Below, piece by piece: positions 1-64,000 of a stretch of 64,000 nt of DNA. Source of the stretch: Octopus vulgaris (taxonomy: Eukaryota); the NCBI GenBank assembly GCA_951406725.2, contig OX597814.1, forward strand, positions 181,226,001 through 181,290,000, written 5' to 3'. A model generated the notes under the pieces. It ran no database searches, was not told the origin of the DNA, and saw only the letters and a program-made list of their open reading frames with translations. The translations under genes were made by a program, and so were the position numbers. Every line of letters begins with the position of its first letter. Position 1 is the stretch's first letter.

Positions 1-590
1 TACTGGAGCAGTCCATAGCTAACCATGCAGCCAGATAACCAATCCACTTAATTTTTAATTCATTGATCTATCAAAGCTCCCAATACACCTTTTACACTAA
101 CTACACAATACCAAATTAGTCATGAATAGAGAACACTTCTTGTACTCTACTGCTGAATTTTTGGGAAAATGGCCATCATTCAAGCCCATCCAATAAGAAA
201 AATTCTAAAAATGTATCAAATTACAAAACAATTAAACAGCATAAATTTATAAAGCCACAAAATTTTAATTTTAACAATAAAGAATTTTTTTTAAATGACA
301 GACATGAAATATCAGATGATTTTTTTCCCACTAAAGCACTTAGTAAAATGACAAAGACTTTATTTTTTAAACTAAAAGTGTTTGATATTGATAAGCATGT
401 GTCAAGTAATTGTTTTTGTTATTATCACTACTAACTATCAAAGTACTTAGAATGCTTTGTAAACATTATTCCATTTCATATCAATAGCAATATTAAGTAT
501 ACTGCTTCAAGTTTTGGTACCAAGAGTAACTATGTACAATTCAGATTAGCAAATCTGATTATGAAAAGAAAATATTATCTACAACATTGA

Positions 591-715
591 TTTCAAATTT
601 TGACACAAGGCCAGCAATTTCAGGGTAGGAGGTAAGTCAGTTACATCAACTCCATTATGCAACTCATACTTATTTTATTGACTCTGAAAGGAAGAAAGGC
701 AAAGTCATACTCTAG
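591..715 (-). mobile_element. Short SINE family (family 2), 3' part
   Basis: The reverse complement contains gaaattgctggccttgtgtcaaaatttgaaa, matching the plus-strand copy end at ~34100-34130 (gaaattgctggccttgtgacaaaatttaaaa). That copy carries a tRNA B-box-like gggttcaaatcc. Confidence 0.6.
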
Positions 716-1181
716 CACCAGTGATTTCAGAAGTGACTGATAAACTGTAAGATAATGGTCTTGAAACTAAGTCTGAATTCCAAGATACAGATGAAATTAT
801 TACTGCTAAATTGTACCATTTTAATGAATAGAATGAAGTACTTTTATGTACTTTACATTAAAAATCATTAAAAAATCCCCCATAAAAATATGAATTGCAC
901 ACCAAAAAAAAAAAGTGTATCAATGGTTACATTTTACATTAGCATAAACTAATCATAAAGAGATCAGTTATACATGATTAATCACTATCTAATTTTCTGG
1001 CCATTTAATTATATTAAATTACACATTGATACTTGTATAACTGGATTTATATCAATAACATATCTATTCATTCTTAATACGTTCTGGCAGATTCAAGCAT
1101 GAATGTCTAATTGTTGTTGTTTGTTGTCATCAGAGAACACATCCTCCCTTCATATGATGCATGTTCATCAATATAAGGGAA

Positions 1182-1230
1182 CATTGAGACACTGCAGGGT
1201 TTCAACCTTATTGTGTCTTGTTAGTTAAAG
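1182..1230 (-). ncRNA. Degenerate type I hammerhead ribozyme
   Basis: Minus strand reads CUUUAA-CUAACAA-GACACAAUAAGGUU-GAAA-CCCUGCAGUG-UC-UCAAUG. The CUGANGA core has two G>A changes; GAAA, a near-palindromic stem III and the GUC site are retained. Confidence 0.6.
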
Positions 1231-1513
1231 CCTAGCAGACTGATGAATCTAACAAGAGTACAAGTTCTTGTTTATAGAAATCAACAGACAAATTATTTGC
1301 TGATGCCTGCCAAACAGATAATAATTTATGGGGTACACACAGAGAATATATTAAGAATGAATAGTTACATTATTGCTTAGATTCCTACTGTTCTGCATGC
1401 ACCTAATAAATTACTATCTGTTAATGATAGCATTCATCAGCAAGTAATTTGTTTGAAGATTTCTATATACAAGAGTTCATGATTTTGTTAGATTCATCAG
1501 TCCAGTAGGGTAG

Positions 1514-1564
1514 CTTTGACTGAAGTGACATGTTATAAGGTTGAAATATTGCAGTGTCTCAAAG
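1514..1564 (+). ncRNA. Degenerate type I hammerhead ribozyme
   Basis: CUUUGA-CUGAAGU-GACAUGUUAUAAGGUU-GAAA-UAUUGCAGUG-UC-UCAAAG. Perfect 6-bp stem I, GAC/GUU stem II, self-complementary stem III (with G.U pairs) and a GUC site. One core substitution (A9>U). Confidence 0.7.
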
Positions 1565-4363
1565 TATCCTTACACCAGTGAATGCGTTATAAACATGTAT
1601 CATCCAAAAGAGATGTTCTCCAATGCAAATAAATAAGTAAAGAATTCATAAATAAATATAAATGCAATCAGACATAGTCAAATTTGCCAAAATGTATAAG
1701 AATGAAAAGAGATATTATTTAGACTCTCACTGTTCTGCATGCAACTTATGGATTTATTTCCTTATTCGTCTAAAGGTGAATATCATATTAAAACATTACA
1801 ATTTTAAGAGCTAATGAATAAGAGACATTTTAGAGATTCAGAGAATTTTCACTTGGAATTAATACAGTTCTTTGTTAATTTAAAAATTTACAGATGACTA
1901 TATTCCATTTAACAAATCAGGTCATAAACATTTTCAGATATATTTTATAATATGTTATTTTGTTTAGACCCCAAAATTTTTTTTATTCTAAGCAGATTAA
2001 AAAAAAAAGAAAGAAATGATTAGCACTTATAAAATTTCTACAATTATTCTTATACCTATTGCAAAAGCCGTTGCACAAAAAATATTGCATATACTTACAA
2101 GGGAGATAATTTCCTTTTTTTTAATGCATGACATGTTTCAATGTGCTCAGAAAATGCAAAGGAAAATCTTAGTACAAACTTCATGATTTCTATTAGATAT
2201 ATCCCCTTAATAATGAGGTAACTTTTGATAAGCAACACGCTAATATTCAAGCCTATTTATCTATTTAATAAAGAAAAATTTACATCTCATAATAAAATTC
2301 CATTGCTTCAATGTTTTTATGTTTTACAAAAGTAATTTCCATTCATACAATTTGAAAAATCTTGGCAGATCCCTGTCACATAAATTTCAAGAGAAGAAAC
2401 CAAACAAAAACAATATTTGATTTTTAAGCTAAGGTTAAAGCTTATGGTCCATAGTAAATTTTAAAAATAAATACACAATACCCATGACTTACGGCCTTAT
2501 AAACTAGGGGAAGTGGTCAAACAAATAAGTTATGAATATATTACGTCATAAAACTGCATAACAATTATAGCTCTGAGGAAGCTGTGAGGTGATGCAAAAG
2601 CACCCAGCTACAAGTGCATTGCATCTTATAGCAGAAACAGCTGCAAACTAATTAATTTCACTGCATAATTTCCTGTTCCTTCGTCCTTTATTTCATTTCA
2701 TAAAAATGAATACATAGATGGAATTTTAAACAGTATTAGCAAATTCTTTGTGTTGTGTACATCGTTCTGAGATTTACAAAGCAGTTTTTCCACATATTCC
2801 TCATCTCAAGAAATAGTCAATAAGCCAGATCTTTTTTGGTATATCAATTACACAGCAATAATCATCTGTACATAAGTTTTTAGAAATTTTTCTTTTGTCC
2901 AGCTAGCATAAATAGTAAAATGTACCAAATTTTTGCAGCAGCTAATGTCAACAACATCTAGTTGCTTTATATAGTAACTTACTCAGTTTCCAATATCTTA
3001 CATGCATCTGTATCATAAATGCTTGACATGCATTTAAAAAAGCAGTAATAAAGATGTAGTTACAAAATGGCCCTCTCCACTCATTAATCAACACCTAACA
3101 TAATTTAGGTTCATATTCACTAATTTTGAGATATATAGAAATTGAATTTTATGTACTTCAAATATATATGATTGTCATTACAAAAATGTATATTTTCATG
3201 CTTCCCTATATCATAGTATCTCATCATCTTTCTGAGGTCTAGTTTAAATATTTCTAATTGCATAAATAGTTTCATATAAGTTAAATTGACTCATCTACAT
3301 AAGGACAGCAATGCCATGTCCTTTTTCAATGCAGTAACATCAATTTGAGTTTCATATGACACTCCACTTCTTACAGTTCAGTTGTCCAGTTTTATCTTCA
3401 CTGCCAATCTTCTCAAAAATTTTCTCTTTTTAATTTGTTTGTTACTTCATACCTTCTAACCAACAAGCATGCCAATAATCAGTGTTTTTATTAGCCACAG
3501 ATCATAACTAAACTAATTTTCTCTCACTCACAAATATATAAGTAAAAATAAAAAGTCATCTGTTATCAAGAGGTTTATAATTGCATAATGGTAAGTAATT
3601 TTTGCATTCTGAAGGAAAAAAGATGAAGGTAGGTTTTTAAACCCAGTTAAGGATTCCTAACATTCAACATAATTTAATTTTTTAAAAATAATGAAAGGAT
3701 GCGAAAATGTTAAATTTCCTACAACAGGTTTCTTTATTCCTAAACATAAATAGCATTTATCTTAAAAGCATTGTGCTTTAACATCTTTAAATGTTATTCA
3801 CAAGCTCGTGGAAACAAAATTAATCAGTAAAGGCTTATTAATCAATCAACTTCCAGAGATAAAGAAGCAGATATATTCCTAAACGTGATTTAAGCTTATC
3901 ACTTGGGAAATAGGGACACTTTTGGTGGACATGAGCGGTATACTCAGTCAAGAGTATCATGTAGGAAGAGAGTAAAAAAGGTCAACTTGTCCTTTTGGAT
4001 ACCACCACACTAAAGAGCAACACAATGGAATTTTAAAAAATACAATAGAAAGAAATAATCTGGAGTAATTTATCAAGGTATTTAGTATCTTCATTACTAA
4101 GATGTTCTTCGCGAGAGAAGGAATTCCAGTCGAGACACTCTACAAGCACCGCATATTAATAAATATCATAATTTTAATAAAAATCATGTGATGCGGATGA
4201 TGAAAGCGATGTAGTAACTACTGATAATAAAGACGATCGTTTCACCTTTGTTTAATGAAATTAACTTAATATTGATGAGCTTTGATAATGCAAAAAAATG
4301 AGACAATTTGCAATCAACGAACGCCAAATCGAATATTGTGCAACAATTTGATTGAGTGTATAG

Positions 4364-4395
<32 letters not shown>

Positions 4396-5536
4396 AATAT
4401 ATAATATACATTAGTGTGAATGAATTTTGGTGAAATCAGATGACAACACTTGGAATGCCTTGTTAAGGAAGATTAGACATGATTCGATAAAATCAAATGA
4501 ATTTGTCCTCAATATAGAATGTACACAAATATATTTAACCCGATTATTATTTCGTTGAAGCAAGAGAGAAATCGATTAGTTCAGCAACTGGGTCAATAAA
4601 CATCCCACTAGCATTTAACCTAAGACCGACCCAGAGACGAAGAACAACGTCCAATCTAAAATATTAGTGAAGCAAAAACATTTTCGAGAATAGAATAAAT
4701 AGAACTTAGTATACATGAGATGGCAATGTAGCAACAGTTGACTTAAAATTAAGTTTGTTAAATTTCTGATATCATTTAATTATGTTGTTCTATAATTAAT
4801 AATGAAAGTAACAAATGTCAGTATACATAACAGCAATCCAGATATTGATTTTCAACAGATGAATAGATTTTGATTAGAAATACCTCAACAGTTTACATTA
4901 GTCACAATATCGAAGGTAAAGGAATGTTATTACATATTTATTGCAATCAAATTCTCAGTGATTTGAACGTGAAATTTATGGAACCATTTGGGGGCGGGGT
5001 TTTATTAGAAAGACATTTGCAATCACTTCATTTAAGAGGAAGAAAAACTAGCAAAATCATAATTAAAAGGTCAAATCAATAAACGGAGCTATAATTTAAT
5101 AAAAGAAGTATACAGTTCGGTGTTCTAATTTCTTGTAAAAGAAATACAATCATTTTTAATTCAATAGAAAAAAATGGGAGTGATACTAATAAACATATTC
5201 TTTAGTAGTAGAGAAAATCTCCAACTGAAATAAGATTTCACTTGAAACTATATGAAAAAAAAAATCCCTGAACTGGTTTTTATTTAAACATCTTTTCAGA
5301 TCGTGCAAAATTAAAATCGAAATATCATTTAGTTAAAAAGCAAAGCATAATTTGACATTTTACTAAGAAAGATATGTCTTCTGCATCGGACGGGCGTAAG
5401 AAAAATTACGCTCAACAAAATATCAGTAAATATAATTAAAATTCTATAAATTCAGATTGTTTATTGCTTTCAACAAAACAATAGTAATTGCAGAATGACA
5501 AAAATAAATAAATAAATAAAACGTTTAATCACTTAC

Positions 5537-5564
5537 TTTCGTGAACTGCTGATTTGAGCGCCAT
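5537..5564 (-). CDS. Probable first coding exon of an unidentified minus-strand gene (MALKSAVHE + 1 nt)
   Basis: Minus strand ttcaaaATGGCGCTCAAATCAGCAGTTCACGAAA|gtaagt has a strong start context and a perfect consensus donor, inside the CpG-retaining promoter region. No downstream exon was identified in the window. Confidence 0.65.
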
Positions 5565-5900
5565 TTTGAAGGTTTTTTTCTGAAATCCTCGATCGTAGTA
5601 AAATCTGGAATGCTGGGAAAGTCAATCAAATCATAATCAATATACTGATTACACTTAATACTTATCTTCACGAATTATAACAAATGAAACGCCTACTATT
5701 TCTATCGCATAAAATTGCTTCTAAAATTAAAAGATTATTTTTCAATAAAAGACAAAAATTTATCAATTTTCTTTCAGGCCCGGAACTGTTTTACTGGTTG
5801 ATATCATTGAGTATTTCGTAAACTTCACTTGCCGGAAACCATCGATTTTAGCCGAACTTCATCTTCGTTGTTTTTCAGACTGCGGCGTTTGTCACTATGC
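5558..5900. promoter_or_regulatory. Bidirectional (head-to-head) promoter region
   Basis: Lies between two divergent first exons. A YY1-type GCGCCATTTT overlaps the minus ATG (5558-5567), and ETS-type CCGGAA occurs at ~5781 and ~5832. CpG is locally retained. Confidence 0.55.
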
Positions 5901-6116
5901 GATTACTTGCTACTACTACTACTATTAGTTGTTTTCCTCCTCTTGCTACTACTGCGAGGAGGAAACAGATGCAGTAGTTGCTGGCTTTACAGTTGTTGTT
6001 AGTAAATGGCTGCTGTGTTTTGTTATTCTTTATCTTCGGGCCTTCCGATGTACGATCTGGTCTTTCCCACTCTGGACTTTGTAGAACATGACGTAAAATA
6101 ACTACCATCCTTAAAG

Positions 6117-6141
6117 ATGTCTGGAAAAGCAGAAAAAACAG
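6117..6141 (+). CDS. Probable first-exon coding segment or uORF start of an unidentified plus-strand gene (MSGKAEKT + 1 nt)
   Basis: aaagATGTCTGGAAAAGCAGAAAAAACAG|gtaagc has a strong CAG|GTAAG donor. It is preceded by ~300 nt of relatively GC/CpG-rich leader with (ACT)n. It could be a uORF in a 5' UTR exon. Confidence 0.55.
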
Positions 6142-6636
6142 GTAAGCTTCCGCGATCGGGTAAATAAGAGGATTAAATGTCGAGGACGGAAAAGGTAACG
6201 GAATTGAATGAAGCGTCAAGCAACGGGGATATAATATAAATGATACAAGAATAGTAGTAAATATATGTGTATTTTTTTCACCTGTGTAGATAATTCAAGT
6301 AGTAATATATTGGGTGTATACTGCATAAAGAATACTAATTGACTTCAGCGATGGCAATGAGTGTGAATGTAAATTTCGAAATCCTATCTCCACTGACTAA
6401 TGCACACTTACACGCACTCACAAATATACATTCATACTTATGTGTGTACGTGTATCTTTGTATATATAATGAATTCAATATAGTGTGAAAATATATATGT
6501 AAAAAAAAAAGAAATTGCTCGCTTATTGGGAGTGGCTCAGGTTTTGTTTTATGATGAACTGCTAAAATTTAGTTTGTTTAGAAATATATTTAAGTTTGAG
6601 CCAACTGTACTTACTCATTAAGGACTATCCGGAACG

Positions 6637-6685
<49 letters not shown>

Positions 6686-9600
6686 GATGTATATGTATAT
6701 AGATGTGTGTGTGAGTCTACAGCAGTAGAAAAGACAGTTTGTACTGTCGGCTGTATTTTACCAAGATTTGATCGTCGGTTTTAGCCTCATCAAGATAAAT
6801 GACAATAAAAAATTGGCAGATCAAATTATATGAAAAAAAATATTTCTTTGCTACCCGTTTTTCACTCTGATTTTTGTAAAGATTATTAATAATTGACCAG
6901 ATAGTTTAAATATATATCTTGACAATGAATTTGTTATTCACCTATTTTAGATGACGTCTCTGTCTATATCTCTTTTAATATGTTCTTGAATTTTTCATTC
7001 CCTTCATTATCAATCACTGTAATTTGTACGTCTCTAAATAATTAGCTCGAAATTCGTGTTTCTCTCTCTCTCTCTTAATCAAGCTTATTCAGTTAGCTAT
7101 TTTGTCATCGTTTAAATCACTTGTCTTATCAGTACCGGTGATACTAAGAATATATTAAGAAAACAGCTGTTGTTTAGTATTAATAAAACCCATCATAAAA
7201 AAAATAACGTTCCCTAAACCCTCAAAATTAATATATTCTACAGGTTTAACCGAATATCTGAAATTTCGTCTTCCTTGAAGAGGAAGGGGTGGGCATAAAA
7301 AGTAGATCTCTGCTTTAATTTATTGGTAGCTAATTGTGGTTCGGATTACACTGCATTTGATTTCACACTAATTGTCGCTTCTCAACTAATATATATTTAT
7401 TAACAGAATAACTGTGTGACCGACTGTTATCACTTAACTCCTGCATTAGAGTCTTTCAGACTGCTCTATTGGTTGAGTATTATATATATATATATATATA
7501 TATAGGAGAGAATGCGAAGAAAAGTTGAAAATATCGGTGCCATACAGTCGAAGCGGATATAATGTACATGAGGTTAGCTAATCTATTCTGAAGCAAAAGG
7601 GAATATTAAAAAGTCCGGTCTCGCTTATTGTCAAATTACTCGTTTTTCGCTTCCACTTCAATCTTACGTAGTACGTAGGTATTTGCTACTGGCATCAAAT
7701 GCATTATCCATACATGCATATGTGCAGACACATGTATGGACACATAGACACAATTGTAATACAAAATATGCACAAGCCGAAATTAAAATGCTAGTCTTCC
7801 GGTTTTCTACTTTTAAGTCTTGTGTGTGTGTATGTACTTCAGAGTGCACTTGGTAGGCTTGCGTTCAGTATTGATACTAGCATATGCGATGTGTTCGTGT
7901 GTGAGCATATGTAATATATTTCTGCTGGATACAAATTAAACAGATCGGTTATGAGATTCGGATTGAGCAAGATACTCTCGGTAGTGCTAGCTTAAAATCA
8001 ATGTGATTATTATTTTTCCCTTATTTCTGTCGGGTTTTAAGCACTGCTTAACATATTGAGACGGATAAAAACAAATATTACATTGTCAAGTACTTGACCA
8101 TTTCTGTCAAAACCCATGCATCGCATCTCTTTGACTTCAATTTTTTCTCATGTGTGTTGGTTAAGTCGTTCGTATCTCATCAGATATGGAACTAACTCCA
8201 TTTCTAAACTGAGGTAGATTTCTGTCTAGATAATTTCCTTGTTTTCAGCTACAACTTGATAGATGTGTGTGTGTGTGTGTGTGTGTGATTTCATAGAATG
8301 TAATTGAAGTGATCCAGGTTGTGTCTGCTGTATTTAGCAGTGACACGGAGCTTGACATGAATGAATTACTTGTTCAGTACCTTATGGTCTTGAGTTCAAA
8401 TCTATTTGAGATCACTAAGATAGCTGCGGAAAGAATTGCTGTGGGTTTCTTTCGATGAATGATGATGATTCTAGATAGGATAGAACAGTGGAGTTGATAC
8501 GTACAATAAGCCGGATTAGAGATTTTCCCCGATTCCCACTAGATTCAACTTTGCTTCTTTAGAAACGACGGTCGACGAAGTACCAGTAAGATAATGTTAA
8601 ATTCAATCGGCTACAGCCCTTCTTGCCTTAAAAATGGCTTCATATCTTGTATAAAAACATCAAACCATTGATGTGTGTGTGCGTATGTATACATGTACGT
8701 ATGTATGTGTGTATGTATGTGTACCCAACGAAATGTCAAAGTATGTGTATGTTCTCATACACACACACACACATACATATATATATATTTATATATATAT
8801 AACCAATGCCTATAAAACAGGTTCCCTTAATATGACGAATATTCATATTTGTGTAATTGTTTAAATTTTACATCGACATGTTACATCTCTGTTAGTGTAT
8901 ATGCTAAGTCTGCGCTGACAATTAATATTTCTGCCGAATATTTGATTATTCTCCCATCAGTTATATCATAAAGCGGAAACATCGATGAAAGAAAACCAGT
9001 CCTTGTTTTGTCTGTTGTTTTTTTTCCTCTTTTTTTCTTTTTAATTTCTTCTTCACCATTATCGTTTTTGCTCGTCAGTAAAGTTTAGCCAAATACAGAA
9101 AGATTTGTCATTATATTATTGTTTGAAGTAGTTAATGTTAATACCACTAGATGATATTTCTGAACAATTCATAGTAGTAGTTTTCTGTCTAGAAGTGGCA
9201 GTATTATAAATGTGCCCTTATTTATTCAGCCTGTCATGGAAATGTGAATTATTACCAGTCTTTTTAAGACGTCTTGTTATAATAGAATAGATACACATTA
9301 AATGAAAATGACCTATTTATTATTCTTTTTGCTTATTATAGTAATCAATATTATATAGAAATATCTAAATATTTTTTGGTGAGTGTCAGTCCCAAATTAT
9401 AAAACTTACCTTAACCAACATTGAATTATTTAAAAATCTCTGTTCTCATTCAGATAGAGATTTAGTTTTTACTGTCCTCAATGACATGAAATATTAGAGA
9501 CAGTTAATTAATTTGAACCTCACTGTTGAAATTTATTAAGTATTGCAATGGCTTCATTTGCTTTTGAGATTTACATGTATACAATTTGCCTTTAAACCTT

Positions 9601-12354
9601 TACGTCTAATATATCTCATGTTTTTGAATTTTCTCAGTTTTTTTTTCTTTTGCTGTGAGCCACTTAGCTTTATTCTCACTGATTTTTTTCTTCAATCTTT
9701 TAAGTTATTCACCATATTCTTTGCTAGATTTAACCATTTTCATTTCTATTTTTAAATACATAAACCTCCAAAATTCAAGTAGTAAAAGTTTCTCTAATTT
9801 TGTAAACCGTCAGGTTACTCTAGCAAATACATTTGTCTGCCCTACAATATAATAGGAATAATGAGTGGATAAAAATTGTATAGTGGGCGAAATGCCAGTT
9901 ATGAAATGAATCCAGCTGGCAGATATATTCACTGAGCAGACATCAAAAGAATAAATAAGAATTTATTAGAATTTTCTTTCTTTGTAAAATTATAGATTTC
10001 TTTTTCCTTTTCACTCCTCAAATTTAAGGAAAGTTTGGTAACAGAAGTTATATCTTTGGTTCAGTATTTGGAGATAAGAAGAAAAAAGAAATTTAATCCT
10101 TCACTAGGAGGTGTGAGCTGAACAGCCAGTTGTCTAGCATAAATACTTTTTTAAGATCCCCTTTAAAGAAAGAGGGAGAAAATCTCTAGTTAGTTGTAAT
10201 CTTCAATCTGTTGCATATCTATCACTCCCAATAGTTTCAGAATTTTTTTCTATTGTCATGGTGCTTAATTTTGAGATTAAAAATATTACTGAATAGATTG
10301 AAGTTGATTAAAAAAAAATTTTTGTTAGAATTGTTAGTTTGAAGAAATATGAGGATATTTTCACATAATAAAAATTTTCATTTGTTCAGCTAGAAAAACA
10401 AAAAATCTTTGTTAAATTGAACTGATTATCATGACTAATTATATTCTCACAACCTGTTCACTGTATCATGATCATTAATTTCTACAACAAAAGACTATTA
10501 AAATGATATTTATAACTATCAAATGTTTATCATAATTTTGACTAATATTTATTTCTGAATTCCCTTTTATAGTAAGCAAGGTGAAACTGAAAATCTATAT
10601 CGGTTTTTTTTATATCTGAATGTTGTAAATTCAAATGAAGTTTATTTTTGTTTTGAAGATACTATAGAAATAAATATAAAAATTCAAATATTTATAATAG
10701 GAAATGAAAGACTGTGTAATCATTTTTTGTTAAAATAGGGATTTCTGATTCAGTGAATGGCAGTTGAGAAATAGCAACTAAAATCAAAACTTTGAAAGAT
10801 TGCTCTACATGAAGTGTCATGGTATTTAAATTCTTGAAATTAATCAGCGTTCTGACCATTTAATTGTTGCCAAACAAAATATACTAATTAATATTTGTTG
10901 TAAATAAATTCTCTTAATGGAGTGAAAAGCATCTGTTGATCATGGCACGAGGTCAAATTATATTGAACATTGATTCATATAACTAGATATGGAATACTGG
11001 AATATGTGAAAATTTAAATATAGTGTGCTTTTCTCCCACAATTGATCATTATTTAATTATGTTTTATTTAAGGAATAGCAGCAATATCTAGCTTTGTGAA
11101 ATTAAGTAAAATCAGCTTCTAGTTTTAATAGTCAAATCTTACTTTTGTAGGCATGTTAAACAAAACTAAATTAGTATGAATTATTATATTAAACCAGCAA
11201 CATTGTGACCTAACAACTGTATAATTCTAAACTACATAATTTCTGTATTTCATAGTTTCTTCATTAATTATTACTCTAAATGTTACTGAAATTTATGAAG
11301 TTTGTGCGGTACTGTTATAGACTGAACAGGCTTTTGATATAAGTCCAGTTATGCAAACATTTCTAAGTGATCCTTTAAGTTCAAAAATTCAACATAAATG
11401 AGATGGGCAAAAGTTTTACCATTGTTACTCTGCACGATACCATACTAAAGACTAAAATGAATCTCAGCTGAGCTGTAACATCTCATAAATTTTAATTCAG
11501 TAGGGTTACCAATGAACTTAATTGCCATTTTGCTTAAAGTGGTTTGCTGTATCACATTGTTTATTATAGCTTTCTCACTATGATCTTACCGCAATTATCA
11601 AGACATGGTCCAAGTTTGTTATCATTACCATCATCACTTAAAGTCCATTTTGCAACACTGGCATGGGTTGGATGGTTTGACAAGAGCTGACAGACCAGAG
11701 ATAAAGATGGAAAATATATGTTGTGCCACTGGTAAAGACTACAAAAGATTATTTACTCTTCTAGTGGGCTTAAGATGAACTTTGAGGTGACAAATGACAA
11801 CCTGTCTGATTTTGCAGTTTTTATGTTGGAGACAAACATTTCATTTAATTTTCTTTGCATTAAAGCAACTTATATTTACAAATTTCAGATTAAGAAACTG
11901 TCTTTAACCTTGCTATCCTGTCATACAATACAACTGTGTTTTTAGTAACCATTTAAAAAATTATAACCGAAAGATCACTAAAATCATTCACGTGCTAATT
12001 CAGGTCTTTAAGTTTGCCAGCTACTGTAAACAAACACAACAAGTACTTAATCTGCTGTAATCTTAATTGTTTTGTATTCTTGTTTGATTTATCTTTTTGA
12101 TGATGTTTCATTTTAATGTACACTTTTCCATGCTTGCATGGTTTAGATGAAATTCATTGAGGCAGATTTTCTATAGCTGGATGCTCTTCCTGTTACCATC
12201 CTTCACCTGTTTCCAAGCAAGGTAATATTTCCATTAGTCTTCAAGCATGAATAGCCCAATGGCTAGATGTGATTTCACTGAAGATTGCAAGCAAATGACA
12301 CTACTTATTTAAAACCATTTGTTTACAATTAATGTATGATGACAAAACAAAGAT

Positions 12355-12540
12355 ACACATAAACACACATTATACATAGAATGGGTTTCTTTCAGTTTCC
12401 ATCTACCAAATCCGCTCAAAATGTTTGGTCAGCCCAGGCTAAAGCAGAAGATACATTCCTAAGATAGCATGAAATAGGCCTGATCCTAAACCATGCGATT
12501 GTAAAGGGAGCATCTTAACCACACAGATAGACCTGTACCT
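12355..12540 (-). mobile_element. tRNA-derived SINE (family 1), 5' half, degenerate
   Basis: ttctttcagtttccatctaccaaatccgctcaaaatgtttggtcagcccaggct is the reverse complement of the body seen at 42678-43051 and 48361-48735. Confidence 0.65.
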
Positions 12541-12759
12541 ATCAGGTTGCAATGAACTATATTCTGACATGAACATCAAATAAAGAAAATTTGCATCTTA
12601 GAACAACTAATTGCTGTTAAATGAAAGTAATAAATCAATATTATTGTCAAGAATGTAGCAAAGGTAGATCTGAAGAGTGAGTTACATGACGGTGCTTATG
12701 ATAATTGTCTCTAATGAAGCCAAAATGTCACACATTGTGGGGTAGTTGGTCAAATAAAT

Positions 12760-12910
12760 AGACCCCCAACACTTGACTTGGACGATATTTTATCAATCCC
12801 AGAAGGATGACAGGTAAAGTTGACCATGGCAAATTGAACTTTGAACGAGAAGAGCTGCAATAAATACAGCAGAGTATTTGGTCCTATGTCTGAATGATTC
12901 AGCCAATGCA
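12760..12910 (-). mobile_element. SINE family 2, degenerate
   Basis: ttttatcaatcccagaaggatgacaggtaaagttgacc...attgaactttgaac is similar to 670-715 and 41825-41885. Confidence 0.5.
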
Positions 12911-13279
12911 AATAATAATGATAATTGTTTTGTAGGAAATTCAGAGCTGAAAAAAAAAAAATGATTTCCTCATCATGATAGAATTGCTTGATGTCATTCA
13001 TCTGTCTCTATTTGTTTTTTGTTTTCATAATTACATCTTAATATGTACATTATATATGTGGGTGTGTGTAAAGGTAAGATCCAAAGATCAAGGTGTAGGA
13101 AGTTAGTGAGCTTCAAGCAATCTGTAGATCTATAAAACAACATTCAGGAACAAGAGCAGTTTATTGGCAAAGGTTGTGAATTTTTCTCATCAATGTATGA
13201 GAAGCTGAAAAAAGTTAATTTTATAGTTCATGGTTAGCAATGCGTTGTTGTATATGTAAGCAAATATCCAAAACATTTT

Positions 13280-13365
13280 GGATATATATATATATATACA
13301 TACATACACACATACATATATACACATACATACACATATATACATACATATATATAAACATACAT

Positions 13366-13412
<47 letters not shown>

Positions 13413-27781: not shown

Positions 27782-28665
27782 TGTTTCAACCATGTGGCTG
27801 CGGTTATGCTGGAGTACCACCATGAATTTGTACTCTTTCCACAGCACTGGGTGATCGGATTTCATGTCACCATCTTTGCATGTGCTTTTCCCCTAGTTGG
27901 TTTATTTGTATATGACAGTATTTGATATTGCTGTTCTCATCTGTGCTTCATGCTAGCATGTTGGCTCATCATGGGTAGGAGAATTTCCAGTTTCCTTTTG
28001 AAAGCATCCATATCCATTTTGTGTAGGTTTCTTAATTGTTTTGATTGAGTACTGAATTGCTGTGAGCCTTTGAACCTTAAATTATTGTAGTACCAGGTCC
28101 TCATTTTAGTCAGAGTGGGTGATACCTTTGGTACTATGAAGTGTCCTCCAGTATGATCATTGTATAACTCTTGATGTTAAAGTTAGATGCTAGCCCTTCT
28201 AGGACTTTCCACACATAAATTATCACATATCTCTCACAACTTTGCTCCAAGTCATAGTTTTTCAACTTCCCCTATTTGTTCATCTGTTGCACTGTGGCAG
28301 TCTTGTTAGTGTAGTAGTGCTGGATCGACCCAAACTCTGCTGTTAGTTTCACACTATGTAGTGACCATAGCTGAGATCAATTGTTCAGATGGCTGTGGTC
28401 AAAGGTCTTTTTGGTTTCTTGTCCTGAAGGACCTTTAGTATCCATTTAGGTCCTGAAGGACCTTTAGTATCCATTCTGCTAATCTACACTTTATTGCTTC
28501 CTTAGTAATATGTATGTGAAATAATGCATCAACGCACATACTGATTCCCAACTCTCTCACTGTCTAACTCTGGGATAGCAGTGCCCTGGGTCCTGTATAT
28601 TCAGGTTATGTTGCATTTTTGTGCAGGCAGTGCAGTACTTGAAATTTTCTGGATTTAAATTGCAT
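27782..28665 (-). mobile_element. Old degenerate CR1-group LINE 3' part
   Basis: Minus-strand remnants MQFKSRKFQVLH, FRTRNQK, SQLWS, ERYVIIYVWKVLEG and GFKGSQQF...AFKRKLE. The tail is gtggtactccagcataaccgcagccacatggttgaaac. Confidence 0.8.
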
Positions 28666-28865
28666 GTGTGTTTGTGTGTGTATGTGTAAATATAGTGGTG
28701 TAAATAAACATCATTAGGTTTGACATACAAAGATGTGTGTGTATGTGTAGACCTGTATAACTACATATATTCAGAAGATAGGCATATATATATTTATACA
28801 AATATGTTTACATAGAACATAAAAAAATGTAGAATACTAAGGAAGAATACTTAGTTTTTTAAATT

Positions 28866-28968
28866 GAACTGCACTTTCTGGAAACTTGGAATTATGCAAA
28901 AATGTCTTGGAATCATCAAATAGTGACATAGATATATTGCTATAAGTCTGGGTTCCTTCATCAGGAGA
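28866..28968 (-). ncRNA. Degenerate hammerhead-like motif with long stem II insert
   Basis: CUC-CUGAUGA-AGGAA...(~70 nt)...UUCCA-GAAA-GUGCAG-UU. It has the same AGGA..UCCA stem II base as 21214-21275; stem III is one change from the ACUGCAGU palindrome. The stem I 3' strand is not found. Confidence 0.45.
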
Positions 28969-30671
28969 AAGTTGCCTTTTGCTAATTTTCTGATTAAGGA
29001 AACCAAAATGGTTTAGTTGACCCAATGAACTTAAATGAGCTTCTCAGAGAAGATAGTTGTCACAATGTTGCAACCAGGCACTAAAGCAACATTTTACTAC
29101 CTCCATATTGCTGGTATGTTTTTGGATTTTAAGTTATTCTGTAGAATCAAGTTTGTTAAAGGCTATGTAATTTATATAATACCTCTGTGTTGGAAAGCAG
29201 GGAGAATGGTTGTATGATTTCTTTAAGGTACTGAACTCAAGTTGCAGCATATTATGCTCTCTTTACATCAAAACCCCAGGGAGAGCAGGAATCTTTAAGA
29301 TGTTACTGTTTATAATATAGTTCTTATGGATATCTCCTCAGAAATTGAGATGCAAGGATTTGAGGATTTACTCTGTGACACCCCAGCAGCATACCAGCAA
29401 CCATAAATTTGTCTATAACAATCTAGAACAACTCGTGCTAATATTTTATAGAGATTTGTCATATATAACCGTTGTTGCTTTTTTTCTCATGCTTATTTTC
29501 TCTTTTTGTAATGGGTTTCTAATAGATCAGGTTCTATAAAACTATGATGTGTATTTCCATAAATTGTAGATATCCATAGAAGGAAGAATTGAAGAGTATG
29601 GCAATGATAAAAGCCAACTTGAGAACATACTATTTTGAGTATAATGATAACTGACGCAATTAGGAGCAGCCTACTTGATTAGTTACAGTAAACAGAAGTT
29701 TAACACTTTGCAACATTATGCATGTGTGTGATGATTATGCAAGATGGGTGAGGACAGTAGTGTAGGTGTTTTGTAGTATGTATGCTGAATAGAATTAATA
29801 TGAGGTAAATTTGATGGCTATATCTGCAGGAGTACTTCTTACAGAGCCAATTTTAGGAAACGCTGATAGGATGATACAAGATCATCTTTTCAGGAGACTA
29901 GAAAAACCACTTGAAATTTAGAAGACTAGAGAGTTGCAGATCGTGTTACACATAAAGCCATTCCCTACTCTTCTGACAATCATCTTGCAAGAATTGCATT
30001 GGTGGTTAGTTGCCTCCAAGTTACAGATGAGTGACTTCCTCCAGTTGTTGGTTTGTGGCTATATTCATCACTAAGAATGTGCTGCTGTTTTCTGTTTCAT
30101 TTATATGTGCACCTTCTAGTACCAGATGAGAATCATACCTGTGATTCAATTCCCACATCCTTCTTCTAGTTGTAATTTATATTCCTTCTTTCCAGTAACT
30201 ATATCTATCTTGGTAAATATATTCTCACCAGGAAGAGACTTGGTGTTCACAACTATTTGTCTATTTCTTCTGATAAGAATGAAGTCAATAATTGGCAACC
30301 ATATGATGGTCTGATTTTTATGAAATTTATGTTGCAGGTGGTTAGATCACTTCAGTGACAGAATTGCAGCACTCATTTCTTTCATTGTTCACTCTTGTCA
30401 CCACTTTTACAGTATGCAGTACTGATGGAGCAAGTGTCAGCCATTTTAATGTAACTCACATTATCCTGTAGTTTTTGTATTATGCATTTTAGATTTGGTT
30501 GAGGTTTTATGTTGGCATGCCCTTCTTGTTGAAAGCTACTAACATGTATATGAGTGTATTTACCATCATATAAGTAGTAACAATGTTATTTTATGAAAGA
30601 GAAGAGCCTATCACTTCTATTTCATTTTGGAACAATTGCAGTTTAGATAGGTTGCTTTTAATGCAGTATAA

Positions 30672-30702
<31 letters not shown>

Positions 30703-33599
30703 CTCTCTCAATGGTAGGAGAGGCTGCAAGGAAAGCATGGTTGAGTAAGAAAAAAAATGAGTAGGAGCTTTTGGCAACAGAAGTTTTATTTTTCTGTGCA
30801 AAGAGGATACTGTAGGAAAACATATGAAAAGTGCTATGCTGTGTGAAAGTGAGATCATAGGCTGGAGAAAAATGAAGAAAGTGGTGTGAAGGATGTGTAG
30901 TTAACTTGCACAATAGATGGGGGGTCAAGTAAGCTGAAAGCAATTGGGTGGGCATGCTAGAGATGATATGTAATACCTTAAAAAAGCTCTGAGTGCTGTC
31001 AGCAATTATATCTATCTAACTTTAAAAAGAAAATCTGTAGTAGAACAGAAAATAACCAATAGGCATCTAAAAGGTACCAATTTTATTATATATATATATG
31101 TGTGTGTGTGTGTATATATACTAAATTTATTTTTGTTAGTTTTAGATTTTCTTGTTTTAGTCACTCAAACTCAAGTTGTTCTATGAAATGGAGTTGGCCA
31201 GTTTAACAACTAGAGCAACCTGGAAGTCTTTTGTACTGAAGTCCTCTGGGGCTATATTGCTTTACTATTTGATGGTTAACTTTGTGGGCAGTCAGGCAAA
31301 GTATATTTTATTGTCCAGTCTGTTCATGTATAATGGCTCTTTTGGTGACCGCATAAGCAACCAAGGCAGTCTGTGCATGGTCATATCAATTCCATGGGAG
31401 TCACTGGAAATTGTTGACAGGCCAGTTTAGAATTAGGATTTATTACTGTCATTGATTTTGTAGCTATAGTGATACGTATTTTGTATTTGTTCACTTACCT
31501 AAGTGACATCATGTTTTAACTTTTACAAAAGGCTTTTCAGTTTCCTTGTTAGTTATTTCAGATAAGATGAAATAAATCAGCTTTGAGAACAACGTAATTG
31601 TTAACATGAACTAGTAATTGAGTTGTTAAAGTGTTCCTCATTTTTTTGGTGCCATGACCATTACACAAAATTTTTTTTTAATCTTAATTCAGAAAATAAA
31701 ATATCATTGTTAGTTGAATGCAATTTATTAAAAAGTAAATCTTAAATTTTCTTCAAGAATAAGAATAATTTTTGTTTAGGGAGAAGAGGGTTATTTGGTT
31801 GAAAAAAAATCCTGTAATCTCAAATTTAAAGAGTCATTTGAGTAAAAGATAAATCCTACTGTTTGTGTAGCCTTTCCTTTTAATAGTTTGGGATTTATAT
31901 AAAACTCTTGTCGGTCCAACTTAAAATATCATTGAGATGAACCGTTTGTTTGATTTTCTAAATGAAGCATAGTACCTAATATAAAACAAACCAACTTTAG
32001 TCATATCTCTGAATTCATATGTGAAGGCTGTTGAAATTAATTAAAGACAAATCTTATTAGCGACTATTGTTTTCATATCATAATCACACAATATATTTTA
32101 TGTATTTCCTTGTGTATCACAGCATATAAAATGTATGAATGCCAGGAATATTTTTGAGACATTAACTTAATTATTACTACTATGATAGTGATGACTACAG
32201 CTGTTTGGGTTTAATTTATAACTTTAACATGCTTCAAATATGATTTTAGAATTAGATTCTGAAAATTTGTACTAATTCTGTATTAGTATGGTATTGTTCC
32301 TCTCTGTTATCTCTCTCTCCCACCTAGCACTGTGCTTTCCAAGTATGATTATCTTTCTCCCATCTTGCAGCCTGTGTAAGGATGGATGACTTTGCATTGG
32401 GTTTATCCATATTCAATCACCCTAATGCCATCATGCCCCACCCTTACCACTAACCATCAGTTTGTCTCCCCCATTTCACCCTCTCCTATCATACATTACT
32501 GCTATCACTCTCATATCATCCCCAACCCTCTTTTACCATCTTTATTGTTATCCACCACTCTTCTTACCATTAACTCTTTATTGTTATCCATTATGCTCCT
32601 CTTCCACTCTCTCATTTTCAATTCTCTCTGTCTCCTGTCTCCCTCATATTTCTCTCTCTCATCCGGATTATGCCACCCATGATAGTGTTCCTAATCAACA
32701 TGTAGTGTCCCTCTCTCTTCTGATTCTCTTGTTATTCACTCTCCTTTCAACTTCTTGCTCTAACTTTCATCAATCCTTTGCTCATCTTACCAATAACAAT
32801 TCTCTCTCTCTCTCTCTCTCTCTCTCACCCCCCCCCCCACACACACATCTTCCAGTGGTTACTCTCTTCCTATCCAGCTGTGTGGGAAACAAAAGAATGA
32901 ACAAAGACAACACAGGGAAGAGAAGACTCTAAGTTTATTAGGAGCAGAACAATTTTCTCTGGTACTATAGATAATGTGGAGTAATAAGGACTCTTTAAAC
33001 TTACTGCACTCAATACACTTTGTAAAGGGGTTTATAATAGGAAAGGCATCCAGCCATAGAAAGTATACCAAATGTTGACTATGTAACGTGACTTTTTAGC
33101 AAACAACACTTCATTGAATTTTTTTCTGAAATGACTTTTTATCAAACCTCAAAATAACTTTCCATACATTAGTTTTGTAAAATAATTTTAAATATAGAAC
33201 ATAGTTATTTACACATAATAAATGCTGTAGATGACAGATATTTAAAAAAATATGTTATTTTGTAAAATAATACACATACATCACACGCATCTACTTTTAT
33301 AATATAACTAGATCAATTTAACATCCTATACAAATTTTAAAGTTGGTTAAATGTTTTTTAATTATATTTTCACATGAAGATTCTATTTTTATTTTATAAT
33401 AAGATTTATTCTGCATGAAAATTGCTGTGACATGTAACACTTATTTTATATTAAAGAGTATTCTATATTTAAAATTGTCCAGTGGATAAAACTATTCGCC
33501 AAGATAATTATATACAAAACTAATGTATGTAAAGTAATTTTTTTAATTAAATTTTTGAATGAAATTCTTTTTTTTGATTTTATAGTAGAAATTATTCCG

Positions 33600-33742
33600 T
33601 ACAGTTTCTGTCTACACACAAACAAAGCATTTGTCAGTTCAGGACTGTGGTAGAAGAGAAGACTCTTATCCAAGGTACCATGCAGTGGGACTGAACTTAA
33701 TTGAGAACTAAATTTCTTAACTACATAGCAATGGTTGTGCCT
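33600..33742 (-). mobile_element. tRNA-derived SINE family 1, 5' part, degenerate
   Basis: ccaaggtaccatgcagtgggactgaac...ttcttaactacatagc is the reverse complement of the SINE head at 48361-48440. Confidence 0.6.
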
Positions 33743-33944
33743 ATATATATATATATACACATACATACACACACACAAGTAAGCACATGAATGCAAAACA
33801 TAGTGGAAAAAGTATGATCACAACTGTCCGACAAACAGTAATATGAAACTGAATAACTATTTGTGAAGATATTTTTGGCTTTAATAAAAGTGTGTGTGTA
33901 TATATATATATATACATACACATACACACATATTCTGACTTTAG

Positions 33945-34130
33945 TATTTACTATAGTCAGCGAGTTGGCAACATCATTACTGTGCCAGAAAAAAATGCTC
34001 TGCGGCATTTCTTCCAACTTTATGTTCTGGGTTCAAATCCTGCTATGTCACCCCAAATGTTCAACTGGGTTTGACATAATCAACTTACTCTCACTCTTGA
34101 AATTGCTGGCCTTGTGACAAAATTTAAAAC
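33945..34130 (+). mobile_element. tRNA-derived SINE family 2
   Basis: gcgagttggca...ttctgggttcaaatcctgc (B-box-like)...gaaattgctggccttgtgacaaaatttaaaa. Confidence 0.6.
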
Positions 34131-35029
34131 CGGTGTTTACTATAGTTATGATAGATGCTGTAGAGAAAGAAATAAACTTGTCATGAGCTGATTCTACTGG
34201 CTAATTTTCATTCCCATTTCATTCTTTCATAACTCATGAAAAATGTATTATGGACATTACAAAATATCAATGGTTTACTCTTCAGACTAAGAAAGAAGTG
34301 TAATTTTTTAAATTTCATTTTTTTTTTTTTATCTCAATAAGTGCAAAGAAAAATAGTTGAAATGTAAGTTGAAAAATAAAGTTCTGAGATCAAATGTTTG
34401 CTAGCTACCTTCCTGTAATCACTATAAAATTATTACCCATACTTTGATTTCTGAATGTGTGTCAGGATGGGTATGGCAAATTGTTTTTAGTGATCACTGG
34501 CTGATATTTTGTTTCTAAAGATTTTATTATAAATTTTACATCTGCTACAGTTTATCTCATATATGTGTACATTTGTGTGTGTGTGTGCTTTTGCACTGGT
34601 TTTGTACCAATGTCATCTTCACCTGCTCTATTAATTTTAATCCCTTAGATTTCTCAATTATAATAGACAAACTGATTACAACGAATCTGAAAATTCTGTT
34701 AGCAGAGTAGCAATTTATTTCTCTCCTGAGGGCTTTGGAATCTTTACAATGTCATTTCAGGGCACAGCTGTCTTATAATCTTTTAGTTTATAACACATTA
34801 ATTGGCTTAATTGTAGATATTATCTTTATTTTTAACTCTCTACAAGGGGGAAAAAAATTAAGACTTTTTCTCCAAGTTTAGGGGTAATACTTAACCCTGT
34901 CAATATTTATTGAGCCATGAATCAGTCTTCTGTTCAAAGTGGAGTTTATACCTAATGATGGCTAGTATTTTGAAAACATTAAAGCATATTTCATAGATCT
35001 AAAAGTGATGTAGTATAGAATTAGCAGGC

Positions 35030-35237
35030 TGCATGGCATCTTCATTTGTGCTGGTAGCACAAAAATAACACACATTACACGCTGTAAAGTGGTTGGTATT
35101 AGAAAGAGCATCCAGCCATAGAAATCATGCCGAAGTAGACAGTAGAGTATGATGCAGAGTTTAGACCCATCTGATCCTGCCAAATGATCCAGTCCATACC
35201 TGTATGGAACATGGACTTAAATGATGGCGGTGATGAT
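35030..35237 (+). mobile_element. Degenerate RTE 3' UTR fragment
   Basis: gtgctggtagcacaaaaataacac...gtggttggtattagaaagagcatccagccatagaaa...atggacttaaatgatggcggtgatg. Confidence 0.7.
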
Positions 35238-37305
35238 TTTTTTGCTTCACTTTAATGCTTTAATGAGATGATCTGGTCTGGTTAAGCATAGATAGCTCAT
35301 CATGGAAGCAACTTTTACTAGCCTCACATCAATTTTCAATAAGCGGGGAAAAAAATCTGGAATCTGGTAACTGTTTTACCTTTACTTAGAATTACCTCAT
35401 GCAAAGCCTATCAACCATTTCTAGGATGTTCTGCATCAGCAACATCTAGACTATTGGATCATGTAATGAGGAGTTTCAGTATGAATGCCAGAGGAAAAAT
35501 GAATCTGTTTCAGACTCTTACTTTTGTCTTAGAGAGGTCGGAGAAATGGTGGTACTGTCATTTTTGTTTAGGTCAGTGAATTTACTTGCCTACATACACC
35601 CAAAGTGATAGCACCACTTTCTCTTTAGTCTCAACCACTTCTATTTACAAAGATACATCAATATATGAGTCGTTTTTGTTTTCTTTTCACCTATACATTG
35701 GCTTAGTTATGAATTCTACTTTAAAATAAAAATGCCTCACTTCATTACAGCTCACCTCTGCCCATGTTAGTCATCTTTGACAGTAGAACTTCCTTTTTTT
35801 GTGCAACTTTTGTCTGTTGTCTCCAAATTTCACTGTGTACTGACTGTTACTGCAGTACCATTACCATTCATTTTTTGTTTTTACATCCATTTTCCAATCT
35901 ACCTTTTCCAAAGGATCTCTGTCTCCAATACTTCCTTTTATGTATCTAGCTCTTAACCTCTTTCACTGTCATGACAAATCATTTTGCAAAGAATACATTC
36001 TTCTTTTCTAAATTTATTTTTGTTATACAGAAAGTTTGCTAGTTGGTCTCTTTAGGATTCATATGACCTACCTACTGCCAAATAATCAGCATCATGAAAG
36101 TCTAGTACCCTCACTCCTTTGTTTCCTGTTCCATGTCCATAAACTCTTCACATGATATTCTTAATCATTTGACTTCCCATAAATTTTCCATAGTATATAT
36201 AATAATGTCATTGTCATCCAGCTATAGAATGATTTTGAGAATGAGTCACAAAATAAGTCTTTTGTTTCATTTGCTACTCCTCTCCATCCAGCTTTCATAT
36301 GACTGTCAATAAGTAGCCAAACAGTCAAATTCTGTCATTAAAGTGTTCCCATTTGGTTTTGTATACATCTCTATCTAAGAGTAAACAAGAAACTTTATGT
36401 CAAAAAAAGAGTTTACAAATTAAGTATTTTTAAGTTAAAACCCATACCAGTACTTCAGTAATTTTAACATGTAACTGATGGATTATGAAAAGACCTTACA
36501 AGAGATTAAACTGGTGAATTATATGCACAGACAGCAATGAAACAGGCGGCTAAGACATTTTTTTCTGCATAGTTACATGAAGCATTGAGGAAGGAAACAA
36601 TTTTGTCTGACACAGATTATCTTGAAAAACGTTGAAAAAATGTTAAAATATGGAATACTTCAAAATAGGAGTGATTATCTTCTGAAGTGTTGTGTGTAAG
36701 GAGAGGGGGGTGTTTCAGTGTTTTTATTTTTTTTTAAAATCACTTTTTGCTGTTTGTTAATAAAGTTATATGATCGTTTATTTCATTAGTTTTGGTAAAG
36801 GTCTTAGTGTTTGCTATAAACATTTTTATGCTTCATAAACTATTTAAGAAATGAGTCAAGTATTCCAAAACATTTCATTTCAATTCAAATTATTGTCATC
36901 TAATGAGTAAGGATCTTCATACATTTAATTTAAAATATATCTTCTGAATTCCCATTAGAGCGATTATCTTTTAAAATGTTTCCACATTTTAATTTCTTTT
37001 TTAAACTTTTGCTATCCCTCAATATCTGTAAACAACTTTTAATTTCATTCAAAATATCTAGGACTGATTTTTTTTTCCATCTCTCATCTACCATTTTGAG
37101 AGCAATTTTGAAACTTTCTTTGGTAGGTTTTGAAATGGTGTGGCATGCTTATTATGTTGCCATTTCAGTGAGCACAATAAATATATTGACGTTCAGGATT
37201 CACTTTATATAAGTTTTTTTGTTTGTTTCCATTTCGTGCTTACATACATATCCTAGCAGAGATAACTGGCATTGCTCAGGATTAACATGGCATACATTTT
37301 ATTCT

Positions 37306-37580
37306 TCTACATGTTTCAGACATGTGACTGGCCATGCTGGTCCACAACCTTTAGTCAAACAAATTGACCCTAGGATTTCTGCTTTCTAAGCCTAGTACTT
37401 ATTTTATTGGTGACTTTTGCCAAACCGCTGACTTATGGGGATGTCAACATACCAACATCAGGTGTTGAGCAATGGTGAGGGTACATACACACACACAACT
37501 ATACACATATATATGATGGTCTTCTTTCAGTTTCTATCAAATCCATTCACAAGGATTTGATCAGCTTTAGGCTATAGTAA
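37306..37580 (-). mobile_element. tRNA-derived SINE family 1, 3' two-thirds
   Basis: Reverse complement of the SINE body and tail (ccagcatggccagtcacatgtctgaaac). Confidence 0.75.
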
Positions 37581-37592
37581 ATATATATATAT

Positions 37593-38513
37593 CATCATCG
37601 TTTAACGTCCGCTTTCCATGCTAGCATGGGTTGGACGATTTGACTGAGGACTGGTGAACCAGATGGCTGCAGCAGGCTTCAATCTTGATCTGGCAGAGTT
37701 TCTACAGCTGGATGCCAACCACTCCAAGAGTGTAGTGGGTGCATTTTTCATGCCACCAGCACAAGGCCTGTCAGGCGGTACTGACAATGACCTCACTCGA
37801 ATCTTTTACACATGCCACCGGCACAGGTGCCAGTAAGACGATGCTGGTAACGATCATGCTTGAATGGTGCCTTTTACGTGCCTCTGGCACAGAGGCCAGA
37901 TAGCTGCTCTGGTAACGATCACACTCGAATGGTGCCTTTTATGTGCCACTGGCACAGAAGCCAGTTAGCACTCGTATGGTGCTCTTTACACCCTGCTAGC
38001 ACAGATGCGAGTCATCGAATTTGATTTTGATTTCACTTGCCTCAACAGGTCTTCGCAAGCAGAGTTTTAGTGTCCAAAGAAGGAAAAGGTATGCATAAGT
38101 GGGCTGGTTATGCCCCTGACATAGGCCATGAGGTTATGGTCTCATTTGGCTTGCTGGGTCTTCTCAAGCACAGCATATTTCCTTGCAGCCTCGTTTGGTG
38201 CAAGTGAACCATCAATCATGCAGACACGTTTCTCTTGTACAACATCACGATTCTCTCTCACACACTTTCTTGCAACATGAAATACCTCAAGTCTTTGGTC
38301 CGCACGGCACAGAACATTAGCAAATTTTTTCTTATCTGCTTTCCCTCTGGCTAAATAAATCTGTCTCCTAGCTTCTCTTCTGGCAGTCTGATACGATTCC
38401 CTGCTACCACCATTCTTCCAGTCTTTCCAAGCCTATCTCTTTTCTCTAATAGCCCTGTCTACAACATTGTTCCACCACCATGTTATTTTGGGTCGAGAGG
38501 GGACTTTGCACCA
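37593..38513 (-). mobile_element. RTE LINE (subfamily A): full 3' UTR fused near 38183 to an upstream ORF segment (large internal deletion)
   Basis: 37593-38182 matches 21870-22435. 38183-38513 matches 24115-24451 (WCKVPSRPKITWWWN). Confidence 0.9.
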
Positions 38514-38517
38514 TATA

Positions 38518-38591
<74 letters not shown>

Positions 38592-38909
38592 GATAGATAG
38601 ATAGATAGACACATACACATAAAACTACAGGTTTGGTAAAGAAAAGGTGATCATGTACCTACCTTGATGCTGTTGTGATTACAAACAGACAGAGAATTTT
38701 ATATATATAGATTAAGCATGTGTATTAAATGTTAATTTAAGGGTTAATATGTAACTGTAAATATCTTGCAATGTTGTAACTGCCATTATTAACTGGTAAT
38801 TGAACAGTAAATGTGTAAAATAAAATGATCTTAGTCTTACCACATTAGAATTAAAAGTGAAAGAATAAAAGTGAAACAATATTATATCACATTACAATAT
38901 AGATGTTAT

Positions 38910-39121
38910 TGTTTCACTTTTGGCACATAATACATAACCAGTCTAAGAGATTGCTCCAGACCTGCATTAGGCCAGAAGTTGAAAATCTTTTTGGCCCATG
39001 ACACTCCATGGACCCTAAGTAATGCATGTGTAAAATTTGAATGAAATCAGTCAGGTAGTTCTTGAATTTTAGTGATTCACACATACAGACCGACACACAT
39101 TCTCAGTTTTATATATATAGA
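38910..39121 (-). mobile_element. Non-autonomous Helitron-like element, 5' part
   Basis: The minus strand begins A|TCTATATATATAAAACTGAGAATGTGTGTCGGTCTGTATG...actacctgactgatttcattcaaattttacac. A 5' TC terminus followed by (GTCT)-like repeats is typical of non-autonomous Helitrons. A similar short end occurs at ~38683-38711. Confidence 0.5.
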
Positions 39122-39339
39122 TATATACATGCATGCACACACATACCCATTTTTATATTCAGATGACAATTATTTCTGCTTCATCTACTCCATATTAGAA
39201 AATGCTATAAAATAAAGAAAACTGGTATGTTAATTTCATTCCTTTCAAGAAGTACATTATTCATGAAATTACTTTGTGATATTAGCTTAAATTTCTTTTT
39301 ACTGTTGTTGTTGCTAATGTCTTGTTTAGTAGATCAAAA

Positions 39340-39537
39340 TTATCACTGGGTCTTCAATAGACGTATCTTGATATCATTCCAAACTTATTTACAAACCCGG
39401 CAATAAAAAATGCCACTGACTATCTTCAGTAAAGAAATAAAGTGACATGGAAATGCCTCTGTGCAAGATTGCTGTATAAGTTGTGTATAACTGGAACACG
39501 TAGATCTTATCTCCTTCGAGGCCAATATGAGGCTAGT
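39340..39537 (+). repeat. ~190-bp repeat, copy 1 (second copy 40589-40770)
   Basis: Colinear similarity throughout, e.g. gatatcattccaaa, cagtaaagaa.taaagtg.catggaaatgcctc and gtagatcttatctcct..gaggccaatatgagg.tagt. Confidence 0.85.
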
Positions 39538-39959
39538 GGAATTTAGTATGTAAAGCATTTAAGGAACTGAAGTCAGGGGTAGTTGCAGGATCTCCGTGTG
39601 AGATGCTGAGAGGCTGAATTGAGTAGGAGTGAGGTAAAAGTCAGGTAATGATGTTGCTAAATGTTGATGACTAATGTAGCTGTATTACTCATTTCTACAG
39701 AAACAAAACTAATGCACTTAAGAGGGAGAAAGGGAACGCTAATGTAACAAGTAATAAAACTGGCAGAAAGAACCTTATCACCATGGTTTTAAACAGAGCA
39801 CAATTTAGGTTTTAGTCAAAGTTTGGAAACTTATATTTTTAGAGAGATGATTCTAAAAGTAATACATTTTTAGAGAGATGATTCTAAAAGTAATACATTT
39901 TAGGGTTTTGCAGTCTAGTAAGATAATGAAACCAAAAATGTATGATTTAAAAGTAACCT

Positions 39960-40420
39960 TCAATCATTGGACATGCTGTGCTTGAGAAGACCTGGTGAAT
40001 CAAGTGAAATCATTGCCACCTAACTGGCACCCGTGCTGATGGCATGTAAAATGCACCATTTGAGCGTGGTCGATGCCAGTGTCGCTTGATTGGCTCCTGT
40101 GCCAGTGGCATGTTAAAAGCACCATTTGATTGTGATCGTTGCCAGTGTCACCTGACTGGCTCCTGTGTTAATAGCACATAAAAAGCACCATTCGAGCGTG
40201 GTCATTGCCAGTGTCACCGAACTGGCCCCTGTGCTAGTAGAACATAAAAAGCACCCACTACGCTCTTGAAGTGGTTGGCATTAGGAAGGGCATCCAGTTG
40301 TAGAAACCTTGCCAGAACAGTTTGGAGCCTGGTGCAGCCTCCTGGCTTCAAACTGTCCAACCCATGCCAGCAATGAAAGCAGATGTTAAAAGATGATGAT
40401 GATGTTGATGGTGGTGATTT
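39960..40420 (+). mobile_element. RTE LINE 3' UTR with four 66-bp subrepeats
   Basis: gcacc recurs at 40053, 40119, 40185 and 40251. It ends with ccaacccatgccagcaatgaaagcagatgttaaaagatgatgatg. Confidence 0.88.
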
Positions 40421-40588
40421 ATGACAGCTGCTCAGGTAATGTAAAAAAGGATAAATATATTACATGTACAAATGTAGAAGTTTAAGCATTAGATAGATAT
40501 CAGCAAAGATGCTGTTCTCATCCATCTGTTTTAATTGTTGAAACCATTATTTGAAGGAGACAGCATACATCTTATTAAAAACAATTGT

Positions 40589-40770
40589 TTATCATTGGGT
40601 ATCTAGATATATATCTGGATATCATTCCAAAACTTATTTACAATCCCTGCAATACAAAATGCCACTATCTCCAGTAAAGAATTAAAGTGGCATGGAAATG
40701 CCTCAATGCAAAATTGTGTATAACAGGAACAAGTAGATCTTATCTCCTGTGAGGCCAATATGAGGTTAGT
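40589..40770 (+). repeat. ~190-bp repeat, copy 2
   Basis: See 39340-39537. Confidence 0.85.
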
Positions 40771-41699
40771 TCTGTTTTTTTTTTTGTTTAGTTGGTGTAT
40801 GAAATCTTAAAATATAGCTTCTGCCAAAGGACTTGAAGCTAAACATAACCAAGACAAGTAATTATTTGATAGTTGAAACTCGAGGTGTTTAATATTATTA
40901 AGGTACTTGAAATTTTCAAATTATTGAAAAAGAATCAGGATAAACTTATTTAGAGTCAGATCAATGGGTGCATATATTTTAAGGCAGTAACTCACATGTT
41001 TTGATCATGTGACCATTTATGTCACCAAATAGGACTAACATTCATGAGCTTTTCTGGAAGAATGTTGAGGAACAGTAATGTATTGTTCTAGAGAAGGAAT
41101 AGGCACCTTCCTGTCTTTTGGTGATATATATCAGATGTATGGCTGTTGATGTGTCCAATGTGAAAAGAGGACCTGCAGGACCCGAAATTAAAAAAGCGGG
41201 TAAAACCTGTTAGAGAGGCAACAATTGCTTGGCAGACTAATATAAGTGAAACAGTTATTAGAAATATTAGTGTGCACAAAAACGGTTATTGCAAGTTCTA
41301 AATGATGGGCTATGCAATTGGTGATGTTCTATGTAAAAAGATGGGACCTAGTTAAAGACTAGATATGATGACAGGACCCCATAGAAGAGGTTGGATCAAT
41401 TAGTTTAAATCAGGTTTTAATTAAGTGGCCTCGCTGATGATATCACACAATCTCACAGTGTATTTTTGTGAAAACAAACTATACCAGTGTAGAAAAACAA
41501 CTGTCGAAGTAATGTTTGTGTTGATCCTTGTTTAAATAGTTTTTATTTGAGCCCTACTCATTTACCTCAAATATTATTGAGTGAAAGAGGAACTTCTATG
41601 AAAGTCCAGATACCTTTAAAGGCGTAAAGTGCTCATATTTTATAAATGGAATAATTAATAATAGTAATGATAATTGCAATAACTTTTTACATTCTTATA

Positions 41700-41945
41700 A
41701 TGAATTTGAACTCAAGATGCAGAGGGAAGGAACTAAATACACCAAGCCATTCAACCCAATGCTCTGCCATCCACTACCAATAATTTCTTAAATTATCTGT
41801 GTCACAAATTTGTGACACTGTACTTCATTTATCAATCCTGAAAGATGAAATGAAAAGTTGACCATATCTGGTTTTGAACTAAGGGTAGGACTTCTTAGTA
41901 CTGAAGGGTATTTATTCTGGTGCCCTATCATTTCTGCCACTCTAC
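41700..41945 (-). mobile_element. SINE family 2 fragments (two heads), degenerate
   Basis: gaatttgaactcaag and ggttttgaactaag are reverse B-box-like; atttatcaatcctgaaagatgaaatgaaaagttgacc. Confidence 0.45.
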
Positions 41946-42677
41946 TAGTTTAATTATTTATAGAGTGAATGTATATTTTTATAGTAGTGGATGGCAGCAC
42001 ACAGTGAGAAGTAAATCCATTGGTAATTGAAATAGGCTGCAGTTTCCATTGACTGGAAAGAAATTATCTTACTATTTGATCAATATAAAAAAAAATTAGC
42101 TTTAATCCTATTTCTAAGAGAATCATATTGCCAAAAGTACTTACATTTTTATGTACAGCAAGAAAACACCCCAAAGCTTGTTCTAACTACCTTTAAAAGA
42201 TTGCATCCAGATCACATTTTAGTATTTTCTCTTGGAGTCTTTCCTCAGTTGCTACTAGTGTAATTTATTAACAAAAGATGACTACACTACAGCATTAATA
42301 GAAATTTATGGCAACTCTACAACTAGAAACATTAAGTAATAAATAAGACTGAACTCAGCTGTTCCTTTCATTTTACTATCTGCTTCTCTGTTATATTTCT
42401 TTCCTCTGGAAATTAAGATAATTATGAAGCATTGAACTTTTTGTAAGATACAGATATTAATGAGGCTTAGTAACTAAATAATTTATGAAATAAACAAGTT
42501 ATAGAAAATTATTTTAATTTTAGATATTATTATCTCACAATTCAAACTGCATCCATACATCTTGTAGTCTAAATTGAACTGAATATTGCTCAGAAACTGG
42601 TATAAAAAAATATAAATAAAAATGTTTGTTGTGATATATTCAATATAACTGGAATAGTTATTGATAATTTTTTCAAC

Positions 42678-42826
42678 TTGTGTGGTAAGTAGCTTGCTTA
42701 CCAACCACATGGTTCTGGGTTCAATCACATTGTGTGGCACCTTAGGCAAGTGTCTTCTACTGTAGCCTCGCGCCAACTAAAACCTTGTGAGTGGATTTGG
42801 TAGACAGAAACTGAAAGAAGCCTGTC

Positions 42827-42867
<41 letters not shown>

Positions 42868-43051
42868 GTGTGTGTTTGTCCCCCCAACATCACTTGACAA
42901 CCAATGCTGGTGTGTTAACGTCCCTGTCACTTAGCGGTTCGGCAAGAGAGACCGATAGAAGAAGTAAATCCTGAGGTCTATTTGCTCAATTGAAGGTGGT
43001 GCCCCAGCATGTTTCAGTCAAATGACTGAAACAAATAAAAGAATAAAAGAA
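42678..43051 (+). mobile_element. tRNA-derived SINE family 1 with internal (TA)n/(TG)n and LINE-like 3' tail
   Basis: Head tgtgtggtaagtagcttgct...gggttcaatc (A/B-box-like), conserved body, and tail aaggtggtgccccagcatg..cagtcaaatgactgaaac followed by (taaaaga)n. Confidence 0.88.
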
Positions 43052-44638
43052 TTACAAAAACTGACTGGCAATTTAAACAAGTTCTAATCTCACAACGAAG
43101 ACAGTAATAATGATGGAGCATGTAGAAAGTATATACCATATAGTATTGAAACCTTGACTGAAAATGATGTCACAATCTACCAAGAATTAAAATGTGCATG
43201 AATTAGAGGATGCATGATCTAAACAGATGCAATTTAGGTCAGCTAAAACAGCTGGTCACAATTTAAAGATCCTAATCGTTAAAAAAAAAAAGACCTTGAT
43301 GTAAAACTCTCTATATTGGCTTATAAATCTTTAAAATGTATAAAAATATATTGCTAATTTGGAGAAAAAATAAAGGAAATTGGAATTATTGTATTTATTG
43401 ATTAGTAACCTGTGTAGACAACTTAAAGCTTTTCATTAAAAGTTATTGGAATGTAGTTTCCAGCTCTTGGCATCCTTACACTTGCCAAATTAGATAGACT
43501 TTAAATGTAGTAAATTCTGGTTTTAACTAAAATTCATCATTATTTTATGATAATAGTATTGCACAAGATGTTGCAATTTCATTCTCAAAATTTGTTTTTA
43601 TGTAAAATACAGTTGCTTTCTCAACCATCTTTTTTATTACCCTATTCATTGAATGCTTAACCTATAAAGTTGCTCATCAACAATTGACTTATACACATCT
43701 TTTGGACATAAGGAATGTGACTGGTCTGCTTATTTAATTTTATTATAGTGGTTGTTACCAAAAAGAGACAATCTACTTTTATCTTTCTGGATAATGTCAG
43801 TCTGATATATTATAACGGTTTGTATCTAATTAGTGGTTTGCTTAATAATTTTCTGAATTGATTTTAAATTGTCCAAATATATCACCATTACTATCATCAT
43901 GTTCATTCTTTCATAGATCATGCCAAAAGCTGAAAGCATCTTCAGTATTTTTATTAAATTTTGCAATACATATTTGCCTGACACATTCATCCATTTTCCT
44001 TATATGCCTCTTGTATGCAACAACCAGTTCAGATATTTACGATATACTGATTTTGCGGCATATACTTTCACTCAAATACCACTTCCTCTACATATCTATC
44101 TAGATGGTTAACATACTCATTTAATACTTGTAACTTTTGCTTGCCTTTTCTGTTACTGCAAGTATAACATTTCCTAACATGCAGCAACAGATTTTTCATG
44201 TAAACATTATATAAGTTTACTTTCAATAGAGATATATTTGTTAACTGACGTAGTTTCCTAAACAATTTTCACCCATACTATGCTCTTAAGACCACTAAAG
44301 TTTCAGAATTTGGCCTCCGTCCCCAGTCAGCTGACTAAAATCACTCTCAATTTTAGTATCACCTATATAAGTGTACAATTAATCTTGAGCCTAATTATGA
44401 TCTTTTAAGCACTGATCCAGAATTAAGTTTATCATTGCTATCTGGATAATATAAATTGTAGAAGCCAATAAAAAGATTTTCCATGTCAACAAATATGAGT
44501 TAAAATTAGATTCCTTTATTTTAGACATCTCTTTACTAAACTCCCCAGAAATATAGTAACTGTTTACAAAGTGTTGACACAAATGCAAATTATGTTTTTG
44601 TATGACTCTATGCCACCACAATTATTTGCTCAGTTAGT

Positions 44639-44843
44639 TTAACCCTTTTGATCCTAACTTACCTGAGAGCACCCCAGGTTCTATAATACAAACTTTGTTT
44701 AAAGTGATCTGAATCAAAAATTTCTATCAAAATTTCATATTGCGTGTTGTGTTTTAAACACCATTTTAATAATGGAAAAGTTGTTTTATTAAATTCCTAT
44801 ATTTCAACTGAAAATTGGTAACATGTTTTATTTTTAGTTAACC
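44639..44843 (+). mobile_element. Possible piggyBac-like MITE fragment
   Basis: Starts TTAA-CCCTTTTGA, the TTAA target plus CCC terminus typical of piggyBac. No intact right TIR is seen. Confidence 0.4.
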
Positions 44844-47800
44844 ATCTTTAATTATTTCAGTAATAAATGATGTTGTGCAAGATTTCATCTATTCTCTGAT
44901 CATTGGCCAATTCTTTGTTCTTTTATATCCTTCAATATGTATCTCAAAAAATTGTAAGTTTTACAGACTAGTCTGAAAATCATTGCAAAAGGAAAAATAT
45001 AAATGTAGAAACTGAAACCTCTCTATATACATTTGCTTATATTTCTAATTAAATTTTAGAAAAATATAATGTATTCTGTTTTAGAATCCATCTTAGTGAA
45101 TCTTTTAAAATCAAGATCCATTTCTTCATTCAGTTAAAATATTTTCATAGGGCTAGTTAGTTTTTCAGATCACCAAAACTGGTAGTCTTTCTTCAAATGC
45201 TGGCATTGATGAGATGAATCTGCATTTGGCACTTGACTAAAATACAGTGAAAACAAGCAAGTACTTTTTAGGCAGTCAGTGTTGTAACATATGGTCCAGA
45301 ATGTTAACAAGATACCATTTAACTGCAGGCAGATTAATAGGCTTATTTTAATTGCCAAAAGTTATGTCATACTAATAATGTATGTGAAGCAATTCCTGAT
45401 AACTACCTAACAGTCTAATTATTGGTGTTATTTTGTTGTTAATTGTTTGTGGTTAATATATAACTTTCAATTAGAAGCTTTTAAATCTTCATATAGGTAC
45501 ACATTACAAATAATGTTTTCTGTCTTACTTGTAAATACAAAAGCAATGCCTCTGCTAGAAGAAGAGTTAGAATAAAATTAAAGAATATAGATGTAGTTTT
45601 CTCCTTAGATTTAAGAGTCCTGAACTCTTGCATAAAGTAATGGTTCATGAATTTAATCTCCAGTACATAAACAATGATATCTGATGATGAAGGGAGTCTA
45701 AACCATTCAAAATGCGTTTTAGAAAAATATGGAAATGACAAAGTCAACAGTTTGGAGCAATGTTTTCCAATTTTTTCTTTGAGCTAAAATTATACAATGT
45801 GTGCTGTTTACATATTGTGATGGTTGTAAAATAATACTGCCGATGCTGTAAAGTATTTAGTAGTGCTCCACCATTTGTTTAGAGGGAGTTAATTTGTGAA
45901 TTGTTCAATGTTGATTTTACAAGATTGGAATTTAGATGAACAACCTTGGAACATTGTTGAATGAAATAAACTGAGAGTTGATTCTCTTTAGAAAAGGAGC
46001 AAAAAAGTAACCAGTGTTTTTATATCCTGAAGATTCACAATTAATAGTTGTTGTTTAAAATAGCTACTATACTGTTGTAAGTTTTGTTCGAGTTGCAGTT
46101 TTTCATACATTTAAAGGTGTTTTTAGAATTTGATATCATGTTTCTGTGTAGCAGTTTGATCTCTTGGCTAGAAAAGAATTACTTCAAGTGTAAACTGATA
46201 TAACTTAATAAAAAAATAGGAAACATTGGCCTTTAATTATACCAACAGACTCTTAATATCCTAATTTTCTTTATATCTTTTCTTAGTAGTAGCGTAAACT
46301 TTTCAAATATAAATGTAACTTGACTGAAATTAGTTAATAAAATATATGCTTCTAAAGTGACTTTAAGGGCCACTGTGCATATCATTAAGCAGTTGAAAAG
46401 TAATTAACTGTTCCTTTCAATAGGACTCTGGTCCCTAGTCACAATAGTTTGGTGGACTAAGAGGCATAGAATTAAATGTACTACACAAATACTTAACAAT
46501 GCTTGCAATAGATTTGAAAGCAAAACCTAGGAGTTGGCTGTCCAGTGCATATGCATTCAACCATGTCACTTGAAATAAACATTATCAATACTATTTGAAG
46601 CCTTCTGTCTTTAACTATTTAGCTGTCTGTCTGTTCTTATTTTTTCTACCTGTACATAGTTATATGTACACTTACTTATATATGCACACATATGTAGTGT
46701 GAACCCCAGTTTTAGAATAGGTACACTGTATCCCAGCATGTTGTAAGAGGCGACTGAAAAAGTTGGAAAAAGGAATGGCATTTGGTTTTAAGACACTACC
46801 TCAGAAAAATCACCCAATCCATGCCAGCATAAAAGAGATGTAAGCCCTAATGTGGATTATCATCATATATGTATATCTGCGTGTGTGTTTGATTTGCTTC
46901 AGAAGGATCTGCAGTACTAACTGCCTTATTTAAGTGTTGAAAGGTATTTTCTTTTACTCGGACCAAATTTAATTTCTTTGTATTTTCCTTAGTCTGCCCT
47001 ATGCCATAAATATATGAATAAATAACAGCTTGCTTTTATAATGCTTACTAATAATAATTAAAAATATATTGGTGATAATTGCATTGTTAGAAGATATTGT
47101 ACTTACAATTAAGATTTCTTGCAAAAGAAAATAGCATGCTCTAGAATATTAATTCAAAAGAAAAAATGGGTTTGAAATTAAGACAATTGAATTAAGCTTT
47201 AAATAATGCATACTAGCATTTACCATAATTGCTTTGACAATATCAGGTATTAGCACAACTAATAATGTTATGTGAATGTAAACTTTGAAGAAGAATTTAA
47301 GATAACTTATTGTGAATTTGAACCATTTATGATATTTAATCAGTTCCAGTGAAGAGAGAACATATAACTATTTTCATGGTTTATAGCCTGAAATAAAATT
47401 AGAATAAATTTTGTTGGATATAATATCCTAGAAAGATCAGCTCAAGCAACACATTCAAGAATGATATGCCTTTGAAAATTGATCATGTTGCTCATTGATG
47501 GTTTGACAGTCTAAATAATTATTCAATACATCTCAAATTTTTGAGAAGCAAATGAAGAAGCAATGTACTTTTTATTATGTCCTTTTTATTATTATTTCAA
47601 GAGACTAGATCAATTTGAAGACTGATATTAAGTACATTAGATTTTATTTAGATCAAAATTATCTTCTGTTAAGGTTTCAGCTTTAAGTTCCATGGTGTCA
47701 AATAGCAGAAAATCTGCTTTATTATGTTAAAGTGAAATTTAGCTGTCCAGGGGTAAGATGGTTGAGTGGATATGGCATTAAACTCAAGATTTGTGTTCAA

Positions 47801-48360
47801 ATCATCAACAAGCATTCTAAATATATTTGGCAGTACCCCTAATTCTTCATGCTTCAAATCACCTAGCTGTTTGGAATAGATATCAGATCATCTGGGGATG
47901 TTTGCATCAGATAGATAGACATCCCATTTAGGGTAGGTTTGACTTTCATCCACTCAACAAACTGAAACCAGAACTAAGCACTGGCTTCAACTAATACAGG
48001 AGCCTCTAAGTGATTGTTCAACCTACTAAAAATAGAAGCCAAATTTATTGGTATCTTCCAGTTAAAATAAAAACCTGCTGACTTCTGTTCCATGATGTGC
48101 AGTTGTTTACAAATTTCAGACATTACTTGTTTAGTAGCCTCTTTCCCTCTTCCTCATTGTGTGTATGTGTGTGTGAATGTCCATTCATGTACATATGGTG
48201 TTTTTCATATTTTTGAGAAAGATCAGTAAATAGTTCATGAGTTTGTTTAGTATTGAGAAAAGCAACTTCACACTATTTAATGCAAACCCACGCTTTTGGG
48301 TATCTTTTTATTTTAACTTCAGAATATTCCAAAATATTTTTCTGCTTATATTTAGAATTT

Positions 48361-48735
48361 TGTGGCTGTGTGGTAAGAAGTTTGCTTCTCAACCACATGC
48401 TTCTGGGTTCAGTTCCACTGCATGACACCTTGAGCAAATGTTTTCCACTATAGTCTCAGGTCAGCTAAAGCCCCTTGTTAGAGAATTTGGTAGACAGAAA
48501 CTAAAGGAAACCTATTGTGTGTGTCTTTGTGTGCATGTGTGTGTCCCTGCACTTAACAACCAGTGTCGGTGTGTTTATGTCCCTATAGTGGTTCAGTAAA
48601 AGAGACTGATAGAATAAGTACCAGGCTTAAAAACAAATAAGTACTAGGATCGATTCATTTGGCTAAAAGATTCTTCAAGGTAGTGCCCCAGCATGGCTGC
48701 AATCTAATGACTGAATCAAGTAAAAGAAAAGATAA
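48361..48735 (+). mobile_element. tRNA-derived SINE family 1, full length
   Basis: tgtggctgtgtggtaagaagtttgct...gggttcagttcc; body colinear with 42678-43051; tail aaggtagtgccccagcatggctgcaatctaatgactgaatc. Confidence 0.9.
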
Positions 48736-50215
48736 ACAATAATATTTTAATGATTTACATAGCTTTCTGAATTAATGAAGACATTTTGAAAGCATTCGTT
48801 TCAACTGAAAACCCAAATATAAATTAGTAATATCTTAGTTATAGGAAATTTCACTTGGTCTTTTTCTATGAAACTTAGAAGTTGTTAGTCCAACTACTCA
48901 ACAGAAAATGCACTAATCTTCATATGAAAGGCTTATTTTAATGACACTATGAAAAAGAAAAATGAATGGGCTTATTGTTATTGACAATTTATATTATTTT
49001 TCAAATATATAGGTGGACTTGTAGTTTTCTTTCTAAAATAAAGTAATTGAGTTTTTTTGTTTTAATCCTTTGTTTAAGCATTACTGAATCAGGGCAAAGT
49101 TTATTTTGTATCTGTATATTTGTTTATCTCAAAAACATTGCACATGAGCTGTGAGCTGCATTCTACTATAATTTGTTGTGTCACTAGGCAAGTTATGTAA
49201 ATGTTGTTTACTAAGGATTACCAGCTGAAAAAAGATATCAGTGTGACTGATATTTTTTTGTAATTGACTTTTATGTGTTGAAAACCAAAAATTAGTAGAT
49301 TTTAGCTCAAGAAACTATTTACGTTCTTGCTATTAGTCTGGTACAAGGTGAGATGAAAGTAGTATTAATGAATGAAAGAAGACTCAATTTTATCTGAAGC
49401 TTTAAATCTTGAATGTGATTGTTCAGAATATTTTATCACTCCTCTCGCAATATAACTTATCCAGTAACAGACTTCTTATTGACAAAATATATTTTGAAAT
49501 TATTTTGCCTTAAAGACAAAATAATTATAAACAAAATAAATCATGAAGCAGAGTTGATCTTTAAACAAAACCATTTCTCAAACCTTTATGTGATCAGTTA
49601 TCTAACTTCTTAGTAATAACAAAATCTCCTTTAAATCAATCTTACCTTTTTATGCCTTAGTTCTGCTTAAGCAGAGGTGACTAAAGTAACACAACAATAA
49701 CTGCATCAAGGTACAAGGAAATTCTCTTTTGAGGCAACTCCACTCTATCCCTCAAAATATTGTAAATGTATGTCAGAAATATGTTGATGTGGAAGAAAGG
49801 GAAGAGCTATATTTGAAATAAACAAATTGAATATATAATTTGTTGCATTGGCGATGTGAACTTGAGAGACAAAATGCAAGTGGAGTGTCTAAGGGGCAGC
49901 TATTACTGATGCAAGTGAGGTGATTGCATTAGCATAGGTTGTAAGTTATATAAGGGATAAATCTGAGAAGTGGATTAAATTTCAAAGTATTAGTATTATG
50001 AAATTGATGATACAAAATATAAAATTGAATACGTGGCCAGCTGTGTGCAGTAGATATGACAGCATAGTATAACTCTGTACTATGAATAACTGATGTAAGT
50101 GTGATGAAAAGTGAGTTACACCTAGGAAATTTTGACACTAAATATGTACACTACATTTCAGACAATTGGGTTGCTGAGATGTACAAAAATGTGCTGCGCT
50201 ATGTTTCTTGACAAC

Positions 50216-50796
50216 TTGTTAACTTAATAATTGAGTTTAATGTCAAGTTAACATTCATCAGCAAAGTCTGATATTGAAATTATAATGATGATTAATTTAA
50301 GGCTTTTTTTTTCTCTCTGATTTGTAGAGCAACAAATATAATGAGACTATTATTTATTATTATATCCTTGTTAACATAGCCTAATGCCCTAGAAACTGAC
50401 CCACTTCAGCTCATTCAGTAAAAGTAAATATGTTTGTAATATCAACTATTTTTTTTTACTCATCATATATCTGACTTTTATGATTTCAGAAAAATTTCTA
50501 TTCATGACACATTTGGACAATTGATGTAATGTACACTGTTTATCTAAACTGATATTTTTATTTCTTTCATTTAGAGGACATTGAAAGATCCATATTAACT
50601 ACTAATTAAAAATAAATGGATATATTATTCTGTACATGAATAAAGAATAACTTTGCCGAAAATGTATTTTATCTTATATTGACATTGTTAAAATGAACAA
50701 ACAAATAGAAAACATTTTTTTAAAAATGTTTGAAGTATTTAATAAGTCAACAATAATTGTTAACTTAATAATTGAGTTTAATGTCAAGTTAACATT
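50216..50796. repeat. Exact 40-bp direct repeat (50216-50255 and 50757-50796), each copy a hairpin
   Basis: ttgttaacttaataattgagtttaatgtcaagttaacatt occurs twice, 541 bp apart. Each has a tgttaactt/aagttaaca 9-bp stem. Confidence 0.9.
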
Positions 50797-53700
50797 AAAA
50801 TCATTCGTTTCTTGTTTTATTAATTCCTGCATTTCCTCTGGTTTTAAAATATTTGTTGAATGGATAAGTGTTGAAACTCAACATTCTGAGTCCTGGCCCA
50901 AAAGGGTGTGAGTGTATGCATACACATGCACACACACACACACACACTTTGGGATTTAGACTCAGATTGCTGAATTTCAGCATTTAATGTCATTAACTCA
51001 GAAGGGAGTTTACTTGTCAAATTTTAAAATCATTTCTCTAATGTTGCTTTATTAAGTTGAACTCTGTATTTGGTTTTCTAACTAAGCATTTTAGTCAATG
51101 CTGTCTGTACTACCTTTTCTTCATTTCCAGTAGCTCCATGCCTAGAATGGAAGAGATATTATTCCCATAACCTACCATTTTCGTTCTTTACATGCATGTT
51201 ATCCCTCCATGTTATATCGCTTGACCAGGTCTTTTCAATATTTTTTCTTCTTTCATAATCTTCATAGGTCTTATTGTTAATTCTTTGTAAGGATTCTGTG
51301 AGGGCAGAATAGGTTATGAATATCTCAAGAGTACTTTTTTCTCTAAAACGTTTCTCCAGGTTCTTGTGTGTAAGTTACTTTATTGGTACAAATGGGTTGG
51401 AAGTAGATGATAGTTCCTCTTTTTTCACTGTAATATTGATGAAATTCAGTTTAGATATGCCATTGACTTTTGGATTTCAGTGCACCAACATTGTGACTCA
51501 GTGAAATTAAAAAAGAAATTATTTTTCTATGGTAAGAGTAGAACAAGTTGCTTGCTAAAATAATACAATTTTCCTTTAACAGTTATTTTTAAAAGTTTCA
51601 AGAAGAAAAGTAATCCTAAAAGATTACATAAGGTTCTTCTGGCAAGGGAAACTGAAGTAATTTCAGTTTATGTTAAGATGCTTAGTAGTAGATTCTATAA
51701 TGATTAGAAGTAAACTGAAACAATGGAGGACTATCCAGAATGAATCACTGGCTGTGTGATGGAGCTGAAAAATCATATTGCTTCATTGGCTGCTTGTTAG
51801 TCTTGATCAGATTTGCTTGACAGTTCTAGCTATGGACATCTGGTCTTTATTGTGAAACTTGCTGTTCTAAGATTTATGATTTAAACATGTGGTATTAATT
51901 TTAAAGATGGCAGAGTTTGGTGAAACAAATTTTGCTACTATATTAAGAAAATTGAGTCAGCGGAAGCTGTTTCACCGGCTCATTGGATAGTTTTAGTGTG
52001 TAGCACAATATAAGAAAATAGGCCTTATTTTATTTAAATTGTATACTGTTATTCAATTAATTTTTAAAAAGTTTATTTGTTACTGTTCTTAATTAAATGT
52101 TTTAATGATTTGGAACATACTCAAATTTAATTACAATCATTTTCAATGTCATGTTGTCTGAATTACAACTTGTCTTTGTCTAAACCAGTGCAAATTCTTC
52201 AGAAGAGAATACATCGATTACCTTTAGGTCTTTTACTTATCTAAAAGAAATTACAAACTGTGTGTGCTGAGAAAAAGCAATTTGAAACAGAAAAATATCT
52301 TAACATTAGTTAATTTCATTAAGTAATTTAATGAATTGCTTGATGTAACTAAATAATTTACTTACATTTATTAGATTGTATTAATTCACCAAATTCACAA
52401 ACGAGCAAAATTTTTTAAATATATGTTTGGCATTGTTAAGTAAGTAAATTAGTAAAAAATATTCTTCATTCAATAAGCTCTTATCATCAGTTAGTATTAA
52501 CCAAAATAGCTTGAAACTAGTACATACAATCTAGTATACAGTTGGTGTCTGTCTGTTTGTCTGCACATATGTTTATGGTTATGTCATCTTAAAATATGAA
52601 TTAGATGTTTTTATAATTGCTAATGTCACGATGGGTGTTTTGGAAATCTTCCCCCAAAATAAAATAATGAATATAAGGTTATTAAAAGAAAACCTGTACT
52701 TAATGATGACTTGCAACACTCCTATATGTAACAGAATTATAAAAATATTTACAAATACTAAGAAATCATTAATTTACTTATTATTGTTACTTCTGTTATA
52801 AAAATAGAAGACAGTCTACCAGCCCTGACACAGTAAATTGCTATATTAACTGCCATAAAATTTGTCTAAATTGCCTTTTTTCAAGCCATTCTTTGAGATA
52901 CAAGTTTGGAAGAGTCCATTACAATAATTGTTATTTCCTGTCCCAACATTCCCACGCATAAACAATTACAAATTTTCCCATTGTTTTTCTTTTTTCCTTT
53001 TTGTGCCTTTGTTGTCCTCCCACTCTCACCTCATAAGCAAGTAAAGCTAAACATTGTTCTGATTAAGTGTTGAGATTTGCAATTCAAAATTTTCTTTCTT
53101 GTTTAAGATATCATGCTTAATCTAAAGATCATCTTGAATGATGCAGCCATGAGATACAAGAAAAATTAATTCCATTCTTTATATTTCTACCTTTTTGCAG
53201 GGAATACAGTGTAATCCCCACAGAAATAAACAAATACACACATTCTATTTTTTGCTAAGTCTCATGCTTCTCTAAGCAAGTGTTACTTTTTACATTTAAA
53301 ATATATTTGTGCTTATTAAAAATACCTAATTTGTATATTTCCTCAGTTATTTCTAGTATATTCAGTTACCACTATTTTGTAATTATTACTATTGAAAAGA
53401 AATTGACTGACAAGTTCATATGCTCGATTTATTATATTTTACTAAATTTCAGTAGAGGATTATTCTTTTATTTGACCTAATAACAAACAGGGTGGCATAC
53501 AGTATTTACTATTTGCATTGAATATAAGCAATTACATTAATTTAGGTACTTTGACCTATTATGAGGAAAGGAGGGCATGAATACAGAAAAATTATTCTCT
53601 GGGAGTTGGCTTCCTTAGCTAATGAACATTTATTTGAAAATAGTCAAGGAACTCCTTTAGCTTTCTGACTAGCCTAGTATAGTCAGTGACATGGGCACTG

Positions 53701-56700
53701 GAAAAGTTAGAAGATAAAGTATAAGAGAGCTAAAAGGCTGATTTTGAATGAAAGCATTTCAGAAGTGGATTGCAGGGAATGATACCTGAAAACTAGGTAG
53801 ATATAAGAAAAAGCAGTAGGATATTTGCCAATGCTTACGCTTAGAGGATGAGTAACATGAATGTTTTTGAATTGTGGGTCAGCATATTCAGATGCAGAAG
53901 TATATATGAAATAATATGAGACAACATGCCCTCAGAATAAAATATGGATAGGTTTTGCTTTGAAATAAAGGGTGGGACCTGTGGCAACTTCTCACAACAT
54001 TTGTGAAAAATCATCAGTTCTGGTAATAGTGAATAAAGCAATTAAAAAAACAAAAGCAGAAGTGCAGGTTCATCATTGACTTTCTAAAGACAGTTGAGTT
54101 TCATTAAGTATTATGTTAGCTGTACAGAATGTTTAAGTGAAGTTAATGCAGGGGAATGGAGCTGTAATCCCTATTTATCATAAAACAATTACAACAGAGG
54201 TTCTTAGCCAAGAGCAAGCAACATTATTGATCGGCTCCTATTTTTTGTGGTCTGATGCTAGATGTTGTGCTGCCCGTGATGCAGGTAATGGATACAAATG
54301 AATTCCAAATAAATTCTTTTCAACACAAACTCAGTAAAGATTTTAAAATATGTTAATCGCAGTAAAACAATTCTTTAAACATCCATTCTTTCATTAGATA
54401 TACATCTATAATCAATACTTTAAGTATCTACAGGCCTTGATGTAGCAGTAATAGGTATGTTCAATGCCAGTTGGCTATATTATTGATTTCTAACATTGGC
54501 ACAAATCCAATCATTTTGGAGTATAGTTTATGAACTCAACTCCAATACTTGACTATTACTTTATTTTATTGACTCTAGAATGAAAGACAAATATGACTAC
54601 TTGGCTATAATATTTCTTTAAGCACAAGACCAATTTTTGTTGATTGGTGTTTATTTTATAAACCATTTTTTTTTTCTTTTTTTTTTTTTTGGTGATGAAA
54701 AATGACCTCCAGTAGGATTTTGATTTTGGTTTGAGAAAGATGAAAGTAAATATTGTAATATAATAAGTCTGATGAAGTAGTGTCCTGATCATTTTCAGCT
54801 CCTTCCAGTAGCCTAAAATTTTAAAAAGCTGTCATCTTATAATAGAGAAAATGGTTCAATTCTATCAAGAAGGCATAAAGGATAAAATGTACACTTTGCA
54901 CCTGAAAGATTAAGGCTGGTGACAATGAAAGTTTAGTGGCATTTTAAATGTAATCAGTTGTTATAAATTGGATTTGTTTATAGATTTTAGTGAAACCCAT
55001 TATTGTTTCTTGCAAAAGATAATAATTGTACATCTGTAGAGTTTATTGATCTAATGGAATTGTTTATTGTGTAGTTATCAAAATTCATTTATTTCATATG
55101 TTTCTTATCCATATAAAATAGTTATATTCCAAACAGTTACAGATTCCAAAAGAGAAGAGAAAGTAGAAATGTTTGAATAAATATCATATTGCAGTTGGCA
55201 ACATTGTGTAATAAAAGAAGGCATTTTTGTACTTTAGAAAGCTAATCTTCAAAGCATATATTGAATATAGTGAAAGTGAGCATTATCTAATCTGTTACAA
55301 TAACAGTGAAGCTATGTAGCTTATGAATGGTGGTTACAGATAGCTTATGAATTACTTATTCTAAAGAATGGAATATCTTAAGATTAGTTATTTATCTATC
55401 TCTCTATCTGTACCAGTATACTATGCTCACAGTAAAAATAATGTGTAGTACCTACTTAATAGGTTTGTTAAAAAAAAAGAAAAAAAGATAATAAAATGCC
55501 TAATTGCCTGCTAGTTGGAACTGTACATTCTTTTTACAAAGTAAATATGGCTTTGAGCCATTGCTAACCTGATAGATTAATTTGTTATCCTTGAAGATGC
55601 AACCATCTAAACTGAATAGATGTAATAGATGCAATGCAAACACAATGAATCCTCTGTCATTTTCAGTGATGAGTATTTCAGTTATTTGATCAACTGAACT
55701 ACTCATTGAAGTATAGTGTAAGTGGCTAAACATTCCACAGGGACTTGTACCTTTAATGTATTTCTCAGGCAAAATTGGTATGATTACAAGCAGTATGGGA
55801 CAAAGATGGCTCTTTGAATTAAGGTGTTGTCCATCAAACAGGCTTTCATGCAAGTTCCTTCTACCCACTTTTAGTCATAAGGTTTGAGTGAGTCTGAGGC
55901 TACAAGAAATAAAAAAAAGAATCTAAAGTGCTATGCAATAGGATCAAACCCATGACCTCATGGTAGTGAAACGTTTTAACAATTTGGCCATCCCTCCACT
56001 TGCATGTGTGCGTGCACACATACACATGCAGACCCACATACATTGTGATATCCAGTATCGCCATTAATAATACAAACATTCATTGTTATGTTCAAGGTCA
56101 TAAATGAATAACAAAGGAGCTTGATACATCATTATTACAACAAAAAAAATATTAAGTGAATAGTCTGTATTTAAAGTTTACAATCACTCTACCAGGGTAC
56201 TATTGTTTTAGTCTCAACACATGATCGTAACTCAAATCACCTAGAATTTTTCAAGAGAAAGTTGAATCTGAAATATGTAATTTAGCCTTATATAGAAGCA
56301 ACACAGTAAAAACTTAACCAATACATGCCAGCATTAGTAATTCACATTGAAATGATGAGGGTATTGATATAATTTTCACATACTAATACATGAATATATA
56401 GTTTGAGTGTAGAAAGTAAGTTTAGGATTGACAGAATCATTAGCTTATTTGCAGTATATGTCCCAGTTTTTTACCTTCTACATTCACCTGCAATGACTCT
56501 TACCAAGCTCTGTTAGCTTTTTCCTCTAGACAACATTAGGGGCATGAAAAAGATTTGTTGTTGTTATTCCCTAAAGATGACCTTACTCAGGCTTGCAAGA
56601 GAGGAACCTTCCAAGTGCAACTACATGGTCAACCCTGACTCAGCAAAGAGATTTTTTTGCTTCAGTGTTAAATTTTTTTTTTTTTTTATGTATTATAGTG

Positions 56701-57677
56701 AATGTCTTAGGATTTATAATTACTAGTTATTCTTGATTTTAGAAAAGCTAGATGACTTTTGCAGAAATATTCAAACAGAAAGTACCTAATGAAAAGTAAA
56801 CTTTCAAAAGAACTTGGAATTTCATGGCTTGTAGGATCAAGTTTGCAGTATTTCTAAAGCACAGGACATTTTGATTATTCTTGATGGCTATAGTTTCTAA
56901 TGAGAAAATGTGACTGACACTTGTAACAATAGCTGCTGTCATTCTGTTGAAGAATGTACTCTGTTTGTAAGAAGGCAAAACAATACAACTAATGAGCAAA
57001 TCTTTGATTACCAGCAATCTTAAATCTTCTCATCCCTGTATATGTTATCCTTCAATTTTTCCATTATTAATATATAACATTCTTCAATGTTTCTCATTTA
57101 AAACTTAAGATTTATTAAGCACTCTTGACCTGTTTATATTCTATTAGACTATAAGTCAGAATAACTGAAAAATGTTTGTGAAATTGATCTTTTGTTTGAA
57201 TTGTTGCAGGTTAGCAAGTAAATATAGTCTTTATTTCTTTGGCTTCTTAAACCATTGTTACTGCCAACTATTGTTGCAACAAGGTCAGTTGTTTAGAACT
57301 TAACAGTTTAATCCCAACCCTTTTCAAAATTTCATGCAAGTTCCACCTCTTACAGTTTGCTGTTTCTTCCTGTTCACATATCCACCTGATTGTTACTGAC
57401 TTACAACAGTTCAAAGTAGATATCAGAACTATTTCAACTGCCCCCCTTTTTTTTTTGTTGATTACATGTAGACTTCAATAAACTTCATAACTAAATCTGC
57501 TTAGCAACACCACCCACTCAACCAGGGAGTAGCATCTATAGCAACTAAACATTTTGCTATTAAATTTGAAAGTGTTTTTTACACACACAACTTTCAAATC
57601 ACATAACCTGAAGTGGTTTATTTATTTATGAGGAATATTAAAATATACCACAACTATAAAGAGTTTGATTAAGCATT

Positions 57678-57718
<41 letters not shown>

Positions 57719-58199
57719 GATGGCACAGAAGTTCTAAAAAATTCAAAAGAAAGCATTTAATCTCATAGAAAAAATAATGAAAATGAAAGGTCTTTTAGTT
57801 GTCATTAATATTGTTCAGAAAAGAAATATGTTAATAATGTTGCAGGAAAAATGTATTATAAATGATATTTTCGCTAATTTTATATAAAAGTTTTAGAATT
57901 GTTTCACTATGATAAGATACACTCATTTAGTTCTCAAAATAGAGAATTCCAGATAAAATTAAGCATATCCCATTATATAATTATACATTATTGTATTGAT
58001 TCAAAAGTTTTGCAATATTTTGGTAACTTATTTGCTTTATTTGTCAAGTTAAGCAAAAGCAGCCTAGCATTCAAAGTAAAGGCCATCATGTTGCACTATC
58101 TGAAGCCACTTTTCTACCAGTTTTTTTATATCATGCTGTTACCAGTTCTTGTCCTTCAAAGTGAAGAACTCAAGCGCAATAAGTGAGCTATAGATTGGA

Positions 58200-58790
58200 A
58201 CAAGTAGTAGTCTGAGGGAGATATTTTTCTGCAGTCCTAATGTGCATCAGCATTGGTTAAGCAAAGGCCAGTTTCTAGAACCTGTCACCAAATACGAGTG
58301 TTTTGAACACAAGGCGATGTTCTGCATCTGTTGGAATTATGAGGGAATAATTCACTACGAGTTCATTCTGGACAGTCAAACCATTGATGCCAACCTGTAC
58401 TCTGAACAGCTGGAGCAGTTGTATGCAATAGTGTAGCAAAAATAATCTTCTGCAGCAAGACTATGACCCAGAATAAACTCCAAGAACTTGGGGGAATCAA
58501 GCTGTCACACCCACTATATAGTCCAGACCTAATTCCCTCAGATTATAACTTATTCCAATCTATGGCTCATTTCCTATGCTCTCGGTGCTTCATCAACCAA
58601 GAGGATGTGGAAACTTTAGAGAAAGAGTTCTTCATCTCAAAGGACAAGAACTGGTATCAACATGGAATCAAAGAACTGGCAGAAAGGTGGATTCAGACAG
58701 TGCAACATGGTGTCCTCTACTTTGAATGCTGGGTTGCAAATAAGTTAGTAAAATATTGCAAAATTTTTGACCCACCACAATACTTTTAGC
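58200..58790 (+). pseudogene. Mariner (Mos1-like) transposase remnant, catalytic domain C-terminal part
   Basis: KAMFCICWNYEGIIHYEF...TIDANLYSEQL and HPLYSPDLIPSDYNLFQSM...YQHGIKELAERW, including the YSPDL motif. Interrupted by stops and a deletion. Confidence 0.88.
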
Positions 58791-60909
58791 TGCTATATTT
58801 CTTTATGTCATAATGATTAAAACTATGCATTCCTTTTCATAATGGACATGGTTTCAGTATAAAATGTGTTATATATTGTCTGCTATGTTTATCATATAAA
58901 TCCTCAGATTAATATTACTGAACTAAATTTATATCCAGTATTGCCTGCCATAGTAAATGCATTTGACATTCTGGGTTTCAATATGAAGAGCTTTGGAAAA
59001 GAAATTCTGTGGTAGCTGATAAGGTGAAAGTAAATTTAGATATGTTGCTTGTTTATAAATATAAATAGCAATTCTTATTTGGTTACAAATCATGTTTCTA
59101 TTTTCATTTTGAAATTAATTTACAAACAAATTACTATAAATCTTTTACATGTATGAATGGTACAATATTCTACAGATATCTGTCAACTACACTGTAATAG
59201 CCTGCATAATATAATCAGGATCATGTTATACAAGAGTTTTTTGCAAAAAGAAAATTGTATATTAGAATAAAAATGTCTAATCTTATGTATGAACTCCTGA
59301 AAAAGAATATCTTGATTAAACGTTTAAATTAGAACCTAGGAGTGTAAGGTAGACAAAACAATCTTTTAAGTTGCTTATCTCTGTCTCCCCCTTCACCTCT
59401 CTTTTCATTTGCTTGATATATGTTGAACCTATTTATAGCTTTTCATATAATAAATGTGTGTGTGTGTGGATCTGTTAAGTAGAATTATAAATTTATTTCA
59501 ATTGAAATTCAAATGTGAGATTTTTGTGTTTTGACAACAGTAGAAACCATAAAATATCACATAATATACTATTTTCATTATTGTAATTCTCAACTAAGTA
59601 TCGCTATATAAAATTGCTGGCAAGATCCTGTGTTCCTAAGGTAGAAAGAAAGCAAAATTTCTCTTATGTGTAGCTGAAGCTGAATTTAATCAGATGAAGT
59701 TTCAGCACTGCTATAAAGGAAATGAAAATTGTTCCTATTATTATACTTTAGTGCTTTTGATTATTTCAGGATTACTTATAATGTTGGTTACATATTCTCA
59801 TCAACAGTGCATCGTCAAAAATATAAAAAGTAATGTTACATTACTTACTGAACAAACTGTAGAAGGTTCTTCAGATGGTTTATCATATATAACAAAAAAT
59901 TTTCAAATCTGATCATATGAATTAAATAAGCTCTCTTATTTATCAATAATATTTATTTTATTAACAAGTAGGGTAATTGTTTCAATTTAGCTAGGGGATA
60001 ATTTTATAAAAGTATTATTGCAGGTTTCTTATCAGGATCAATGTAACTGTTTGTGGTTTGGATCTAACCAGACATATTTTATCTTAAATGACATTGCCGA
60101 GGTTTTCTCTTCAAATATCAATTAATATACATATTTATATACAATATTAACTCTAGGATGACTTTGATTACTGAAGGTGTTTTTGTAGGATTTTTGTAGG
60201 GATGTGTTAAGAGAGTTAAGAAATGGAAATAATGAATAAATGGTTAAACTGATGCTATTCATTTTTGTCTTAATTATGTTGTATATGTATATAGTACAGT
60301 ATGTAGTTTCAGTATGTAGTTTTACGTCTAATGTACTTAATCTGAATATTTATGTTAATGTAAGGTGTGACAATTATTATTATAAAAAAACTTGTAACCT
60401 TTACAAAACATTTTAATGTTTACATTCTTTTATAATTCTGTGACAAGTAATCACTAATATCATTGTCTGTTCCCTCAAAAATATTGCCCCTTCTTACAGT
60501 GACAACATTTAAGTTGATGAGGATGAAATTGAGATAGACAACAATGTAATTGAGGCTAAAGATAACAAAACACAGGCTGACAAAGGTTGATAATGACAAA
60601 TTTGAGAGGAGAAAACCTGTATATCACACACACATTTGATCATTAAATCTAGATCTTGGTTTCATGCAAGTGTATAAACATATTTTGGATTTTCAGTGCA
60701 TATGAAATCAAGCTAGTCTATCTTCTATGTAAATCCATGCTATGGATTTAATGGTCTAATCACACAACAGATTATATATAATTCATAAGAATTTATTGAG
60801 CACTATGATGTTTTGCATATAAAATCTTAAACATGTGATTAATGTAATAAATCTAAATAATGTGTGTGTGTGTGTGCACATGCATGCAAATAATATTTAG
60901 ATTTATTAT

Positions 60910-61141
60910 AGGAGCACCATCTGATCGTGGCCGTTTGCCAGCCTCGTCTGGCACCTGTGCCGGTGGCACGTAAAAAGCACCCACTACATTCATGGAGTGG
61001 TTGGCGTTAGGAAGTGCAACCAGCCGTAGAAACATTGCCAGATCAGACTGGGCCTGGTGCAGCCTTCTGGCTTCCCAGACCCCAGTTGCACCGTCCAACC
61101 CATGCCAGCATGGAAAGCGGACGCTAAACGATGATGATGAT
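60910..61141 (+). mobile_element. Young 5'-truncated RTE LINE 3' end (subfamily B)
   Basis: gtgccggtggcacgtaaaaagcacc...ggttggcgttaggaagtgcaaccagccgtagaaac...ggaaagcggacgctaaacgatgatgatg with CpGs retained. ataggagc occurs at both flanks (~60908 and ~61140), a likely target-site duplication. Confidence 0.9.
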
Positions 61142-62479
61142 AGGAGCTCTTTATGTAGCATGGTAGTATATGGAAAAACCTACAGCAACTTGACATGAGC
61201 GAATTGGTCAGCTGCAAAGAGACTACAAAATTATAAGTCAGCAAAGTCATCAGGCTATCAAGCATATTAATGTTAGTAGAGTTGCTAAAAGCCCAGAGAT
61301 GAGTTCAGGTAAAGTTAATCACTAATAAATAAATAAATTAATATATATATAAACAGACTACATTGTTTCAGCATCATAAAAGAAATGTGACAAGAGATTA
61401 ATGTTTCATTAGAGATAGAAAGTATAAAGATTAACAGATAACACAAATAATGCAAGTATTAGTGAGGGTCAGAACAGTGTGTCATTTAGCTTTCCATAAT
61501 GAAATATAATGTATAGTTAGTGATTTAGTGTTATATTTAAAAAGTACTGTGACAGTGGATAAAAAAAAAAAAACAATATATTTATCGTAAGTCTTTCTCT
61601 AGGTCTATTAGGATTAGAGCCCTCTAAAGTTTTTTAAATATGTAAAACACCAAAATTCAAGTTCATCAACATCTTTGAAAAATAGCATTTTTCTTGAATC
61701 TTATGGCTAATAAAAAGATCATATTGATCACAAGATTAATGCTTAAAAAAGGAGTTCAATTTTACATTTTTGCTTTTTTATTCAGTACACATTTTTGATC
61801 CAATACCTATATTTATAACAGACAGTTTCAAGGAATTTATTCAGGAAAAAAGAGGCAAGAATGGTCATGTGAAAATGTTGGTTAAGACCAAACTGCTCCT
61901 AGTACAATACTATAATCAAAAAGAAGCAGGCATCAGTAGTGGTACATATATTGCATGCACTGAAGCATCTGGAAAAGACTAGTTAAGTTTGAACCATAGA
62001 TACATACATTATTGTCATCCTAGCAGGCACATTCCCATATCTGGTTGCCTTTGAAATTGGCAAGAATTATTGGTTCTATCAGCTTTGCACATCAGTGGGA
62101 TAGGAGTCACAATCACAAGCATTACCTATGCTTTACATAAATTCAATAATGGCCATTTCACTAAATCACCTGACTAGTGGCACTATATTTTTTTGGAGAC
62201 AGTTTCAGGAAAAGTTCTTCAAGAAAACAAGACACTATAGTTAACTTCAAGCCAAAATGCTCATCTTGTAATGGAAATATAAGCTTTTCATGGGTCATAT
62301 GAAAAGAGTATTGACAGACAAACATTTCTGATTAGAGCTTATGAAGAAGAAATAAGCTCTTCTGAAAGTTAATTTGTTATTGTGTAGAACCCAGAATTAC
62401 CCATAGGTTTTGAATTTATGTTACCCTTGTAGAAGATTAAAGAGTAAATGGTAGTAATAGTAGTAGAAGAAAAAGGGTT

Positions 62480-62960
62480 AGGGAGAGTGGTAGAATGTTA
62501 GACTAAATATGTTGCAATATTTAGTTAGGTCCCTTCATATTCTGAGTTCAGATCCCACCAGTTGACTTTGCACTTTCATCCATTATTCTATGGTTATTGA
62601 ATGGGGAACAATTTAACCAATTAGCTTCTCCTCCAAATTTCAGGCCTTGTGCTTACATCACAAACAATTATTGTTATTCATTGCCTTTCAACTTGCCAGG
62701 GTAAATTAAGTAATAGTAATATAAACTGGGGATCAGCTGTCTCCCTCATAAATTTGAGGCCGTGTCTCCCTCATGTCTCCTCATAAATTTGAGGCCTTGT
62801 GCCTGTGTAATATATCATTATTAGCTGTGTATGGGAAAAGCTGTAGTTGGCCTTCTATAATTCTGATATTGGTAAAAATGAGTACCAGCCAAGCACTGGT
62901 GTCAATTTAATCGATTGCTCCTGCCCCTATCAATTTGTGGCTTCAGGCCAATATTAGAAA
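62480..62960 (+). mobile_element. SINE family 2 with repeated 3' modules
   Basis: Head ...ttctgagttcagatcccacc, followed by several ..aaatttYaggccttgtgc-type ends (~62640, 62760, 62795, 62940). Confidence 0.55.
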
Positions 62961-62975
62961 CCCTAACCCTACTTT

Positions 62976-63322
62976 CATCATCATCATCATCGTTTAACGT
63001 CCGCTTTCCATGCTAGCATGAGTTGGACGATTTGACTGAGGGCTGGTGAACTAGATGACTGCACCAGGCTCCAACCTAATCTGGCAGAGTTTCTATAGCT
63101 GGATGACCTTCCTAACGCCAACCACTCCAAGAGTGTGGTAGGTGCTTCTTACATGCCACCGGTACAGGGCCAGCCAGGCGGTACTGGCAATGACCTTGCT
63201 CGAATCTTTTACACATGCCACCGGCATAGGTGCCAGTAAAGTGATGCTGGTAACGATCATGCTTGAATGGTGCCTTTTACGTGCCACCGGCACAGAGGCC
63301 AGATAGCTGCTCTGGCAACGAT
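62976..63322 (-). mobile_element. RTE LINE 3' end (subfamily A), 5'-truncated in the subrepeat array
   Basis: catcatcatcgtttaacgtccgctttccatgctagcatg..., closely colinear with 37593-37920. Confidence 0.9.
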
Positions 63323-63857
63323 AGAATTTTGTCTTGCTTGAATTTAATGTTTTTGTTAATTTGTATTTAAATATATTTTTGTATTTGTTCTCACCCCATT
63401 ACAAAGATGTTATGACTTGACTTTAAAATTGTGTACAATTATTTTCATTTAATATTCTAAAACTGCCTGGTAGATTTAGAAATACAGTTATTTAGGTGGG
63501 GTTTTTTTTTACTTATCTAACTTTAATTCAACTGATTGATTTTATACAATTTCACTCTAAAAAAAGTATTTGTATACAAGGTCTTTGCTAATATTCACCA
63601 AATTGTTATAGTTGTTGTCTGGATTAAAACATTTTCAAGTTTATTTCCTGAATTTAGTAAAATCTTAATGGTGTTTAACATTGTCTTTTACTAAGCTAAC
63701 ATGGAATTCTTATATTTATCCTGTCTATAGAACAAGGAATCAATTTGTGTTAAATCATCATCTCATTGTCCTGTAATTAAAGTTATGAATGGTCTCAAGA
63801 TGGTAGTTACTTATTTTCTCTCTCAGTGTATGTTATGTGTAAATATTTATCTTTCAG

Positions 63858-64000
63858 CTTAACAGCATTCAGGAGGTATGAAAGATGAAAAAATGGTTGA
63901 AAAGGTTCATAGAGGGATAAAAGCTGAATGGACTGACTACTACTACTACTGCTACTGCTGCTGCTACATCAACAGCTGCCAAAGCTCCTGCCACTACTGA
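63858..64000 (+). other. Candidate downstream exon (possibly 5' UTR) of the plus-strand gene, running off the window
   Basis: Acceptor-like atttatctttcag| at 63857, followed by a composition shift with (ACT)n/(GCT)n repeats. Only short ORFs. Confidence 0.3.

Follow-up and report, generated by a model that had tools for sequence, protein, structure and literature searches.

A foldback in the window (the whole 64-kb stretch of Octopus vulgaris DNA analysed here) carries a hammerhead ribozyme motif in each of its two inverted arms, which raises the question of what kind of mobile element it descends from and which enzyme inserted it. Passages of PMC7229834 and PMC7761336 present Penelope-like elements (PLEs) as a strong but unproven candidate partner of animal retrozymes, with no motif that reveals the partner. 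A retrozyme-type monomer combined with a PLE-specific tail and an inverted head is evidence that bears on which enzyme moves animal retrozymes.

Layout and ends of the insertion

The insertion spans 1054-1748 and consists of a partial copy in inverted orientation, a unit of 345 bp and a tail of ~29 bp, set between target-site duplications (TSDs; Table 1). The arrangement described in an earlier note on this DNA, namely an inverted copy followed by a full unit and the start of the next, proved real, as arm A aligns to the direct copies (1343-1748) with a local alignment score of 216, against a maximum of 50 among 200 shuffles. The span given there, 1061..1756, misplaces the ends, which are bounded at 1054 and 1748 by the TSDs that the note had overlooked. 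Among 3000 control pairs of sites with this geometry, 10 had a TSD match as good as this one, the search having used 30-base windows picked after the repeat had been seen. In inverted orientation the left end corresponds to position 1719, and the right side extends ~29 bp beyond it. A short AGAA microhomology is present at the inversion junction (~1343).

Table 1. Features of the foldback insertion and its flanks (window coordinates).
Feature	Position	Strand	Remarks
Left TSD, 12 bp	1042..1053	+	11/12 identical to right copy
Arm A, inverted, 5'-truncated unit copy	1054..1345	-	3' end leftward, pairs with ~1719
Decayed type I hammerhead, arm A	1182..1230	-	core 1224-1218; predicted cut site 1188/1187
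End of preceding unit (partial tandem), ~33 bp	1343..1375	+	starts at inversion junction
Arm B, full non-coding monomer, 345 bp	1376..1720	+	from repeat and alignment analysis
Second CUGAUGA, strand opposite the hammerhead	1434..1440	-	no full ribozyme around it
Stretch complementary to the 5' catalytic core (1518-1526)	1494..1502	+	identical in both arms
Near-intact type I hammerhead, arm B	1505..1573	+	predicted cut site 1558/1559
Tail, ~29 bp, start of next unit	1721..1748	+	right end only
Right TSD	1749..1760	+	11/12 match to left copy

The two arms are 76% identical (217/284 aligned columns; K2P 0.29), while identity is 49/59 in the direct repeat and 28/33 and 29/34 in the terminal blocks. 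The direct repeat has a spacing of 342-345, and the locus holds only ~1.2 units in tandem; a tandem-array scan found none. With ~29% GC, the unit contains no tRNA, the insertion contains no ORF of at least 60 aa, and no 3' end of poly(A) or simple repeats is seen at either terminus. Palindromy within the unit is not significant, with 13/200 and 19/200 shuffles as good, and a weak profile match at 1173-1374 in part reflects the genuine 33-bp direct copy. The 64-kb window holds no further copy of the unit, a weak AT-rich match at 61.3 kb being equalled by 2 of 100 shuffles.

Hammerhead motifs and RNA structure of the unit

The hammerhead of arm B comprises a 6-bp distal stem (1505-1510/1568-1573), a small internal loop, a 7-bp helix I (1513-1519/1559-1565), a core (1520-1526) in which A9 is the sole change, a 3-bp helix II (1527-1529/1540-1542), GAAA at 1543-1546 and UC at 1557-1558; its helix III has 4 bp, two of them wobbles, and a palindromic tetraloop. 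In arm A the counterpart lacks G5, G8 and a portion of helix I, so that the proposal of two differently damaged hammerheads holds for both arms with the correction that B is nearly intact and A is the one without G5 and G8. The palindromic stem III was also correctly described, a palindromic 12-mer being present in helix III. A motif common to both arms lies at 1184-1207 on the minus strand and 1539-1562 on the plus strand, and none of 100 shuffles gave two matches to it. When either arm's base was accepted in each column, the reconstruction had a helix I of 8 bp (6 of them Watson-Crick), a helix II of 3 bp and a helix III of 4 bp. In line with the claim that the arms jointly rebuild a hammerhead, this is a full type I motif, the reconstruction resting on two decayed copies seen letter by letter. 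When the columns were shuffled 2000 times, a motif with a helix I of at least 6, a helix II of at least 3 and a helix III of at least 3 bp arose once, and a relaxed rule was satisfied 7 times.

Canonical hammerheads have a 6-bp helix I and a 4-bp helix II, and the minimal hammerheads of PLEs a helix II of 7-8 bp, a helix I of 4-5 bp, an unpaired base after A9 and a G10.1-C11.1 pair (PMC4209133, in part). The motif of the unit shares type I topology, a palindromic helix III and opposite-strand pairs 100-700 bp apart with the minimal PLE form as described in passages of that paper, but differs from it in a 3-bp helix II that starts with G-U, a 6-7-bp helix I with an internal loop and a distal stem, and a 4-bp helix III. 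Judged by its letters, it looks more like the canonical type than like the minimal Penelope type, and with 4 bp in helix III a dimer may be unnecessary for the predicted ribozyme. In both arms helix II opens with G-U instead of the usual G10.1-C11.1, and this weak helix II makes the canonical call less clean.

Neither arm was matched by the Rfam hammerhead models at E<=10 (region 1000-1800), and across the whole window at E<=1 no hammerhead family occurred in 148 rows, nearly all of which were microsatellite or hairpin look-alikes. A motif scan gave 0 matches in viral contigs and 0 in prokaryote genomes; 2 matches in metagenomes were set aside as chance, with nothing alike beyond the motif itself. 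The search for published papers containing the helix III motif returned 0, as did a search of one supplement of the O. vulgaris repeat paper (PMC13282606). A further hammerhead of PLE type, near-intact, with a long helix II and a short palindromic helix III, is found at 21215-21275 on the minus strand, in a ~420-bp fragment inside a TA microsatellite; the Rfam hammerhead models gave no match to 21050-21440 at E<=10. As the earlier note had held, it is unrelated to the unit: likeness is limited to core letters, with a best score of 40, which 3 of 100 shuffles also attained in one of the four comparisons, and no BLAST match.

The stretch at 1494-1502 reads CUGAUGA on the opposite strand, and two such motifs (CUGANGA) on one strand occurred in 6 of 2000 shuffles. 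Descriptors of type I and type III hammerheads had 0 matches on the antisense strand, even when the rules were relaxed and the base of either arm was accepted. The simpler reading of 1494-1502 is a possible blocking hairpin or rod pairing rather than an antisense ribozyme. Self-blocking is known in plant retrozymes and viroids, mostly not in animal retrozymes (PMC7229834, in part). Folded as a circle, the unit is not clearly unusual, the minimum free energy having a z-score of -0.3 for B and of -1.9 and -2.2 for A (100 shuffles each). Double changes fall at 6 of 57 consensus pairs in a comparison of two sequences only. In the region 1401-1452, a stem of ~1406-1415 with 1443-1452 shows one compensatory pair change between the arms, which hints at former RNA structure outside the hammerhead.

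A many-copy family in sequencing-run contigs

Contigs from 4 of 24 listed runs were placed on 1-3200 at 80% likeness. Their summed depth, which indicates many copies and is not a copy number, is 800-2300 per bin in arm A and 210-340 across the greater part of arm B, against 16-22 in the flanks; at base 1275 it reaches 5434 and 4395 in the DNA runs of two species. Among the joints listed, 1326->1053 and 1337->1051 each imply a 307-bp monomer, and their bridging letters match the reverse complement of the start of B at 23/33 and 17/20, respectively. Because both joints give 307 bp, the unit closes head-to-tail elsewhere and the 345 bp of B include local extra sequence. The period of 345 proposed earlier is thus valid as the local spacing, whereas other genomic copies close at ~307 on arm-A coordinates.

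Joints between opposite strands were found at varied places (1061/1494, 1111/1384 and 1114/1345, among those listed), and the tail sequence runs on into the body of the unit in both arms as well as in at least two listed joints from other loci. Compared with 1264-1330 and 1053-1100, the hammerhead part is covered at lower depth. Internally deleted copies that skip the hammerhead part (1096-1238) are seen as joints 1096->1238 and 1092->1266 in contigs of both species, and many family members may therefore lack the ribozyme.

In organism E, the whole insertion is contained in two long contigs with 40 differences over 656-1375 and 71 over 1349-2681, i.e. ~5-6%. If the arms were identical at insertion, the insertion would be roughly five times older than the split from organism E. 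Other repeats also lie in the window: a SINE-like repeat at 586-707 has an extremely high copy number, with summed depth of up to ~650,000, and decayed LINE remnants at 13650-18650 and 23500-27100 have RT-like and endonuclease-like frames in their translations, some of them split by long microsatellites.

Origin of the insertion and its host context

We consider the locus to be probably, though short of a firm assignment, a fossil non-autonomous retrozyme-like retroelement that was inserted by Penelope-like (PLE) machinery. We infer cleavage, circularisation and a PLE as the partner enzyme in the following mechanism: tandem copies of the unit would have been transcribed, and the hammerhead would have cut the transcripts to monomers, which may have circularised; a PLE reverse transcriptase/endonuclease would have started from two RNA sites close to each other, which would explain the ~29-base end offset; on one side reverse transcription would have continued beyond a full round of the unit, and on the other it would have ended early; and the two cDNAs would have been joined at microhomology into the foldback. 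The polarity of the hammerheads places both 3' ends outward, as the PLE insertion layout needs, and the Penelope-type layout is strengthened by the tail, the TSD, these outward 3' ends and the variable inversion points of other copies. Counting against this explanation, the tail of ~29 bp is just below the quoted 30-40 bp. The copy at 1054-1748 is now probably inactive.

The proposal joins two known systems, retrozymes and PLE insertion, which together explain the locus well. Animal non-LTR retrozymes have monomers of 150-450 bp (350-390 bp in mussel), low GC, a type I hammerhead, tandem copies and TSDs of more than 4 bp (Cervera and de la Pena 2020, PMC7229834, in part). They are further marked by the absence of LTR, PBS and PPT, by canonical helix sizes and loop 1-loop 2 contacts in the hammerhead, by a highly self-paired monomer, and by self-cleavage with abundant circular RNA. 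The unit resembles those described there in its non-coding monomer, GC below 50%, TSD (here 11/12 bp) and head-to-tail copies, and likewise in its type I hammerhead, which has a helix I of 6-7 bp and a palindromic loop III. It departs from them in the inverted, truncated head and the tail of the insertion (the words 'inverted' and 'truncated' being absent from the main text of that paper), in a longer helix III of 4 bp and a weaker helix II, and in the age and decay of the copy. In PLE insertions, in turn, a partial tandem is accompanied by a neighbouring inverted copy with a truncated 5' end, and one end carries a tail of 30-40 bp (Craig et al. 2021, PMC8557442, in part); the tail, attributed to two reverse-transcription start sites, is called unique to PLEs in passages of Frangieh et al. 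2024 (PMC11167929), which also report that hammerhead cleavage is not needed for PLE insertion in vitro. As in the insertions of these two papers, the locus has the partial tandem, the inverted 5'-truncated copy, the one-end extension and a sense-strand hammerhead, but it differs from them in having no RT/GIY-YIG ORF and a ~310-345-bp unit that closes on itself. Non-autonomous partners of PLEs with head-to-tail copies are described for the Chlamys elements (MRC1), most of which are without canonical hammerheads (PMC8557442 and PMC11167929, in part).

In the alternative that the earlier note favoured, the pieces would be stumps, truncated at the 5' end, of a pLTR that carried the hammerhead and belonged to an ordinary autonomous PLE, and they would have been inserted as inverted and tandem fragments. 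The layout is that of a textbook PLE insertion, to which extent the note's claim of a PLE-typical arrangement stands; PLEs make up 6.83% of the O. vulgaris genome according to passages of PMC13282606, and opposite-strand hammerhead pairs 100-700 bp apart are taken as probable truncated PLEs in passages of PMC4209133. A simple pLTR of a coding PLE does not fit, however, since the unit closes at ~307-345 bp with no space for an ORF and its canonical-like hammerhead is without the features of the minimal PLE form, namely a helix II of 7-8 bp, a helix I of 4-5 bp and an extra base after A9. No ORF for a PLE reverse transcriptase or GIY-YIG endonuclease is present in the insertion, and the listed joints self-close. 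We regard such stumps as an unlikely origin. If a LINE (RTE, CR1 and similar) had moved a retrozyme- or satellite-like repeat, the inversion would be due to twin priming and the end offset to chance. The window is rich in LINE remnants, this route would accommodate both the TSD and the inversion, LINEs are left open as retrozyme partners in parts of PMC7229834, and twin priming can yield inverted, TSD-flanked insertions (PMC2837659, in part). Against a LINE, the termini have no poly(A) or simple repeat and the end offset is near the size of a PLE tail. Moreover, the same 3' part of the unit is found in both arms, whereas twin priming normally inverts a non-overlapping 5' part. We judge mobilisation by a LINE to be quite improbable.

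An endogenised viroid-like circle with hammerheads in both polarities would account for the two CUGAUGA motifs on the opposite strand of B (6/2000 shuffles), after the first of which both arms have a hairpin and GAAA-UC, in a part of arm A that has the highest depth. That strand has, however, 0 type I or III hammerheads (in only two decayed copies, which may hide one), and the first motif is explicable as the complement of the sense core or as a stem with 1383-1412, making a viroid-like origin highly improbable. The long inverted arms between TSDs would also suit a foldback DNA transposon (MITE) with long terminal inverted repeats, the alternative named in the earlier note; TSDs are indeed present, but the terminal inverted repeats are not flush. 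The inverted match ends ~29 bp before the right TSD, the left end pairing with 1719 and not with 1748; a direct partial tandem occupies the centre, there is one hammerhead per arm, inversion points vary between copies, and copies are joined head-to-tail. Because the ends are offset by the tail rather than formed by flush inverted repeats, we reject a MITE, the probability of which we rate as next to nil.

Beyond the retrozyme-like fossil inserted by PLE machinery, one may tentatively, and with considerable doubt, envisage a cephalopod retrozyme family in which hundreds of insertions have the Penelope-specific tail and inverted head, mobilised by PLEs from circular RNA, with an anti-core hairpin silencing the ribozyme in the circle; such a family would amount to direct genomic evidence of PLE mobilisation. 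A further extension, in which the opposite strand once held a second ribozyme and the family is a fossil viroid-like RNA, is very far from probable. The many-copy family makes the link between PLEs and retrozymes countable. The literature covered contained no report of a cephalopod retrozyme (the supplement of PMC7229834, which may list one, lies outside this coverage) and no paper tying retrozyme insertions to PLE tails; 'hammerhead', 'ribozyme' and 'retrozyme' are all absent from the main text of the O. vulgaris repeat annotation (PMC13282606), as far as the parts covered go.

The earlier note also saw in the foldback a possible ADAR or Dicer substrate within an intron of a minus-strand gene. 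The imperfect duplex of ~290 bp that had been predicted is possible, as the minus-strand RNA folds at -261 kcal/mol against -147 ± 6 kcal/mol for 20 shuffles; the longest unbroken duplex is 18 bp, or 20 bp with G-U pairs on the minus strand. Nothing in the sequence suggests selection for dsRNA, because identity between the inverted arms is not above that of the direct repeat, and the foldback is probably a by-product of insertion, its potential dsRNA being incidental. Contigs of two putative RNA runs have no splice joint among the joints listed and a spectrum of changes like that of the DNA runs; one such contig over 999-1160 has 0 differences, contigs being uninformative on editing or expression since they drop rare variants. 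The fossil locus shows nothing that would indicate a role in the host. A stretch at 2488-2640 that had been considered as an exon was discarded, as every frame contains stops and it overlaps a repeat of very high copy number; the high-copy repeat at 2569-2680 (summed depth ~13,000) superficially resembles a minus-strand exon. The insertion may lie in an intron of the minus-strand gene, as judged from its predicted gene structure: in a CpG-rich region at 5529-6250 on the minus strand, an ATG, nine codons and a GT donor occur at ~5563-5529(-), plausibly the first exon of that gene.
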